Below, piece after piece: positions 1-64,000 of a DNA stretch of 64,000 nt; position 1 is the first letter of the stretch, and every line of letters starts with the position of its first letter. The translations under genes were made by a program, and so were the position numbers. Source of the DNA: Alphaproteobacteria bacterium. Lineage in GTDB: Bacteria > Pseudomonadota > Alphaproteobacteria > Reyranellales > Reyranellaceae. Below the pieces are notes generated by a model, which was given only the letters and a program-made list of their open reading frames with translations, ran no database searches and was not told the origin of the DNA. The stretch covers positions 16,264-80,263 of the forward strand of contig RGPT01000001.1 in assembly GCA_010032545.1 (NCBI GenBank), read 5' to 3'.

Positions 1-2
1 GC

Positions 3-1346
3 TATCCGCGGCGCATCGCGCACGTGCCGCCGAACTTCAATTCGACCATCACCATGGCGCATGTCGCCAAGCATGCCGAACCCATCACGTCGGGCGCCGA
101 CATCGAGAACGTCATGCGCCGGGCCTTCAGCCTGCTGCGCAACGGCCGCGGCTCGCCGGTCATCATCGAGTTCCCGGCCGAGGCCAATGGCGAGGACGCG
201 CCCGATCCGCTGACCTACGTGCCCATCAAGCCCACGCGCTACGGCCCCGATCCTGCGGCGGTGAAGGAAGCCGCCAAGGTGCTGGTCGCGGCCAAGCGCC
301 CGGTCCTCTATGCCGGCCATGGCGTCCACTGGGCCGAGGCCTATGATGAACTGAAGGAACTGGCCGAACTTTTGGCCATTCCGGTCTGCACGTCGCTGCA
401 GGGCAAGAGCAGCTTCGACGAGACCCATCCGCTGTCGCTGGGCTCGGGCGGTCGCGCCTACCCGAAGCAGGTCCGCCATTTCCTCGACCAGTGCGACGTG
501 CTGTTCGGCGTCGGCTGCTCCTTCACGGAGACGAACTTCGGCATTTCGATGCCCAAGGGAAAGACGGTCATCCACACCACGCTCGATCCCGACCATCTCA
601 ACAAGGACGTGCGCTGCCAGTACGGCCTGATCGGCGATGCCAAGCTGGCGCTGCGTGCCATGATCGACGAATGCAGCAAGCTGGTCGGCGGAAAGAAGCG
701 CGACGCAGGTGCCGTCGTGGCCGAGATCAAGCCGATGGCCGACGCGTGGCTCCAGGAGTGGATGCCCAAGCTCACCAACAACGAGGCGCCGCTCAATCCC
801 TACCGCGTGCTGTGGGACCTCCAGCACACGGTCGACAAGGCCAACACCATCATCACCCACGATGCGGGCAGCCCGCGCGACCAGCTCTCGCCGTTCTGGA
901 AGACGACGGCGCCGCACACCTACATCGGTTGGGGCAAGACCACGCAGCTGGGCTACGGCCTCGGCCTCGCCATGGGCGCCAAGCTCGCCTGCCCGGACAA
1001 GCTCTGCATCAACGTGTGGGGCGACGCGGCCATCGGCTTCACCGGCATGGATTTTGAGACCGCGGTGCGCGAGCGCATTCCGATCATGTCGATCCTGCTC
1101 AACAACTTCTCGATGGCGATCGAGCTTCACATCATGAAGGTCTCGACCGAGAAGTACCGCTCGACCGACATCTCCGGCGACTACGCCGCCATGGCCCGTG
1201 CCTTCGGCGGCTACGGCGAGCGGGTGACCAAGCCCGAGGACATCATTCCCGCCATCAAGCGCGGCATCGAGCAGACGAAGAAGGGCGTGCCGGTCCTGCT
1301 GGAGTTCATCACCTCCAAGGAAGTGACGATCTCGACGCCGAAATAG
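3..1346 (+). CDS. Thiamine pyrophosphate-dependent enzyme (acetolactate synthase-like), 5'-truncated by the window edge
   Basis: Frame is open from position 3; middle domain PVLYAGHGVHWA; TPP-binding motif GDAA...NN (VWGDAAIGFTGMDFETAVRERIPIMSILLNN). Confidence 0.85.
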   Translation, partial: YPRRIAHVPPNFNSTITMAHVAKHAEPITSGADIENVMRRAFSLLRNGRGSPVIIEFPAEANGEDAPDPLTYVPIKPTRYGPDPAAVKEAAKVLVAAKRPVLYAGHGVHWAEAYDELKELAELLAIPVCTSLQGKSSFDETHPLSLGSGGRAYPKQVRHFLDQCDVLFGVGCSFTETNFGISMPKGKTVIHTTLDPDHLNKDVRCQYGLIGDAKLALRAMIDECSKLVGGKKRDAGAVVAEIKPMADAWLQEWMPKLTNNEAPLNPYRVLWDLQHTVDKANTIITHDAGSPRDQLSPFWKTTAPHTYIGWGKTTQLGYGLGLAMGAKLACPDKLCINVWGDAAIGFTGMDFETAVRERIPIMSILLNNFSMAIELHIMKVSTEKYRSTDISGDYAAMARAFGGYGERVTKPEDIIPAIKRGIEQTKKGVPVLLEFITSKEVTISTPK

Positions 1347-1410
1347 TGCTGGAAGGAATCATGCCCTCCTCTCCGCTCGAGGGTGGGGCAATCGCGTATG
1401 GATTTTGTCC

Positions 1411-1457
1411 GTCGTCCTGAGCGGAGCCGCCCGAAGGGCGGCGCAGTCGAAGGACCT
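1411..1457 (+). repeat. REP-like palindromic repeat, long form, left arm
   Basis: gtcgtcctgagcggagccgcccgaagggcggcgcagtcgaaggacct; inverted copy at 1754-1800 with 2 mismatches in 47 nt; internal hairpin gccgccc-gaa-gggcggc. Confidence 0.9.
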
Positions 1458-1462
1458 GTCTT

Positions 1463-1750
1463 ATGCGGCAGCCCGTCGTCTGTATCCTTGCGAGCGCAAC
1501 GGGTCGGGCTCTATACGTCGGTGTCACGACGGATTTGCCGCGACGTTTGCACGAGCATAGGCTCGGGCGAGTGATCCATACGGCGAAGTACAAGATTGAT
1601 CGTCTGATCTACGTCGAACATTTTGAGACCGCACCCGACGCGATCGCCCGGGAAAAGCAATTGAAGGGTTGGACGCGGGCTAAAAAGGTCGCCCTGATCA
1701 ATCGATCGAACCCGGATTGGCGCGACCTTGCCGGCGAGATCGATGGCTAA
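1463..1750 (+). CDS. Stand-alone GIY-YIG nuclease family protein (about 95 aa)
   Basis: VCILAS...LYVGVTTDLPRRLHEH...AIAREKQLKGWTRAKKVALI...NPDWRDL is the typical short GIY-YIG pattern. Confidence 0.9.
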   Translation: MRQPVVCILASATGRALYVGVTTDLPRRLHEHRLGRVIHTAKYKIDRLIYVEHFETAPDAIAREKQLKGWTRAKKVALINRSNPDWRDLAGEIDG

Positions 1751-1753
1751 GAA

Positions 1754-1800
1754 AGGTCCTTCGACTGCGCCGCCCTGCGGGCGGCTTCGCTCAGGACGAC
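1754..1800 (-). repeat. REP-like palindromic repeat, long form, right arm
   Basis: Reverse complement is gtcgtcctgagcgaagccgcccgcagggcggcgcagtcgaaggacct, matching 1411-1457 at 45/47. Confidence 0.9.
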
Positions 1801-1849
1801 GAGGGGAGGCCTTGGCTCGCCAGGGCGAAGGAACTTGATGGAGATGCCG

Positions 1850-2908
1850 ATGACGAAGATCCTCATGCCGACGGCCGAACATGACGTCACGGCTCATGAC
1901 GGTCTCTGGATGAGTCCCGCTGATGCGGAGAAGGTCACCGGCTGGGCGCTGAAGCCCGAAGGCATGTGCCGCGCCGAACTTTGCGTGCCGATGCCGGTGT
2001 CGGCGGTGAAGGGCAGCGAAGTCGACGTCGAGGCCTTCTGGAAGAAGCTCGGCGGACCCGTGATCTCCAGCGACGCCGGCGACGTGTGGGCGCTGGGTGC
2101 GCCCGCGGACGAGCGCAATGCCGCGCTGGAGGGGCTACAGGCGCCGGACTTCACCCTGCCGGACATCGACGGCACGCCGCGGTCGCTCTCGCAGCTCCGC
2201 GGCAAGAAGGTTTTCCTCGCCACCTGGGCCAGTTGGTGAGGCTGCCGGTTTGACTTGCCCGTGTGGCAGCAACTCTACGCCGAACTGAAGGACAGGAATT
2301 TCATGGTGGTGGCCGTGGCCGAGGAAAGCCGCGGCGCGGACCATGCGCGGCCGTGGATCGAGCAGGCGAAGTCGGAGTACTGGCAGCTGATCGACACCGA
2401 CCATCGCCTCGAAGACCTCTACAATCTCGTGAACGTGCCGCAGGCGATCTGGATCGACGAACAGGGCCGGATCGTGCGACCGCCCGAGACCGCAGGCTCG
2501 ACCGATCACTTCCGCCGCATGGACCTCAAGACCAAGACCATGTCGGCCGAGGACCAGGCCGAGCGCCTGGCGGCGCGCGTGGCCTATCTCGACGCCGTGC
2601 GCGCCTGGGTGAATACCGGCAAGCACGCCCTGCCGGCTGACGTCGCCCGGGCAGGCTTGCCGAAGGTGACGCTAGAAATCGCCGAGGCGCGGGCACGGTT
2701 CCGGCTCGGTGTCTGGCTGCGCGCCCATGGCAGCACGGTCGAGGGCGATCGTCAGATGAACGAGGCGAGCAGCCTGCATCCCGAGTCGTGGAGCCTGTGG
2801 CGTCAGGCCGCCGACCTCGACGAGGTTGGCAAGGCGTCGGGCCCGGACTTCTGGAAGCGCGTGCAGGCCCTGGGGGAAAGGCCTTACTATCCGCCGCCCA
2901 AGCTCTAG
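1850..2908 (+). CDS. Thioredoxin-fold (ResA/TlpA-like) redoxin with in-frame UGA, probable selenoprotein (WASW-U-GC)
   Basis: Track ORFs 1835..2239 and 2255..2908 are in the same frame, separated only by TGA 2237-2239 at the redox-active position: APDFTLPD...KKVFLATWASW*GCRFDLPVWQQLY; start uncertain (1838/1844/1850; GGAG precedes 1850). Confidence 0.75.
2241..2270 (+). promoter_or_regulatory. Candidate bacterial SECIS-like hairpin immediately 3' of the UGA
   Basis: gctgcc (2241-2246) pairs perfectly with ggcagc (2265-2270); inner gg/cc pairing possible; not formally folded. Confidence 0.45.
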
Positions 2909-2947
2909 AGATTGAAATCTGACAAAAGAGCCCTTTTGGAACGTCCT

Positions 2948-3049
2948 GTCGTCCTGAGCGAAGCGAAGGACCTCGCCGATCGACCAGATACGGACCATCG
3001 ATACCGAGTCCTTGGCTGACGTGAGGTCCTTCGCTTCGCTCAGGACGAC
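2948..3049. repeat. REP-like inverted doublet (short form), no ORF inside
   Basis: gtcgtcctgagcgaagcgaaggacctc (2948-2974) and its perfect reverse complement (3023-3049), 48-nt spacer; same family as 1411/1754. Confidence 0.92.
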
Positions 3050-3095
3050 GAAGTTTCTTCACATGCGATAACCTTGGAAGCTAAAGGGGGAGCAC

Positions 3096-4397
3096 ATGCG
3101 CCTGTCCTGGCATGACCTCGGAAAGCCGCGCGCCGACAGGGCCGACGGCAAGCCTGTCGAGATCACCGGCTTCCCGCTCACCTTGTTGCCGACAGGACGC
3201 TCCGACCGTTTCCTGATGATGGCCGAGCCCGGCTGCTGCCAGGGTTGCGTACCCAACAATCCGCAAGCAGTGGTCGAGGTCCTGGCGGATCAGCCGCTGG
3301 AACTCGGCAAGCGCGCGCTGCGGTTGAGCGGCACCTGGCGCGTGTCGTCCGATGGCGACGGTTGGCGCTATCAGCTGCACGGCGCCAGCGTGAAGCCCGG
3401 GATGACGCGGCGCGCCCTGATGGCGGCGAGTCCGCTCTTCTGTCTGCCTGTGCCGGCGATGGCGCAGGCCACCGATGGCATGGCGGTCGACATCCATAGT
3501 CACGCCGGCAACATCATCCAGATGAGTATCGGGCGCGGCCAGGCGCTCGGCATCACCGAGCCGATGCGCCAAGGCGGTGTCTCGGCGATCTGCCTCGCCG
3601 TCGTTGCCGACTCTCCGGTCATCACCAGCAGCGGCGGCCGCCTGCGGCCGGGACGCGACCCCAGGCCAGGCGAACTCTACAGCTTCAGCCAGACCTCGTT
3701 CCCGGCGCTGCACAAGCTCGCCCGGGATCAGGGCCTGCCGATCGTCCGCACCGCGGCGGAGCTGCGCGCGGCACGGTCCAGCCGGCCGTCCGTCATCGTC
3801 TCGTCGGAAGGCGCGGATTTCCTCGAGGGCCGGATCGAACGCCTCGACGAGGCCTGGCAGCGCTGGGCCCTGCGCCACCTCCAGCTCACGCACTATCGGC
3901 CGAACGAGCTGGGCGACATCCAGACCGAACCCAGCGTGCACGATGGGCTGACGGCCTTCGGCGCCGAGGTGATCCGTCGCTGCAACCAGATGGGCATCGT
4001 GGTCGACGTGGCGCACGGCCCCTATGAGTTGGTGCGGAAGGCGGCTTCGGTGACCACCAGGCCGTTGGTCCTGTCGCACACCTCGCTCAGCGACCGGCAG
4101 TCGCCGTGGACGCGGCAGATCACGTCGAGTCATGCCCGCGCCATCGCCGCCACCGGCGGCGTCATCGGCATCTGGCCGATTCCTGCCTTTTCCCCCAACA
4201 TCGTGTCCTACGCCATGGACGGCTTCGCGCGCATGGTCGACGTGGTCGGCATCGACCATGTCGGGCTCGGCACCGACCAGATGGGCCTGCCCGGCGGCAG
4301 CACGATGCCGGGCTACGCCGACCTGCCGCAGCTCGCCGCCGCCCTGCGTACGCGATTCAACGCGGAGGAGACGGCGAAGCTCCTCGGCGGCAACTAA
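3096..4397 (+). CDS. DUF3299-like N-terminal domain fused to a membrane (M19-type) dipeptidase; probably ends prematurely (natural stop 4427)
   Basis: N-term VEITGF...FLMMAEPGCCQGCVP; C-term DIHSH, SEGAD, DVAH, SHT, HVGLGTD amidohydrolase motifs; GGN-TAA-RRVFEACIG-TAG. Confidence 0.75.
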   Translation: MRLSWHDLGKPRADRADGKPVEITGFPLTLLPTGRSDRFLMMAEPGCCQGCVPNNPQAVVEVLADQPLELGKRALRLSGTWRVSSDGDGWRYQLHGASVKPGMTRRALMAASPLFCLPVPAMAQATDGMAVDIHSHAGNIIQMSIGRGQALGITEPMRQGGVSAICLAVVADSPVITSSGGRLRPGRDPRPGELYSFSQTSFPALHKLARDQGLPIVRTAAELRAARSSRPSVIVSSEGADFLEGRIERLDEAWQRWALRHLQLTHYRPNELGDIQTEPSVHDGLTAFGAEVIRRCNQMGIVVDVAHGPYELVRKAASVTTRPLVLSHTSLSDRQSPWTRQITSSHARAIAATGGVIGIWPIPAFSPNIVSYAMDGFARMVDVVGIDHVGLGTDQMGLPGGSTMPGYADLPQLAAALRTRFNAEETAKLLGGN

Positions 4398-4765
4398 CGC
4401 CGGGTTTTCGAGGCCTGTATCGGCTAGGCGTCGGTGCGGGAGCCCTTGACAATTTCCTATGAGATAATATTTTTCATATCAACTTGATCGACCGATGACT
4501 GGATCGGCCAATCGGTCATGTCGACCCGTCGCGTCGGCGGGGCGGAAGGGGAACGCGAAAAATGTCCCACTTTCTTTCCCACTCCCGTCGCCGGTAACCG
4601 TTGATATTCAAGGATTTTTGGCGGAATTCCCCGCGCAAGATAGGATGACTTCCCGGGGTATGTGGATCGCCCGCGATCACACATCCGTGAAGGCGGTGCA
4701 GTTGCTATGCGCCCCCGGGCGGCTCGGGTAGGCTCGCCGCATATTGCAAGCAACAGGAGGCCGGG

Positions 4766-5215
4766 ATGGCTGTGCTCAATGTCAATGGCAAGGCGGTCAA
4801 TCACAACGCCGACCCGCGTACCCCCCTGCTCTGGGTGCTGCGCGAGCAGCTCGGTCTCACCGGCACCAAGTACGGCTGCGGCATCGCCCAGTGTGGCAGC
4901 TGCACGGTGCACATCGACGGTGTGGCGACGCGCTCCTGCCAGACGCCGGTCAACTCCGTTGGCAACCGCAAGGTCGTTACCGTCGAGGGGCTGGCCGCCA
5001 ACGGCACGCTGACCAAGATCCAGCAGGCCTGGGTCGCCGCCGACGTCCCGCAATGTGGCTACTGCCAGAGCGGCATGATCATGGCGGCCACCGCGCTGCT
5101 CGCCGCCAAGCCCAAGCCGACCGACGCCGACATCGATGCTGCCATGACCAACATCTGCCGCTGCGGCACCTACCAGCAGGTGCGCGAAGCCATCCACGCC
5201 GCCGCCAAGGCCTGA
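4766..5215 (+). CDS. (2Fe-2S)-binding small subunit of a xanthine dehydrogenase family Mo enzyme (IorA-like)
   Basis: [16 protein letters not shown] and QCGYCQSG...NICRCGTY iron-sulfur motifs; RBS caggagg. Confidence 0.95.
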
Positions 5216-5229
5216 GGGGAGGACGCATC

Positions 5230-7404
5230 ATGACCATCCATCACACGTCTCTCGGCCGTCGCGGATTCCTTGTCAGCGGCGCGGCCGTTGCCGGCGGCTT
5301 CTCGCTCGGCTTCCACATTCCCTTCGATGGCGGCCAGGCGCATGCCCAAACCGTCAAGGAACTGAACGCCTGGGTGGTGATCCATCCCGACGACAAGGTG
5401 GTGATCCGCATCGCCCGTTCCGAGATGGGGCAGGGCACGCTCACCGGCCTCTGCCAGCTCGTCGCCGAGGAACTCGAGTGCGACTGGAACAAGGTCACCT
5501 GGGAGTATCCCACCCCGGGCGAAAACGTCGCGCGCAACCGGGTCTGGAAAAACTTCTCGACCGGCGGCAGCCGCGGCATTCGCGAAAGCAACCAGTATGT
5601 CCGCGAGGGCGGCGCCATGGCGCGCGAGATGCTGATTGCGGCGGCAGCGGCGCAGCTCAAGGTGCCGGCCACCGAGCTCACGGCAGCCAACAGCGTCATC
5701 ACCCACAAGGCCTCGGGCAAGACGGTGACCTACGGCGCGGTGGCCGCCGCCGCCGCCCAGCTCGAACCGCCCAAGGAAGTGAAGCTCAAGGACCCCAAGG
5801 ACTGGAAGATCGCGGGCAAGCCGGTCAAGCGCATCGACACGCTCGACAAGGTGACCGGCAAGCAGATCTACGGCATCGACTTCACCATGCCGGGCATGCT
5901 GGTCGCCACCGTGCGCGCCTGTCCGGTGATCGGCGGCAAGCTCAAGAGCTTCGATGCCGCCAAGGTCGAGAAGATGCCGGGCGTGAAGAAAGTGGTGGCG
6001 ATCGACGGCAATGCCGTCGTCGTAGTGGCCGACACCTACTGGAACGCCCGTACCGCATTGGCCGCGCTGTCGACCGACTGGGACGTCGGCAAGCTGGGCG
6101 AGGTCCAGCAGGAGACGATCAACGCGATGCTGAAGGAGGGCCTCGATGCGCCCGACGCCTTCGTCGGCAATAAGGTCGGCGATGCCAAGGCAGCCATTGC
6201 GGGTGCCGCCAAGAAGATCGAGGCGACCTACAGCTTCCCCTACCAGCACCACGTCACGATGGAGCCGATGAACGCCACGGCGCGCTACACCGCCGACAAG
6301 TGCGAGGTCTGGTGCGGCACGCAGAACGGCGAGGCGGCACTTGCCGCCGCGTCCGAGGCGTCCGGCCTGCCGGTCGCCAAGTGCGACGTCTACAAGCTGA
6401 TGCTGGGCGGCGGCTTCGGCCGGCGCGGCCGCTCCGACTATGTGCGGCAGGCCGTTCTGGTCGCCAAGGAGATGCCCGGCACGCCGGTCAAGCTGATCTG
6501 GTCGCGCGAAGAAGACATGACGCACTGCCAGTACCATCCGATCACCATGGCGAAGCTGACGGGCGGGCTCGACGCGCAGGGCAACCTGGTCGGTCTGCAG
6601 ATCCGCATCTCGGGTCAGTCGATCCTGGCCTCGCTGCTGCCGCAGAACCTGCAGAACGGCATGGACCCGGTGGTGTTCCAGGGCCTGATGGCAAGCGGCG
6701 TGGAGGCCGCCTACGGCTACGACGTGCCGAACCTGCTGATCGACCATGCCATGCGCAACCCGCACATCACCGCGGGCTTCTGGCGCGGCGTGAACGTCAA
6801 CCAGAATGCGGTCTACATGGAATGCTTCATGGACGAACTGGCGGAGGCCGCCGGACAGGATCCGCTGGCCTTCCGCATGAAGCTGCTGAAGCCCAAGTGG
6901 GCGGCGGTGCTGAAGGCCGCCGCCGACAAGGCGGGCTACGGCAAGCCGCTGCCGGCCGGGCACTTCCACGGCATCTCGCAGGTGATGGGCTATGGCAGCT
7001 ACGTGGCCGGCGTCGCCGAGGTGTCGGTGAGCGCCGACGGCCACCTCAAGACCCACAAGATCACCGCCGCGACCAACCCTGGCCATGTCGTCAACCCGGC
7101 GCAGATCGACCGCCAGGTCGCCGGCTCGTTCGTCTACGGCCTGACGGCGGCGCTGTATGGCGAGATCACGGTCAAGGATGGCGCCGTCGAACAGACCAAC
7201 TTCGACAGCTACAACATGATGCGCATGGACGAGATGCCCGTGGTCGAGACCGTGCTGGTGCCGACCGGGGACTTCTGGGGCGGCGTCGGCGAGCCTACCA
7301 TCGCGGTGGCGGCGCCTGCGGTACTGAACGCGATCGCCAAGGCGACAGGCAAGCGCGTACGCAACCTTCCGCTCATGCATCACGAGCTGAAGAAGGGAGC
7401 CTAG
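5230..7404 (+). CDS. Molybdopterin-binding large subunit, IorB/aldehyde oxidoreductase-like, with twin-arginine leader
   Basis: LGRRGFLV Tat-like leader; RSEMGQG, LGGGFGRR, GGVGEP motifs; ATG at 5230 after gaggggagg. Confidence 0.93.
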   Translation: MTIHHTSLGRRGFLVSGAAVAGGFSLGFHIPFDGGQAHAQTVKELNAWVVIHPDDKVVIRIARSEMGQGTLTGLCQLVAEELECDWNKVTWEYPTPGENVARNRVWKNFSTGGSRGIRESNQYVREGGAMAREMLIAAAAAQLKVPATELTAANSVITHKASGKTVTYGAVAAAAAQLEPPKEVKLKDPKDWKIAGKPVKRIDTLDKVTGKQIYGIDFTMPGMLVATVRACPVIGGKLKSFDAAKVEKMPGVKKVVAIDGNAVVVVADTYWNARTALAALSTDWDVGKLGEVQQETINAMLKEGLDAPDAFVGNKVGDAKAAIAGAAKKIEATYSFPYQHHVTMEPMNATARYTADKCEVWCGTQNGEAALAAASEASGLPVAKCDVYKLMLGGGFGRRGRSDYVRQAVLVAKEMPGTPVKLIWSREEDMTHCQYHPITMAKLTGGLDAQGNLVGLQIRISGQSILASLLPQNLQNGMDPVVFQGLMASGVEAAYGYDVPNLLIDHAMRNPHITAGFWRGVNVNQNAVYMECFMDELAEAAGQDPLAFRMKLLKPKWAAVLKAAADKAGYGKPLPAGHFHGISQVMGYGSYVAGVAEVSVSADGHLKTHKITAATNPGHVVNPAQIDRQVAGSFVYGLTAALYGEITVKDGAVEQTNFDSYNMMRMDEMPVVETVLVPTGDFWGGVGEPTIAVAAPAVLNAIAKATGKRVRNLPLMHHELKKGA

Positions 7405-7710
7405 ATGGGGCGATCTCTGCTGCCGGTGCTGGCGTCGGCGTTGCTGATGGCCGGCCCGGCGCAGGCGGCAGATGTCTCGCTCAATGGACCGCCGGGGGCG
7501 AGCTCGTGCACCGGCTGTCACGCCAGCGCGAAGATCGCCGACTCGGTGATCCCGCGCATTGCCGGCCGCAAGGCCGCGGACATCGTCACCTTCATGCGCG
7601 AGTACAAGAGCGGCGCCTGGCCGTCGAGCGTGATGGGGCGCATCGCCAAGGGCTTCGACGACCCGCAGACCGAAGCGATCGCGGCGTGGTTCGCCGCGCA
7701 GCCGGAGTAG
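7405..7710 (+). CDS. Small monoheme periplasmic cytochrome c (FccA/c553-like)
   Basis: Signal peptide, CTGCH heme motif, VMGRIA putative Met ligand. Confidence 0.88.
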   Translation: MGRSLLPVLASALLMAGPAQAADVSLNGPPGASSCTGCHASAKIADSVIPRIAGRKAADIVTFMREYKSGAWPSSVMGRIAKGFDDPQTEAIAAWFAAQPE

Positions 7711-7713
7711 GCG

Positions 7714-8973
7714 ATGGTATCGCGTCGTGCCTTCCTCAAGCTAGCCGGCGCCGTCGGTCTCGCGACGCCATCGCTCGCTTCGGCGCAGGGCGCGGGCCGC
7801 GTCGTTGTCGTGGGGGGCGGCTTCGGTGGCGCCACGGCGGCGCGGACGCTGAAGCAGCTCGATCCCAGGCTCGCCGTCACCCTGGTCGAGCCCAATCCGG
7901 TCTACACCTCCTGCCCCTTCAGCAACTCGGTGCTCGCCAACCTGCGCGAGATCTCGCAACAGGAGTTCGGCTACGACGGCATCAAGCGCGCCGGTGTGAC
8001 CGTGGCTGCAACCAGCGCGACGGCGGTCGACGCAGCGGCCAGGACGGTGGCGCTCGCCGATGGCAACCGGCTCTCCTACGACCGACTGGTGCTCTCGCCC
8101 GGCATCGACTTCGACTGGGGCGCGATCCCCGGCTACGACGAGGCGGCGACCCGGAAGATGCCGCACGCCTGGAAGGCCGGCAGCCAGACCGTGCTGCTAC
8201 GCCAGCAGCTCCAGGACATGAAGGACGGCGGCCTTGTGGTCATGTCGGCGCCGGCCAATCCCTTCCGCTGTCCGCCGGGCCCTTACGAACGCGCCAGTCT
8301 GATCGCGTACTGGCTAAAAATCTGGAAGCCGAAGTCCAAGCTGCTGCTGCTCGACTCCAAGGACGCCTTCTCCAAGCAGCGCCTGTTCCAGAATGGGTGG
8401 GCGGAACTCTATCCTGGCATGATCGAGTGGGTGCCGCTCAGCAAGGGCGGCAAGGTGACATCGGTCGATCCTGCCACGCTGACGCTGCTGACCGAGTTCG
8501 GCCGCCACACGGCCGACGTGGCCAACGTGATCCCGCCGCAGAAGGCCGGCGCCATTGCCGCCAAAGCGGGTGTGGCCGACCGCACGGGCTGGTGCCCGGT
8601 CGAGCCGGTGGCGTTCGAGTCGGTCCTGCAACGCGGCATCCATGTGCTGGGCGACGCTGCCATCATGGGCGCGATGCCCAAGTCGGCCTTCGCGGCCAAC
8701 GCCCAGGCAAAGGTCTGCGCTGCAGCCATCGTCGAGTTGCTGGCCGGGCGGGCGCCGCAACAGCCGCTGCTGATCAACACCTGCTACAGCCTGCTGGCGG
8801 CCGACTACGGCATCTCGATCGCCGGCGTCTATCGCCCCGACAAGGGCCTGCTCACGGACGTTCCGGGCGCCGGCGGCGTGAGCGCACTTGATGCGGTGGG
8901 CGGCCTGCGCGGCCGGGAAGCGCTCTATGCCGCGAGCTGGTTCCGCGCCATCGCGGCCGAAACCTTCGGCTGA
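7714..8973 (+). CDS. Flavocytochrome c sulfide dehydrogenase flavoprotein subunit (FccB/SoxF-like)
   Basis: SRRAFLK Tat leader, GGGFGG FAD motif, both redox cysteines (FRCPPGPYER, NTCYS). Confidence 0.92.
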   Translation: MVSRRAFLKLAGAVGLATPSLASAQGAGRVVVVGGGFGGATAARTLKQLDPRLAVTLVEPNPVYTSCPFSNSVLANLREISQQEFGYDGIKRAGVTVAATSATAVDAAARTVALADGNRLSYDRLVLSPGIDFDWGAIPGYDEAATRKMPHAWKAGSQTVLLRQQLQDMKDGGLVVMSAPANPFRCPPGPYERASLIAYWLKIWKPKSKLLLLDSKDAFSKQRLFQNGWAELYPGMIEWVPLSKGGKVTSVDPATLTLLTEFGRHTADVANVIPPQKAGAIAAKAGVADRTGWCPVEPVAFESVLQRGIHVLGDAAIMGAMPKSAFAANAQAKVCAAAIVELLAGRAPQQPLLINTCYSLLAADYGISIAGVYRPDKGLLTDVPGAGGVSALDAVGGLRGREALYAASWFRAIAAETFG

Positions 8974-8977
8974 CGCC

Positions 8978-9406
8978 ATGATGCGCATGAGTCTGCTCGC
9001 CACCGCTTTGGCACTCGCCGGGCCCCCGGCAATGGCCCAGCAGGTCGTCGGCGATGCTATCCCGGCCTCGCTCACCGGCCAGCCGGGCGACCCCGCCCGC
9101 GGCCGCGCCATCGTCGCCAGCCGCAGTACGGGGCTTTGCCTGCTGTGCCATGCCGGTCCGATCGCCGAGGAGCGCTTCCAGGGCGATCTGGCGCCGACCC
9201 TCGCCGGCGCGGGATCGCGCTGGTCGGAGGGCCAGTTGCGGCTGCGCATCGTCGACGGCTCGCGTCTCAATGCAGACACGATCATGCCGCCCTACTATCG
9301 GGCAAGCGGCCTGAATCGGGTCGCCCGCGCCTTCGAGGGCAAGACAATCCTGTCGGCCGGCCAGGTCGAGGATGTCGTGGCCTACCTTGCAACCCTGAAG
9401 GATTGA
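8978..9406 (+). CDS. soxX: SoxX-type monoheme cytochrome c
   Basis: GDPARGRAIV...CLLCH...GDLAPTL...LRLRIVD...TIMP pattern. Confidence 0.88.
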   Translation: MMRMSLLATALALAGPPAMAQQVVGDAIPASLTGQPGDPARGRAIVASRSTGLCLLCHAGPIAEERFQGDLAPTLAGAGSRWSEGQLRLRIVDGSRLNADTIMPPYYRASGLNRVARAFEGKTILSAGQVEDVVAYLATLKD

Positions 9407-9862
9407 ATGGATCGACGTCGTTTCCTTGCCGGTGCCGCGGTGGCCACCATGGTCACCACCGTCTTGCCATGTGGTCCCGCGTCGGCGACGCCCGAAGCCA
9501 TGGCGGCTGCCATCGCGAAGGTCGTGGGCAACGCTCCGGTCCGCGAGGGGCGCGTCAGCCTCGATCTGCCGCCGCTGGTCGAGAACGGCAACACCGTGCC
9601 CCTGGTGGTCTCGGTCGAGAGCCCGATGACCGAGGCCGATTACATCAAGGCGATCCACGTTTTCAACGAGAAGAATCCGCAGCCCGACGTCTTCTCCGTC
9701 CGGCTCGGACCGCGCAACGGCCGCGCGGTCGTCGGCACGCGCATCAAGCTGGGCGACAGCCAGAAGATCGTAGCCATCGCCGAGACCTCGGGCGGGCAGT
9801 TCTGGAGCGCCAGCGCCGACGTGATCGTGACGCTTGCCGCCTGCCTCGAGGAGGCAACCTGA
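9407..9862 (+). CDS. SoxY-related carrier protein with AACLE arm (not canonical GGCGG)
   Basis: DRRRFL Tat leader; LVENGNTVP, IHVFNEKNPQP, TRIKL; C-terminus VIVTLAACLEEAT. Confidence 0.9.
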   Translation: MDRRRFLAGAAVATMVTTVLPCGPASATPEAMAAAIAKVVGNAPVREGRVSLDLPPLVENGNTVPLVVSVESPMTEADYIKAIHVFNEKNPQPDVFSVRLGPRNGRAVVGTRIKLGDSQKIVAIAETSGGQFWSASADVIVTLAACLEEAT

Positions 9863-10182
9863 TGGTCAACGTTCTGATCAACGCGCCAAAGACGGCCAAA
9901 CGCGGCTCGATCGTCGAGATCAAGGCGCTGATCCTGCATCCCATGGAGACCGGCTTCCGGCCCGGCGCGAACGGCCGGATCATCCCGCGCAACATCATCG
10001 AGCGTTTCACCGCGACGTGGAACGGAACCGGGATCTTCGACATGGAAATGTCGCCCGCGATCGCCGCCAATCCGTTCGTTTCCTTCTTTGCCGTCGCGAA
10101 CGAGAGCGGCACGATCGGCCTGCGCTGGACCGGCGACGAAGGCTTCGTCGTCGAGGAGCGGATCGGCATTGCCGTCGAATGA
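9862..10182 (+). CDS. soxZ: SoxZ-type carrier complex partner
   Basis: EIKALILHPMETGFR...IPRNII...AIAANPFVSF; TGATG overlap with the SoxY-like gene. Confidence 0.9.
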   Translation: MVNVLINAPKTAKRGSIVEIKALILHPMETGFRPGANGRIIPRNIIERFTATWNGTGIFDMEMSPAIAANPFVSFFAVANESGTIGLRWTGDEGFVVEERIGIAVE

Positions 10183-10967
10183 CGTTCGTGCGGGGCGTGC
10201 TTTGTCTCGTGATCGTCCTCGCCTCGTCCTGGGCGGTCGCGCAGGGCACCGCGGACAAGGGCGGGGCCGATACGCGGCGCTCCGGCTATCAGGACATGGG
10301 CGAGGCGCTGCAGAAGATGCAGGCCGACGATACGGCCAATCCTGGCATGTTGTTCGTGCAACTGGGCGGCCAACTTTGGGGGAAGGCCGCGGGTGCGGCC
10401 GGGAAGTCCTGCGCCGATTGCCACGGCGGCGTTGCCAGCATGAAGGGAGTCGCCGCGCGCTACCCGGCCATCCCCAAGGGCAGCGACTCGCCGGTAGATC
10501 TCGAGGGCCGGATCGATCTCTGCCGCACGGCCAACCAGCAGGCCGATAGACTGCCGTCTGGAAGCCGGGAGCTGCTGGCGCTCGAGGCCTATGTCGCGCA
10601 CCAGTCGCGGGGATTGCCGGTCTCGCCGCCGGACGATCCGCGCCTCGCGCCGTTCCGTGCCCACGGCAAGGACCTCTGGCAGGCCCGCCAGGGTCAGCTC
10701 AACCTGTCCTGCGCGAACTGCCACGACGACAATGCCGGCCGGAAGCTCGCCGGTGTCACAATCCCTCAAGCCCATCCCACGGGCTACCCGATCTACCGGC
10801 TCGAATGGCAGACGCTGGGTTCGCTCAAGCGTCGCCTGCGCAATTGCCTTGTCGGCATCCGGGCCGAGCCTTACGCCTACGATGCCCCCGACTATGTCAT
10901 GCTCGAGCTGTTCCTCATGGACCGTGCGAGGGGCATGCCGCTCGAATCGCCGGCCGTGAGGCCCTAG
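10179..10967 (+). CDS. soxA: Diheme SoxA-type c cytochrome
   Basis: CADCH and CANCH heme motifs; HPTGYPIYRLEWQTLGSLKRRLRNC active-site segment; ATGA overlap with soxZ. Confidence 0.92.
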   Translation: MTFVRGVLCLVIVLASSWAVAQGTADKGGADTRRSGYQDMGEALQKMQADDTANPGMLFVQLGGQLWGKAAGAAGKSCADCHGGVASMKGVAARYPAIPKGSDSPVDLEGRIDLCRTANQQADRLPSGSRELLALEAYVAHQSRGLPVSPPDDPRLAPFRAHGKDLWQARQGQLNLSCANCHDDNAGRKLAGVTIPQAHPTGYPIYRLEWQTLGSLKRRLRNCLVGIRAEPYAYDAPDYVMLELFLMDRARGMPLESPAVRP

Positions 10968-10976
10968 ACTGAAGCC

Positions 10977-11933
10977 ATGGCCCGCTTCGGACGCCGCTCC
11001 CTGCTCGCAACCTTGCCCGGACTCGCGTTCGTGAATGCTCCGGCGGGTGCGCAGGAGATGCCCCTCAAGCTGGGCACTGCCACAGCGGGCGGCGGCTTCC
11101 CGGTCTATGGCGCGGCCTTCATCGGGGCGCTCAGGATCGCCGACCCGACGCTGGAGATCGATGAGGTCAACACCAAGGGCAGCACCGAGAACGTGCCGCT
11201 GCTCGAGGACGGCAAGCTCGACCTTGCCCTGGTGCAAGGCGAAGTGGCACAGGAAGTCTTCTCGGGCGCAGGCCGGCCGCCGACGGCACTCAAGGTCGTC
11301 ACTGCCATGTACGCCTCGCCCGGCATGTTCGTCGTGCGCGCCGACAGTCGCTACTACAGCATCGCCGACCTCAAGGGCCAACCCGTCGCCTGGGGCGCGC
11401 GCGGTTCCGGCCTCGTCATCCTGGGCCGCAACGTGGTGGACGGTATCGGCCTCGATGCCACGAAGGATTTCGAACCGGTCTATCTCGATCGCGCCGGCGA
11501 CGGTCCGGCGATGGTCATCGATGGCCAGGTGGCCGCCCTGTGGGGCGGCGGCGTCCGCTGGCCGGGCTTCGTTGCCGTCGCCAACAGCCCGGCCGGTGCG
11601 CGCTTCCTCGTGCCCGATACCGGCGAGATCGAACGTATCCTGGCCAAGTACGGCTTCCTGAGACGCCTCACGGTGCCGGCGGGTATGTATCGTGGCCAGG
11701 GCGAACCGCTAGAGACAGTGGGGTCCTGGAGTTTTGTGCTGGCGCGGCCCGGATTTCCTGACGGCGTCGGTCATCGGCTGGCCGCCGCGCTGATCAAGGT
11801 CGAGCGCCTTCGCCTGGAGTCCAAGCAGCTCTCGGAAACGACGGCCAGGAACACGCTGGCGGCTCTGCCGCGGCCCGGGTCTCTGCAGCCGGGGGTCGAG
11901 GCGTACTACAGGGAAATCGGCCTGTTGCCGTAG
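10977..11933 (+). CDS. TAXI family TRAP solute-binding protein
   Basis: LGTATAGGGFPVYG, TKGSTENV, IADLKG..VAWGARGSG. Confidence 0.88.
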   Translation: MARFGRRSLLATLPGLAFVNAPAGAQEMPLKLGTATAGGGFPVYGAAFIGALRIADPTLEIDEVNTKGSTENVPLLEDGKLDLALVQGEVAQEVFSGAGRPPTALKVVTAMYASPGMFVVRADSRYYSIADLKGQPVAWGARGSGLVILGRNVVDGIGLDATKDFEPVYLDRAGDGPAMVIDGQVAALWGGGVRWPGFVAVANSPAGARFLVPDTGEIERILAKYGFLRRLTVPAGMYRGQGEPLETVGSWSFVLARPGFPDGVGHRLAAALIKVERLRLESKQLSETTARNTLAALPRPGSLQPGVEAYYREIGLLP

Positions 11934-11949
11934 CGGCGACGATCGCTCT

Positions 11950-12099
11950 CTATGCCTTCGGTGTCGGGCGCGTCTTCGAGGGACGGCTGGCAGACTTTCG
12001 GGGGCTCGCGTCGGCCGCCGCCTTGTCTTCGCGCTGCTTGTCGGCTTCGGCCCGCAGTTCGGCCCGGCGGGCCTCGATGAGACGATTGGTCGGTGCCAT
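11950..12099 (-). CDS. Small charged hypothetical protein (49 aa), below the ORF-track cutoff
   Basis: MAPTNRLIEARRAELRAEADKQREDKAAADASPRKSASRPSKTRPTPKA; CGGAGA upstream; fills the gap convergent to the TAXI gene. Confidence 0.55.
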   Translation of the reverse strand: MAPTNRLIEARRAELRAEADKQREDKAAADASPRKSASRPSKTRPTPKA

Positions 12100-12281
12100 C
12101 GCGACAGATCTCCGCTGGTAGCTGTCCCGGTGGAGCGTAATTCAGCCGGTTCGTGCCGTCATCGCCGGAAGGTGAAAATTCTTCTGGAAGGCTTTGTCAG
12201 GGTTTTTTCTCCCATGGAGCCGAACCAAATAGAACGCCGGTTTCATTGCCCGCGCGGCGCGGCGGCCCCTAGACTTGGCTC

Positions 12282-12554
12282 ATGCTCGACCTTGCCAGCA
12301 CCATCGTTGCCCGCGCGGCCCGCGTGCTGTTTGCCGACCATGACGGGTCGGCCCTCTGGACCATTTCGGTCGGGCCGCGCGTGGTCGGCGCGTTGCGATG
12401 CGACGAAGGCGTCTACCGTCTTGTCTGGTTCCATGGCGCCGACCCGCGGCTCGCCGCCCATAGCGGACCGCTGGACCAGGATGTCGATGGGCTGGCAGCC
12501 GCGCTCGGCGCCCGGATCGGCCAACCGGTGCACCTCGAATTGCTCACCACCTGA
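12282..12554 (+). CDS. Hypothetical protein (90 aa)
   Basis: ATG start, globular-looking composition, fills the gap before the Lrp gene; no motif recognised. Confidence 0.6.
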   Translation: MLDLASTIVARAARVLFADHDGSALWTISVGPRVVGALRCDEGVYRLVWFHGADPRLAAHSGPLDQDVDGLAAALGARIGQPVHLELLTT

Positions 12555-12621
12555 ACCCGCTATAGAGAAATATGAACGCCGCGCCGCCAGGGTCCGGTGG
12601 CCTGCCACGGATGCATAAGAA

Positions 12622-13113
12622 ATGGATGCGATCGACCGGAAGATCGTGGTGCTCCTCCAGGAGGACGCAAGCCTGTCGCTGGCGCAGATCGCGCATCGCG
12701 TAGGGCTGTCGCAAAGCCCTTGCTGGAAGCGTATCCAGCGCCTGGAAAAGACCGGGGTGATCCTCAAGCGCGTGGCGCTGATCTCGCCTGAATCGATCGG
12801 CGTGGGTCTCACCGTGTTCGTCTCGATCGAAACCGGAGACCATTCTTCGGCTTGGCTGGCGAAGTTCGCACAGACCGTGACGGCCATGCCCGAGGTCATG
12901 GAGTTCCATCGCATGGCAGGCGACATCGACTACATGTTGCGCGTGGCAGTGCCCGACATGCAGGCCTATGACGCATTCTACAAGCGCCTGATCGACACGA
13001 TGCCCCTCAAGAACGTGACCTCGCGCTTCTCCATGGAGCGCGTCAAATCCACCACGGCCTATCCATTGCCGGCTGAGCCGCGCAGCCCGACGGCGGGCAA
13101 GAAGAAGCTCTGA
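12622..13113 (+). CDS. Lrp/AsnC family transcriptional regulator (DecR-like)
   Basis: MDAIDRKIV..LQED...GLSQSPCWKRIQRLE HTH; FHRMAGDIDYMLRV. Confidence 0.93.
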   Translation: MDAIDRKIVVLLQEDASLSLAQIAHRVGLSQSPCWKRIQRLEKTGVILKRVALISPESIGVGLTVFVSIETGDHSSAWLAKFAQTVTAMPEVMEFHRMAGDIDYMLRVAVPDMQAYDAFYKRLIDTMPLKNVTSRFSMERVKSTTAYPLPAEPRSPTAGKKKL

Positions 13114-13198
13114 CCCTCCGCCACGCGGCCCAAGGGCCTTCCGGCGGGGTCGGTCCGGGGTTACCGTCGGGCGGCAAGTTCCACCCAGGAGCGTTTCC

Positions 13199-13996
13199 AT
13201 GACCGTGCACGCCCTCAAGTCCGCAAAAGTTGCCCATCTCGGCTCGCAGGTAACGCCGGAGGAATGGCAGGCCCGTGTCGACCTGGCCGCTTGCTACCGC
13301 CTGATCGCGCACTACGGCATGTCCGACCTGATCGCCAACCATATCTCGATGCGCGTCCCGGGCGAGCCCCATGCGTTCCTGATCAACGCCTATGGTCTGC
13401 TCTACGAGGAAATCACCGCCTCGAGCCTGCTCAAGATCGATCACGAGGGCAACATCCTCGCCAAGCCGGAGTTCCCCGACGGCCTCGACTACGGCGTCAA
13501 CCGGGCAGGCTTCGTCATCCACTCCGCGATCCACATGGCCAAGCCCGAGGTCAACTGCATCATCCATACCCACACCTATGCCGGCATGGCGGTTTCGACC
13601 CTGGAATGCGGGCTGCTGCCGAACACCCAGACTTCCATGCGCTTCGCCAAGATCAGCTATCACGACTATACCGGCGTGGTGCTCGACACCGCCGAGCGCG
13701 AGGCGCTGGCCAGGAGCTTGGGCGACAACAACGCGCTCATCCTGCGCAATCATGGCCTGCTGACCACGGGGGCCACCATTCCCGAGGCGTTCAACGCCAT
13801 GCACAGGCTCGAACTTTCCTGCAAAACCCAGATCGCCGCCATGTCGTGCAACACGCAGATGCTGCGCGTGCCGGAGAAGGTGGTCGAAGACACCTACACC
13901 ATGTACCAGCCCAAGACGCGCCGGCCGTTCGGCCTGCTCGACTGGCCGGCGTTGTTGAGGAAGCTCGATCGCATGGATCCGAGCTTCCGCGACTGA
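13199..13996 (+). CDS. Class II aldolase/adducin family protein
   Basis: NHISMRVP, GFVIHSAIH, IHTH, LRNHGLL. Confidence 0.92.
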   Translation: MTVHALKSAKVAHLGSQVTPEEWQARVDLAACYRLIAHYGMSDLIANHISMRVPGEPHAFLINAYGLLYEEITASSLLKIDHEGNILAKPEFPDGLDYGVNRAGFVIHSAIHMAKPEVNCIIHTHTYAGMAVSTLECGLLPNTQTSMRFAKISYHDYTGVVLDTAEREALARSLGDNNALILRNHGLLTTGATIPEAFNAMHRLELSCKTQIAAMSCNTQMLRVPEKVVEDTYTMYQPKTRRPFGLLDWPALLRKLDRMDPSFRD

Positions 13997-14162
13997 TCTG
14001 GAAGAGCCGCAAAGCCCGGTATTGAGCGGAGACCGAACGGCTCCTTGGCCTGGCGTCTGGAGTCGCGATCGCTTTGCCGCGCACGACGATAGGGCGGGGA
14101 GATTCACATTCTGCGCGTCGCGGGGAGGTGACCCGTTCTGCTGGGTGGACGGGCCCTGGACT

Positions 14163-15329
14163 TCACGCCGCCTTCGGTTTGCCGAGCAGGTGGTCCGAGA
14201 TGATGCGCTGCTGGATCTCCGATGTGCCTTCGAAGATCTTGGTGAGGCGCGCATCGCGCCAATAGCGTTCGACGGCATGCAGCGTCGTGTAGCCCGCGCC
14301 GCCGAACACCTGCAGCGCCTCTGACGTCACGCGCTCGGCCATCTCGGAGGCAAAGAACTTCACCATCGCCGCTTCCTTGTCGCAGCGGCGCTTCTGGTCG
14401 ATTTCGTCGCAGACGAAGTACATAAGCTGGCGCGCCGCCTCGATCTCGGTTGCCATCCTGGCAAGCCGAAAGCGCGTGTTCTGAAAGTCGCCGATCGCCT
14501 GGCCGAACTGCCGGCGCTCCTGGGCGTAGGCAGTGGCGTCTTCCAGCGCGCCGCGGGCAAGGCCGATGGCGCGGGCCGCCGTGTGGGCGCGAGCGCGCTC
14601 GAGGCCAGCGGAGATGTAGTAGAAGGCGCGGCCTTCCTCGCCGATCAGGGCGGAGGCGGGCAGGCGGCAATCGTCGAAGGCGAGCTCCCAAGTCTTCCAG
14701 CCGAAGTAGCCGATCTTGGGAATGGGCGCGCCCTTCACCCCCTTGGGCAGCTGGCCGCGCGGCTTCTCGATCAGGAACGACGAGAGGCCGACGTGCTTGC
14801 GCTTGGGGTCGGGCGCATCGGACGTGCGTGCCACCAGCATGATGTAGTCGGCACCGTCCGCGAAGGTGCACCAGTATTTGTTGCCGTTGACCACCCAGTC
14901 GTCGCCGTCCTTGCGCGCCCGGCAGGAGATGCTGCCGAGATCCGACCCCACATTCGGTTCCGACATGGCGGCGGCGCCCAGGAATTCGCCTCGCGCGGCG
15001 CGCGGCAGAAACACCTTGCGCTGGGCGTCGGTCATGCCACGGCCGGCGGAGAGGCCGTTGCCGCGGGCGATGATGGAGGCCACGCTCATCCAGGCGCGCG
15101 CCAGCTCCTCCGTGATCAGGCAATATTCGAAGACGCCGAGGCCCATGCCGCCGTGCTCCTCGGGGATGACGATGCCGAAATAGCCCATGTCGGCCAGCTT
15201 CTGGATCAGCTCGGGCGGGATGTCGCCCTTCTCGGGATCGAGCTTGTTGGCGACCGGCAGCACTTCTTTCATCGCGAAGGCGCGCGCCGTCTCCTGGATC
15301 ATGCGGCGCTCGTCGGTCATGTAGCCCAT
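14163..15329 (-). CDS. Acyl-CoA dehydrogenase
   Basis: AMSEPNVGSD, NGNKYWCT, RRQFGQAI, FGGAGY, RDARLTKIFEGTSEIQ. Confidence 0.95.
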   Translation of the reverse strand: MGYMTDERRMIQETARAFAMKEVLPVANKLDPEKGDIPPELIQKLADMGYFGIVIPEEHGGMGLGVFEYCLITEELARAWMSVASIIARGNGLSAGRGMTDAQRKVFLPRAARGEFLGAAAMSEPNVGSDLGSISCRARKDGDDWVVNGNKYWCTFADGADYIMLVARTSDAPDPKRKHVGLSSFLIEKPRGQLPKGVKGAPIPKIGYFGWKTWELAFDDCRLPASALIGEEGRAFYYISAGLERARAHTAARAIGLARGALEDATAYAQERRQFGQAIGDFQNTRFRLARMATEIEAARQLMYFVCDEIDQKRRCDKEAAMVKFFASEMAERVTSEALQVFGGAGYTTLHAVERYWRDARLTKIFEGTSEIQQRIISDHLLGKPKAA

Positions 15330-15381
15330 GGTATTTCCCCGTTTCTTGCATCAGCATAGTAGCGAATTTGGGAGACCTCGA

Positions 15382-16371
15382 ATGATTAGAAGATTGTCCT
15401 GCGCGGCAGTGCTGTTCCTCTCTGCGGCTTCGATCGTCGTGCCCGCCACCGCGCAAGCACAGGCGTCCGATTGGCCATCGCGTCCGATCACCATCGTCAT
15501 GGGCTTCCCGCCGGGGGCCGGCACCGACGTGGTGGCGCGCGTCCTGCAGCCGCTGCTCGACAAGGCGCTCAACCAGCGCATCGTCATGGACTACAAGGCC
15601 GGCGCCGGCGGCAACATCGCGTCCGATTTCGTGGCGAACGCCAAGCCCGACGGCTACACGTTTCTGCTCGGCACCGCGGGCACTCACGGCATCAACGCCG
15701 CGCTCTATGGCAAGCTCACCTTCGACGTCGAGAACGACTTCACGCCGGTGTCCACGCTGGTCGACGTCTCCAACGTGCTGATGATCAATCCCAAGGCGAT
15801 CGACGCAAAGGACCTGAAGGATTTCATCGCCAAGGTGAAGGCGGCGCCAGGCAAGTACAACTACGCTTCGACCGGCAACGGCGCGGGCACGCATCTCGCC
15901 TTCGCCGAGTTCAATGCCAAAGCCGGCCTCGACATGGTGCATGTGCCCTACAAGGGCTCGCCCGATGCCGTGCAGTCGGTGTTGAACGGCGACACCTGCT
16001 GCCTGTTCGCCCAGGTGCAGATCGCGATCCCGCAGGCCAACGCCGGCAAGGTGAAGCTGCTGGGCGTGTCGACCAAGACCCGCGTGCCTGCGATCCCCGA
16101 CGTGCCGACGGTCGACGAGGCGGGCCTGCCGGGCTTCGAGAGCTACACCTGGTTCGGCATCTTCGGACCCAAGGGCCTCGATCCCGCCATCGCGCAGAAG
16201 ATGAACCTCGCGATCAAGACGGCGCTCGCCGATCCCGACGCGCAGAAGAAGCTGATCGAGCTCGGCAACACGCCGCGCTACGAGACGGTCGAGCAGTTCA
16301 AAGCGACGGTGAAGGCCAACCGTGCCAAGTGGGCCGAGGTGGTGAAGGCCGTCGGCGCCAAGATCGAGTGA
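15382..16371 (+). CDS. Bug/TctC family tripartite tricarboxylate transporter substrate-binding protein
   Basis: WPSRPITIVMGFPPGAGTD, GAGGNI, DGYT, HVPYKG; GGAGA RBS. Confidence 0.93.
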   Translation: MIRRLSCAAVLFLSAASIVVPATAQAQASDWPSRPITIVMGFPPGAGTDVVARVLQPLLDKALNQRIVMDYKAGAGGNIASDFVANAKPDGYTFLLGTAGTHGINAALYGKLTFDVENDFTPVSTLVDVSNVLMINPKAIDAKDLKDFIAKVKAAPGKYNYASTGNGAGTHLAFAEFNAKAGLDMVHVPYKGSPDAVQSVLNGDTCCLFAQVQIAIPQANAGKVKLLGVSTKTRVPAIPDVPTVDEAGLPGFESYTWFGIFGPKGLDPAIAQKMNLAIKTALADPDAQKKLIELGNTPRYETVEQFKATVKANRAKWAEVVKAVGAKIE

Positions 16372-16444
16372 CCGACGATCGAAGGTTCTGGACTGTGAGT
16401 CAGACGATGTCTGCGTGACAGGCACAAAGCTCCGGGAAGAAAAA

Positions 16445-16828
16445 ATGCAGATACGCGCGATCGATCACTTCGTCCTGGTGGTGCTGAGCATCGAGAAGAC
16501 GGTGAAGTTCTACAAGCAGGTGCTCGGTCTTGAGGCTCGCGAGATGGCGCCAGGACGCTGGTCGCTGCATTTCGGGAATCAGAAGATCAACCTTCAGCAG
16601 CTGCACGTCAGTGTTGATCCGCAGACCCGCCATCCCGCCAGAGGCGCAGGCGACTTCTGCCTGTTGACCGACACGCCGATTGCGGAAGTGGTCCGCCATC
16701 TTGCGGCACAAGGTGTGGCTGTCATCTGCGGTCCGATCCGGCGAACCGGCGCCACGGGCCCGCTATTGTCGGTCTATTTCTACGATCCCGACGAGAACCT
16801 TGTGGAAGTCAGTAACCTTGTCGACTGA
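16445..16828 (+). CDS. VOC/glyoxalase family protein
   Basis: IDHFVL...QKINLQ...GPIRRTGATGPLLSVYFYDPDENLVEV. Confidence 0.9.
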   Translation: MQIRAIDHFVLVVLSIEKTVKFYKQVLGLEAREMAPGRWSLHFGNQKINLQQLHVSVDPQTRHPARGAGDFCLLTDTPIAEVVRHLAAQGVAVICGPIRRTGATGPLLSVYFYDPDENLVEVSNLVD

Positions 16829-16846
16829 CATCGTTTGAGGTGCAGG

Positions 16847-18454
16847 TCAGGCCAAAGCGTCCTCGCGGATCATCGCCGAGCCCTTCTCGCCGATCATGAT
16901 GGTAGGCGCGTTGGTGTTGCCGGTGGTGAGCGTCGGCATGACCGAGGCGTCGATGACGCGTAAACCCTCGACGCCGCGCACGCGCAGGCGCGAATCGACC
17001 ACGGCGCGCGGGTCCTCGCCCATGCGGCAGGTGCCGACGGGATGATAAAGCGTGTTGCCGGCGCGGCGGGCATAGGCCAGCAGGTCGGCATCGCTGGTGA
17101 CGTCGGGGCCGGGCTGGATCTCCCCTGAGCTGTGCTGGGCCAGCGCCGCGGCGGCAAAGATGCGGCGCACGTGGCGGACGCCGCCCAGCAGTGCCAGCTC
17201 GTCTGTATGGGTGCTGAGATAGTTGGGCTTGATCGCCGGCCGCGCGAAGGGATCGGCGGACGCCGCCATGATGGTGCCGCGGCTGTCGGGCTTCACGACG
17301 CAGACGACGCAGCTCATGCCGGGCTGCTCGTCGAGCTGGCCGAACTTCAGCGGATGGGTGCTGCCGGGCGTGAACAGGAGCTGCAGATCGGGCGATTCAA
17401 GGCCCTCGCGGCTGTCGCAGAAGACCTGCGAGGTGGTGACGCCGAAGGTGAGCGCGCCCTTGCCGGTGAAGAAGAAGCGCAGGATCTCGGGCAGCACGCG
17501 CGGGAAGCGGGAGATCTCGTTCACCGTCTCGGCATCGTGCACGCGATGGACAACGCGGACGACATAGTGGTCGATCAGGTTGGCGCCGACTCCGGGCAGG
17601 TCGTGCGTCACGGGGATGCCGAGCGACTGCAGGTGCGCGGCAGGGCCGATGCCGGAGATCTGCAGGATGTGCGGTGAGTTGATGGCACCGCCCGAGACGA
17701 TGACCTCGCGGTTGGCGCGTACCTCGTGGAGCTTGCCGCCGCGCTGGAAGGTAGCGCCGACGCAGCGCTTGCCCTCGAACAGGAGCTTGCCCGCCTGGGC
17801 GTTGGTTTCGACGCGCAGATTGGGTCGGCCACCAGGCTCGCGCTGGGCCTCGCGCAGGTAGGTCTGGGCGGTGGAGCCGCGAAAGCGGCCGCGCCGCGTC
17901 ATCTGGGAGTAGCCGACACCATGGCGTGTGCTGCCGTTAAGGTCGGGATTGAAGGGAAATCCCGCCTGTTGGGCCGCTTCGACGAACCGGTGGGTGAGCG
18001 GCAGGATGGTACGGTAGTCCTCGACCTTCAGCGGCCCGCCCTGGCCGCGCACCTCGGGGTCGCCGCCCTGGACATAGTCCTCGGATTTCATGAAGTAGGG
18101 CAGCACGTCGTCGTAGCTCCAGCCGCGGCAGCCCATCTGGGCCCAGCCGTCGAAGTCGGCCGGCGCGCCGCGGACATAGAGCATGCCGTTGATCGAACTC
18201 GAACCGCCCATGACACGGCCGCGCGGCCACTCGATGCGCCGCTCGCCGGTGCCCTTCTCGGGCTCGGTGGTGAAATTCCAGTTGACCAGTGGGTTGCGGA
18301 TCAGCGACCGGATTCCGGCGGGAATGTGGATCATGGGATGCCAGTCGGTAGGGCCGGCCTCGAGCAGTACCACCGATGCGCCGGTCTCGCTGAGACGTGC
18401 GGCCGCGGTGCAGCCGGCGGAGCCCGCGCCTAAGACGACATAGTCGGCCTGCAT
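16847..18454 (-). CDS. GMC family oxidoreductase (choline dehydrogenase-like)
   Basis: [42 protein letters not shown]. Confidence 0.95.
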   Translation of the reverse strand: MQADYVVLGAGSAGCTAAARLSETGASVVLLEAGPTDWHPMIHIPAGIRSLIRNPLVNWNFTTEPEKGTGERRIEWPRGRVMGGSSSINGMLYVRGAPADFDGWAQMGCRGWSYDDVLPYFMKSEDYVQGGDPEVRGQGGPLKVEDYRTILPLTHRFVEAAQQAGFPFNPDLNGSTRHGVGYSQMTRRGRFRGSTAQTYLREAQREPGGRPNLRVETNAQAGKLLFEGKRCVGATFQRGGKLHEVRANREVIVSGGAINSPHILQISGIGPAAHLQSLGIPVTHDLPGVGANLIDHYVVRVVHRVHDAETVNEISRFPRVLPEILRFFFTGKGALTFGVTTSQVFCDSREGLESPDLQLLFTPGSTHPLKFGQLDEQPGMSCVVCVVKPDSRGTIMAASADPFARPAIKPNYLSTHTDELALLGGVRHVRRIFAAAALAQHSSGEIQPGPDVTSDADLLAYARRAGNTLYHPVGTCRMGEDPRAVVDSRLRVRGVEGLRVIDASVMPTLTTGNTNAPTIMIGEKGSAMIREDALA

Positions 18455-18464
18455 CGTGTTCTCC

Positions 18465-19931
18465 CTAGACGGTGCCGACGCGCTTGTCGCGAGGCACGAA
18501 GTAGTCGGTGGGCGCCAGTTCGGGGTCTTCAACGGCGTGCATGTTCTGCACGTGTCGTTCGATATCGGCGGTGAAGAGCGCGTGCGAGAGTGCCTGCACC
18601 AGACGCGTTGCGCCGACGAAGAGTCCGGGGATGTCGCCGGCCAGAGCGCCCTGACTCAGGATGCTGCCCCAGTTGAACAGATGGATGTTGCCGAGGCCGG
18701 GCGTCCGGCCCGGAATCCTCTCCGCGAGCTCGAATCCGCGGCCGAGATAGGGATAGCGTGCCGCCTCGGCGTTCGCCTTCACCTCGCCGCTGCTCCGCAC
18801 GTCCGCCCACAGCTTGATGTTCGTGGCGAAGGCCGCGATCTCCCGGACGCGAGACATGTCGACGTCGAAGCCGGTGCCGATCAGCACGGTGTCGAAGCGC
18901 TCCGTGCCTTTCGCCGTCTTCACCGTGACGCCGTCCCTGTCGACGATCATGTCGAGCCACGGCTCGGCAAAGCGGAAGGAGAAGCCTTTCAGCTTCTGGC
19001 CGCGCAGAACCGACTCGTGCGGGGGCGGAGACGCGGCGGCCAGCATGTAGGTGTAGATCTTCCAGCGCCAGTCATCGTCCAGCATGCCCTGGCCACGCTG
19101 GAAGCCGGGAAACGACACGCCCTTGGACTTGTTGACCTGCGGCAGGTGCGGCCTTCGCGCGAAGCACACCGCCTCGGCGGCACCCGCTTCCAGCGCCGTG
19201 CAGGCGTTGTCGATCGCGGTCGCCAATACGCCGAGGATGCCGATCCGCCTGCCCACAAGCGTGGTGAAGTCGATGTCCTCCAGTGTGTGGAACACGCGAC
19301 CGCGGCGAATCGGGTTCCCGGGATCGAACGACGGAAGGGAGGGCCAGCGGAAGCCACCCGACCCGTCGCGGCCGTTGGCCAGCACGATCTTGCGGGCATG
19401 CACGGTCTCGCCAGTCGACAGGTCGGCGCGCAACAGATCGCCGGCCGGCTCGACCCTGAGCAGGCCGACGCCGTTCTCGACCTTCAGTCCCACGACCTCC
19501 CGCACCCACAGGAGGTACTTCAACCAGTCAAGGCGCGCGATCTTGTAGAGCTTCTCCCAGCCGCCGAGCCCGTGCTGGGCCTCGTACCAGGCGCGGAAGG
19601 TAAGGGAGGGCACGCCGAGGTCGGGGCCGGTCAGGTGCTTGGGCGAACGCAGGATCGGCATGCGCGCCGTGGTGTTCCACGGCCCTTCGCGGCCGTGCGT
19701 CTCGCGTTCGATCACGCGGATATTGCCGATGCCCTCGCGCAGCAGGCCATAGCCCACCGTTTGGCCGCACATGCCGGCGCCGACCACCAGTACGTCGAGG
19801 ACACGCTTGGCGTCGGGCCCCGTGCGCTCGGGCACCCAATTGGCGGCTGGATAGTTCAGCCGGGCGAGGTCGTGGCGCGCGATCTTCCGCAGCGCGGCCA
19901 AGCCCTCATCATCCTCGACAACACCGACCAT
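18465..19931 (-). CDS. FAD/NAD(P)-binding oxidoreductase (flavin monooxygenase-like)
   Basis: GAGMCG FAD motif, EGPW...ARM..LRSPK, GTGF; start chosen at 19931 to avoid overlap with the divergent gene. Confidence 0.8.
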   Translation of the reverse strand: MVGVVEDDEGLAALRKIARHDLARLNYPAANWVPERTGPDAKRVLDVLVVGAGMCGQTVGYGLLREGIGNIRVIERETHGREGPWNTTARMPILRSPKHLTGPDLGVPSLTFRAWYEAQHGLGGWEKLYKIARLDWLKYLLWVREVVGLKVENGVGLLRVEPAGDLLRADLSTGETVHARKIVLANGRDGSGGFRWPSLPSFDPGNPIRRGRVFHTLEDIDFTTLVGRRIGILGVLATAIDNACTALEAGAAEAVCFARRPHLPQVNKSKGVSFPGFQRGQGMLDDDWRWKIYTYMLAAASPPPHESVLRGQKLKGFSFRFAEPWLDMIVDRDGVTVKTAKGTERFDTVLIGTGFDVDMSRVREIAAFATNIKLWADVRSSGEVKANAEAARYPYLGRGFELAERIPGRTPGLGNIHLFNWGSILSQGALAGDIPGLFVGATRLVQALSHALFTADIERHVQNMHAVEDPELAPTDYFVPRDKRVGTV

Positions 19932-19989
19932 GCCGTGCTTCTCACTTTCTACCTGCTCAATAGCAGGGGGATGCCAGGGAGAAAATGCC

Positions 19990-21654
19990 ATGCGCGGTCG
20001 TCAGGTCTTCTTCGAAACGCTGCTCAATCACGGCGTCGACCGCATCTTCGGCAATCCCGGCACCACCGAGAGCCCGCTGCTCGACTCGCTGCTCGACTAT
20101 CCCCAGATAGAATACATCGTGCATCTGCACGAGGGCGTGGCCGCCGGTGCGGCGAACTTCTATGCCCAGGCGAGCGGCAAGACGGCCTTCGTGAACCTCC
20201 ATGTAGCGCCCGGCCTCGGCAACGCCGTTGGCATGATCTATGGCGCGCTCAAGAACAACTCACCGATGGTGGTGACGGCCGGCCAGCAGGACACGCGGAT
20301 GCGCCTGCGCGATCCCGTGCTTGGCCACGATCTCGCGGCGATCGCCGCCCCCGTCGTCAAGTGGAGCGTCCAGGTCGAAACGGCCGATGAACTCGGCCCG
20401 ATCCTCCAGCGCGCCTTCAAGATCGCCAACGAGGCGCCGGCCGGCCCGGTGTTCGTGGCGCTGCCCATCAATGTCATGGAGCAGGAGACGACTATTCCGG
20501 CCGGCAAGCCCGGCCATTCCTTTGCGGCGACGCGCCCCGACCCGGCGGGGATCGCCGCCATGACACGGCTGCTGCTGGCGTCGGCCAGCCCGGCCATCGT
20601 CGCTGGCGACGATGTCGCGCGGGCCGGTGCCCAGGACACGCTGGTCAAGATCGCGGAGAAGCTGGGCGCCTCGGTGTGGTTCGAGGGCCTGCGTGGCCGG
20701 AACTCCTTCCCGACCGACCATGCCTCGGCGCGCGGCACGCTCGCCTTCGACGCCCCCGGCGTGGCCAAGCAGTTCGCCGCGAACGATCTCGTGCTGATGG
20801 TGGGCGGTCCGTTCTTCGAGGAGGTCTGGTACGCGCCGGGCTCGCCCTTCCCGGCGGGCTGCAAGGTGCTGCAGATCGAGGCCGCCCCGTCGCGCCTCGC
20901 CTACAACTTTGCTCTCGATGCCGGCGTGGTGGCCGATGTGGGCGCGGGCCTCGCCGCACTCGATATCGCCCTGGCGACGGTCGCCAGCCAGGACTTCGAC
21001 GCCGCCGCCGCCACGCGCAACGCCGCCCTTCAGGCGCTCAAGGAATCGGAGGCTGCCGCGCAAAAGGCTCGGGTCGAGAAAGCCTGGGCGCGCACGCCGA
21101 CGTCGATGGCTCGCGCCATGGCCGAGATCCGGGCCGGCACGCCCCCGGACGCGATCGTGGCCGACGAGACGATCACGGCCAATCTCGACCTGTTCAAGAC
21201 CTTCACCTTCTCGGGGCCGGACGACTATTTCAGCGGCCGCGGCGGCGGCATCGGCCAGGGTCTGGCGGGGGCCATCGGCGTGGCGGTCGCGCGGCCCGAC
21301 CGGCCGGTGCTCTGCCTCTCGGGCGACGGCTCGTCGATGTATTCCATCCAGGCGCTATGGACCGCAGCACACCACGAATTGCCGATCGTGTTCGTGATCC
21401 TGGCCAACCGCGAATACCGCGTGCTGAAGCACAATATCGACGCCTATCGCGCGCGCTTCGAGGTGAAGTCGAACAAGCCTTACATGCACATGGACCTTGG
21501 CGGCCCAACGATGGGCTTCGTCGACATGGCCCGCGGCATGGGCCTGGCCGGCACCTACGTCGCCAAGGCCGACGACATCAAGGCCGCGGTGGCGGCCGCC
21601 TTCAAGACCGGCAAGCCGCACCTTATCGAGATCGAGATCGAGGGGAAGCGGTAG
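19990..21654 (+). CDS. TPP-dependent enzyme, benzoylformate decarboxylase-like
   Basis: FGNPGTTESPLL, LHEGVA, NLHVAPGLGNA, GDGSSMYSIQALW...N. Confidence 0.9.
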   Translation: MRGRQVFFETLLNHGVDRIFGNPGTTESPLLDSLLDYPQIEYIVHLHEGVAAGAANFYAQASGKTAFVNLHVAPGLGNAVGMIYGALKNNSPMVVTAGQQDTRMRLRDPVLGHDLAAIAAPVVKWSVQVETADELGPILQRAFKIANEAPAGPVFVALPINVMEQETTIPAGKPGHSFAATRPDPAGIAAMTRLLLASASPAIVAGDDVARAGAQDTLVKIAEKLGASVWFEGLRGRNSFPTDHASARGTLAFDAPGVAKQFAANDLVLMVGGPFFEEVWYAPGSPFPAGCKVLQIEAAPSRLAYNFALDAGVVADVGAGLAALDIALATVASQDFDAAAATRNAALQALKESEAAAQKARVEKAWARTPTSMARAMAEIRAGTPPDAIVADETITANLDLFKTFTFSGPDDYFSGRGGGIGQGLAGAIGVAVARPDRPVLCLSGDGSSMYSIQALWTAAHHELPIVFVILANREYRVLKHNIDAYRARFEVKSNKPYMHMDLGGPTMGFVDMARGMGLAGTYVAKADDIKAAVAAAFKTGKPHLIEIEIEGKR

Positions 21655-21662
21655 GCTCGACC

Positions 21663-21697
21663 TCTCCTCCTCCCCCGTATGTCGGGGGAGGAGGAGA
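21663..21697. terminator. Strong GC hairpin between convergent genes (probable bidirectional terminator)
   Basis: tctcctcctccccc / gggggaggaggaga perfect 14-bp stem, between stops at 21654 and 21703. Confidence 0.75.
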
Positions 21698-21702
21698 AGT
21701 TT

Positions 21703-22488
21703 CTATTTCTGGAACGCGCGCACCTTCGCCTGATGCGCCCGGGCGGCCGCGGTGAGCATCGGCAGGTCGTTGCCGGCCAGGATCAGCTTCATGCCCTTGC
21801 CGGTGTAGAGCTTCAGCAGCTCCTCGGTATAGGCGCCGCCCATGCCCGGCCACTTGCCGTGCTTCTTGCAAGCAGCGATCACCTTGTCGACGGCGGCCTG
21901 GACCTTGGGATGTCCCGTCTCGCCCGGGATGCCGAGTTCCATCGAGAGGTCGCTGGCGCCGACCAGCAGGCAGTCGATGCCCGGTACCGCCGCGATCGCG
22001 GCGGCATTCTTCACCGCCTTGGGTGTCTCGATCATCACCGTGATCAATGTGTTGTCGTCGCTCTGCTTCGTCATCTCGCCCAGCGGCATCGGGGCGTAGT
22101 CGAACTGCGCCTGGCCGCCGCCCACCGAGCGATGGCCACGCGGCGGGTAGCGCAGCCGGTCGGCGATTTCCTTGGCCTCCTCGGCCGTGTCGACATGGGG
22201 GATGACGATGCCGAGCGCACCGCCGTCGAGGACGCGGGTTGCCATGGCGAGTTCGCCGTAGGGCACCCGCACGATGGGCGCGATGCCCGAATCCTGCGCC
22301 GCCACTGAAATTGCACAGGTCGTCTCGATCGACATCGACCCATGTTCGAGGTCGAGAAACAGCCAGTCGAAGCCTGCGGCCTTCATCACCTTGATGATGT
22401 CGACGTTGCGCACCAGGCGAACGCCGATCCCGACCGCCAGCTGGTTTTTCTTCAGCCGCGCCTTGGCGGCGTTGATTGCGATGGCCAT
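21703..22488 (-). CDS. HpcH/HpaI aldolase family protein
   Basis: FDWLFLDLEHG, PIVRVP, VLDGGALGI, MIETP, GASDLS. Confidence 0.93.
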   Translation of the reverse strand: MAIAINAAKARLKKNQLAVGIGVRLVRNVDIIKVMKAAGFDWLFLDLEHGSMSIETTCAISVAAQDSGIAPIVRVPYGELAMATRVLDGGALGIVIPHVDTAEEAKEIADRLRYPPRGHRSVGGGQAQFDYAPMPLGEMTKQSDDNTLITVMIETPKAVKNAAAIAAVPGIDCLLVGASDLSMELGIPGETGHPKVQAAVDKVIAACKKHGKWPGMGGAYTEELLKLYTGKGMKLILAGNDLPMLTAAARAHQAKVRAFQK

Positions 22489-22536
22489 GATTCCTCCCGT
22501 GGCTTTCGCCTTTCTGGACGAGGTAAGCTAGTCGCC

Positions 22537-22926
22537 ATGACTTTCCGTGTCGAACGAATCGACCATGTCGTGCTCCGCGTGCGCGATCTCGCGGCGATGG
22601 TCCGCTTCTACGAGCAGGCGCTGGGCTTCCACGAGGAGCGTCGGCTGCAGAAGCTCGGTCTGGTGCAGATGCGTGCCGGCGCCTCGTTGCTCGACCTGAT
22701 CGCGGGCGAGCGCGCCGACGGTGCACCCAACATGGATCATCTCTGCTTTCGGATAGAGCCGTTTGATCGTGACGCCATCGTCACGCAACTCGCGCGGCTC
22801 GGCATATCGGTCGGCGAAACTGTCGAGCGTTACGGCGCGGAAGGGAACGGACCTTCGGTTTATTTCCACGATCCGGAAGGCAACCAGATCGAACTCAAAG
22901 GTCCTTCGAGCGAATCCACGCAATAA
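22537..22926 (+). CDS. VOC/glyoxalase family protein
   Basis: IDHVVLRVRD...MDHLCF...RYGAEGNGPSVYFHDPEGNQIELK. Confidence 0.9.
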   Translation: MTFRVERIDHVVLRVRDLAAMVRFYEQALGFHEERRLQKLGLVQMRAGASLLDLIAGERADGAPNMDHLCFRIEPFDRDAIVTQLARLGISVGETVERYGAEGNGPSVYFHDPEGNQIELKGPSSESTQ

Positions 22927-23016
22927 CCCTTGGCCGGTTCACTCGATGTGCTAGCTTCCGGTCACGGGGAAGGAACAACACGCCGTCAACGGCGTGGCCT
23001 TGGGAGGATTTTCTGA

Positions 23017-24618
23017 ATGCGCACAGGACTGGCATTTCTTGCCGGAACCGCGGTTGCCTTGATGGTAGCGGTATCGCCGGCTCTCGCCCAGAAGCAGGGC
23101 GGAACGCTCCGCATTTCCCATCGCGACAATCCGCCGAGCGCCTCGATCCACGAAGAGGCGACCATCTCGGTGAACCAGCCCTTCATGGCCGTGTTCAACA
23201 ATCTCGTGTTCTTCGATCCCAAGGAGAAGGTCAACAGCCCCGACAAGATCGTGCCCGATCTGGCGGAAAGCTGGTCGTGGAATCCGGACTTGACCAGGCT
23301 CACCTTCAAGCTGCGCCAGGGCGTCAAGTGGCACGACGGCAAGCCGTTCTCGGCCAAGGACGTGAAATGCACCTGGGACGCGCTGATCGGGAAGGGCGAC
23401 GAGAAGTCCGACCTGATCCGCAAGAATCCGCGCAAGGTCTGGTACGACAACCTCAAGGAAGTGACCGCCGACAGCGACACCGAGGTCACCTTCACGCTTG
23501 GCCGGCCGCAGCCGTCCTTCCTGTCCATGCTCGCCGCCGGTTACTCGCCGGTCTATGCCTGCCACGTATCCGGCCGCGACATGCGCTCCAAGCCGATCGG
23601 CACGGGCCCCTTCAAGGTCGTCGACTTCAAGCGCAACGAGTCGATCAGGCTGGTGCGCAACCCCGACTACTGGAAGAAGGGGCGTCCCTACCTCGACGCC
23701 ATCGACTGGAAGATCGTGCCCAACCGCAGCACCCGCATGCTGGGCTTCGCCGCCGGCGAATTCGACATGACGTTCGATTCCGACGTCACCTTCCCCCTGC
23801 TGAAGGATATCAAGGCGCAGAAGGCCGACGCGGTGTGCGAGGCGCGGCCGACCAATGTCAGCTCGAACATCCTGATCAACCGCGATTCGCCGCCGTTCGA
23901 TAAGCCGGAGATCCGCAAGGCGATGGTGATGGCGCTGGACAACAAGGTGTTCTCCGACATCCTGGCCCAGGGCAACGATCTCGATGGCGCCGCCATGCTG
24001 CCGCCGCCTGCGGGCTTCTGGGGCATGCCCAAGGAGATGCTGGCGACCATTCCCGGCCACGCCACCGACGTCGAGAAGAGCCGCGCCGAGGCGCGCAAAA
24101 TCATGGAGGGCCTAGGCTACAGCAAGGACAAGCCGCTCAAGGTCAAGGTGGCGACGCGCAACATCGCCATCTATCGCGACCCGGCGGTACTCCTGATCGA
24201 CCAGCTCAAGAACATCCACATTGAGGGCGAACTGGAGCCGATCGACACCACGGTCTGGTACACCAAGATCCAGCGTAAGGACTACATGATCGGCATGAAC
24301 CTGACCGGCGTTGGCGTCGACGACCCCGATGTGAATTTCTACGAGAACTATTTCTCGAAATCCGACCGCAACTACACAGCTTACAACAACCAGGAAGTCG
24401 ACAAGCTGATCGACCAGCAGTCGGCCGAGCAGGATCGCGAGAAGCGCAGGAAGCTGGTGTGGGAGGTCGAGAAGAACCTCGCCGAGGACGGTGCGCGACC
24501 GATCATCGGCCATAACGTCGCCAACACCTGCTGGGATTCGAAGGTGAAGGGCGTCGTGCTTCAGCACAACAGCATCTACAACGGCTGGCGCTTCGAAGAC
24601 GTCTGGCTGGACAGGTAA
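23017..24618 (+). CDS. Peptide/nickel-type ABC transporter substrate-binding protein (family 5)
   Basis: Signal peptide; PDLAESW, KLRQGVKWHDGKPF, PIGTGPF, NPDYW. Confidence 0.95.
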   Translation: MRTGLAFLAGTAVALMVAVSPALAQKQGGTLRISHRDNPPSASIHEEATISVNQPFMAVFNNLVFFDPKEKVNSPDKIVPDLAESWSWNPDLTRLTFKLRQGVKWHDGKPFSAKDVKCTWDALIGKGDEKSDLIRKNPRKVWYDNLKEVTADSDTEVTFTLGRPQPSFLSMLAAGYSPVYACHVSGRDMRSKPIGTGPFKVVDFKRNESIRLVRNPDYWKKGRPYLDAIDWKIVPNRSTRMLGFAAGEFDMTFDSDVTFPLLKDIKAQKADAVCEARPTNVSSNILINRDSPPFDKPEIRKAMVMALDNKVFSDILAQGNDLDGAAMLPPPAGFWGMPKEMLATIPGHATDVEKSRAEARKIMEGLGYSKDKPLKVKVATRNIAIYRDPAVLLIDQLKNIHIEGELEPIDTTVWYTKIQRKDYMIGMNLTGVGVDDPDVNFYENYFSKSDRNYTAYNNQEVDKLIDQQSAEQDREKRRKLVWEVEKNLAEDGARPIIGHNVANTCWDSKVKGVVLQHNSIYNGWRFEDVWLDR

Positions 24619-24628
24619 GCGCGCGGCC

Positions 24629-25576
24629 ATGGGAGCTTACCTCACCCGGCGCTTCCTGTTGATGGCCCTGACTCTGTTCGGGATGTCGGTGCTGATCTTT
24701 GTCATGCTGCGTCTCGTTCCCGGCAACATCGCCGACATCCTCGTCGATGCTGCCGGGATCGCGGATCCCAAGGAAAAGGCCAAGATCATCGCCGAGCTCG
24801 GGCTCGACCGCCCGATCGTCGAGCAATATGGCCAGTGGATCGGCGGGCTGGCGCGCGGCGACCTCGGCTTCGCCTACGTCTCGGAAAGGCCCGCGCTTGA
24901 GGAGATCGCGCCGCGCATCCCGATCAGCGCCAAGCTGGCGGGCATGGCGCTGGTCCTGTCGGTGCTGATCGGCGTGCCCTTCGGCGTCATCAGCGCAGTG
25001 CGTCAGAATACGGCGCTCGACTATGTCCTTCGCGTCATTAGCCTGAGCGGCCTGTCCTTGCCCGCGTTCTGGCTCGGCCTGCTGGTCCTGATGGCGTCCG
25101 TGCACTGGTTCGGTACCATTCCCATCTACAGCAACGAGCCGCGAAGTTTCCTGCAGGAGGTCGGGCTGCTGGCGATCCCGGCAGCTGTCGTGGGCTTCCG
25201 AAGTTCGGCGCTGGTAATGCGGCTCACGCGATCGTCCATGCTCGAAGTGCTGCGCCAGGACTATATCCGCACCGCCCGCTCCAAAGGCGCGTCGCAGGCG
25301 TCGATCAACTACAACCACGCGCTGCGCAACGCCCTCCTGCCGGTAGTCACCATCATCGGCATCGAGGCGGCGTTCCTGGTGGGCGGCCTGATCGTCACCG
25401 AGACGGTCTTCAACATCCCCGGTGTCGCCCGCTTCCTGGTCGAGGCGATCCTGTGGCGTGACTATCCGATCGTGCAGAATCTGGTCATGCTCATCGCCTT
25501 CGTCGTGATCATGGTGAACTTCCTGGTCGACATGGCCTACATGGCGCTCGATCCTCGCATCAAATACGCGGACTGA
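24629..25576 (+). CDS. ABC transporter permease (DppB-like)
   Basis: QDYIRTARSKG...HALRNALLP EAA-loop; RDYPIVQ. Confidence 0.95.
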   Translation: MGAYLTRRFLLMALTLFGMSVLIFVMLRLVPGNIADILVDAAGIADPKEKAKIIAELGLDRPIVEQYGQWIGGLARGDLGFAYVSERPALEEIAPRIPISAKLAGMALVLSVLIGVPFGVISAVRQNTALDYVLRVISLSGLSLPAFWLGLLVLMASVHWFGTIPIYSNEPRSFLQEVGLLAIPAAVVGFRSSALVMRLTRSSMLEVLRQDYIRTARSKGASQASINYNHALRNALLPVVTIIGIEAAFLVGGLIVTETVFNIPGVARFLVEAILWRDYPIVQNLVMLIAFVVIMVNFLVDMAYMALDPRIKYAD

Positions 25577-25579
25577 GCC

Positions 25580-26473
25580 ATGGCCAACATCGACCACAAT
25601 GCCGAACTCACCCGCGCCGGTGCCTACGTCACCGGTAGCTGGAGCCAGATCGTCTTCTTCGCCCGCCGCTATCCGCTGGGGGCGGTCGGCGCCCTGATCG
25701 TGCTGGCCTTCATCCTGACGGCGGTCTTTGCCAGCGTCATGGCGCCCATCGACCCGACGACGACCAACGCCCGCGCCTCGCTCGCCAAGCCGGGCGGCTT
25801 CCATCTTCTGGGCGCCGACTTCATGGGCCGCGACATGTACAGCCGCATCGTTCATGGCGCGCGCATTTCGCTGGCTGTCGGCGTCGGCGCCATGAGCCTG
25901 GGCTGCATCCTGGGCATCTCGATCGGGCTGATGAGCGGCTATATTGGCGGCTGGTTCGATCTCGCCACGCAGCGCCTCATGGACATCATGCAGTCGCTGC
26001 CGCTTCTGGTCATGGCGATCGTCATGGCGGCCTCGCTTGGACCGTCGCTGCGAAACACCATCATCGCGATTGCCATTCCCCTGGTGCCGAGCGTCGCCCG
26101 TGTCGTGCGCTCGAGTACCCTGTCGTTGCGCGAACAACCCTTCGTCGAGGCGGCCCGCGCCGTCGGCATGGGCGAATTCCGTATTGCCGTCCGCCATGTC
26201 CTGCCCAATACCCTGGCACCGCTGATCGTGCTGGCGACGGCGCAGCTCGGTTCGGCGATCCTGACCGAGGCGTCGCTTTCATTCCTGGGGCTGGGCATCC
26301 CCGAACCGCATCCCTCGTGGGGCCGCATGCTGTCGGAGTCGGCCGCCGAATACGTCCGCTCGGCGCCTTGGCTGGTGATTTTCCCCGGCCTCGCCATCAG
26401 CCTCACCGTGTTCGGCACCAATCTGCTGGGCGATGCGCTGCGCGACATTCTCGATCCCAGGGAACGGACATGA
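25580..26473 (+). CDS. ABC transporter permease (DppC-like)
   Basis: [37 protein letters not shown]. Confidence 0.95.
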
Positions 26474-26483
26474 GGCGGCGCAC

Positions 26484-27465
26484 GTGAGCGATCTTCTCGA
26501 GGTCGAAGGCCTCAGCACCTGGTTCTTTACGCGCCAGGGCATCGTCAAGGCCGTCGACGGCGTCGATTTCAACGTCGCGTCGGGCGAGACACTGGGCATC
26601 GTGGGCGAATCCGGCTGCGGCAAGAGCATGACGGCGCTCTCCCTGATGCGCCTGATTCCCGATCCGCCGGGCCGCATCGTTGAAGGCTCGGTGAAGCTCG
26701 CCGGCCGCGATCTGCTCAAGATCAGCGAAGAGGAAATGCGCAGCGTTCGCGGTAACGAGATCTCGATGATCTTCCAGGAGCCGATGACGTCGCTCAATCC
26801 GGTGATCACCATCGGCCGGCAGATTTCCGAGGCCCTGATCCTGCATCGCGAGATGAATGGCAAGCAGGCGCTGAAGCGCGCGGTCGAGATGCTGGACCTG
26901 GTCCGCATTCCCGAGCCCGCGCAGCGCGCCAGGGAATACCCCCATCAGCTCTCGGGCGGCATGCGCCAGCGCGCGATGATCGCCATGGCACTGGCCTGCA
27001 ATCCCAAGGTGCTGATCGCCGACGAGCCGACGACGGCGCTCGACGTTACCATCCAGGCGCAGATTCTCGAGCTGATCGTCGAGCTGCAGCGGGAGTTCAG
27101 CGCCGCCGTGATCCTGATCACCCACGATCTCGGCGTGATCGCCGAGACCGCGCACCGGGTGATCGTGATGTACGCCGGCCGCAAGGTCGAGGAGGCCGCG
27201 GTCGGCGAGCTGTTTGCCCGGCCGCTGCATCCCTACACCTCGGGCCTGATGGCCTCGATCCCGCGCCTCGACCTGATGCGCGGCCAGGTCGATCGCAAGA
27301 CCGACCGCTTGCAGGAGATTCCCGGCATCGTGCCGCCGCTGTTCGACCTGCCCGAGGGTTGTGCCTTCGCACCACGCTGCAGCAAGGCCGACGATCACTG
27401 CCGCCGCGAGCGGCCGGCCTACGAACAAAAGCGGACAGGCCACTGGGCGGCCTGCTGGCACAGCA

Positions 27466-27473
<8 letters not shown>
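26484..27473 (+). CDS. ABC transporter ATP-binding protein (DppD-like)
   Basis: GESGCGKS Walker [17 protein letters not shown]; GTG start. Confidence 0.95.
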
Positions 27474-28440
<967 letters not shown>

Positions 28441-28457
28441 AGTTGGTGCATTCATTC

Positions 28458-28570
28458 TCCTCTCCCCGCGAGGGGGGCAGGACGGGTGAGGGCGTGACGC
28501 ACGTCGTCTGTACGCCTCATCTGAGGGCGAAGGTTGCTTCGCCCGGCTCTCCCCCGGGCGGCGGAGAGGA
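28458..28570. repeat. Degenerate nested palindromic intergenic element
   Basis: Outer IR tcctctcc (28458-28465) / ggagagga (28563-28570); gtgagggcgt approximately pairs with acgcctcat; perfect inner hairpin gggcgaag-gttg-cttcgccc. Confidence 0.6.
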
Positions 28571-28591
28571 ACAAGACGGAGGGAGTGGGTC

Positions 28592-30208
28592 ATGGCTGAA
28601 TGGGATTACATCGTCGTCGGCGGCGGCTCGGCGGGCTGCGTTCTGGCCAACCGGCTGAGCGAGGACGCGGGCGTCAAGGTGCTGCTGCTCGAAGCGGGCC
28701 CGCCCGACAAGTCGATGTGGATCGACATCCCGGCCGGCTTCACCAAGCTCCTGAACCACGACAAGTTCAACTGGAACTTCGAGATGGAAGCGGAGGAGGG
28801 CATGGCCGGACGCCGCATCCCCTGTCCGCGCGGTCGCGCGCTCGGCGGCTCGAGCTCGATCAACGGCATGCTCTATGTCCGCGGCCAGCCGCTCGACTAC
28901 GACACCTGGGGTCAGCTCGGCAATCGCGGCTGGTCCTACGAGCAGGTGCTGCCCTACTTCAAGAAGTCGGAGCATTTCGAGCCCGGCGGCGACAGCAGCC
29001 GCGGCAAGGGCGGGCCGCTAAACGTGGCCGAGATGCGCGAGACGCATCCGCTCTGCGACGCCTTCATCGACGCCGCCGAAGCGAGCGGCTTCCCGAAGAA
29101 CAAGGATTACAACAACGGCACCCAGGAAGGTTTCGGCTACTACCAGGTGACGATGAAGGACGGCAAACGCTGGTCGACGGCGCGGGCCTTCCTCGACCCG
29201 GCCCGCAACCGGCCCAACCTGAAAATCGAAACCGACGCGCTGGTGGCCAACGTGATCCTCGAGGGCAAGCGCTGCGTCGGCGTCGCCTACTCGGTGCACG
29301 GCCAGAAGCGCGAGGCGCGGGTCAACCGCGAGGTCATCGTGTCGTGCGGCTCGGTCCAGTCGCCGGGCGTGCTGGAACATTCCGGCATCGGCCAGCCCGA
29401 GCTGCTGCGCCAGCACGGCATCGAGGTGAAGCACGAGTTGAAGGGCGTCGGCGAGAATTACGGCGACCACTTCGCGCCGCGCATGAACTGGCGCGTCAAG
29501 GACATCAGGACGCTGAACGAGCAGACGCGCGGCCTCAGCCTGGTGAAGGAAGTTTTGAAATACTACGCCACGGGAAAGGGCGCGCTTAGCCTCACCGCCG
29601 GCGTTGTCTATGGCTTCGTCCGTACGCGGCCTGGCCTCGAATCGCCCGACATGCAGTTCCACATGGCACATGCCAGCTACGATTCGGCGCAGAAGCGCAT
29701 GCTGGAGAAGGATCCCGGCATGACCGTGGTGATCGGCCAGTGCCGGCCAGATTCCCGCGGCTCGATCCACATCAAGTCGGGCACGCCGGGTGCCGCCCCC
29801 GCCATCCGGCCGAACTTCCTGTCGGCCCAGACCGACCGCGACGCCACGGTGGCGGGCATGCAGATCGCCCGCAGGATCGTGCAGAATTCGAAAATCGCCC
29901 GCTTCATCGCCTTCGAGAACAATCCCGGCGACAAGGTGCAGAGCTACGACGAATGGCTCGACTTCGCCCGGCGCACCGGCCAGACGACCTACCACGTCGT
30001 CGGCACCTGCAAGATGGGCAGCGATCCGATGGCCGTGGTCGACGACCGGCTGCGGGTCCACGGCATCGCCGGCCTGCGCGTGATCGACGCCTCGATCATG
30101 CCGACCGTGACCTCGGGCAACACCAACGCCCCCACCATCATGATCGCCGAAAAAGGGTCGGACATGATCAAGGAAGATGCCAAGATGGGGCTGAAGGCCG
30201 CCGCCTGA
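28592..30208 (+). CDS. GMC family oxidoreductase (choline dehydrogenase-like)
   Basis: [42 protein letters not shown]. Confidence 0.95.
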
Positions 30209-30225
30209 AGCGCGAGGAGGTTTTG

Positions 30226-30654
30226 ATGAAGCTGTTCGGATCCACTTTCGCCGTTCTGGGGACGTGCCTGGCCGTGGCCGCCTGCATGCCGGCGCCGCCG
30301 CCGACCGTGAGCAAGGAAAGCATGCTGTCGTCGGCCGGCTTCAAGACGATCACGCTGAAGACGCCGGGGCAGGTGGCGGCGTTCCAGGCGCTGCCGGCGC
30401 AGCAACTCTCGCGCAAGACCTACAAGGGCCGGAACGTCTGGGTCTACCCCGACCAGACCGTCTGCGGCTGCCTCTATATCGGCAGCCAGGACGCCTACAA
30501 CGCCTACATCAAGGCGGCCAGCGCCCGGATGATGTCCGACGCGATCCGGGCCAACGATTCCGACGACCCTTATAGCCCGACGGGTTCCGTCAACGCCCTG
30601 GACAGCGACTGGGCCAACGATCCCGAGGCCTACGGCGTGTATACCGACTGGTAG
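30226..30654 (+). CDS. Hypothetical lipoprotein
   Basis: Signal peptide ending LAVAAC; GAGGAGG RBS; CGCLY motif. Confidence 0.7.
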
Positions 30655-30723
30655 GGGCCGGCGCGGCAACTTCATGCTTGCGGTCCAAAGGACCTTGAGG
30701 GCGCGCGTCGCTGTGAGGGTCTG

Positions 30724-31341
30724 CTAACCCTGCGTCGCGGGCACGCCCAGCGACAGCATCAGCCGGTTGGCCCAGTTGAAGAACGAGGCGGCGCCGATCA
30801 GGTCGGCGATCGCCGCATCGTCGAGCCCGGCCTTGCGCAGCCGCTCGATGTGCGGCGGGCCGAAGGTGATTGGCAGTGCCGTGAGCGCCACCGAGGCCGC
30901 CACGATGGCGTCCCAGCGCTCGTCGAGCCTGGCGCCGACGCCCTCGTCGAGCAGGCGCTGGACGTCGTCGGTGCGCTTGGAATAGGTGGCGGCGAAGCGC
31001 GCATGGACCGAGGCGCAGTAGATGCAGCCGTTCAGCCGCGAGGTCGCGGCGGCGGCCAGTTCGCGCTCCGCCCGTGGCAGGCCGGCCTCGGGATTGTAGA
31101 AGATGTCCTTGTCGGTCCGGGTGCGGGCTTCCAGCACGTCGGGATCGCGCGCCAGCAACCTGAAATAGGGCGATTTTACGCGCGAGGCATCGACCAGGCT
31201 GGCGAGATGCCGCTCGGTCATGTCCTGCTCGGCCATGGGCTCGATCCAGGGCAGCCAGTCGAGCATGTCGCGGGTGAAGACCACCGGCTCGGTGTGCGGC
31301 GGCGGGGTGAGGGTCTTCTCGGTCGCAGTCTTCTGGCTCAT
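30724..31341 (-). CDS. Alkylhydroperoxidase (AhpD/CMD fold) domain protein
   Basis: WLPWIEP, RELAAAATSRLNGCIYCASVHAR, FFNWANRL. Confidence 0.88.
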   Translation of the reverse strand: MSQKTATEKTLTPPPHTEPVVFTRDMLDWLPWIEPMAEQDMTERHLASLVDASRVKSPYFRLLARDPDVLEARTRTDKDIFYNPEAGLPRAERELAAAATSRLNGCIYCASVHARFAATYSKRTDDVQRLLDEGVGARLDERWDAIVAASVALTALPITFGPPHIERLRKAGLDDAAIADLIGAASFFNWANRLMLSLGVPATQG

Positions 31342-31922
31342 AGGGTGCTCGCAAGCGTGGTGAGGCCGGCAACGACCCGGATCTGGTAGGCGAGGAAGGA
31401 GACGAGCTGCGAGACCGTCACGATGTCGGTCGTCGACCAACCGGCATCTAGCAGCGCCTGCAGGGCAGGTGCGGCGGCATCGCGCGGATGGAACACCAGC
31501 ATGTGCGTGTGCTCGAACGCCGCCGCCAGCCGCGCGCCCAGCGCCTGGCGGCCGGCCTCGCTCATCTTCCAGGTCGGGCCGGGCGCATCCTCCGTGCTGA
31601 GCGGTCCCTTGGGGAAGTGGCCGTAGGGGCCCTTGCTGCTGGCCGCGGCCACTTCGGCCGCGACGGTGGCGCGCAGGTTTGTCGGCAGCCTGGCGGCATA
31701 AAAGGCAATCGTCCTGGGTTCGCCATGCAGGCCCGCGACGAAGGCGGCGATGGCATTGCGCTCGTAGGCAGCGACACCGCCCACCTCGCGCGGCTCGAAC
31801 AGCGACGCATAGCTCGCCTGGGCGTGCTTGCGCGCCTCGCTGCGGTTGGCGCGGATCGCGTCGAGCTTCGAGCCCGGGGCGATGCCCACCAGCGTGTCGA
31901 TGACGTCTCTCGCCGATGCCAT
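31338..31922 (-). CDS. CMD domain protein (AhpD-fold partner)
   Basis: DVIDTL, ERNAIAAFVAGLH, HPRDA, VSQLVSFLAYQIRVVAGL; 4-nt overlap with the downstream gene. Confidence 0.82.
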   Translation of the reverse strand: MASARDVIDTLVGIAPGSKLDAIRANRSEARKHAQASYASLFEPREVGGVAAYERNAIAAFVAGLHGEPRTIAFYAARLPTNLRATVAAEVAAASSKGPYGHFPKGPLSTEDAPGPTWKMSEAGRQALGARLAAAFEHTHMLVFHPRDAAAPALQALLDAGWSTTDIVTVSQLVSFLAYQIRVVAGLTTLASTL

Positions 31923-31924
31923 CC

Positions 31925-32989
31925 TCAGCCGCCCAGCAGGGCGGGTGAGGCCTTGAGTTGCTGCCGCTCCACCTTCTTCACGATCTCGGTCAGCTTGGTG
32001 TGGGTGGGGGCGGCGACACCGATGTAGTCGCCGCGCTCTGCGATATAGCCGTTCATGAATTCGATCTCGGTGCGGCGTCCCTTGCGGATGTCCTGGGCCA
32101 TCGACGGGCGCTGGATGTCGGCGCGTGGGTTGGGGTTGGTGTTCGAGCCCGGCCGCAGGATTGCTTCGACCTCGTCGAGGGCGGCCTTGTCGCCTTCGGC
32201 CGCCCGGGCGAGTTGCTCGGGTTCGAACTTGCCGATCTTCTCGATGTGGTAGCCCAGCGCCTGGCCCACGCGCACCGCCTCGCCGCCGAGCTTGATCGAG
32301 AAGCGGCGGATGGCGTCGTTGCGGTCGCAGTCGGCGCCGGTGAGGCCGGTCGCGGCCGAGACGCCGTTCTTCATGCCGTTCTGGCAGAGCTTGGACCAGC
32401 GCTCGCCCCACAGGTTGGTCGTGGTCTTGGCGCTGTCGATGCGGGCCACCATCTCGCGCAGTTCCTCGACGCGCTTGGTGATGCGGCCATGGACCTCGCC
32501 GACGCGGAACACCGTGTGCTTGTCGCCGCCCTTGGCGACGGTCCGGCGGATGCGGGCGGGCTCGTACATGTCGACCGAGATCAGCGAGGCCACCATGCCG
32601 ACGGTCTTGCCCCAGCCGACGACGCCCGCGATGCGCTCCTCGTTCAGGCAGTTCTGCAGCGACACGATATAGCCATCGGGCGCCAGGTACTGCTTGATCA
32701 GCGCCGTCGCCCATTCGGTGTCGTAGGACTTCATCGAGACAAAGGCGATGTCGATCGGCTTCTGCCGAGAGAGCGCCTCTACCTCGGTGAGATGCATGGT
32801 CTTGGCCTCGGTGACCGTGAACTTCTCTTCCGGCGTGACGCCATCGAGTTCGAGGCCGCGCTTGCGGATGGTCTCGATGTTCTCGGGCCAGAAGTCGATC
32901 AGGGTTACGTCCTCGCCCGCCTTGGCGAGGTAGCCGCCGACATATCCGCCCAATGCGCCGACACCGACGACCGCAATCCGCTTGCCCAT
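31925..32989 (-). CDS. Ketopantoate reductase (PanE/ApbA) family protein
   Basis: GVGALGG, MKSYD, SLQN, ERWSKL, SMAQDI..GRRTEIEFMNG. Confidence 0.88.
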   Translation of the reverse strand: MGKRIAVVGVGALGGYVGGYLAKAGEDVTLIDFWPENIETIRKRGLELDGVTPEEKFTVTEAKTMHLTEVEALSRQKPIDIAFVSMKSYDTEWATALIKQYLAPDGYIVSLQNCLNEERIAGVVGWGKTVGMVASLISVDMYEPARIRRTVAKGGDKHTVFRVGEVHGRITKRVEELREMVARIDSAKTTTNLWGERWSKLCQNGMKNGVSAATGLTGADCDRNDAIRRFSIKLGGEAVRVGQALGYHIEKIGKFEPEQLARAAEGDKAALDEVEAILRPGSNTNPNPRADIQRPSMAQDIRKGRRTEIEFMNGYIAERGDYIGVAAPTHTKLTEIVKKVERQQLKASPALLGG

Positions 32990-33001
32990 TGTCCGTACTC
33001 C

Positions 33002-33766
33002 TTAAGCTGCCGGCAGTTTGGCGAGGAAGGCCTCGACCGCCTGATTGAATAGTGCGGGCTGATGCAGGTTGGCTGCATGGCCGGCGTCGGGGATCACCGC
33101 CTTGGCGGCGCGCTTGATCTTGGCTGCCATGTAGTCGGTGGCGGCGAGGAAATTTGTGTCGTTGGCGCCGACCAGCACGAGCGTAGGCACGGCGACCTCG
33201 TCGAGCGACTGGATCACCCGGTCGTTCTGCTGAGCCAGCATGCCGCGCGCCGCACCGGCCAGTCCCTTGGCATCGCGGTGGCGGGTCAACCTGACCTCGT
33301 CGCTGGCATTGAGGGCGGCGAGGCCACGCGCTTCGAGGTCGGCGGCACGCTTGTGGGCGGTCTCGTTCCACTTGGCCCGCGCCTCGTCCTTCTTGAAGCC
33401 CGGTCCGGTGTCGAACAGCATCAGGGCGCGCACCCGGTCGGGATGGCTGGCGTTGAAGGCGAGCGACATGTAGCCGCCCAGCGACAGGCCGGCGACGATC
33501 GCCTTCCGGGCGCCCACGGCGTCGAGCAAGGCACGCATGTCGCCCACCGTCAGCGCCTCGGAGTAGAGGCCGGGATCGGTGGGATAATCCGACTCGCCGT
33601 GGCCGCGAAAATCCCAGACGACCACCTGGTAGCGATCTTTCAGGGCTGCAATCTGGCCGTCCCACATGCGGCAGGTCGAGCTGTAGCCGTGGCTGAGCAG
33701 AAGCGTCGGACCGCTGCCATGGACCTCGTAGTGTATTTTGACGCCGTTGCGATCGAGCCTGGCCAC
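33002..33766 (-). CDS. Alpha/beta fold hydrolase
   Basis: HGYSS, DFRGHG, GLSLGG nucleophile elbow, DAGH. Confidence 0.92.
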   Translation of the reverse strand: MARLDRNGVKIHYEVHGSGPTLLLSHGYSSTCRMWDGQIAALKDRYQVVVWDFRGHGESDYPTDPGLYSEALTVGDMRALLDAVGARKAIVAGLSLGGYMSLAFNASHPDRVRALMLFDTGPGFKKDEARAKWNETAHKRAADLEARGLAALNASDEVRLTRHRDAKGLAGAARGMLAQQNDRVIQSLDEVAVPTLVLVGANDTNFLAATDYMAAKIKRAAKAVIPDAGHAANLHQPALFNQAVEAFLAKLPAA

Positions 33767-33778
33767 TCAGGATCTCCT

Positions 33779-35644
33779 TCAGGGCGCGACGCGCGGTTCA
33801 CGCCGCGCGCGCTCGACATACGTCTCGGCATCCTCGGGCAGGATCAACCGGTCGGCGAGTAGCGCCGCGACGACGGCCTGTACCTTCGCGACATAGTCGG
33901 CGCCGCTCTTGTAGCGCTCGGCGATGGAGAGCCGCGGATCGCCCGACGCCTCGCGCGCGGCCTTGTCCGGTGCGAAGGGCAGGCAGCTTCCGTCGCGGTC
34001 GGCGATCTCGCCCGCCGGGTAGGGCGGCTTGTATTCGTTCCAGCCGGTGTAGGTGGCGAGCGGCACGGCGACGTCGGGAAGGCGGACGCCGTCCGCCTCG
34101 TTGCCGTCGGCATCGACCCGGCAGACCAGCGTGCGATAGGCCTGGGCCGCGGGCTTGGGGTGCACCCAGTCGCCGGGCGGCGTTACGCGGTTGGTGAAAC
34201 GAACGATGGCGGCGCCCGGCACGGCCGGGAAGCCGACCTTGTCCGCCTCGACGAGCGTGCGCTCGGCCAGAGTGGGCACGCGGCTGGGCGGCGGGACCTT
34301 ACCCGAGACGACCCAGTCGTCGAGCGCCACCAGCAGGGCGCGAACCGCCGGCATCGGATTGTGCGGGTTGCGCGGATTGAGGTTGGGCCCGGGATCGGTC
34401 GTGGCGCCGGCGCGACCGCCATGCTGGGTGCCGGCAATCATGTAGACGCGGGAGTTTTCCGGCAGGGCGACGTCCCTGATGCCCAACGGATCGGTGTGCA
34501 GCAGCGATGCTCCCTTCTGCCAGTACTCGGTCGAGGTATTTGTCTCGATCAGCAGCGGATCGGACCCGTCACCGCGGAACAGCGTACCGGTCTTGCCGGT
34601 CAACGGGTCGGAGAGTTTGGCCGTCGAGAACGGAAACTCGTTCTCGGGATAGTCATGGTCCTCGTGCTGAGTGCCGGTGCGCGCCGGTTGGGCGAAGGGC
34701 GCGTTGAAGAACACGCGGCCGACGCCGGCGATATGCGAATGAATGCCGTCGAAGACCTTGCGGCCCTGCTCGTCGCGGTTGAAGCCCTCGGAGATGTGGT
34801 TGCGGAGATAGCGGCCGGCCTGGGAGAAGCCGATGGCAAGCGCATGTGTAATCGACCGGCCGGTCACCTCGCCAGCCTTCGGGTCGTTCTTCAGCCAGCT
34901 CACGAAGTCTCGGGTCGCGGCGAAGCCCAGTCCCTGCACCTTCGGGTTGGTGCCCCGGTAGGTGAATTCGTAGACGTATCCGGGCTTCGGCTTGCCCTCG
35001 GCAAGCTTGACCGACCTGGCGTCAATCGACGCCCATGCGACTTCCTGCGGTGGATCTGTCTGGCGTGCGCGTACGGTGAGCTTCGCGCCGTCCTGCGAGG
35101 CCATTTCGTACGAAAGCCTGAAAGCCTCGAGGGCTCCGCCGCGCGTGCCCGAGACGAATTCGTCCCGTACCCATTGGACGATGGGTTGGCCATTCTCAGT
35201 AGCCACGGGCGCGATCAGGCCCAGTCCCTTGTTGGCGCGGGGCGCGTCGGGGTCCCAGCCGGACCAGACGATCACGTAGCCCCTTCGCAGCGGGAAGCTG
35301 TTGCCGACGTCGGCCAGGGTCTTGGGATCGTTCACGCCCTGCGGGCCGTCGGCGATGTTGCCGAACAGCATCTTGCGGCCGCGGTTGTTCACTTCGTAGA
35401 GGATGCGGCCGTTGCCCCGTGCGGGGTCGTCCGGGCGCAGCACGAAGAAGTCCGTCGTGTACTCGACCATGCCGCGCGCATTGCGTGGCGCTTTATCGAT
35501 CAGCGCGATGCCCTTGTTGGCGGGGGCCGCCGGATCGACCTCGCCCTTCGCGGTGCCGATGACGCGCTCATAGGCACCGGCCGCACCGAAGGTGGCACCG
35601 TCGGCCAATGGCTCGACGGCCTGGACGTCGATCGAGCGGAGCAC
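33779..35644 (-). CDS. Large alpha/beta hydrolase domain-containing protein of unknown function
   Basis: YEVNNRG, WSGW, GFSQAGRYLR, STEYW, GTQH, DADGNE..GVRLP; GTG start inferred just after the VOC stop. Confidence 0.75.
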   Translation of the reverse strand: MLRSIDVQAVEPLADGATFGAAGAYERVIGTAKGEVDPAAPANKGIALIDKAPRNARGMVEYTTDFFVLRPDDPARGNGRILYEVNNRGRKMLFGNIADGPQGVNDPKTLADVGNSFPLRRGYVIVWSGWDPDAPRANKGLGLIAPVATENGQPIVQWVRDEFVSGTRGGALEAFRLSYEMASQDGAKLTVRARQTDPPQEVAWASIDARSVKLAEGKPKPGYVYEFTYRGTNPKVQGLGFAATRDFVSWLKNDPKAGEVTGRSITHALAIGFSQAGRYLRNHISEGFNRDEQGRKVFDGIHSHIAGVGRVFFNAPFAQPARTGTQHEDHDYPENEFPFSTAKLSDPLTGKTGTLFRGDGSDPLLIETNTSTEYWQKGASLLHTDPLGIRDVALPENSRVYMIAGTQHGGRAGATTDPGPNLNPRNPHNPMPAVRALLVALDDWVVSGKVPPPSRVPTLAERTLVEADKVGFPAVPGAAIVRFTNRVTPPGDWVHPKPAAQAYRTLVCRVDADGNEADGVRLPDVAVPLATYTGWNEYKPPYPAGEIADRDGSCLPFAPDKAAREASGDPRLSIAERYKSGADYVAKVQAVVAALLADRLILPEDAETYVERARREPRVAP

Positions 35645-35648
35645 GCCG

Positions 35649-36059
35649 CTACTTGGTGCCGGGCGGCGGGAAATTGATCTCCACGCCAACGCCGTCGGGA
35701 TCGTAGAGGAAGATCTGCTGGCCGCCGGTGCGCGGGATGGTCTGCTCGCGGAACTTGACCTTCTTGGCCTTGAGCTTCTTGCGCACGCCGGCAATGTCGG
35801 TGCCTGAGAAGGCGATATGGTCGAAGCGACCGGTGTCCTTGAACTTCTTTTTGGTGCCGCGCACGACGATGCCCTCGCGCGGCTTGCGCGGTCCCAGCAG
35901 GTGGACGGTGGCGACGCCGCCGGAATAGAGCCAGTTGCCGGGGAAGCCCAGGGGCGGACGTTCGCCGTCCTTGAGGCCCAGCACTTCGCAATAGAACTTC
36001 ACGGTCTTCTTCAGGTTGGACGGCTCGATCGTGTAATGTTGCAGGGCGCCCAGTGGCAT
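35649..36059 (-). CDS. VOC/glyoxalase family protein
   Basis: LQHYTI...FDHIAF...QIFLYDPDGVGVEINF. Confidence 0.9.
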   Translation of the reverse strand: MPLGALQHYTIEPSNLKKTVKFYCEVLGLKDGERPPLGFPGNWLYSGGVATVHLLGPRKPREGIVVRGTKKKFKDTGRFDHIAFSGTDIAGVRKKLKAKKVKFREQTIPRTGGQQIFLYDPDGVGVEINFPPPGTK

Positions 36060-36080
36060 CGTTCAGTCTCCTGTGTTGGG

Positions 36081-37289
36081 TCAGACAAAGGTGAGGTCGG
36101 CGTCGGCTCCCAGCATCCAGGCACCAACGGTTTCGAAATGGGACAACCGCCCCTGCAGTTGCTGGGTGACGGTGTGGATGTCGCGAAAGCGCCGCTCCAG
36201 TGGATGGCTGCCGAAAATCGCGCTGGCGCCGGCGGCATTGTAGGCGAAGTCGACCGCTTCGCGTGCCTTGTGAATGGCGTGGGTCGAGGCCATGCGGATG
36301 GTGATGCGCTGATCGACCGTCAGCTTGCCGCCTGGTTGGGCGACGGTGTGCCAGATGTCGGCGACCGCCTGCAGCAGGAAGGCGCGCGCCGCGCGGACGT
36401 TGACCTCGGCCTGGGCGGCATGGGATTGGACCACGGCATTGTCCCGGATCGGGCTCTTCATGCCGCGCGGCACCTTGTTGCGGGCGACGTCGACGAAGGC
36501 ATCGAGCGCGGCGCGCGCGATCCCGAGGGCTACGCCGGAGAAGCCCACCTCGTAGCAGGTCATCGCCGACATCCGGTAGAGCGGCCCGGGCTCGCGGCAT
36601 TCCTTTTCGAAGTCGCGTGTGATCGAATGGTCGGCGCGCACGAAATGGTCGGTGAGGGCGAACTGGTCGCTGGCCGTGCCGCGCAGGCCCACGGTGTCCC
36701 AGATGTCGGTCCACGCCACGTCGGCGGTCGGCACCAGCATGGTGCGCTCGACCTGCCGGCCGTCCGGGCCGATCAGGGGCGTGCCGTCGGCCTTGAAGAC
36801 CGGACAATGCGCGCCGAGCCACGTCGCGTGCCGGCCGCCCGACGCGAAGGCCCACACGCCGGTGACGCGATAGCCGCCGTCGGTCTCGATCGCCTTGACC
36901 CGGGGGCCAGGACCCCACGCCAGGACGGCGCGGGGATCCCGGCCGAAGATCTCCTGGGCCACGGGCAGGTCGAGATAGGCCGCCGACATGGCGCAGCCGC
37001 CGGCCTGGCTCACGCACCAGGCGGTGGAGGCGTCGCCGCGGGCGATCGTCTCGATCACGTGGAAGAAGGTGATGGGATCGGTCTCGAGCCCGTTCGACGA
37101 GCGCGGCATCAGCAGGCGGAACAGCCGCGCCTCGTGCAATCTGTCGAGGAGCGCCGGCGGCAGCCGGCGCCCCTTCTCGATGTCGCTCGAAGCGGCCTCG
37201 ATCGCCGGCCGCAAGGCCTCGGCGCGCGCGATGACGGCCGGGTCGCCGGCAAGGCTGGCGGCAGACGGGATCAGCGTATCCAAGGCCAA
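36081..37289 (-). CDS. Acyl-CoA dehydrogenase-fold flavin-dependent monooxygenase (HsaA/C2-like)
   Basis: WAFASG, WDTVGLRGTASD, AGASAIF...LERRFRDIH; TTG start with CGGAGAAG upstream. Confidence 0.85.
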   Translation of the reverse strand: MALDTLIPSAASLAGDPAVIARAEALRPAIEAASSDIEKGRRLPPALLDRLHEARLFRLLMPRSSNGLETDPITFFHVIETIARGDASTAWCVSQAGGCAMSAAYLDLPVAQEIFGRDPRAVLAWGPGPRVKAIETDGGYRVTGVWAFASGGRHATWLGAHCPVFKADGTPLIGPDGRQVERTMLVPTADVAWTDIWDTVGLRGTASDQFALTDHFVRADHSITRDFEKECREPGPLYRMSAMTCYEVGFSGVALGIARAALDAFVDVARNKVPRGMKSPIRDNAVVQSHAAQAEVNVRAARAFLLQAVADIWHTVAQPGGKLTVDQRITIRMASTHAIHKAREAVDFAYNAAGASAIFGSHPLERRFRDIHTVTQQLQGRLSHFETVGAWMLGADADLTFV

Positions 37290-37311
37290 CTTCTCCGAAC
37301 AGTGTTACTCA

Positions 37312-38682
37312 TCAGGCTACGCCCAGTTCCTTGTCGATCTGGTCGATCGACTTGCTCTTGGTCTCGATCCCGAAGAAATAATAGACCACGCCGGCCATCA
37401 GGAACCAGCAGCCAAGATAAAGAAAGGCCGTAGGGATCTGCGGCAGCGGCACATCTGGTTTCAGGTAGTTGCCGGAACCGACGATCAGCGCCAATCCGAG
37501 CGGGCCGATGATCTTGCCGATGCCGCCGAAGCCGTAGGCCGATCCCATGCCGGTGGTGCGCAGGTGCGACGGCCAGACCTCGGCGGCATAGGGCCCGACG
37601 ATGGCGAAGCCGCCGTCGGCGAAGAACATCGACGCCGCCAGGATCAGCCAGAAGGCGGAAAGCCCGAACAGCGTGGCATTGTAGTTGTAGCCGGCCAGGA
37701 TGATGAGGGCACCGGCGCCGAAGCCCAACAGGCCACCCGAGTTGCGCCGCCCGATCGCCTCGGAGAGGAACGAGAAGGCGAGGCGACCGAAGAAGCCGAC
37801 CACGGTCAGCAGGATCATCATCTTCGAGGCTTCCTGTGGCGTCACCTTGAGCAGCAGGACGAACAGCGACGGTGCCCACAGCACGACGCCGTAGACGCCG
37901 GTCTGGGCGCCGGCGTTGCCCAGCCACGACACCAACAGGCTTCGCGGGTATTTGAAGAGTTCGAACCAGCTGGCTTTCACCGGTATTGGTGCGCTGGCTG
38001 CGTTCGGCAGGGGAAGTTTGGACGGCTCCATCTGCAGCGCCCATGCCAGCGATTTCCGGGCTTCCTCGTAGCGACCCTGGCGCACCAGCCACCACGGCGA
38101 CTCGGGGACCCAGATGCGGATCAACAGGACGATTAGTGCCGGCAGCACGCCGATTGCGAACAGGAGACGCCACTGGTCGGCGCCCATGAAGGCACCGAGC
38201 ACGGCGCCCATGCCGACGCCAAGCGGGATGACGCAGGTCACGAGCCCGCCGACCCAGCCACGTTTGGACGAGGGCATGAACTCCTGCACCAGCGGCAGGT
38301 CCACGCAGTAGAGGCCGCCGACGCCGACGCCAACGAAGAAGCGCATGATGGTCAGGTAGACCCAGCCGTTGTCCGGCGTGAAGTAGAGCAGGCCGGTGGC
38401 GATCGAGAAGTTCAACACCGTGCCGATGAACACCTTGCGGCGCCCGATGCGGTCGGCGAGCCAGCCCCAGACATAGGCGCCGATGATTGCGCCGACACCC
38501 GACGACATCAGCACGATGGCGGACTGGCCGAAGGTGAGCTTCCACGGGCCGATGACAAAGGCCAGCACGAAGCCGATCAGGAAGTAGTCGAAGAATTCGA
38601 GCGCGTCGCCGATCACCGCCGCCGAAATGATCTTTATCTGATTGCCGGTCAGACGAGTCTGCCGGTCGAGAACGTCGAACAT
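37312..38682 (-). CDS. MFS transporter (aromatic acid/sugar porter-like)
   Basis: LEFFDYF, GWLADRIGRRK, QEFMP, EVWPSHLRTTGMG. Confidence 0.92.
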   Translation of the reverse strand: MFDVLDRQTRLTGNQIKIISAAVIGDALEFFDYFLIGFVLAFVIGPWKLTFGQSAIVLMSSGVGAIIGAYVWGWLADRIGRRKVFIGTVLNFSIATGLLYFTPDNGWVYLTIMRFFVGVGVGGLYCVDLPLVQEFMPSSKRGWVGGLVTCVIPLGVGMGAVLGAFMGADQWRLLFAIGVLPALIVLLIRIWVPESPWWLVRQGRYEEARKSLAWALQMEPSKLPLPNAASAPIPVKASWFELFKYPRSLLVSWLGNAGAQTGVYGVVLWAPSLFVLLLKVTPQEASKMMILLTVVGFFGRLAFSFLSEAIGRRNSGGLLGFGAGALIILAGYNYNATLFGLSAFWLILAASMFFADGGFAIVGPYAAEVWPSHLRTTGMGSAYGFGGIGKIIGPLGLALIVGSGNYLKPDVPLPQIPTAFLYLGCWFLMAGVVYYFFGIETKSKSIDQIDKELGVA

Positions 38683-38825
38683 GGCATTTCCCCCTGGCGC
38701 ATGTTCTTCTTTAGGCGAACGTCGCGCCTTCGTTCCGCCAATGCTAAGAACGCTACGCTTCTGCAAGCCAAGACTGCAAGTCACGGTGGCACGGCCCGGT
38801 TTGCCCGTCGAAATTGGAGATTGCC

Positions 38826-39686
38826 ATGCATTGGACTGACCGCCGCCAGCGCTTCCGGGCGCTCCTCGCCGGAGATCGTTGCTACCATCCGGGGTCGGTC
38901 TTCGATCCGATCTCCGCCCGCATCGCCGAGGATCTGGGCTTCGAGATCGGCATGTTCGCGGGCTCGGTCGCCTCGATGACGGTGCTGGGGGCGCCCGACC
39001 TGATCGTGCTCACGCTCTCGGAATTCGCGGCCCAGGCCTACCGTATCAATCGGGCGGGTAACCTGCCGCTGATGGTCGATGCCGATCACGGGTACGGCAA
39101 TGCGCTCAACGTCAAGCGCACGGTCGAGGAGCTGGAGACGGCCGGCGTCAGCGGCATGAGCATCGAGGACACCGAGCTGCCGACGCCGCATGGCACGACC
39201 AAGCCGCGGCTCGTCTCCATTGCCGAGGGCGTCGGCAAGATGAAGGCAGCCCTCGCCGGCCGCCAGGATCCGGCGCTCTGCATCGCCGGCCGTACCAGTG
39301 CGATCACCATCACAGGGCTCGACGACGCGATCGTTCGCGGCAAGGCATACGAGGCAGTGGGCGTCGATGCGCTGTTCTTTGTCGGCATCAAGACACGAGC
39401 CGAACTCGACGCCATCTCGGCCGCGACCCGCCTGCCGCTGATCATGGGCGGCGTATCGGGTGAGCTCACCGACCGCGACTATCTCGCCGCCCGTCGCGTG
39501 CGAATCGCCCTGCAGGGCCACCAGCCTTTCGCCGCTGGCGTGAAGGCGGTCCATGACACGTTGAAAGCCTTGAGAGAAGGCACCGCGCCATCGAAGCTGC
39601 CGGGCATCGCCGACGCCGAGCTGATGAAGCGCGTCACCCGCGAGGGCGACTATGGGCAGTGGACCAAGGATTTCCTCGGCGGCTGA
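38826..39686 (+). CDS. Isocitrate lyase/PEP mutase family, oxaloacetate decarboxylase-like
   Basis: SVFDPISARIAEDLGF, DADHGYGNALNV, SIEDT, GRTSA. Confidence 0.88.
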   Translation: MHWTDRRQRFRALLAGDRCYHPGSVFDPISARIAEDLGFEIGMFAGSVASMTVLGAPDLIVLTLSEFAAQAYRINRAGNLPLMVDADHGYGNALNVKRTVEELETAGVSGMSIEDTELPTPHGTTKPRLVSIAEGVGKMKAALAGRQDPALCIAGRTSAITITGLDDAIVRGKAYEAVGVDALFFVGIKTRAELDAISAATRLPLIMGGVSGELTDRDYLAARRVRIALQGHQPFAAGVKAVHDTLKALREGTAPSKLPGIADAELMKRVTREGDYGQWTKDFLGG

Positions 39687-39689
39687 CAA

Positions 39690-40568
39690 TCAGCCGTTCG
39701 GCACCAGGGTGACTGCGACGCTGTAGGTGTGGGAGTCGCCACCCAGGATCACGCCGCGCAGCGGGCTCACATCGGCGAAGTCCCGGCCCCAGGCGACAGC
39801 TACGTGGTCCTCGCGGGCCACCAGGTCGTTGGTCGGATCGAGGTGGACCCAGCCCGCCGCCTCACCGCACCACACCGCCACCCAGGCGTGGCTTGCGTCG
39901 GCGCCGCGCAAAGCGAGTTCGCTGCGTGAGTGGACCGTACGGATGTAGCCCGAGACGTATCCGGCAGCGAGACCGTGGGCGCGCAGCGCCGCGATCTCGA
40001 CGTGGGCAAAATCCTGGCAGACGCCGCTCTTGCCGGCGAAGACTTCGGCCAGCGGCGTGCTGATGTCGGTGGCGCCTGGCTGATAGGTAAAGTCGGCCTT
40101 GATGCGTGAGGTAAGTTCACGCGCCGCCTCGAGAATTGGCCGGCCTGCCGTGAACGACTGCGCGCCGTAGTCCCGCAGTACCTCTACCGTTGGCACCAGC
40201 GCCGATTCGTAGACGAATTCGCTCGCCTCAACCGGCACGGGAAAGCCGTCGCCATTCAGGGCGGCGCGAACCTCTTCCCAGCGCGGCGTCGACGCGGCGG
40301 GCGGTGGATCGGGGAAGCGGACGTCGATCGCGGCACGCACTTCGATGTCGAAGCGCTGATGCGGCTTGTCGATGCGATAGATGTCGATGTGGTTGCCGAA
40401 GTGATCGAGATGCTGAACTGCAAGGGCCGGATCCGGGCTGGTCTCGAGATCGATCGAGATCACTTTCTGTCCGGGAAATTCCCTGGCCCTCAGGTGCGCG
40501 ATGTGGTGCGCCGAGTCGACGCTGCTGGCATAGCTGTAAGTCGTGCGATGAGTGAGCAGGTATCGCAT
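39690..40568 (-). CDS. Transglutaminase family protein
   Basis: Catalytic triad segments GVCQDFAH, ASHAWV, LDPTN. Confidence 0.93.
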   Translation of the reverse strand: MRYLLTHRTTYSYASSVDSAHHIAHLRAREFPGQKVISIDLETSPDPALAVQHLDHFGNHIDIYRIDKPHQRFDIEVRAAIDVRFPDPPPAASTPRWEEVRAALNGDGFPVPVEASEFVYESALVPTVEVLRDYGAQSFTAGRPILEAARELTSRIKADFTYQPGATDISTPLAEVFAGKSGVCQDFAHVEIAALRAHGLAAGYVSGYIRTVHSRSELALRGADASHAWVAVWCGEAAGWVHLDPTNDLVAREDHVAVAWGRDFADVSPLRGVILGGDSHTYSVAVTLVPNG

Positions 40569-40581
40569 TGCCCGATCTTCC

Positions 40582-43080
40582 TCAGCTGCCCGAGGTGCCG
40601 ACGGCCTGCGACGCCGGCACGTGGCTGAAATAGGCGCGCGTGATCGCGCCCGAGAGCGCCTCGAGTCTCTCGTCGGTGTCTGTCGTCACGTCGCGCAGCA
40701 TGGCGAGTGCCAGTCCCTCGTGCCGCCAGGCCTTCTCGTCGCCGCCGAACTGCCGGACCACCGCAGCGAGATCCAAGTCCAGAGAGTCGGGGAGTTTGGG
40801 CACCTGGACGCCCGAGGCCTTGGTGAGGAAGTCGAGATGGACGTCGATGGCGCGCAACTGGAAGGCAAGCGCGCGCGGATTGCTGTCGTCGAGCATGACG
40901 AGATCGAGGACCGGCGCCGGCTGGAGCTGGCCCAGATAGCGCGTGCGATAGGTGATCGTGCTGTCGCAGAGTTCCAGCGCCAGACGCATCGCCGCATCCC
41001 AGTCAATCGGCGATTGGGTAAAGGAGCTGAGCGCCCCGGTCAGGATGAACTGCGCGCGCTCGAGACGCCGCCCCAGATCGAGGAAGCGCCAGCCCGTGCC
41101 GCGGGTCATGTTCTCCTGCGCAAGCCCCGAAAGCGTCGCCACGAAACGTACGATCTCGTCGAGAGCGGCGAGCAGGGGATCGAGGTTGCCGCGCGCCATC
41201 AGCAGGCGGTGGCGTACCTCGGCGATCAACGGGCCGACGGCGATGGTCATGTCGGCGGAGAAACGATCGCGGAGCGTACCGGCCAAGCGCTGGATGGCGT
41301 CGAGGACGGTGGCGAGGCCGCGTTCGTCGGAGGCGACGCCTTCGAGGCCCTGCTGGAAGGCGGCGCTCTCCGGCGCCGCGAGTGCCGAAGCCTGCTCCAT
41401 CAGGTTCGCCTGTGCGAGCAGCTTGCCGAGGAGGCGCAGTTCGATGGAATCACGGGGTCCCATGGCGCCTTGGGCGATCCTGGTGACAGTGGTGCGCAGC
41501 AGGCGGGAGTCGTTGTCCAGGCGCTCGATATAGCGACCGAGCCAGAACAGGTTGTCGGCGACACGGCTTTGCAGATCGGCACCGCCACGCTCGACGGAAA
41601 GCTGATGGAAGCGCCGGGTTGCCGGCAACTCCACGTCGGCGGCATCCTCGGCCAGCACCCAGACGTCTTTCAGCGTCCCATTCAGCCTACTCAGCGAACG
41701 CAAGGCGGTGTCGCCTGCGGGCTCACGCGCGAGCCCGCCGGGCAGCACGCGATAGCCATCGCCCTCGGCACTCACGAAGACCCGCATCACGACAGCCGCC
41801 GGCGCCAGCCCCTTGCCGTCCCAGCGCGGACTGAGCGAGGGCGTGAAGGGATGCTGGGCCACGAACTGGCCGGGCTGGGCGCGCAAGCGGTCTTCAAGCG
41901 CCTTGCGCTCGGCCACCTCCAGCATACCGACCACGACCGGTTCGCGGTCGGTGCCGAGGCAGGGGCGCACGATCATCTCATCGAGGTTGGCCATCACGAA
42001 GGCCGCGGCAGCAGGCTCGCCCAGCCACCAAACGTCGAGCGACGGCAGGGCGAGCGGCTGGCCGAGCAGGCGTTCGCACAGGCGCTCGAGGAACGGCATC
42101 AGGGCGGGCGTTTCGACGACACCCGAGCCCAGGGCGTTTGCGAGCGCGATGCGGCCATTGCGCGTCGCTTCGACCAGGCCGGTCACGCCGAGGGCCGAAT
42201 CGGCGCGCAGTTCCAGGGGGTCGACGAAGGCGCTGTCGAGACGGCGCAGCAGCATGTGCACTGGCCGCAAGCCCGCCAGGGTCTTGAGCGACACCTGGCC
42301 GTCGCGCGCCACCAGGTCGCCGCCTTCGACCAGGGGGACGCCCAACGCGCGGGCAAGATAGACGTGCTCGAAGTAGGTTGCCGACAGCGATCCCGGCGTC
42401 AGAACGGCCATGTTCGGATGGGCGATGTCGCCGGGTGACATCGCCAGCAGCGAATCGTGCCAGCGGTCGACGAAGGGCCTGAGGTGGCGCACCGGAATGG
42501 AGCGGAAGGCTTCGGGCAGGCTGCGCGCCAGCACGCGACGCATTTCCAGTGCATATCCGATGCCGGCCGGTACTTCGGTGTGGTCGGCGAGGACGTGCCA
42601 CCGGCCATCGCCCAGCCGCACGAGATCGACGGCGTAGTGGGCAAGGTAGCGGGTCGGCGCCACCCCATCGGTGACCCGGCAGGGGCGGTGGAAATGCCGA
42701 TTGGCATGGACCAGCATCGGCGGCAGCCGCCGCTCCTTCAGGAGGGTCTGGGGGCCGTAGACGTCGGCCAGGATGGCGTCGAGCAGGCGGGCGCGCTGGA
42801 TCAGGCCGGTCTCGAGCGCCGCCCATTCGTCGGGTGCCACGACGAAAGGCAGGGGGTCGAACGTCCAGCGCGGTGCCGCGCGGTCGTCCAGCAGGTTGAC
42901 GGTGGCGCCCGATTCCTCGAGCTGGCGTTGTGCGCTTTCGACGCGCTCGCCCAAGCCGCCCGGCAGCGCGCGGATGACGCTAAGGATGCCCTGCCAGTGG
43001 TAGCGGATCGACTTCTGGCCGGTGACCAGTTCGTCGTACGCGCTTGCCGGCGAAGAGAGAAGGCCGCGCAACGACTCCAT
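40582..43080 (-). CDS. Circularly permuted type 2 ATP-grasp protein fused to alpha-E (DUF403) domain
   Basis: LTPGSLSATYFEH.YLA, NALGSG, MRVF..GGLAR, KDVWV; alpha-E ER motifs (WLGRYIER, LGRRLERA). Confidence 0.92.
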   Translation of the reverse strand: MESLRGLLSSPASAYDELVTGQKSIRYHWQGILSVIRALPGGLGERVESAQRQLEESGATVNLLDDRAAPRWTFDPLPFVVAPDEWAALETGLIQRARLLDAILADVYGPQTLLKERRLPPMLVHANRHFHRPCRVTDGVAPTRYLAHYAVDLVRLGDGRWHVLADHTEVPAGIGYALEMRRVLARSLPEAFRSIPVRHLRPFVDRWHDSLLAMSPGDIAHPNMAVLTPGSLSATYFEHVYLARALGVPLVEGGDLVARDGQVSLKTLAGLRPVHMLLRRLDSAFVDPLELRADSALGVTGLVEATRNGRIALANALGSGVVETPALMPFLERLCERLLGQPLALPSLDVWWLGEPAAAAFVMANLDEMIVRPCLGTDREPVVVGMLEVAERKALEDRLRAQPGQFVAQHPFTPSLSPRWDGKGLAPAAVVMRVFVSAEGDGYRVLPGGLAREPAGDTALRSLSRLNGTLKDVWVLAEDAADVELPATRRFHQLSVERGGADLQSRVADNLFWLGRYIERLDNDSRLLRTTVTRIAQGAMGPRDSIELRLLGKLLAQANLMEQASALAAPESAAFQQGLEGVASDERGLATVLDAIQRLAGTLRDRFSADMTIAVGPLIAEVRHRLLMARGNLDPLLAALDEIVRFVATLSGLAQENMTRGTGWRFLDLGRRLERAQFILTGALSSFTQSPIDWDAAMRLALELCDSTITYRTRYLGQLQPAPVLDLVMLDDSNPRALAFQLRAIDVHLDFLTKASGVQVPKLPDSLDLDLAAVVRQFGGDEKAWRHEGLALAMLRDVTTDTDERLEALSGAITRAYFSHVPASQAVGTSGS

Positions 43081-43142
43081 GGGCCCGCTGAAAGAAGGAA
43101 TTGGAAGGGTTAGAATCGCATGCGGCAGGGGCGAGGTCTACC

Positions 43143-46100
43143 TCACGCCCGTCGCAGATCCAGCGTCAGGGGGTGCTCGGGATTCTCCATCCGGCGGGGC
43201 TCGGGGCTGTCGCCTGGCGTGTGGCCGATCGGGAAGAAGCGGGCGCGACGGCGTGCCTCGGCCTCGTTGGCGTTGACGGGGACGCGGTCGTAGTTGCGTC
43301 CCCCGGGGTGGGCGACATGGTAGCTGCAGCCGCCCAGAGATCGTCCGCTCCAGCTGTCGTGGATGTCGAAGGTGAGCGGGGCATGGATACCGATGGTCGG
43401 ATGCAGCGCATTGGCCGGCTGCCAGGCGCGGTAGCGCACGCCGGCCACGTATTCGCCGGCCGTACCGGTGGCGCGCAGCGGCAGGCGCCAGCCGTTGCAG
43501 GCGATCACATGGCGGGCATCGTTCAGTCCTTCGACCTTCACCTGCAGGCGTTCGACCGAGGAATCGACATAGCGGACCGCGCCGCCGCCGCCTGGCTCCT
43601 CGCCCAGCACGTGCCACGGTTCCAGCGCATGGCGCAGTTCGAGCCCGATGCCACGTTGGGAAATCTCGCCCAGCCGCGGAAAGCGGAACTCGAAATGTGG
43701 CGCGAACCATTCCGGCTCGAACCGGTAGCCCGCCTCGGCGAGATCGGCGAGAACGTCGCCAAAGTCCTGCCAGACGAAGTGCGGCAACATGAAATCGTCG
43801 TGCAGGCGCGTACCCCAGCGGCTGAGCGGCCGTTCGTAGGGCCGGTCCCAGAACTTCGCGACCAGGCCGCGCAGCAACGCCTGCTGGGCCACGCTCATGC
43901 GCCAGTGCGGCGGCATCTCGAAGGCACGCAGTTCGAGGAGTCCGCGCCGGCCTGCGGCGCTGTCCGGCGTGAAGAGCTTGTCGATGCAGAACTCGGTGCG
44001 ATGCGCGTTGCCGGTGGCGTCGACCAGCAGGTTGCGGAAGATACGGTCGACCAGCCATGGCGGCGTCTGCTGGCCGCCATTTTTTGAGGAGGCAGCGATC
44101 TGGCGGAAGGCGATCTCCAACTCGTGCAGTGAATCGTTGCGCGCCTCGTCGACCCGGGGATGCTGGCTGGTCGGGCCGATGAACAGGCCGGAGAAGAGGT
44201 ACGAGAGCGAGGGATGGTTGATCCAGTAGCCCAGCAGGCTCTTCAGCAGGTCTGGTCGGCGCAGCAGCGGCGAGTCGGGTGCCGACGGGCCGCCCAGCAC
44301 GAAGTGATTGCCGCCACCGGTGCCGGTATACCGGCCGTCGATCATGAATTTCTGCGCGCCGAGCCTGGTCGTGCGGGCTTCCTCGTAGACGATCTCGGTG
44401 CGCTCGACGAGTTCGGGCCAGCTTGCCGCGGGGTGGATATTGACCTCGATCACGCCGGGGTCGGGGGTGACGCTAAAGTTCAGCAGCCGTGAATCGCCGC
44501 CCGGCGGTGGATAGCCTTCGATGAAGACCGGCTGGCCAAGTTCCTCGGCCGTGTCCTCGACCGCCGCCACGAGGTCGAGATAGTCCTCGGTGCGCTCGAC
44601 TGGCGGCATGAAGACATAGAGGTGTCCGTCGCGCGGCTCGAACGACATTGCCGTACGCACGATGGAGCCGGCCGAGGCGCCGATGCCGGGCCGGCCCGCA
44701 AGGTCGGGCGCCAGCGCGCGGCGCCAGGCTTCGCGGCGTGCATCGCCGTCCCCCGTGGTGTCGAGGGGGATTCCGCGCTCCTGACGGCGCAGCACCGGGG
44801 CCCGGCGGAAGGTGTCGAGCGGCGGCAGGTCGGGATAGGCAATCATCGGATCGGGATCGGCGATGAAGTCGGCATCCGCCGGCGCCGCCCAGGGCAGGGA
44901 ATCGAGTGGCAGGCGGTAGCCGAGCGCCGAGTCGCCGGGAATCAGGTAGCATTTCTCGGAGCGCAGGAACCACGGCCCGCTGCGCCAGCGGCCCCCATGT
45001 CCATTCCCGTGTCCCTGTCCGTTCGTCCGTCCGCTGCGCTCGCGCGCGATCGGCAACACGTAGCCCGCGACACTTTCGAGGCCCTTCTCGAAGACGCGCG
45101 CAAGCCGTTCCCGCTCCAGCGGGTCCTTCACCTTTGCAGCATCGACCTCGACGTTGCTCGGAAGCCGCCGTTCGCGCCACAGATAGTACCAGGTGTCCTC
45201 GAAGGCCGGGAAGAGGTAGCCGGGATTGAGCTGCAGTCGCTCGGCGAGAGCCAGCGCAAAGCGCTGCGCCGCCTCCTGCGTGGTGCCGACCGGCCTGGAT
45301 TCGACGGCGGTGAGGTGCGGATCGCGCCAGATCGGCTGGCCGTCCTTGCGCCAGTGGCAAGAGAGTGCCCAGCGCGGCAGCTGTTCGCCGGGATACCATT
45401 TACCCTGGCCGAAGTGCAGGAGAGGCTTCTTGGCGAAGCGGTCGGCGAGCTTGCGGAACAGCACGCCCGCCAGCCGCCGCTTCTCCGGGCCCAGCGCCAG
45501 CGTGTTCCATTCCGCGCCGTCCATGTCGTCGACCGACACGAAGGTGGGCTCGCCGCCCATGGTGAGCCGGACGTCGCCCTTGGCGATATCGCCTTCGATC
45601 GTCTCGCCGACTTTGAGCAGCGTCGCCCATTGTGCGTCCGTGTAGGGCTTGGTCGTGCGCGGCGTCTCGCGCACGCGCCGCACGGTCATCTCGTGCGCAA
45701 ACTCGACCTCGCACTTCTCGACTGCACCTTCGATCGGTGCCGCGCTCGATGGTTCCGGCGTGCAGGCAAGCGGTATGTGGCCTTCGCCCGTCAGCAGCCC
45801 CGACGTGGGATCGAGGCCGATCCATCCCGCACCCGGCAGATAGACCTCGCACCAGGCGTGAAGGTCGGTGAAGTCGTCGGTCGGGCCTTCGGGTCCGTCG
45901 AGCGGCTTCTCGTCGGGCTTGAGCTGGATCAGGTAGCCCGAGGCGAAGCGCGCGGCGAACCCCAGGTGGCGCATGATGGTGACCAGCAACCAGCCGGTGT
46001 CGCGGCACGAACCCTTGGCGAGGGCCAGCGTCTGCTCGCAGGTCTGCACGCCCGGCTCCAGCCGGACGATGTAACCGATGTCCTTCTGCAGTCGCGCATT

Positions 46101-46544
46101 GAGGCCGACGATGAAGTCGACGGTCCGGACCTTCGTGCGATCGACCTTGGCGAGCCAGGCCTTGAGCAGAGGGCCGGGCGGTTCCAGTTTGCGGAACGGC
46201 GCAATCTCCTCGGCCAGTGACGGGTCGTAGGCGAAGGGCCAGGTCTCGGCTTCGGGCTCCAGAAAGAAATCGAAGGGGTTGTTGACCGACATGTCGGCCA
46301 CGAGATCGACCACGATCTCGAACCTGTCGGTCTTCTCCGGGAACACCAGCCGGGCCAGGTGATTGCCCTGCGGGTCCTGCTGCCAGTTGATGAAGTGCTC
46401 GGCCGGCGTGACTTTCAGCGAATAGGACAGCACGGGTGTGCGCGAGTGCGGCGCCGGACGCAGGCGTACCACCTGTGGCCCAAGGGCCACCGGACGGTCG
46501 TAGAGATAGGTCGTTCGATGATGCAGCGCGACGTGGATGCTCAT
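43143..46544 (-). CDS. Transglutaminase + DUF2126 (putative amidoligase) protein
   Basis: GSCRDTGW, DLHAWCEVYLPGAGWIGLDPT; LTMGGEPTF, PDPGVIEVN, GTGGGNH, LELRAFEMPPH. Confidence 0.93.
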   Translation of the reverse strand: MSIHVALHHRTTYLYDRPVALGPQVVRLRPAPHSRTPVLSYSLKVTPAEHFINWQQDPQGNHLARLVFPEKTDRFEIVVDLVADMSVNNPFDFFLEPEAETWPFAYDPSLAEEIAPFRKLEPPGPLLKAWLAKVDRTKVRTVDFIVGLNARLQKDIGYIVRLEPGVQTCEQTLALAKGSCRDTGWLLVTIMRHLGFAARFASGYLIQLKPDEKPLDGPEGPTDDFTDLHAWCEVYLPGAGWIGLDPTSGLLTGEGHIPLACTPEPSSAAPIEGAVEKCEVEFAHEMTVRRVRETPRTTKPYTDAQWATLLKVGETIEGDIAKGDVRLTMGGEPTFVSVDDMDGAEWNTLALGPEKRRLAGVLFRKLADRFAKKPLLHFGQGKWYPGEQLPRWALSCHWRKDGQPIWRDPHLTAVESRPVGTTQEAAQRFALALAERLQLNPGYLFPAFEDTWYYLWRERRLPSNVEVDAAKVKDPLERERLARVFEKGLESVAGYVLPIARERSGRTNGQGHGNGHGGRWRSGPWFLRSEKCYLIPGDSALGYRLPLDSLPWAAPADADFIADPDPMIAYPDLPPLDTFRRAPVLRRQERGIPLDTTGDGDARREAWRRALAPDLAGRPGIGASAGSIVRTAMSFEPRDGHLYVFMPPVERTEDYLDLVAAVEDTAEELGQPVFIEGYPPPGGDSRLLNFSVTPDPGVIEVNIHPAASWPELVERTEIVYEEARTTRLGAQKFMIDGRYTGTGGGNHFVLGGPSAPDSPLLRRPDLLKSLLGYWINHPSLSYLFSGLFIGPTSQHPRVDEARNDSLHELEIAFRQIAASSKNGGQQTPPWLVDRIFRNLLVDATGNAHRTEFCIDKLFTPDSAAGRRGLLELRAFEMPPHWRMSVAQQALLRGLVAKFWDRPYERPLSRWGTRLHDDFMLPHFVWQDFGDVLADLAEAGYRFEPEWFAPHFEFRFPRLGEISQRGIGLELRHALEPWHVLGEEPGGGGAVRYVDSSVERLQVKVEGLNDARHVIACNGWRLPLRATGTAGEYVAGVRYRAWQPANALHPTIGIHAPLTFDIHDSWSGRSLGGCSYHVAHPGGRNYDRVPVNANEAEARRRARFFPIGHTPGDSPEPRRMENPEHPLTLDLRRA

Positions 46545-46577
46545 AACGACCGTCTTGTTTCGTTCCCCAGCAGTTTA

Positions 46578-46593
46578 AGCAAGGCACATGCCA
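46578..46593 (-). promoter_or_regulatory. Sigma-54 (-24/-12) promoter for the transglutaminase operon
   Basis: Minus strand TGGCATGTGCCTTGCT = GG-N10-GC, about 35 nt upstream of the ATG at 46544. Confidence 0.75.
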
Positions 46594-46684
46594 GCCGCCA
46601 GTATGCCTCGGCTGCTACGATCCCGACATGAAATCGTCATCACGCCATGATTGATGCCGCAGGGAAATAGTCCCGGAGGGTCTT

Positions 46685-47275
46685 TTGGTGACGGCCACGA
46701 AGGAATTTCTCGAGACGACAGCATTGCCGATGGCGGTGCGGCCGTCGGTGGAAAGCGACGTGCCGGCCATGCTGGCCATCTACGAGCATCATGTCCGCCA
46801 CGGCCAGTCGGAGCTCGATGCCGAGTTCATGGCCCCCGATCCCTTGCGCGACGACGACATCAAGCGCCGCCGCAAGAACATGTTGCGCCGCCGCCTGCCT
46901 CATCTCGTCGCCGAACGCGGCGGTGCTGTCGTGGGTTACGCCTATGCCGTGCCCTTCCGAAAGAGGCCGGCCTACCGGTATGCCGTGAAGCATTCGATCT
47001 ACGTCCATCCCGGCCATCTGCATTCGGGGATCGGCCGGGCCCTGCTGCCGGCGCTCATCGAATCCTGCACCCAGGAAGGCTTCCGCCAGATGTTCGCCTA
47101 CATCGATGCCAGCAATATGGCATCCCGTAATCTTCACGAGGCGTTCGGCTTCCGGCTGGTCGGCGTTCTCGAAGGTGTCGGACTGAAGTACGGGCAATGG
47201 ACCGATACCGTGCTGATGCAACGCCCACTTGGGCCGGGCGCCAGTGAACCACCGGCCTATTCGCGCACCACGTAG
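46685..47275 (+). CDS. GNAT acetyltransferase (phosphinothricin acetyltransferase/Pat-like)
   Basis: VVGYAYA..FRKRPAYRY..KHSIYV, GIGRALL, ASRNLHEAFGF, GLKYGQWTD. Confidence 0.88.
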   Translation: MVTATKEFLETTALPMAVRPSVESDVPAMLAIYEHHVRHGQSELDAEFMAPDPLRDDDIKRRRKNMLRRRLPHLVAERGGAVVGYAYAVPFRKRPAYRYAVKHSIYVHPGHLHSGIGRALLPALIESCTQEGFRQMFAYIDASNMASRNLHEAFGFRLVGVLEGVGLKYGQWTDTVLMQRPLGPGASEPPAYSRTT

Positions 47276-49592
47276 GTATAGAACCGGATGGTGCCGTCCT
47301 TGCCGGTCTCGCGATAGATGCCCTGGATCTCAACGTCGAAACCGGGAAACAGGTTGGCGCTCCGCTCGAACATTTTCAGATAGTCGAGCATCGGTCGCGC
47401 CCGCTCGTCGAGTCGCTCGCCCGGCACGATGCTGGCGATGCCGGGCGGGTAGACGACGAACAGGGTGGTGGCGATCCGGCCATGCGCCTCGTCGATCGGC
47501 ACATAGTCCACGTCGTTGCGTACCAGCAGGTGCACCGCTTCGTGCGGCGCCATCGCCGGTTCCGGAAGATGCTCGGGCGCGAACTGCGCGCGCTGCAGGC
47601 TGCTGACTGCGCTGTCGCGGAAGAAGGCATGCATCTCCGAGCAGAGGTCGCGGAGCCGCAGGCCGGCGTAGCGTGCCGGCCGCCTTCGCACAAACTCGCC
47701 GATCATGTCGTCGAGGCGCGCATTGTCGTCGTGCAGCTTCTTGAAGGCGACCAGCGCGCTCAAGAGTGTGCCGGCCTTGCTTGATTCCACGCCCGGCGTC
47801 AGCAGGAACAGGAGAGAATTGAGGTCGTTCTTCTCCGGGACGACCTGGTTCTCGCGCAGATACTGCGCCACCACCGGCGCCGGGATGCCGTGGTCGGCAT
47901 AGGCTCCCGTCTCGCGATCGAAGCCGGGCGTGAGCACGATCAGCTTGTTGGGATCGGTGATGGCATAGCCCGGCGCGAGGTGATGGAAGCCGTGCCAGCG
48001 CGCGTCGGGAGTCAATTCCCAGTGCCGGACATCCCGCGCCAGCTCGTCGGTCGGCACGTCCTCCCAGGCCACGTCTCGCTCGCCCGAGAGGGTGCGGTCG
48101 GCGACGAAAGGCTCGAAGAACCAGCGCCGCGCCGAATCGCTCTCCTTGTCCTCGAACTCGCGCCGGATGGCGCGCATCTTCTTGCGGATCTCGATTCCCA
48201 GGCGGATGGTGTCGTCCCACAGAACCTCGCCGGATTTGCCTTTCATCATCTGCGCGCCGACGTCCAGCGAGGCGAACAGCGGATAGAAGGGCGAGGTCGA
48301 GGCGTGCAGCATGAAGAACTCGTTGAAGCGCCGGTGTTCGATGCGCCGCCGCTGGCCCGCAATATGGCTGTCCCGGACATGGATCTGGGAGGCCTGGCTG
48401 AAGCTCGCCAGCTGCTTGTGCGCCGACTGCGTGGCGAAGATGCCCGGGCTGTCGGGCCCCAGTCCCTCGAGGCCCATGGCGAAACGGCCGGCATAGAGCG
48501 GGTGGAATTTCATGAAGCCCGCCCATGCCTCGTCGAACAGGATGTAGTCGCAGAGATGGCCGATCTTCTCGATGATGGCGCGCGCGTCGTGGATCGTGCG
48601 TCGTAGGTGCACTGCTCGATCACCGCGACGCGGAAGGGCCGTTCGCGCTTCCACGCCTCCTTGTCATCGATCAGCGGATGGGTCCGGATCTTCTCGCGAA
48701 TGCGCGCTTCGTCGAACGCCTCGTGGAAGATGGGCCCGATCAGCCCATGCGCATTGCGGTCGGTTTCGAGGTAAACTGGCGTGCCGCGGCCCAGGAACAG
48801 CGCGCCATGGTGGGCGGCCTTGTGGTTGTTGCGGTCGAACAGGACGAGGTCGCCTTCGGCCACCAGCGCCTGCAGGACGATCTTGTTGGACGAAGACGTG
48901 CCGTTCAGCACGAAGTAGGTCTTCTCCGCGCCGAAGATCTGCGCCGCCTCCTGCTGGGCTTTTAGCGCCGGGCCCTCGTGGACCAGCAGGTCGCCGAGGT
49001 CGAGGACCGAGTTGTCGAGGTCGTCGCGGAACACCGCCTCGCCTAGATGTTCCACGAAGATCCGGCCGATCGGGCTTCTGTTGTAGAAGATGCCGCCGTT
49101 GTGGCCCGGACAGGTCCAGAGCTGGTTGCCCTCCTCGGCATAGTCGACCAGTGCGCCGAAGAACGGTGTCTTCAGCGTTTCGGCGTACTGCTTCAGGCGG
49201 CTCACTAGGTTGCGGGCGATGAAATCCGGTGTCTCCTCGGAGAGGAAGATGTAGCCGTCGATGTAATCCATCACTTCGACCGGAATGTCCTCCAGCCGCT
49301 TGCGGCGGACCAGGATGACGATCGGCATTTCCAGCCCGCGGCGGCGCATCAGATTGATCAGCGCTGCGGACTTGCCGTCGAGACCCTTTTTGCCCCAATC
49401 GACCACCATGCAGCCGATGGCCGCGTCCGTCTGCACCACGATCTCTGCATCCTCGACGCGTCGCGCCCGCACGACCTGGAAGCCGAGCCGCTCGATGGCC
49501 GTCGTTATCTCGCCCAGCCGATGGCCTTCGAGATCGTCGGCGTCGAAGGCCGGGGCGCAGATCAGAATGGTAAAGCGTCTAAAGAAATCCAT
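47257..49592 (-). pseudogene. Ornithine decarboxylase (SpeC/SpeF-like, group III Orn/Lys/Arg family) split by a -1 frameshift near 48599
   Basis: N-half TCPGHNGG, VLNGTSSSNK, DRNNHK; C-half DEAW, TQSAHKQ (PLP Lys), STSPFYP; conserved CTYDGTI reads tac gac gc acg atc (one G missing). Confidence 0.88.
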
Positions 49593-49606
49593 TGCATGGC
49601 CTTGTC

Positions 49607-50539
49607 TCAAAAGATTTTGGGAACGTTCAGCTCGGCTGGCACCGGCCTTCGCGCATAGTCCGGCATGTGCTCGCGGGCGGGCAAGGCGATAGGCGCGTGT
49701 TCGACCTCACCGTAAGGTATCTGCTGCAACAGATGATGGATGCAATTGAGGCGTGCCCGCTTCTTGTCGTTGCCTTCCACCACCCACCAAGGCGCCTCGG
49801 GAATATGCGTCCGCTCCAGCATCTCTTCCTTGGCCTTGGTGTATTCCTCCCAGCGGCGCCGGGATTCGAGGTCCATCGGCGACAGTTTCCATTGCTTCAG
49901 CGGATCGTGGATGCGCATCAGGAACCTGAGGTTCTGCTGCGCGTCGGTGATCGAGAACCAGTATTTGAGGAGGATGATTCCCGATCGCACCAGCATGCGC
50001 TCGAATTCGGGCACGGAGCGAAAGAACTCCTGCACGTCGGCCTCGTTGCAGAAACCCATCACGCGCTCGACGCCGGCGCGATTGTACCAGCTGCGGTCGA
50101 ACAGGACGATTTCGCCGGCGCCCGGCAGGTGTGGCACGTAGCGCTGGAAATACCACTGGCTGCGCTCGCGTTCGGTAGGAGCCGACAGCGCGACGGTGCG
50201 GCAGATGCGCGGGTTGAGCCGCTGCGCCATCCGCTTGATGACGCCGCCCTTGCCGGCGGCATCGCGGCCCTCGAATAGGATCACGACCTTGAGTCCCCTG
50301 TAGACCACCCAGTCCTGCAGCTTCACCAGTTCGCGCTGCAGGCGCAGCAGCTCCGAGAAGTAGCGCCGTCGGTCCATGCCCGGGCCGGCGTCGGCTGCGA
50401 GTATCTCGTCGGCCACGCCGGCAGGCAGGCGGGGAAGCAGATCGTCGTCGATCTCGAGTTCCAGTTCCTCATCGATGCCGTCGATCATCTCGTCATGGAG
50501 CAGGCCCTGGAGGCTCTGGCGATCTGGTCCGGCGGCCAT
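49607..50539 (-). CDS. ppk2: Polyphosphate kinase 2
   Basis: FEGRDAAGKGG Walker A, FDRSWYNR, QWKLSPMD, NDKKRARLN; GAAGGAGAA RBS. Confidence 0.95.
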   Translation of the reverse strand: MAAGPDRQSLQGLLHDEMIDGIDEELELEIDDDLLPRLPAGVADEILAADAGPGMDRRRYFSELLRLQRELVKLQDWVVYRGLKVVILFEGRDAAGKGGVIKRMAQRLNPRICRTVALSAPTERERSQWYFQRYVPHLPGAGEIVLFDRSWYNRAGVERVMGFCNEADVQEFFRSVPEFERMLVRSGIILLKYWFSITDAQQNLRFLMRIHDPLKQWKLSPMDLESRRRWEEYTKAKEEMLERTHIPEAPWWVVEGNDKKRARLNCIHHLLQQIPYGEVEHAPIALPAREHMPDYARRPVPAELNVPKIF

Positions 50540-50654
50540 CTTGTTCTCCTTCATGCGGTGCAGGCGTTCGAAAGTGGGGCGAGCGTGTGACAAACGTGCG
50601 ACAGTGAACGAATCGGCCGCGGCGGGCAGTCTTCAGTTCGGCTGCCCAGCCGCT

Positions 50655-50934
50655 TCCTCGCCGCTCGCGCCCTCGTCGCTGGAAACCTCCGAGCAATTGT
50701 TCGACCGCATCGCGTCGCTGAACTTCAAGGCGGCGTCGGCCAAATGTCGCTGGTCGGCAGCCGCATGGCAAAGCGCGGAGGCGGGTCGATCGTCAATGTT
50801 TCCAGCGTCGGCGCGCTGCGGTCTCGGCCGCAGATCGTTCCCTATGCCGGCCCCTAGGCGGCGCTCAACGCCGTCAACGGGGCTTTCGCCTTCGAGTACG
50901 GGCAAGGGTACGTGTGAACACCATCTTGCCCGGC
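50655..50934 (+). pseudogene. Decayed internal fragment homologous to the SDR gene (52623-52904)
   Basis: Colinear similarity e.g. cctcgtcgctggaaacctccgagca..gttcgaccgcatc; frameshifts and an in-frame TAG. Confidence 0.85.
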
Positions 50935-51069
50935 GTGACATTGAGCGAATAGGACAGCATCGGCGGGCGGGCATGTGGCGCCGGCCGCAGGCGGCCGACC
51001 TGTGGCCCGAGGGCGACGGGCCGGTCGTACAGGTAGGTCGTTCGACGATGCAGCGCGACGTGGATGCTC
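50930..51069 (-). pseudogene. Decayed 5' fragment homologous to the transglutaminase-DUF2126 gene (46403-46542)
   Basis: Translates [45 protein letters not shown] versus intact [45 protein letters not shown]; ATG replaced by CAG. Confidence 0.88.
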
Positions 51070-51096
51070 TGAAGGCCTCTTGCTGAAGGTTACGAC

Positions 51097-51111
51097 GCAA
51101 GTCACGTGCCG
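51097..51111 (-). promoter_or_regulatory. Relict sigma-54-like promoter upstream of the transglutaminase fragment
   Basis: Minus strand CGGCACGTGACTTGC = GG-N10-GC, positioned like the motif at 46578-46593. Confidence 0.55.
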
Positions 51112-51260
51112 CGGCGCAAGCGGCCGGCGCACATTCTCCAGTCCGATCTCGTGCAATAGGAAATAAATCGGATACGGCCATTGGCGAAAGCTTGTCGAAA
51201 ACCCATATCGCGCAGGCGGCCGAAAGAGCCGTCAACGAACATGCCGCTGGGAGGCAAGAC

Positions 51261-52256
51261 GTGATGATCTACACAAATCGGCGCCGTTTTATGTCGGGTG
51301 CGACCGCGCTGGGCGTCGGCGGGCTTGCCATGTCCTCGGGTGCCGGGGCGACGCAGAACTGGCCCAACAAGCCGGTCACCATCGTGGTGAACTTCCCGCC
51401 TGGCGGGCTGACCGACGCCATCGCCCGGACCTTTTCGCAGTACGCGGCCCAGAAGACGGGGCAGCAGTTTATAATCGAGAACAAGGCGGGCGCCGGCGGC
51501 AACATCGGCGCGGCGCAGGTCGCCAAGGAGCCGGCCGACGGCTACACCTTCCTGCACACCGTCTCAAGCACGCTGGTGCAGGGCCGGGTGCTCTACAACA
51601 ATCTGGGTTTCGACCCGGACAAGGATTTCACCCTGGTCGCCGGCACGAATTCGGGCGCCCTGCCGCTCGTAGTCCACAAGTCGGTGCCGGCTACAAACGT
51701 CAAGGAATTCATCGCCTGGGCGAAGACCAACAAGGTGAGTTTCGGCACCTGGGCGGCGGGCTCGGCCGCGCACATCGTCTGCCAGCAGCTCAACAAGCTC
51801 TACGATCTCAAGATGGAGCCGGTCCACTACCGCGGCGAAGGGCCGATGTGGCAGGACATGAACGCGGGCTCGCTGCAGATCGCCATGGGCAGCTACCAGG
51901 CGCTGCGGCCGCTGCTCGAGAAGGATGTCATCCGGCCGATCGCCATTCCCGGCCCGGCCCGCGCGCCGCTGCTGCCCAATGTGCCGACCATGGTCGAACA
52001 GGGCTACGATCAGCCAGCGTTCCGAATCTACGGCTACCTGGTGTTGGCGGCGCCGGCCGGCACGCCCAAGGACATCGTGGCCAAGCTGTCCACGCTATGG
52101 ATCGAGGCGGCGCAGTCCGAGGGCGGCCGCAAGATGATGGAGAGCTTTGGCCTGCGCGATCTGCCGCTCGGCCATGTCGAGATCTCGGCCGACTACGAAA
52201 ATCTCAAGAAGCAGCTCATCCCGCTGGTCCAGGAGCTGGGGGTCAAGCTCGAGTAG
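51261..52256 (+). CDS. Bug/TctC family substrate-binding protein
   Basis: NRRRFM Tat-like leader; WPNKPVTIVVNFPPGGLTD, ENKAGAGGNI, DGYT, VHYRG. Confidence 0.92.
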   Translation: MMIYTNRRRFMSGATALGVGGLAMSSGAGATQNWPNKPVTIVVNFPPGGLTDAIARTFSQYAAQKTGQQFIIENKAGAGGNIGAAQVAKEPADGYTFLHTVSSTLVQGRVLYNNLGFDPDKDFTLVAGTNSGALPLVVHKSVPATNVKEFIAWAKTNKVSFGTWAAGSAAHIVCQQLNKLYDLKMEPVHYRGEGPMWQDMNAGSLQIAMGSYQALRPLLEKDVIRPIAIPGPARAPLLPNVPTMVEQGYDQPAFRIYGYLVLAAPAGTPKDIVAKLSTLWIEAAQSEGGRKMMESFGLRDLPLGHVEISADYENLKKQLIPLVQELGVKLE

Positions 52257-52334
52257 CGGGCGGCCCTTTCGCATGGCGCGATCCGGCGCCCGGCCCTCCT
52301 CGCCTTCGGCGGGCGGCTGTGGTGGGATTGCGCC

Positions 52335-53081
52335 ATGAGCACCAATTACTTCGATCTCACCGGCAAGGTCGCCCTCGTCACCGGGGGCAGCCGTGGTCTG
52401 GGCTATCAGATGGTGAAGGCCTTCGCCGCCCACGGCGCCGATGTCTTCATCGCCAGCCGCAAGCTGGAGGCCTGCGACAAGGTTGCCGCCGAGGTCCGCG
52501 CGCTCGGCCGCAAGGCTGCGACCCATGCCTGCAACGTGGCCAACTGGCAGGAGCTGGAGGGCCTCGTCGACGCGGCCTATGCCGCCTTCGGCAAGATCGA
52601 TATCCTGGTGAACAACGCTGGCTCCTCGCCGCTGGCGCCCTCGTCGCTGGAAACCTCCGAGCAGCTGTTCGACCGCATCGTGTCGCTCAACTTCAAGGCG
52701 CCGTTCCGGCTGATGTCGCTGGTCGGCAGCCGGATGGCCAAGGGCGACGGCGGCTCGATCATCAACGTTTCCAGTGCCGGCGCGCTGCGTCCGCGGCCGC
52801 AGATCGCGCCCTATGCCGGCGCCAAGGCCGCGCTCAATGCGCTGACCGAGGCCTTCGCCTTCGAGTACGGACCCAAGGTGCGCGTGAACACCATCTCGCC
52901 CGGCCGTTTCCTCACCGACGTCTCGAAGGCCTGGCCCGAGGAGCACAAAAAGAATGCGACGGCGGCGCTCAGGCGCAGCGGCAGTCCGGAGGAAATCGTG
53001 ACGGCGGCGCTCTATCTCGCCTCGAGCAAGTCGAGTTTCACCACCGGATCGCTGGTCCGGGTCGACGGCGGAATAGCCTAG
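52335..53081 (+). CDS. Short-chain dehydrogenase/reductase
   Basis: TGGSRGLG, NNAG, YAGAK, VRVNTISPG. Confidence 0.95.
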   Translation: MSTNYFDLTGKVALVTGGSRGLGYQMVKAFAAHGADVFIASRKLEACDKVAAEVRALGRKAATHACNVANWQELEGLVDAAYAAFGKIDILVNNAGSSPLAPSSLETSEQLFDRIVSLNFKAPFRLMSLVGSRMAKGDGGSIINVSSAGALRPRPQIAPYAGAKAALNALTEAFAFEYGPKVRVNTISPGRFLTDVSKAWPEEHKKNATAALRRSGSPEEIVTAALYLASSKSSFTTGSLVRVDGGIA

Positions 53082-53167
53082 GTCTTCCGGAACACGTGCC
53101 TCATGAGCGCGCGGGTCGCGCGCGGTCCGGAAGAGTGAGCCAAATCTGTCTTGGGAGGAACTATCTG

Positions 53168-54298
53168 ATGAAAATGAAAGCCGGCGTTCTCACCACCTGC
53201 GGCGCGCCGCGGCCCTTCGCCAAGTCCAAGCCCATCCATGTCCTGGAAGTCGATCTCGATCCGCCCGGCGAGGGCGAGGTGCTGGTCAAGGTAGGTGGCG
53301 CCGGCCTCTGCCATTCCGACCTGTCGCTGATCAACGGCGATCGGCCGCGCCCGGTGCCCATCGTGCTGGGCCACGAGGGTGCGGGCGAGATCGTCGAGCT
53401 GGGCAAGGGCGTGCACGACGTGAAGGTGGGCGATCATGTCTGCTTCACCTTCAACGTGAGCTGCGGCCGCTGCCGGCGCTGCCTCGAAGGCCGGCCCTAT
53501 ATCTGCGAGCGTTCGGTCACGCCACGCTCCGCGGGCCAGCTCCTCTCCGGCAATCATCGCCTGCATATGGACGGCAAGCCGGTGAACCATCAGTCCGGCG
53601 TCTCCTGCTACGCCGAGTACGCCGTGGTCGACCGCGGCTCGATCGTGGTGATCGACAGGAGCCTGCCGCTCGATGTCGCGGCCCTGTTCGGCTGCGCCGT
53701 GGTGACGGGCGTGGGCGCGGTGGTGAACACCGCGCAAATCCAGCCCGGCAGCTCGGTGGCCATCGTCGGCCTGGGCGGAGTGGGCCTCAGTGGCCTGATG
53801 GGCGCAGTGCTCGCGGGAGCGGGCCGCATCGTCGCCATCGATCTTTCGGACGATAAGCTCGGCCTCGCTCGCCAGCTCGGCGCCACCGACACCGTGAACG
53901 CCAAGGACGCCGACCATGTCACCCAGGTGCGCGACCTCACAGGCGGCGGCGTGGACTATGCTTTCGACCTTGCCGGCACCATCAAGGCGATGGAGACGGC
54001 CTACCTGGTGACGCGCTGGGGCGGCACGACGGTGTCGGCTGGCCTTTCGCCGATCACGGCAGACTTCTCCTTCAAGCAGAGCCAGCTCGTGAGCGAGGAG
54101 AAGACCATCAAAGGCTCCTACATGGGAAGCTGCGTGCCGGTGCGCGACATCCCGCGCTTCATCGCGCTCTACCAGCAGGGCAAGCTGCCGGTCGACCGCA
54201 TGGTGAGCCAGCGCATCGGCTTCGACGAGCTGAACGTGGGCTTCGACCGGCTGCAGGACGTGGCCACGGTGCGGCAGATTTTGGTGCCGCACGGATAG
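53168..54298 (+). CDS. Zinc-dependent alcohol dehydrogenase (class III-like)
   Basis: GLCHSD, GHEGAG, CGRCRRC...C, FGCAVVTG, GLGGVG. Confidence 0.95.
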   Translation: MKMKAGVLTTCGAPRPFAKSKPIHVLEVDLDPPGEGEVLVKVGGAGLCHSDLSLINGDRPRPVPIVLGHEGAGEIVELGKGVHDVKVGDHVCFTFNVSCGRCRRCLEGRPYICERSVTPRSAGQLLSGNHRLHMDGKPVNHQSGVSCYAEYAVVDRGSIVVIDRSLPLDVAALFGCAVVTGVGAVVNTAQIQPGSSVAIVGLGGVGLSGLMGAVLAGAGRIVAIDLSDDKLGLARQLGATDTVNAKDADHVTQVRDLTGGGVDYAFDLAGTIKAMETAYLVTRWGGTTVSAGLSPITADFSFKQSQLVSEEKTIKGSYMGSCVPVRDIPRFIALYQQGKLPVDRMVSQRIGFDELNVGFDRLQDVATVRQILVPHG

Positions 54299-54310
54299 TG
54301 CACGGATGGA

Positions 54311-54332
54311 CGGCGGGCATCTCTGCCCGCCG
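54311..54332. terminator. Hairpin between convergent genes
   Basis: cggcgggca-tctc-tgcccgccg perfect 9-bp stem. Confidence 0.65.
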
Positions 54333-54349
54333 CCTATTGCGTTGCAGCG

Positions 54350-54652
54350 TTACTGGATGCGGATAATGAAACCCGGCGTATTGTCGTAAATTACCGGCGG
54401 TGGCTGATAGCCGTAGTTGTAGGGCGTGCCGTAGACGACCGGTGGCTCACGGTAGTGGTAGCCGTAATACCGGTTGTTCCAGTCGTCGTTGTTTCTGTTG
54501 TTGTTATTGTCGTTGTTGTTCCAGCGGTTGTCCTGATGCCACTGGCCATCCTTGCCCCACCAGGCGGCGCTGGCGGGAGCAGCGACGGCGGTGAAGGCAA
54601 GAGCACCCAGCACGAGACTGGCGGCCAGGCCGATACGGCTTCTGCTCATCAT
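54350..54652 (-). CDS. Secreted low-complexity Asn/Tyr-rich hypothetical protein
   Basis: Signal peptide ending PASA; WNNNDNNNNRNNDDWNNRYYGYHY; Pro/Tyr-rich tail. Confidence 0.75.
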   Translation of the reverse strand: MMSRSRIGLAASLVLGALAFTAVAAPASAAWWGKDGQWHQDNRWNNNDNNNNRNNDDWNNRYYGYHYREPPVVYGTPYNYGYQPPPVIYDNTPGFIIRIQ

Positions 54653-54662
54653 GGTGGACCTC

Positions 54663-55145
54663 CTAGCCCTGGGTCGGTGTCGACGGGCTGTACTTCTCGA
54701 ACACCATGTCGGCGTTCTTCTTCTGCTCGGCAGGCATCGAATCGTAGAGCGACTTGAAGGAGGAGTTCAGGTTCTTCAGCCCGTCGAGCCGGACCTGGGT
54801 GAACTCCTGATAGGTCTTCAGGTCGTCGACCGCCGTCGTCTTCTCCGGCGGGATGGTCCGCTTGGTTGCCACCAACTTCTCCATCTCGCTGGCGCTGTCG
54901 CGCATCGCCTGGGAGACGGCGGTCCACTTGACCTCCTGATCGGGCGTGATCTTGAGTGCCGTCTTGAGCGTGGCGATACGCTGGTCGAGGGTTTCGGGCT
55001 TGGTGCTGGTGGCGGCGGCCGCCGCCGGGGGTTGGGCGTTGGACTGCGCCATTACAGGGGCGAACGAGCCGGTCAGCAGGGCGCCTGCCGCCAACGATGT
55101 GAGGGCGAACGACCGCGCGAACGGTGTAAACCGAGTATGGGTCAT
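54663..55145 (-). CDS. Spy/CpxP family periplasmic chaperone
   Basis: Signal peptide; LKITPDQ..W (LTxxQ-like), LYDSMPAEQKKNAD. Confidence 0.82.
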   Translation of the reverse strand: MTHTRFTPFARSFALTSLAAGALLTGSFAPVMAQSNAQPPAAAAATSTKPETLDQRIATLKTALKITPDQEVKWTAVSQAMRDSASEMEKLVATKRTIPPEKTTAVDDLKTYQEFTQVRLDGLKNLNSSFKSLYDSMPAEQKKNADMVFEKYSPSTPTQG

Positions 55146-55356
55146 GCTAATTCCTTCAAGGCTATGGCCACGCCTCGCTGCCCTGATGTGTCGGGATAGC
55201 CGGCCGCCACTCAAGAGAACGAGTTGCGGGAGACGTTGGTTCCGGGGGCGGCAAAACAAAGCAGCGTGGATAGGGTTTCGGCCCTGTTTTGGACACGACT
55301 CAGGAGGCGACGACCTCGATCGACCAGCAATGGAAAAGGCAATGGCCGACCATCGA

Positions 55357-55827
55357 ATGAGCTTCGACAAATTCAGCATCGCAATCGAGACGTCCTTGCA
55401 GGACGAAGTTCGCTCGCTCGTCGCCGAACTGAATGCCGTCCTGCTCGAACTGACGCCGCCCGAGCATTGCCACCATCTGACGGTGGAGCAGATGGCTGAT
55501 GCCAGCACGACCGTCTTTGTCGCCCGCGACCGCGGCCAGGCGGTGGCGTGCGGAGCGCTCAAGCGCCACGCGGATGGTATCGGCGAGGTGAAGCGCATGT
55601 ATACGCGGCCCTCGCACCGGGGCCAAAAGATCGGCGAGCAGATCGTGGCGCGCATCGAGGCGTTGGCGCGATCCGAGGGACTGAAGCGCCTGGTTCTGGA
55701 GACCGGCGACCGGCACCATGCCGCCTGGAAAGTCTACGAGCGCTCGGGTTTTGCGCGCTGCGGGCCGGTGCTCGATTATCCCGACGTCTCGTGGTCGGTG
55801 TTTTATGACAAGCGCCTCGACGGCTGA
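55357..55827 (+). CDS. GNAT acetyltransferase
   Basis: VACGAL, GEVKRMYT..SHRGQKIG, LVLETG...AWKVYERSGF. Confidence 0.88.
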   Translation: MSFDKFSIAIETSLQDEVRSLVAELNAVLLELTPPEHCHHLTVEQMADASTTVFVARDRGQAVACGALKRHADGIGEVKRMYTRPSHRGQKIGEQIVARIEALARSEGLKRLVLETGDRHHAAWKVYERSGFARCGPVLDYPDVSWSVFYDKRLDG

Positions 55828-55927
55828 CGGGCTTTGACGTCAACCAGGCTGGCGCTTGCCGCGCCTGCCATTTCGCGATTTCCGGACAGACGCGAAAGTG
55901 ACAGACCTGCGTCCTCTTTCGGGCGCG

Positions 55928-56770
55928 CTACTTGATCTCGAAACCGAGCTTCTTCAGCGAGGCGCGGATGGTCTCGCGGCCGTTCATGGCCTTGAGCGGC
56001 CCGAGGCGGTTCAGCACGCGCTGGGTCCAGGTCGCGGCCTGCAGCTCGTGGCGGGCGGAAAAACGGCCCATCTCCGCATCGTAGATGGCGCGCTGGGCGG
56101 CCTCGTGGGTGGCGTCGTAGCGCTCGTGGTGCAGGATGACGGACTGCGGCAGGCGCGGCTTCACCTCGCCGGCCGCCTTGCTGTCGGCGGCGTAGCCGAC
56201 GCAGAGGCCGAACACGACGAAGGCCTGCGGCGGCAGACCCAGCAACTCGGCGACGCGGACCGGGTCGTTGCGCATGGCGCCGATATAGACCGTGCCGAGA
56301 CCGATCGACTGCGCGGCCACGACGGCGTTCTGCGCGGCCAGGGCTGCATCGATACAGGCGACCATGAAGGTTTCGAGCCAGGGCATGGTCTCGAACTCGG
56401 TCTTTGTGGCGTCCGAAATGCGCTGGTTGCGCGCCATGTCGGCCACCCAGCAGATGAACAGCGGGCACTGCTCGATGTGCTTCTGGCCGCCGGCGATCTC
56501 GGCCAGCACCTTCTTCCTGGCTGGGTCGGTGACGGCGACGGCCGACCACCACTGCATGTTGGAGCTGGTGGCCGCCGACTGGGCCGCGGCGATCAGGGTT
56601 TCGAGCGTACCGGGCGGCAGGGCGTCGGGCTTGTAGCCGCGCACCGAGCGGTGGTCGAGCATCGTGGCGATGACTTCGTTCCACGGCCCCGCGGCCGGGA
56701 TCGCCTCGGCGCCGTAGCGCCTGGCCAGCGCGTCGGTCTTCTTGTCGGTGGTTGGCGTTAGCGAGTCCAT
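55928..56770 (-). CDS. Nitroreductase / NADPH-dependent FMN reductase (NfsA-like)
   Basis: HRSVRGY, AATSSNMQ, DAALAAQN, GLGTVYIGAMRN, KPRLP. Confidence 0.92.
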   Translation of the reverse strand: MDSLTPTTDKKTDALARRYGAEAIPAAGPWNEVIATMLDHRSVRGYKPDALPPGTLETLIAAAQSAATSSNMQWWSAVAVTDPARKKVLAEIAGGQKHIEQCPLFICWVADMARNQRISDATKTEFETMPWLETFMVACIDAALAAQNAVVAAQSIGLGTVYIGAMRNDPVRVAELLGLPPQAFVVFGLCVGYAADSKAAGEVKPRLPQSVILHHERYDATHEAAQRAIYDAEMGRFSARHELQAATWTQRVLNRLGPLKAMNGRETIRASLKKLGFEIK

Positions 56771-58026
56771 GAGGCAGTTCCTTGAGGTTTGGCGCGGGTG
56801 ATCGCGGTCACCAGCGCGAGAAGGATGAATCCGACGACGATCATGAAGATGGCGCGCGGTTCGCCGCGGTCCATCAGCCAGCCGTAGAGCAAGGGGGCCA
56901 CCATGCCGCCCAGGTTGAAGCCGGTGCTGACGAAGCCGAACACCTTGCCGAACGAGCCGGGTGGCGTGACGGCCCGCACCATCATGTCGCGCGAGGGCTG
57001 GATCATGCCGTTGAGCAATCCGCCCAGCGACATCACGCCGATCAGCACGGCCGCGGGCATGTTCACCCAGGCCATCAGGATCGCCATCGTAGAGGTGAAC
57101 GCAAAGCCCACGGCCGCGACGCGCTCGTGGTGGACCGTACGGTCGGCGATGACGCCGCCCAGCAGCACGCCGCCCGCACTCATCAGCAGGAAACCGGACA
57201 AGGCAATGTTGGCGGCCGAGAACGTCGTGCCGTGAATGGCTTCCATGCCGACGACGGTGAAGGTCTGGATGCCGCCATTGGCCATGGCAAGGCAGAAGAA
57301 GAACAGCAGGTTGCGCAGGATCGGCGCGCTCAGCAACAGGCCTAGCCCAACCTTGGCTTCACTTCCCTTGGATGCGTCGAGGGCGGGCGATGGGCCGGGC
57401 TTGTGCACGACGCGCGGCAGGATGCTGCCGGCCACGATCACCAGGATCGCGACGGCGAAAGAGAGGCCCGCGGCAAACAGGAAGGCACCGCGCCAGCCCC
57501 AGATCGCGGCCGAGGCCAGCACCAGCGCGGGCGTGACGCCGGAGCCCAGGTAACCCGCGAAAGTATGAATCGAGAAGGCCTTGCCGATCCGCTTGGGATC
57601 GACGGTGGCCGACAGGATTGTGTAGTCGGCCGGATGATAGACAGTGTTGGCGACGCCCAGGAAAGCGTAGGAGATGACGAAGAACCAGTAGCCCGGCAGC
57701 AGCGCGGCGGCGGCGATAGCGGCAGCGCCCAGCAGCAGCCCGCCGGTCAACATGATCCGCGGGCCGATGCGGTCGACCAGGAAGCCGGCCGGCGTCTGCA
57801 AGAGTGCCGAGGCGACGTTGAAGGCCGTCAGTGCCAGGCCGATCTGGATATAGCTGACGCCGAAGGCCTCACGCACTTCGCCGAACAGCGGCGGAAGCAG
57901 CATGATGTGCACGTGGCTGATGAAATGTGCCACGGCGATCAGCGCGATCACCTTGGTCTCACGGCTCCACTTCGTACCGGAGGCTTTATCGGCCGGCAGG
58001 TCGAGCGGTTCACTCGTCGATGACAT
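56758..58026 (-). CDS. MFS transporter
   Basis: About 12 hydrophobic segments; GFLVDRIGPR, YHPADY, GKVFGFVSTG. Confidence 0.9.
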   Translation of the reverse strand: MSSTSEPLDLPADKASGTKWSRETKVIALIAVAHFISHVHIMLLPPLFGEVREAFGVSYIQIGLALTAFNVASALLQTPAGFLVDRIGPRIMLTGGLLLGAAAIAAAALLPGYWFFVISYAFLGVANTVYHPADYTILSATVDPKRIGKAFSIHTFAGYLGSGVTPALVLASAAIWGWRGAFLFAAGLSFAVAILVIVAGSILPRVVHKPGPSPALDASKGSEAKVGLGLLLSAPILRNLLFFFCLAMANGGIQTFTVVGMEAIHGTTFSAANIALSGFLLMSAGGVLLGGVIADRTVHHERVAAVGFAFTSTMAILMAWVNMPAAVLIGVMSLGGLLNGMIQPSRDMMVRAVTPPGSFGKVFGFVSTGFNLGGMVAPLLYGWLMDRGEPRAIFMIVVGFILLALVTAITRAKPQGTASWTR

Positions 58027-58852
58027 TGACGCCCAACGTGCCGATGCCTGAAATCTCGACCTCGACCTTGTCGCCGCCCCTCATCCAGAGCGGAGGCTTG
58101 CGGCCCGCACCGACGCCGTCGGGCGTGCCGGTGGCGATGATGTCGCCGGGCTCGAGCCAGGTCACGGTCGACAGGTATTCGATGATGGTGGCGACATCGA
58201 AGATCATGTGATCGGTAGTGTCGTGCTGTACGGTCTTGCCGTTCAGCCGCGTCTCGAGTTTCAGCCGCTGCGGATCAGGGATTTCGTCGGTCGTGACCAT
58301 CCAGGGTCCGAGTGGGCCAGTCGCCGGAAAGTTCTTGCCTGCGGTCACCGAGTGCTTCTGGAAGTCACGTACGCTGCCGTCGAGGAAGCAGGTGTAGCCC
58401 GCGACGACGGAGAGGGCGCTGGCGCGCGAGACGTGGCGGCATCGCGTGCCGATCACGATCGCGAGCTCGCCCTCGAAGTCGAAGTCGATCGAGGCGCGCG
58501 GCCGGACGATGTCGCCGCCGTGCGCCACCAGGGTGTTGTGCAGGCGCGAGAACACACTGGGCACCGTCGGCAACTGGCGGCCGACCTCACCGACATGGCT
58601 GGCGTAGTTCAGCCCGATGCAGAGGACCTTGTCGGGATCTGGAACCACCGGCAGCAGCGCCACCTCGTCCATCTTGAAGTCGGCCACTGCGCCCTTGGTC
58701 GTGACGGCGAGTTCGCCCAGCGCCTTGGCGGCAAGGACGGCGCGCAGGCTTGCCCAGCGGTTACCGCTGCGCGCCGACAGATCGACGATACCGCCATCGA
58801 CGGCCGCACCGATCTTGTGTGCGCCCGCATGGCGAAAGCTGACCAACCGCAT
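58010..58852 (-). CDS. Fumarylacetoacetate hydrolase family protein
   Basis: CIGLNY, DFEGEL, DGSVRD, GKNF, GDIIATGTPDGVG. Confidence 0.93.
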   Translation of the reverse strand: MRLVSFRHAGAHKIGAAVDGGIVDLSARSGNRWASLRAVLAAKALGELAVTTKGAVADFKMDEVALLPVVPDPDKVLCIGLNYASHVGEVGRQLPTVPSVFSRLHNTLVAHGGDIVRPRASIDFDFEGELAIVIGTRCRHVSRASALSVVAGYTCFLDGSVRDFQKHSVTAGKNFPATGPLGPWMVTTDEIPDPQRLKLETRLNGKTVQHDTTDHMIFDVATIIEYLSTVTWLEPGDIIATGTPDGVGAGRKPPLWMRGGDKVEVEISGIGTLGVNVIDE

Positions 58853-58868
58853 GGCCGGGAGCCTAGGG

Positions 58869-59609
58869 TTATCCGAGCAGCTTTGCGAGGGCCTTGGTGA
58901 GGCCGATGCTCTCGACCGGCGCCGGCCGGGCGAGCGAGCCGCGGGTGGCCTTGGCCGGTTGCCGCAGGGCCAACGCCTCGGCCATGGAGATGGCGCAAGC
59001 AACCCCGTCGAGCAGGGGAACTTCGACCTTGGCTTTCAGCCTGTCAGCCAATCCGGCAAGGCCGGCGCCGCCCAGGATGACCACGTCGGCGCCATCCTCG
59101 CGCACACAGGCGGTACAGCCTTTGGCGAGCAGCGCCATCGCGGCTTTGGGATTGCGCGCGATGGCAGCACCCGTCGGCGCCACGGTGCGTACGGAGGCGA
59201 GCCGCGAGGAAAGCCCATGGCTTGCCACGAATTCCTCAAGCATGGATTTCCAGCGTTCTCCGCCCGTCACGATCGAGAAGCGCTGTCCGATCGCACAGGC
59301 CTGCAGGATCGACGCATCGGCCATGCCGACAACGGGCACGGCGCTCACTTCCTTGAGCGCGGCGAGGCCTGGGTCACCGAAGCAGGCGAGCACCACCGCA
59401 TCCTTGGTGCCCCTGTCGTTCGCCAGTGCGTCGAGCGCGGCATGACCGGCGACGGCGTAGGCCGCGCGTGAGGCGACGTAACGTGCCCCGAAGGCACCGG
59501 TGACGGCGCGCAACCTCGTGTCCGGACGGGCGAATCCGCGGGCTGTCCTGAGGACGAGCTCGGTCATCGATACGGTGGTGTTGGGGTTGATCAGCAGGAT
59601 GTTGGTCAT
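58869..59609 (-). CDS. Asp/Glu/hydantoin racemase family protein
   Basis: ILLINPNT, LACFGDPG, VILGGAGLAG. Confidence 0.88.
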   Translation of the reverse strand: MTNILLINPNTTVSMTELVLRTARGFARPDTRLRAVTGAFGARYVASRAAYAVAGHAALDALANDRGTKDAVVLACFGDPGLAALKEVSAVPVVGMADASILQACAIGQRFSIVTGGERWKSMLEEFVASHGLSSRLASVRTVAPTGAAIARNPKAAMALLAKGCTACVREDGADVVILGGAGLAGLADRLKAKVEVPLLDGVACAISMAEALALRQPAKATRGSLARPAPVESIGLTKALAKLLG

Positions 59610-59616
59610 TGGCGTG

Positions 59617-60336
59617 CTACTCCTGCATCGTTTCCTTGAGGCGGTCGGCATCGTGGTTCTCGCCGATCGACAGCGCGCAGATACGCGAGATGTGGGTGAG
59701 CGGCAGGCCGCTCTCCGCCGCCCATTCGTTGAGCTGTGCCTGCGCCAGCCTGAGATCCTTCTTCGACGTGCCCTTTTCGCTGATCGGCACGCCGGCATCG
59801 CGCAGGCAGAGCATCAGATCATTGGTAAGGATGAAGGAGTCGCGGCCAAGGAAGCGCAACAGGTACTGGCAGGTGTTGCCGCCCAACCGCGCACCGCGCT
59901 TGGCGAGAATCTCCATCAGGCCGATCTGATCGTCGGCGGGCCATGTGGCGAGAAACTTCCCGAAGCTGCCATGCTCGGTCGCAACATCGCTCACGAACCT
60001 GGCGTTGTCGCGCACCGACCGGATCTTCTGCGGATTGCGCACGATCCGTTTGTCCGAGGCAAGATCGTGCCAGAACTCGGCGGGCTGAAACAGGAGCCGC
60101 TTGGGGTTGAAGCCCAGGAAAGCCTCCTCGAAGCCCGGCCACTTCTGGTCGATCACGCGCCACACGAAGCCGGCTGAGAACACGCGCCGCGCCATCTCGG
60201 CCAGGACGCGATCATCGCCGAGTTTCGCGAGTTCTTTGTTGTTTCGCTTCTTCGGCAAGAGCGAGGCCAGGACCTTCTCGCCCCCCTTGCGCTTGGCGGC
60301 GCGCTCTCGGATGCGCTTGAAGGGCACTCTCGCCAT
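59617..60336 (-). CDS. DNA-3-methyladenine glycosylase I (Tag)-like protein
   Basis: VFSAGFVW.VIDQKWPGFEEAF, IVRNPQKIRSV..NA; own ATG at 60336. Confidence 0.8.
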   Translation of the reverse strand: MARVPFKRIRERAAKRKGGEKVLASLLPKKRNNKELAKLGDDRVLAEMARRVFSAGFVWRVIDQKWPGFEEAFLGFNPKRLLFQPAEFWHDLASDKRIVRNPQKIRSVRDNARFVSDVATEHGSFGKFLATWPADDQIGLMEILAKRGARLGGNTCQYLLRFLGRDSFILTNDLMLCLRDAGVPISEKGTSKKDLRLAQAQLNEWAAESGLPLTHISRICALSIGENHDADRLKETMQE

Positions 60337-60340
60337 AGGA

Positions 60341-60939
60341 CTAGTCCAGCCAGCCGTCGAAGAAATCGAACACTCGCGGGTGAGCGCGACGCGGGCACCG
60401 CGCGAGCAGGCCGCGAGCGCCAGCCGGTCTTCCTTCTGTTCGTCGGCGAAGTGGCGGAAGCTTTTCAGCATCGGATCGGCGATGGAGTCGGGCGACTGGG
60501 CCTCCATGGCTTCGGCCATGGCGCCTTCGTCACGTGGTGGCTCGAACATCCGGGCGCCGACGCCGGCCACGACGAGATGGTCGATGCGCCCACCATCCAG
60601 CAGCGCCGCGGTCAGCGAGATGTGCGCGCCCATCGAAAACCCCAGCAGGTGGGCGCGGTCGACACTGGCGTGATCCAGCAGGGCAAAGACGTCGCGCGCC
60701 ATCGCCTCGCGGCCGTACCGGGCGGGATCGTGCGGCTTGGCGCTCTCGCCGTGACCGCGATTGTCGAGGGCGAAACCACGCAGGCCCTTGGCGGCGATGG
60801 CATCGTACCAGCCCATGCGCTTCCAGTTTTCGTACCGGTTGGCGGAGAAGCCATGAACCAGCACGATCGCCTTTTTTGCGTCGCGGGGACCGAATTCGTC
60901 GTAGGCCAGCGAGAGCCCGTCTGAAGTAAACTGAGCCAT
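60341..60939 (-). pseudogene. Alpha/beta hydrolase with an internal deletion near 60373
   Basis: HGF, DNRGHG, GFSMG present; jumps from ...VALTRE to the natural tail VFDFFDGWLD-TAG (60373-60341) in another frame; no acid/His segment. Confidence 0.75.
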
Positions 60940-61026
60940 GACTTTCCCTAACCCGGGCCATGAATTGCGACAAGGTTGATCGACGGGGGCAAGTATCGGA
61001 CAACCGCCCTAACGAAAGGGAAACGC

Positions 61027-63261
61027 ATGACAGGCCAGGGACCCGGCAAGACCGTCCAGGAGTCACAGCCCCATTGGCCGGAGGCGCCGAAGCGGCCGAA
61101 AGGCGCGCCCAATATCCTGGTCATCCTGTTCGACGACGTCGGTTTTTCCGACTTCGGCTGCTATGGCTCGCCGATCGCCACGCCCGCCATCGATGCCATT
61201 GCCGGCCGCGGCCTGCGCTACACCGGCTTTCATACCACCGCGATGTGTTCGACCACCCGCGCAGCGCTGCTGACGGGGCGCAACCATCATTCGGTCGGCG
61301 TCGGCTGCCTCGCCAACTTTGATTCGGGCTATCCCGGCTATCGCGGCAAGATCGCGCGCGAGGCCGGTACCATCGCCGAGATGCTACGCCCGCACGGCTA
61401 TCGCAACTACATGTTGGGCAAGTGGCACGTGACGCCACTTACCGAGTCGGGTGCCACCGGCCCGTTCGATGGCTGGCCGCTCGGCCGTGGCTTCGACCGC
61501 TACTACGGCTTCATGGACGCCGAGACGGACCAGTATGCGCCCGAGCTGGTGCGCGACAACACGCCGGTCGATCCGCCGGGCACATTCGCCACGGGCTATC
61601 ACCTCACGCCCGACCTCGTCGATCAGGGGATCCGCTATATCGCCGACCATGTCGCCGACAATCCCGAAGTACCCTGGCTGACCTGGCTCGCCTTCGGCGC
61701 CTGCCACGCGCCGCACCAGGCGCCGTTCAACCTGGTCGCCAAGTACGATGCGATTTTCGCGGAAGGCTGGGACGTCGAGCGCGAGCGCCGACTCGCCCGG
61801 CAGATCGAACTCGGCATCGTTCCCAAGGGCACGCGCCTGCCGCCGCGCAACGATATCGTGCGGCCGTGGGCAGAGGTGCCGGAAGGCGAGCGGCGTCTGT
61901 TCGCGCGCCTGCAGGCGGCTTATGCCGCCATGCTCGATCATGCGGACGAGCACATCGCTCGCCTCATGGCGTTCCTCGAGCGGGCAGGCCAGCTCGACGA
62001 CACGCTGGTGATCGTCATGTCGGACAATGGCGCCAGCCAGGAGGGCGGGCCTTTCGGCATGATCAACGCGATGGGCCCCTACAACATGCGTCGCGAGCCG
62101 CTCGAGGAGAAGATCGCGCGCATCGAGGACATTGGTGGACCCGACACGCATTCCAATTTCCCGCTGGGCTGGGCGATGGCCGCCAACACGCCCCTCAGGC
62201 GCTACAAGCAGAACACCCACGGCGGCGGCATACGCGATCCGCTGGTGCTGGCCTGGAACAAGGGGATCGGTGCGAGGGGCGAGCTGCGTCACCAGTTCTG
62301 CCACGCCAGCGACCTTGTGCCGACGCTGCTCGATGTGGTCGGCGTCAAGCCGCCCCGGATGATCAACGGCATCAAGCAGATGCCGATCGAGGGCACCAGC
62401 TTCGCCAGGAGCCTCAAGAACAGGAAGGCGAAATCCAAGTCCAAGCCGCAGTACTTCGAGATGTTCGGCCATCGAGGTCTGGTTCAGGACGGCTGGAAGG
62501 CCGTGTCGTTCCATCCGCCGGGCAGCGACTTCGCCGACGACAAGTGGGAACTCTATCACCTCGAGAAGGACTTCAACGAGATCGACGATCTCGCCGAGCG
62601 CGAGCCCGAGCGGTTGGCGGCGATGATCGCCGAATGGTGGGGCCAGGCCGAGGCGCATAAGGTCTTGCCGCTCGACGACCGCTTCGGGCCACGCTTCGCC
62701 GACAACGCCAAGCGCTTCCATGGGCCGCGCAACCGCTTCGTATTCCATGCCGGCATGGGCCATCTACCGACCGATGTGGCGCCCGATGTGCGCAACCGCA
62801 CCTATACGATCGAGGCCGACGCGGATGTCGATGGGCCGACGACCGAGGGCGTGCTGATCGCGCATGGCGACGCCACGACCGGCTATTCGCTCTACATGAA
62901 GGACGGCAAGCTTCACTACGACATGAATATCGGCGGTGAGCATCATCTGATCGTCTCTGACCGGCCAGTGGCGGCGGGCAATCGGCGGCTTGGCATCCGT
63001 ATGCGGCGCAAACAGGGCCGCAACCTCGCGACGCTGCTGATCGACGGCGAATCCGTGGGCAACTTCGACACCCAGAATGGTTTCGTGGCGTTCATTTCCT
63101 GGTCGGGCCTCGACATCGGCCGCGACAGGTCGAGCCCGGTGTCGCATTACGAAGCGCCGTTTGCCTTCACGGGCAAGCTGCGCAAGGTGACCGTGCTGAT
63201 GGACGACGACCAGGTGCTCGACGCCAAGGCCGCTGCTGACGCCGCCCTCGCGCGCGAATGA
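61027..63261 (+). CDS. Arylsulfatase (Cys-type sulfatase)
   Basis: ILFDDVGFSD, CSTTRAALLTGRNHH, GKWH, SDNGAS, KWELY. Confidence 0.93.
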   Translation: MTGQGPGKTVQESQPHWPEAPKRPKGAPNILVILFDDVGFSDFGCYGSPIATPAIDAIAGRGLRYTGFHTTAMCSTTRAALLTGRNHHSVGVGCLANFDSGYPGYRGKIAREAGTIAEMLRPHGYRNYMLGKWHVTPLTESGATGPFDGWPLGRGFDRYYGFMDAETDQYAPELVRDNTPVDPPGTFATGYHLTPDLVDQGIRYIADHVADNPEVPWLTWLAFGACHAPHQAPFNLVAKYDAIFAEGWDVERERRLARQIELGIVPKGTRLPPRNDIVRPWAEVPEGERRLFARLQAAYAAMLDHADEHIARLMAFLERAGQLDDTLVIVMSDNGASQEGGPFGMINAMGPYNMRREPLEEKIARIEDIGGPDTHSNFPLGWAMAANTPLRRYKQNTHGGGIRDPLVLAWNKGIGARGELRHQFCHASDLVPTLLDVVGVKPPRMINGIKQMPIEGTSFARSLKNRKAKSKSKPQYFEMFGHRGLVQDGWKAVSFHPPGSDFADDKWELYHLEKDFNEIDDLAEREPERLAAMIAEWWGQAEAHKVLPLDDRFGPRFADNAKRFHGPRNRFVFHAGMGHLPTDVAPDVRNRTYTIEADADVDGPTTEGVLIAHGDATTGYSLYMKDGKLHYDMNIGGEHHLIVSDRPVAAGNRRLGIRMRRKQGRNLATLLIDGESVGNFDTQNGFVAFISWSGLDIGRDRSSPVSHYEAPFAFTGKLRKVTVLMDDDQVLDAKAAADAALARE

Positions 63262-64000
63262 CCGCTGTCGTCCAGCGTCCGGGAGTCGACAGCGCCTACG
63301 CTTGGCGGCTGGCGTTCGTCTCGATGCTTTGCATCACGTTGGGCGGTGGCGCTCTCTACCTGCCGGTGGTCGCGCTCAAGGAGATGGCCGCTGAGTTCGG
63401 CGACCGCCGTGCCGTGCCGTCGTTCGCCTACATGGTGGGCTTCCTTGCGATGGGCATCGGCGGCGTCTTCATGGGCTGGCTGGCCGACCGCACCAGCCCG
63501 CGCGTGCCGCTGTTTATTGCCGGCGTCTCGATCCTGGCCGGTGGCTGGCTGGCGAGCAGCGGCGACGTCCTGGCGCTCTACCTAGGCTATGCTATTCCGC
63601 TTGGCTTCCTCGGCAATTCGGCCACCTTCACGCCGGCCATGAACAACATCCAGGGCTGGTTCGACCGACGCCGCAGCACGGCGGTATCTCTCATCTCGGT
63701 GGGCCCCGCGATCTCGGGTTTCGTCTGGCCGCAAGTCTACCGCTGGCTGGTGCCCGAGGTCGGCTGGCGCGAGACGCTGGTGATCTACGGCGTGACCGCA
63801 GGCGTGCTGATCTTCCTCTGCGCCTTCTACATCAGGCCCTCGCCGACGGCGCGCAGCAAGGCGGCACGGCCGGCCGAGGATCATTCGGCGCTGCCGATGT
63901 CGTCGCGCTCGCTCATGGTGATCCTCTCGGCCGCGGGCTTCTGCTGCTGCGTCGCCATGGCCGTGCCGTTCGTGCATATGGTGGCCTTCTGCGGCGACCT
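63258..64000 (+). CDS. MFS transporter, 3'-truncated by the window edge
   Basis: ATGA overlap with the sulfatase stop; MTAVVQRPGVDSAYAW..., GWLADR, GWFDRRRSTA; frame stays open to the end. Confidence 0.85.
   Translation, partial: MTAVVQRPGVDSAYAWRLAFVSMLCITLGGGALYLPVVALKEMAAEFGDRRAVPSFAYMVGFLAMGIGGVFMGWLADRTSPRVPLFIAGVSILAGGWLASSGDVLALYLGYAIPLGFLGNSATFTPAMNNIQGWFDRRRSTAVSLISVGPAISGFVWPQVYRWLVPEVGWRETLVIYGVTAGVLIFLCAFYIRPSPTARSKAARPAEDHSALPMSSRSLMVILSAAGFCCCVAMAVPFVHMVAFCGD

Follow-up and report, generated by a model that had tools for sequence, protein, structure and literature searches.

The Ssn proteins described by Chenal et al. (Nat Commun 2025, PMC11893778) are single-domain GIY-YIG nucleases of ~94 aa, classified under CDD cd10448. 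In Neisseria meningitidis, SsnA binds the NTS hairpin (CGTCATTCCCGCGMAVGCGGGAATCYRG) solely as single-stranded DNA and on one strand, and cuts a few nucleotides upstream of it; NTS37 was cut and NTS28 was only bound, and each of the substitutions Y6A, Y17A and E64A abolished cleavage while leaving binding in place (PMC11893778). Among Ssn homologues, the motif was found nearby in 71% and on both sides of the gene in 42%, and the NTS-ssnA-NTS arrangement was likened to an insertion sequence and compared with RAYT and IS200/IS605 systems, with mobility not demonstrated (PMC11893778). A second described system is the CGTC-tagged REP superfamily, reported mostly from Alphaproteobacteria and also from other phyla (Di Nocera et al., BMC Genomics 2013, PMC3733652). 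Its members are defined by an unpaired CGTC (or TGTC/CCTC) tag, an 8-9-bp stem starting from A-T, a 4-5-nt loop and a 3-nt tail, and occur mostly as inverted head-to-head dimers, often heterodimers, in intergenic DNA near gene 3' ends. No associated enzyme was reported for these repeats, and the superfamily 'seems lacking a dedicated transposase' (PMC3733652).

The locus described here belongs to a 64,000-nt stretch of alphaproteobacterial DNA that was analysed as a whole (the window), and it very probably represents an Ssn-SRM unit, that is, an ssn gene enclosed by one doublet of the cognate, CGTC-tagged hairpin, with recognition and upstream cutting assigned by homology. Its parts, together with a nearby gene-less doublet, are as follows.

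1385-1409, + strand: outer module GGGGCAATCGCGTATGGATTTTGTC, just beyond the CGTC tag and containing the predicted Ssn cut region
1410-1457, + strand: left arm, L type, with its CGTC tag at 1410-1413
1414-1418 and 1451-1455, + strand: outer stem of the left arm, GTCCT pairing with AGGAC, with GA..GA brackets
1426-1442, + strand: inner hairpin of the left arm, GCCGCCC-GAA-GGGCGGC
1463-1750, + strand: ssn gene, 95 aa, stop codon included; single-domain GIY-YIG protein of the Ssn family
1481-1483, + strand: codon 7, TGT (Cys), at the position of the GIY catalytic tyrosine, equivalent to Y6 of N. meningitidis SsnA
1753-1801, - strand: right arm, L type, an inverted copy of the left arm, with its CGTC tag at 1798-1801 facing outward
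2947-2973, + strand: left arm of an S-type gene-less doublet, GTCGTCCTGAGCGAAGCGAAGGACC
3024-3050, - strand: right arm of the same doublet, which spans 2947-3050

A sequence-only reading of this locus had described a 95-aa GIY-YIG open reading frame set between inverted arms, each with its own GC hairpin, with no flanking direct repeat and with atypical codon use, and every part of that description was borne out. The frame at 1463-1750 starts 5 nt past the left arm and stops 3 nt before the right arm; the 47-nt arms (1411-1457 and 1754-1800) are identical as reverse complements at 45 of 47 positions and both contain an internal G+C hairpin; and no direct repeat of 2-12 nt was found at the ends of the unit. 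When a repeat finder was applied, the arm pair extended to 54 nt (1410-1463 and 1748-1801, 94% complementary). Five neighbouring genes have a GC3 of 0.87-0.90, the window ssn gene one of 0.68. That reading had also suggested that the locus may be a non-RAYT REP maintenance unit. A search for a Y1/RAYT gene (PF01797) found no match in the genome, the same search being positive in 6 of 14 control genomes. The unit is not a new kind, since it was published in 2025 complete with the RAYT and IS200/IS605 comparison. The repeat-flanked GIY-YIG system is therefore already known, and the additions made here are a repeat class, the gene-inside-doublet layout, the evidence from empty sites and a Tyr/Cys polymorphism.

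The window protein matches the GIY-YIG family PF01541 over residues 8-75 (E 3.4e-13); Pfam gave no second domain in the 95-aa protein and no transposase domain in the unit, and a search of the window locus against NCBIfam matched zero families. Aligned over 92 aa, it is identical to Neisseria SsnA at 45% of positions (E 9e-26). A profile made from 36 diverse homologues gave 1e-33 to 1e-37 for Neisseria ssnA, as opposed to 1e-4 to 1e-7 for genes of YhbQ type. The Neisseria genomes were reached through the NTS motif, and about 12 of them, other than N. lactamica and N. mucosa, contain full-length matches to this profile. Three strong matches can be equated with published SsnA because they are 94-aa proteins with Y6, Y17 and E64 whose genes are followed by an NTS beginning 2 nt past the stop codon. 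In N. lactamica and N. mucosa, a pairwise search with the window protein gave no match, and the sole small GIY-YIG gene is YhbQ-type with no adjoining NTS; NTS copies are present in both species and ssnA is absent. Based on the separation of the profile scores and the 45% identity to Neisseria SsnA, the window protein is by sequence a member of the Ssn family (cd10448-type GIY-YIG). The YhbQ/UPF0213 proteins are distant from it (PDB E about 1e-3; 23% identity by hhalign), the structures concerned being 1YWL and 1ZG2, although they too are single-domain GIY-YIG proteins about 90-100 aa long. YhbQ-type proteins are without the REKQLKGWTRAKK..NPxWxDL signature, and the Neisseria YhbQ-type gene is without flanking NTS.

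The arms belong to a repeat family that is dispersed through the genome. A 17-nt terminal motif occurs four times in the window (0.07 expected) and 34 times in the 4.59-Mb assembly, and a profile census recovered 57 arms in that assembly, falling into three nested types. The L type reads CCGTCGTCCTGAGCGGAGC-CGCCCGnAGGGCGGC-GyAGTCGAAGGACC, the M type is the L type with GAAGC replacing the inner hairpin, and the S type reads yTGTCGTCCTGAGCGnAGCGAAGGACC. All 34 exact-tag arms have CCGTC or TGTC directly before the stem. Almost all L and M arms are paired with their tags outward, at ~110 bp per pair; the assembly contains 15 gene-less doublets, all 15 with tags outward and 14 of them L-M heterodimers, and two gene-bearing units, one in the window and the other on contig C151. 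A relaxed tag pattern gave between 7 and 498 matches per genome in all 41 congeners, compared with 0-1 for a reversed control. We also considered gene-less doublets as internal-deletion derivatives of the gene-bearing unit and do not claim this, as the similarity of their spacers to the gene ends (6.9, against 5.4 when shuffled) was not significant. Rfam returned sub-threshold chance matches only (to a mir-59 model and a snoRNA model), and no RNA family fits.

The published SRM search pattern, HGTCWYN(0-2)YYVSBRHN(0-5)WNVSBRGN(0-2)RNCYNB, does not match the L, M or S arms, even with W relaxed, and its 21 matches genome-wide are at chance level (26 in 4.5 Mb of simulated sequence). The test is a valid one, since the same pattern detects the repeats around Neisseria ssnA. 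We rejected the pattern as a detector for the window repeat class and did not count its failure against Ssn membership. When single arms were folded as single-stranded DNA with standard DNA parameters, L arms folded modestly better than shuffles (z -2.2) and M and S arms no better than shuffles, for which reason pairing was tested by covariation. Only the GTC tag and the GA...GA brackets served as anchors, leaving five stem positions on each side free. Across 80 related loci, 160 of 400 matches were fully Watson-Crick paired, whereas 20.5 were expected and the maximum in 1000 partner shuffles was 35. Nine different stems were recovered (ATGCT/AGCAT, ATTCT/AGAAT, ATCCT/AGGAT, ATGTT/AACAT, GTCCT/AGGAC, ACCCT/AGGGT, GTCCC/GGGAC and two others). 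These covarying stems define a distinct cross-phylum class, in which GTC is followed by a 5-nt stem, GA, a G/C-rich mini-hairpin, GA and the complementary stem, and the window repeats are a true hairpin family. As thermodynamic folding gives no support for S and M arms, the hairpin claim rests on the covariation together with assumed G.A pairs: from general nucleic-acid chemistry, the GA/GA brackets would form tandem sheared G.A pairs and GCGAAGC a stable mini-hairpin. A 9-pair stem is reached in the window-genome arms only when the tandem G.A pairs are counted, with additional nested hairpins in L and M, and the stem starts with G-T in the window genome (GTCCT/AGGAC) and with A-T in the relatives from other phyla.

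Seen against the two described repeat systems, the window family has features of both. It shares with Ssn-NTS/SRM a single-domain GIY-YIG protein of ~94 aa and CGTC-tagged hairpins that lie on both sides of the gene and are also dispersed in the genome. It differs in having longer arms (27-54 nt in the window genome), which the SRM pattern misses and whose stems contain mismatches and are bracketed by GA..GA. With the CGTC-tagged REPs it has in common the unpaired (C)GTC tag at the end of a palindrome and the arrangement as inverted heterodimers, but the stem of the window genome has its G-T start instead of the usual A-T, contains G.A mismatches and encloses nested inner hairpins.

To place the pairing of gene and repeat in a wider context, we used homologue loci drawn from Alphaproteobacteria, Acidobacteriota, Nitrospirota, Bacteroidota, Firmicutes, Chloroflexota, Spirochaetota, Verrucomicrobiota, Gemmatimonadota and candidate phyla. 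Flank-to-flank inverted-repeat scores were mostly far above those of offset controls from the same loci, for which the 99th percentile was 28. Under a structural definition of the arm, 303 arms were found in 80 loci, compared with 2-7 in shuffled loci, and in 66 of the 80 an arm lies no more than 150 nt from the gene; several loci have differing stems in their two arms. The gene lies inside one tags-outward doublet ('+ gene -') at 33 of the 80 loci, against two with the opposite layout ('- gene +'). This gene-inside-doublet layout is the norm in the window clade and contrasts with that of Neisseria ssnA, which lies between two complete doublets ([+ -] gene [+ -]).

The orthologous site was traced in 19 congeners by means of the upstream TPP-enzyme gene. 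In the window, the spacer between this gene and the downstream selenoprotein gene is 489 nt long, whereas 10 of the 19 congeners have a site of just 3-24 nt with no cassette. Gene-less doublets of differing sequence are found at the site in three congeners, degenerate arms in two and a different palindrome in two, and in the last two the site is rearranged. On a maximum-likelihood tree of the TPP gene, each of the two major clades contains empty sites, as does the outgroup of the window subclade, which makes the empty state ancestral. L003 alone among the other genomes has the cassette at the window site; it is a reciprocal best match with the window (93%) and falls with it in one subclade, beside a well-supported clade in which all sites are empty. 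The cassette at the window site is accordingly a derived insertion, and the whole repeat-gene-repeat unit was gained here as a block, with its ends not placed to the nucleotide as the short spacers in relatives are too diverged. Apart from the cassette, the same site in relatives has taken S-type doublets and a different palindrome, CCCTCCCCC..GGGGGAGGG.

Other full-length copies of the cassette occupy at least eight unrelated contexts, mostly right behind a stop codon. The outer module of the window unit recurs in some of them as GGGCAATCGCrTATGG..YCC, right beyond the tag, which is where Ssn enzymes cut: at both ends of the unit in L003, on the right in C151 and on the left in a further copy (L005), in contexts that are otherwise unrelated. 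Within the genus, the number of ssn copies ranges from 0 to 10 per genome, with fragments and copies containing internal stops included, and 6 of 41 congeners have none. The number of arms correlates with the presence of ssn (rho 0.49, p 0.001, uncorrected for phylogeny or assembly quality), the median being 109 arms per genome with an intact ssn gene and 35 without. Two near-complete congeners (97% and 99% complete) nevertheless have 87 and 69 arms and zero ssn genes. Four metagenomes yielded no empty-site molecules. One contig from the metagenome run X8 joins position 1427 to 1752, and we rejected this joint as an excision product because one of its sides is only 20 nt long; it most likely derives from a gene-less doublet elsewhere.

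The window copy of ssn is itself unusual at its catalytic site. It keeps Y18 and E64 but has Cys at position 7, leaving the equivalent of the catalytic triad incomplete and setting it apart from N. meningitidis SsnA, while the paralogue on C151 and all close relatives have TAT (Tyr) at this codon. Of four public metagenome runs, X1 and X3 read G at position 1482 and X4 and X8 read A, and the X8 sequence can be assigned to the window locus as its contig runs on into the downstream gene. Given this split between runs, Y7C is a real strain polymorphism that is not fixed and not an assembly error, and Cys7 is a defect of one allele and not a mismatch to the Ssn family. By analogy with the Y6A variant of N. 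meningitidis SsnA, a Cys at the GIY tyrosine predicts binding without cutting, and the window copy has probably kept the one activity and lost the other. The intact Tyr7 paralogue on contig C151 could supply the activity in trans. The two paralogues differ at 32 of 288 nt, and since 26 of the codon changes are synonymous and five non-synonymous, they are old copies under purifying selection.

Taken together, the 45% identity to SsnA and the association of gene and repeat across phyla support what the sequence-only reading had proposed, namely that the GIY-YIG protein is the enzyme acting on the flanking repeat family. None of the three findings that it had named as refutations was obtained: the repeat is common genome-wide, homologous GIY-YIG genes are repeat-flanked and orthologous loci lack the cassette. 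By homology with the Neisseria system, Ssn would recognise an arm only as single-stranded DNA, for example at a replication fork or in incoming or transferred single strands, and only on the strand that reads 5'-CGTC-stem-GA...GA-stem-3'. The mapping of N. meningitidis SsnA suggests a cut ~3 nt 5' of the tag. As both tags face outward, a single cut per strand would fall immediately beyond the end of the unit, near 1406/1407 (+ strand) and 1804/1805 (- strand). We consider it quite possible, if short of probable, that such cleavage sets off the copying of both the unit and the gene-less doublets, and that host replication or repair completes it. For dispersal by Ssn the case is circumstantial, made up of the insertion polymorphism and the correlation of arm number with ssn. 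We know of no strand-joining activity among GIY-YIG nucleases, and joining is assigned to host replication or repair for this reason. Several observations count against dispersal by Ssn, among them the presence of arms without ssn in the two near-complete congeners and of NTS without ssnA in N. lactamica and N. mucosa, as well as the lack of a target-site duplication and of empty-site molecules in the four metagenomes.

In the main rival explanation, Ssn has a domesticated host role, acting as a chromosomal single-stranded DNA 'restriction' that trims incoming or exposed single strands beside the repeats and thereby modulates recombination or horizontal transfer, while the repeats spread or persist by other means and the gene simply lies among them. 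This differs from the Ssn-SRM explanation in biological role only, the molecular activity being the same, and we regard it as possible while leaning against it. It is the only role with experimental demonstration, knockout of ssnA having given ~5-fold more transformation with NTS-bearing DNA (PMC11893778), and it fits both the persistence of arms in genomes without ssn and the purifying selection on ssn. The occurrence of the cassette at the same site in two species likewise indicates vertical inheritance once it is in place. On the other hand, a fixed host gene would not be expected to occur in 0-10 copies per genome with fragments and stops, in varying genomic contexts, with an atypical GC3 and with no copy in 6 of 41 congeners, nor in a population that tolerates polymorphism at its catalytic site. 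Based on copy number, contexts, absences, GC3 and the Cys allele, a selfish, decaying element looks likelier than a fixed host gene.

A stronger form of the selfish interpretation would make hairpin-ssn-hairpin an autonomous mobile element of a new mechanistic class, driven by a GIY-YIG single-stranded DNA nuclease with no recombinase or HUH enzyme, and the gene-less doublets its non-autonomous relatives and landing pads. After cuts beyond the tags, host repair would use the ~50-nt arms as homology, so that a gene-less doublet could receive a copy of the gene-bearing unit, or a new site a copy of a doublet. We judge this rather unlikely as it stands, although it is compatible with the insertion polymorphism, the multiple contexts, the decaying copies, the 33:2 bias in layout and the gene-less doublets at the same site.

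Much less probable is that the arms are cis-regulatory or structural parts of the ssn transcript, such as a terminator, a stabilizing hairpin or an autoregulatory operator, and not substrates for mobility. They do adjoin the start and the stop codon at 5 and 3 nt, CGTC-tagged REPs mostly lie just past gene 3' ends and are thought to be transcribed (PMC3733652), and a Cys7 protein would be predicted still to bind them. N. meningitidis SsnA, however, binds neither RNA nor double-stranded DNA (PMC11893778), the same arms recur in 15 gene-less doublets in this genome and in hundreds in congeners, there is no Rfam match, and regulation would not account for why the entire unit is there in some genomes and missing in others. 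Finally, chance flanking of an unrelated small nuclease gene by a generic intergenic REP family, for which one may cite the other repeats taken up at this site in relatives (S-type doublets and another palindrome), is effectively refuted by flank inverted-repeat scores far above same-locus offset controls and by the 80-locus analysis, in which 66 loci, spread over many phyla and with stems that differ by lineage, pair gene and repeat and the orientation bias is 33 to 2, and it also runs against a pairing already published for 71% and 42% of homologues (PMC11893778).

The preferred Ssn-SRM explanation can also be set beside other classes of mobile DNA. Like REPIN-RAYT and IS200-IS605 systems, the window unit combines a small nuclease gene with flanking hairpins and gene-less inverted doublets, shows no target-site duplication and, by homology, would act on single-stranded DNA hairpins. 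In contrast to their HUH enzymes, Ssn has a GIY-YIG fold and no covalent intermediate, and while RAYTs are typically single-copy, ssn occurs across the genus in multiple, decaying copies. Classical IS and MITE elements share the inverted ends, but not the absence of a target-site duplication and of a transposase domain. Free-standing GIY-YIG homing endonucleases (I-TevI, T4 Seg) have the GIY-YIG domain in common with Ssn and are alike in being selfish genes whose nuclease could promote its own copying via host repair. Homing endonucleases have a separate DNA-binding domain, cut double-stranded DNA at sites lacking the gene and are not flanked by repeats.

Several consequences follow for the study of these repeats. 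Since the SRM pattern misses a large cross-phylum repeat class, surveys based on it would undercount Ssn-repeat pairs and would record no repeats in the present genus, whose genomes carry up to ~500 copies. The insertion polymorphism demonstrated here, and with it comparative evidence that the unit is gained as a block, was not found in Chenal et al. 2025 (PMC11893778) or in the other literature consulted, and the empty sites bear on a question that has stood since 2013, namely what moves the CGTC-tagged REPs. For work on the enzyme, the natural Tyr/Cys polymorphism offers a ready pair of variants, one predicted to cut and the other to bind only, and each lineage-specific pair of enzyme and hairpin is a candidate new specificity for tools that cut single-stranded DNA. 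Should the autonomous-element reading prove true, the CGTC-tagged REP superfamily would gain its missing mobilizing enzyme.

Arms of the repeat family to which the ssn cassette (a small GIY-YIG nuclease gene and its two inverted hairpin arms) belongs also occur as doublets without a gene, both in the window and on C151, a contig of the same genome with a second ssn unit. The features concerned are as follows.

Window 1361-1395: degenerate copy of a second palindromic repeat, just left of the ssn cassette
Window 1835-2908: two adjacent AhpC/TSA-like ORFs with an in-frame TGA between them
Window 2947-3050: gene-less S-type doublet of the cassette's repeat family, tags outward
C151:2089-2203: gene-less L-M doublet
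C151:2224-2608: second ssn unit

The doublet on C151 lies 20 nt before the ssn unit. Together they make up a small mosaic of arms that resembles the BIME-type clusters known from REPs. In the S-type doublet, the arms are 27 nt each and are separated by a spacer of ~50 nt. The AhpC/TSA-like ORF pair, read as a single selenoprotein gene, is bracketed by the ssn cassette directly upstream of its start and by this doublet just beyond its end. The second palindrome (CCCTCC..GAGGG; CCCTCCCCCTGAGGGGGAGGG in relatives) is unrelated to the ssn arms, and is found at the cassette's intergenic site in some congeners as well (L232 and L234 spacers). The intergenic spacer holding the cassette seems to be a collector of repeats.

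We found that entire genomes can also carry the repeats while lacking the nuclease gene. Two near-complete genomes of the genus Reyranella (G045 and G088) have kept 69-87 arms with ssn absent. Similarly, Neisseria lactamica (G001) and N. mucosa (G002) contain NTS, the hairpin repeat recognised by Neisseria SsnA, with ssnA absent (loci L102, L145, L203 and L204), and their sole small GIY-YIG gene is of the distant YhbQ type, without an adjoining repeat. The exact 28-nt Neisseria NTS motif is present on at least 120 contigs (L083-L202) from very distant groups, including, among the matches listed, Dehalococcoidia, Planctomycetota, Nitrospirota, Desulfobacterota and many Proteobacteria. The two arms of one ssn gene differ in stem, ATCCT versus ATTCT or ATGTT, at loci from Firmicutes, Bacteroidota and Treponema (L059, L060, L063, L072, L074, L076, L079 and L080). 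Either a single enzyme accepts several stems, or reading differs between the two ends.

The gene itself is not uniformly intact. At L017:1716-1991, a Reyranella soli copy has His in place of the GIY tyrosine (VVHILAS), a second independent loss of the catalytic Tyr in the same clade as the window, whose own allele has Cys. At L013, L014, L015, L026 and L082, and at several further sites, ssn copies have internal stop codons or give only partial matches; these are decaying copies, which fits the expectation for a selfish multi-copy gene.

Follow-up and report, generated by a model that had tools for sequence, protein, structure and literature searches.

Positions 1850-2908 of the window (the 64,000-nt stretch of DNA that was analysed) most probably encode one 352-residue cytoplasmic selenoprotein, in which an internal UGA is decoded as selenocysteine (Sec) via a downstream hairpin, and which is a divergent, Reyranella-centred member of an already predicted family. 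The probability of this reading is put at roughly 93%. It draws on the integrity of the reading frame on both sides of the UGA, the conservation of that codon and of the RNA shortly downstream, the Sec machinery of the source genome, and the alignment of the UGA with a catalytic cysteine of known thioredoxin-fold proteins.

A single reading frame interrupted by one UGA

The frame that runs from ATG 1850 to TAG 2908 is broken solely by the TGA at 2237-2239. The ORF that closes at this TGA and the one that closes at TAG 2906-2908 share the same frame, and the sequence, the ORF list and a translation in which TGA was read as U were concordant. The product comprises 352 aa with Sec as residue 130, and the peptide across the TGA reads ...FLATWASW-U-GCRFDLPVWQ.... 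ATG 1850 is the favoured start, the residues M-T-K/V/T-I/V-L being kept among the aligned orthologues; the alternative in-frame starts upstream, TTG 1835 and ATG 1844, showed no conservation in the orthologue alignment. The features of the gene are collected in Table 1.

The coding character of the two halves was assessed by calculating the mean per-site entropy at codon positions 1, 2 and 3 in 90 distinct orthologous genes, which was 0.48, 0.41 and 1.00 on the 5' side of the TGA and 0.34, 0.28 and 0.96 on the 3' side. As third-position variation is dominant on both sides, both halves are translated in that frame. A preliminary description of the region had proposed a frame of about 352 aa interrupted by this TGA alone, with both halves intact; the concordant ORF list and translation bear out the former point, and the coding-type entropy on either side of the TGA the latter.

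Table 1. Coordinates of the features assigned to the selenoprotein gene and its mRNA.
Feature	Position	Strand	Basis or remark
Shine-Dalgarno-like GGAG	1840..1843	+	6 nt 5' of the start codon; read from the sequence
Selenoprotein gene, complete (352 aa plus TAG stop, single internal Sec codon)	1850..2908	+	One frame; orthologue-conserved start; NF041054 match over residues 21-351
N-terminal domain, ~96 aa, beta-rich, with invariant TGWxLKPEGxC40xxxxC45xP	1850..2137	+	Cys codons 1967-1969 and 1982-1984; AF2 pLDDT 90.7
Thioredoxin-fold domain of the TlpA/ResA (AhpC-TSA/Redoxin) type	2138..2494	+	Pfam, PDB profile and Foldseek; cis-Pro motif N-V-P197 at 2438-2440
UGA read as the selenocysteine codon, residue 130, at the attacking-Cys position of TlpA/ResA	2237..2239	+	118/118 Sec-type loci; TGC in Cys homologues; CxxC alignment; Sec machinery
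Alternative long-range stem CUGCC (2242-2246)/GGCAG (2265-2269), 18-nt loop	2242..2269	+	Part of the MFE fold
Cys132, probable resolving Cys of U-G-C	2243..2245	+	Invariant in alignments; aligned with the second Cys of the TlpA CxxC
Nucleotide-invariant block GACUUGCCCGUGUGGCAG, probable SECIS core	2252..2269	+	+16..+33 from the U of UGA; entropy and comparison with Cys forms
Favoured SECIS hairpin UUGCC/GGCAG, 5 bp, apical loop CGUGU (2260-2264)	2255..2269	+	All five pairs in 84/84 sequences
C-terminal helical domain, ~137 aa, weakly TPR-like	2495..2905	+	AF2 helices; weak TPR matches; present in all three paralogue groups

Conservation of the UGA codon and its cysteine counterparts

When one genome per species was scanned, 410 related stretches were obtained, and the labels of the best 80 of these were nearly all Reyranella, Reyranellaceae or unclassified Alphaproteobacteria. 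TGA occupied the same codon in every one of the 118 related Sec-type loci (84 distinct sequences around the codon), within the motif WASW-U-GCR or WAPY-U-GCS. The TGA-bearing orthologues spanned 67-88% identity, and the paralogues lay at ~50% and ~40%. A six-frame search of 60 relatives located the gene in 34 of the 36 other genomes of the genus, in each case with a single in-frame TGA, and with orthologues at 80-86% identity in 32 of those 34. The cultured strains R. massiliensis 521 (L104) and R. soli NBRC 108950 (L070) are among the bacteria that have it. The selenoprotein gene itself terminates with TGA in several orthologues; TGA is thus an ordinary stop of the same gene, and there is no code change in the genus. 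Some Reyranella genomes (loci L050-L057) hold one or two further paralogues, all with the TGA and the identical 18-nt block described below. These extra copies form a WASWUGCR(T/A) group at ~50% identity and a WAPYUGCS group at ~40%; the genome of the window has one copy.

Full-length homologues of ~360 aa were found by protein search at 60-66% identity, and the 13 that were aligned all read WASW-C-GCRFDL. The DNA of three Cys-form genes (L138, L139 and L141) was retrieved, and each has TGC at the codon that corresponds to the UGA. The preliminary description had raised the possibility that UGA alternates with a Cys codon among homologues, and this is what the comparison returned, with UGA kept in the Sec forms and TGC in the Cys forms. 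In a maximum-likelihood tree, both of the deep paralogue groups consisted of Sec forms and the Cys forms lay beside or inside the clade holding the group of the window; two Sec/Cys state changes were required. The tree, taken together with the common SECIS, suggests that Sec is the ancestral state and Cys the derived one. Of the 150 best representative clusters in which the N-terminal domain occurs, 31 stop exactly at ...W-x-x-x before the UGA, and full-length Cys forms account for just three.

A putative SECIS element within the coding sequence

The block at +16 to +33 from the U of the UGA (2252-2269) was near-invariant, synonymous sites included, in 84 unique Sec-form sequences representing three paralogue groups with a protein identity of only ~40%. 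The sole changes within its 18 nt were one U19-to-C and three A32-to-G substitutions, all of which preserve pairing. Entropy was zero or near zero at all three positions of codons 135-140 (90 orthologues), whereas the flanking codons varied synonymously. In the Cys forms, identical or similar residues are specified by different codons (L139, for example, has GAT CTG CCG GTC TGG for D-L-P-V-W), and the hairpin was missing in two of the three Cys-form genes, L138 and L141, where residues were also altered. The block is therefore frozen in Sec forms and relaxed in Cys forms, which implies a constraint on the RNA that is tied to the UGA.

The SECIS block is practically invariant, without compensatory covariation, and two stems fit it that are mutually exclusive because they use a common 3' strand, GGCAG (2265-2269). 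The local hairpin, UUGCC-CGUGU-GGCAG, was paired in all 84 sequences, and the substitutions seen (U·G to C-G, U-A to U·G) keep the pairs. In the long-range stem, pair 6-33 was broken in six of the 84 sequences and pair 10-29 in five. The local hairpin, which was never broken, is accordingly favoured over the long-range stem, and the hairpin at 2255-2269 is the probable SECIS. The long-range stem, gcugcc/ggcagc, was set aside as the favoured model, given its broken outer pairs (5-6/84), and is kept as an alternative.

The folding stability of the single sequence 2230-2310 was no better than that of shuffles (z = 0.5), so that thermodynamics by itself does not single out the element. An Rfam scan of 2150-2400 returned no SECIS or meaningful family, the lone match being a chance one to an lncRNA (E 0.08).

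Selenocysteine machinery of the source genome

The source genome is a Reyranella MAG of 567 contigs with 3.84% contamination. It contains a tRNA-Sec that scores 71.4 bits (gathering score 47) and that ARAGORN identifies as SeC(tca), together with selA (553.8 bits), selB (446.7 bits) and selD (172.3 bits), all above the curated cut-offs, so that the Sec machinery implied by the preliminary description is present in full. The sel genes of the MAG are on small or fragmented contigs: the tRNA-Sec lies ~100 nt 3' of selB on the same strand (G000:C244:992-3039; loci L001/L010), selA occupies a 1.2-kb contig of its own (C433), and contig C222 ends within selD. Since tRNA-Sec was also found in three closed genomes of the genus, the Sec machinery is not MAG contamination. 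A genome devoid of sel genes and a UGA restricted to one assembly would have spoken against a selenoprotein; the reverse was clearly found, with the machinery present and TGA in 118 loci.

A second selenoprotein of the genome is the alpha subunit of an FdnG-type formate dehydrogenase (1441 bits), whose gene (G000:C280:21185-24235, L148) is interrupted by a single in-frame TGA (...ENQARI-U-HGPTV...). The SECIS of this fdhA gene is of the textbook type, GG-U17-GGCCA-G23U24CU-UGGCC-CC.

Other readings of the TGA

If the TGA were a true stop, the region would hold two genes, one for an N-terminal protein of 129-134 aa and one for a protein of 215-217 aa started from TTG 2255 or GTG 2261. Automatic gene callers do annotate the region in this way: the public calls for the clade in the collection searched are C-terminal fragments, and 31 of the 150 best clusters end before the TGA. 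However, such a stop would sever the thioredoxin fold at its active-site motif, and the Cys homologues are single ORFs of ~360 aa. The frame is also maintained over the TGA in 118 loci with no drift, the supposed second gene has neither a conserved start nor a ribosome-binding site, and nucleotide-level conservation of the block 3' of the TGA is seen in TGA forms only. Termination at this codon is therefore considered very unlikely. That the gene is a pseudogene, or that the TGA is a sequencing or assembly error, might be suspected from the fragmentation and contamination of the MAG noted above, but the comparative data refute both: the identical TGA occurs in 118 independent genomes, closed chromosomes among them, and both halves are under strong purifying selection. 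The chance of either is negligible.

The inserted residue is not directly readable by computation, and the UGA might be recoded to Trp, or to Cys by near-cognate decoding, instead of Sec. Homologues, however, pair the position with Cys and not Trp, the genome has a complete Sec pathway and another selenoprotein, and a conserved hairpin lies at SECIS distance from the codon. Genetic code 4 is excluded, because TGA terminates the same gene in several orthologues. Insertion of a residue other than Sec is thus highly improbable, and decoding of the UGA as Sec remains the preferred reading.

Domain architecture and active site

The protein matched the Pfam families PF00578 AhpC-TSA (7.6e-17) and PF08534 Redoxin (2.2e-10), with a weak match to GSHPx, and HMMER searches against PDB profiles gave E values of 4e-15 to TlpA and 7.6e-14 to ResA, with DsbE also matched. 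In the HMMER alignments with 3kcm and 1jfu, the UGA fell on the first, attacking Cys of the W-C-x-x-C motif of TlpA/ResA, in agreement with the position that had been assigned to it from the sequence of the window. W-A-S-W-[U] was matched to W-A-T-W-C of TlpA, and the Cys-Arg that comes next to Cys-Arg/Lys; the spacing between the two is one residue shorter here, which appears as a gap in the HMMER alignment. The AlphaFold model of the protein had a pLDDT of 78 and a pTM of 0.76, and Foldseek superposed its central domain on ResA (1su9/1st9) with a target-normalised TM of ~0.72 and an rmsd of 2.1-2.3 Å. P197 of the cis-Pro motif N-V-P197 was invariant in the homologue alignments. The Prx motif PxxxTxxC(U) is absent: in F-L-A-T-W-A-S-W-U, Thr is at -5 rather than -3 and there is no Pro at -7.

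Two further domains flank the thioredoxin fold. The N-terminal CxxxxC (CRAELC) singled out in the preliminary description corresponds to C40-x4-C45, and both cysteines were invariant in all aligned homologues. Foldseek returned no significant PDB fold match for the N-terminal domain alone, the protein G B1 domains that were listed (E at least 0.65) being noise. When the N- and C-terminal parts were searched separately against Pfam, sub-threshold matches to DUF6297 and TPR_14 (E 0.074) were all that was obtained; against PDB profiles, the C-terminal domain gave a weak match to the TPR of OGT (E 3.6e-4). The C-terminal domain is helical in the AF2 model, where the helical extension that had been anticipated is visible, and is conserved across the three paralogue groups.

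The N-terminus (MTKILMPTAEHDVTAHDG...) is hydrophilic, lacks any hydrophobic stretch and forms beta strands in the model (pLDDT ~90). As it contains no signal- or anchor-like segment, the selenoprotein, unlike TlpA and ResA, is probably cytoplasmic, as judged from its sequence and model.

Proposed mechanism and function

The proposed scheme begins with the SelA/SelB/SelC/SelD system of the organism, which would read the UGA as Sec under the direction of a bacterial SECIS, an mRNA hairpin within the coding sequence 15-33 nt 3' of the UGA. The Sec130 selenolate would then attack an oxidised substrate, which may be a disulfide, a sulfenate or similar, or a peroxide, and Cys132 would resolve the adduct to give an intramolecular selenenylsulfide. 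Either a cellular thiol system or the N-terminal C40/C45 pair could then reduce this selenenylsulfide again, and the helical tail may hold a protein partner or substrate. The predicted protein is most likely a cytoplasmic selenol/thiol oxidoreductase.

The main functional rival is that the gene encodes a genuine selenoprotein that acts as a Prx/GPx-like peroxidase rather than as a disulfide reductase or isomerase. AhpC-TSA is the top Pfam match and is accompanied by the weak GSHPx match, Sec is typical of peroxidases, and the name given to the family in 2008 was 'Prx-like' (PMC2398784). Yet the Prx signature PxxxTxxC is replaced by T-W-A-S-W-U, the closest sequences and structures are those of TlpA, ResA and DsbE, and a vicinal resolving Cys together with a cis-Pro loop suits thiol-disulfide exchange. 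A peroxidase is consequently judged unlikely, although it is an alternative of some weight. A more elaborate proposal can be made, in which the Reyranella WASWUGC clade would be functionally distinct: a three-domain cytoplasmic selenoenzyme whose N-terminal CxxxxC domain, of a fold absent from the PDB, relays electrons to U-G-C, which is partnered with the upstream ThDP enzyme described below, and which uses a non-canonical SECIS (CGUGU pentaloop, no bulged U, +2 shift). Taken as a whole, that proposal is more doubtful still, and an oxidoreductase acting through thiol-disulfide exchange is retained as the working assignment.

Gene neighbourhood

A gene for a ThDP-requiring enzyme of the PRK06154 type lies upstream at 3-1346 (+) of the window (693 bits against a cut-off of 607), and its product was 81-97% identical in the five related genomes compared. 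In 95 related Reyranella loci the ThDP gene immediately precedes that of the selenoprotein, in the same orientation. The gap between the two was -4 to 131 nt in 91 of these 95 loci, nine of which have a 4-nt overlap, and this arrangement suggests that the genes form an operon in Reyranella. The gap of 503 nt in the window is attributable to the insertion of a GIY-YIG ORF and REP-like inverted repeats. As the GIY-YIG ORF was found at the same spot in just one other of the related loci compared (L064), the insertion into this tight gene pair would be recent. The synteny was absent from the ~1.5-kb flanks of the distant Sec-form loci L131 and L136 and beside the Cys forms; since it is confined to the genus, no functional conclusion or mechanism was drawn from it.

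The GIY-YIG ORF (95 aa, 1463-1750) is flanked by REP-like inverted repeats with ...GGTCCTTCG...GCTCAGGACGAC..., the region of ORF and repeats occupying 1411-1800 of the window, and a second repeat doublet is found 3' of the selenoprotein gene at 2948-3049. Downstream, a 433-aa ORF at 3096-4397 (+) had no NCBIfam match at E <=1e-5. It adjoins the selenoprotein gene in about two thirds of the related loci, and 2Fe-2S/Mo-hydroxylase genes are found instead in about a quarter.

Family placement and annotation

The preliminary description had referred to a ResA-like WAxxUGC family of selenoproteins. Such a family exists as the NCBIfam model NF041054 ('WAxxUGC_long', ResA-like WAxxUGC motif-containing protein), which the window protein matched end to end (E 1.8e-86; residues 21-351 against model positions 8-353 of 354), albeit with a score of 290.6 bits that is below the cut-off of 300. 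Other NCBIfam models (ResA, TlpA and StoA) ranked far behind. The orthologues of the window protein scored 286.9-288.9, the middle paralogue group 303.5-303.6 and the WAPYUGCS group 501.8-507.6; the last of these, which is 37-40% identical to the window protein, forms the core of the model. With 287-291 bits against 502-508, the group of the window is a divergent sister clade of the model core.

Novelty was the one point over-estimated in the preliminary description, as a family of UGC-containing TlpA-like selenoproteins was already predicted in 2008, under the name 'Prx-like' (PMC2398784), and is included in a 2026 review (PMC13188914). The UGC-motif family was reported to be commoner in non-marine samples and to have many Cys homologues (PMC2398784, PMC13188914). 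Sequence comparison places the gene within a divergent, Reyranella-centred subclade of this predicted 'UGC-containing TlpA-like' family. A full-text literature search for 'WAxxUGC' returned no paper, and the family is not mentioned in the main texts of BSepDB and deep-Sep. In a search with NF041054 of 400 evenly drawn genomes of the phylum, matches were confined to the genus itself, which indicates that the family is taxonomically narrow within the phylum. Reyranella is a freshwater and soil genus.

In the collection searched, every public protein that matched with more than 84% identity was a C-terminal fragment of ~197-226 aa (mostly 215-221 aa), some being named 'hypothetical protein', and no full-length call for the clade of the window was found above 66% identity. 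Gene callers routinely split such selenoprotein genes in two, and the clade falls ~10 bits short of the curated NF041054 threshold. Were that threshold lowered, or a sibling model built, the selenoprotein would be recovered throughout a genus of bacteria that are common in fresh water and soil. Since 2008 the family has been known solely as a prediction. Its probable SECIS is an unusually clean natural example: 18 nt are fixed among paralogues whose proteins are only 40% identical, and the constraint is relaxed in the Cys forms. What is new here is limited to a clade that falls under the curated cut-off, its fragmentary gene calls, a precisely delimited SECIS block and a narrow distribution.

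Comparison with known systems

The rule for the bacterial SECIS of E. coli was set out for fdhF, with G23-U24 (PMC8659212). Like the fdhF element, the putative SECIS described here is a small hairpin within the ORF, soon after the UGA, with G-U in its apical loop. It differs in having a 5-bp stem and a CGUGU pentaloop without a bulged U or a conserved lower stem, and its G-U is at +25/+26 rather than +23/+24, i.e., 2 nt farther from the UGA.

The proteins of NF041054 share with the window protein the WAxxUGC motif, a three-domain length of ~350-366 aa, the N-terminal CxxxxC and the SECIS block at the nucleotide level; the WASWUGCR group of the window differs in scoring just below the cut-off, outside automatic naming. 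The family predicted in 2008, compared by description, is likewise of the thioredoxin-fold AhpC-TSA/TlpA type, has UGC as its redox motif and includes numerous homologues with Cys.

TlpA and ResA are membrane-anchored proteins that face the periplasm or the outside and serve the maturation of cytochrome c, Cu-A or Sco. Compared with the C-x-x-C of these proteins, the U-G-C of the selenoprotein is one residue shorter, and the protein carries two extra domains and is without a signal or anchor. With TlpA of Bradyrhizobium (1jfu/4txo) and ResA of Bacillus (1st9/1su9) it nevertheless has in common the central fold, the W-A-x-W-[C/U] lead-in, an Arg/Lys directly after the second Cys and the cis-Pro loop, and its Sec takes the place of their attacking Cys.
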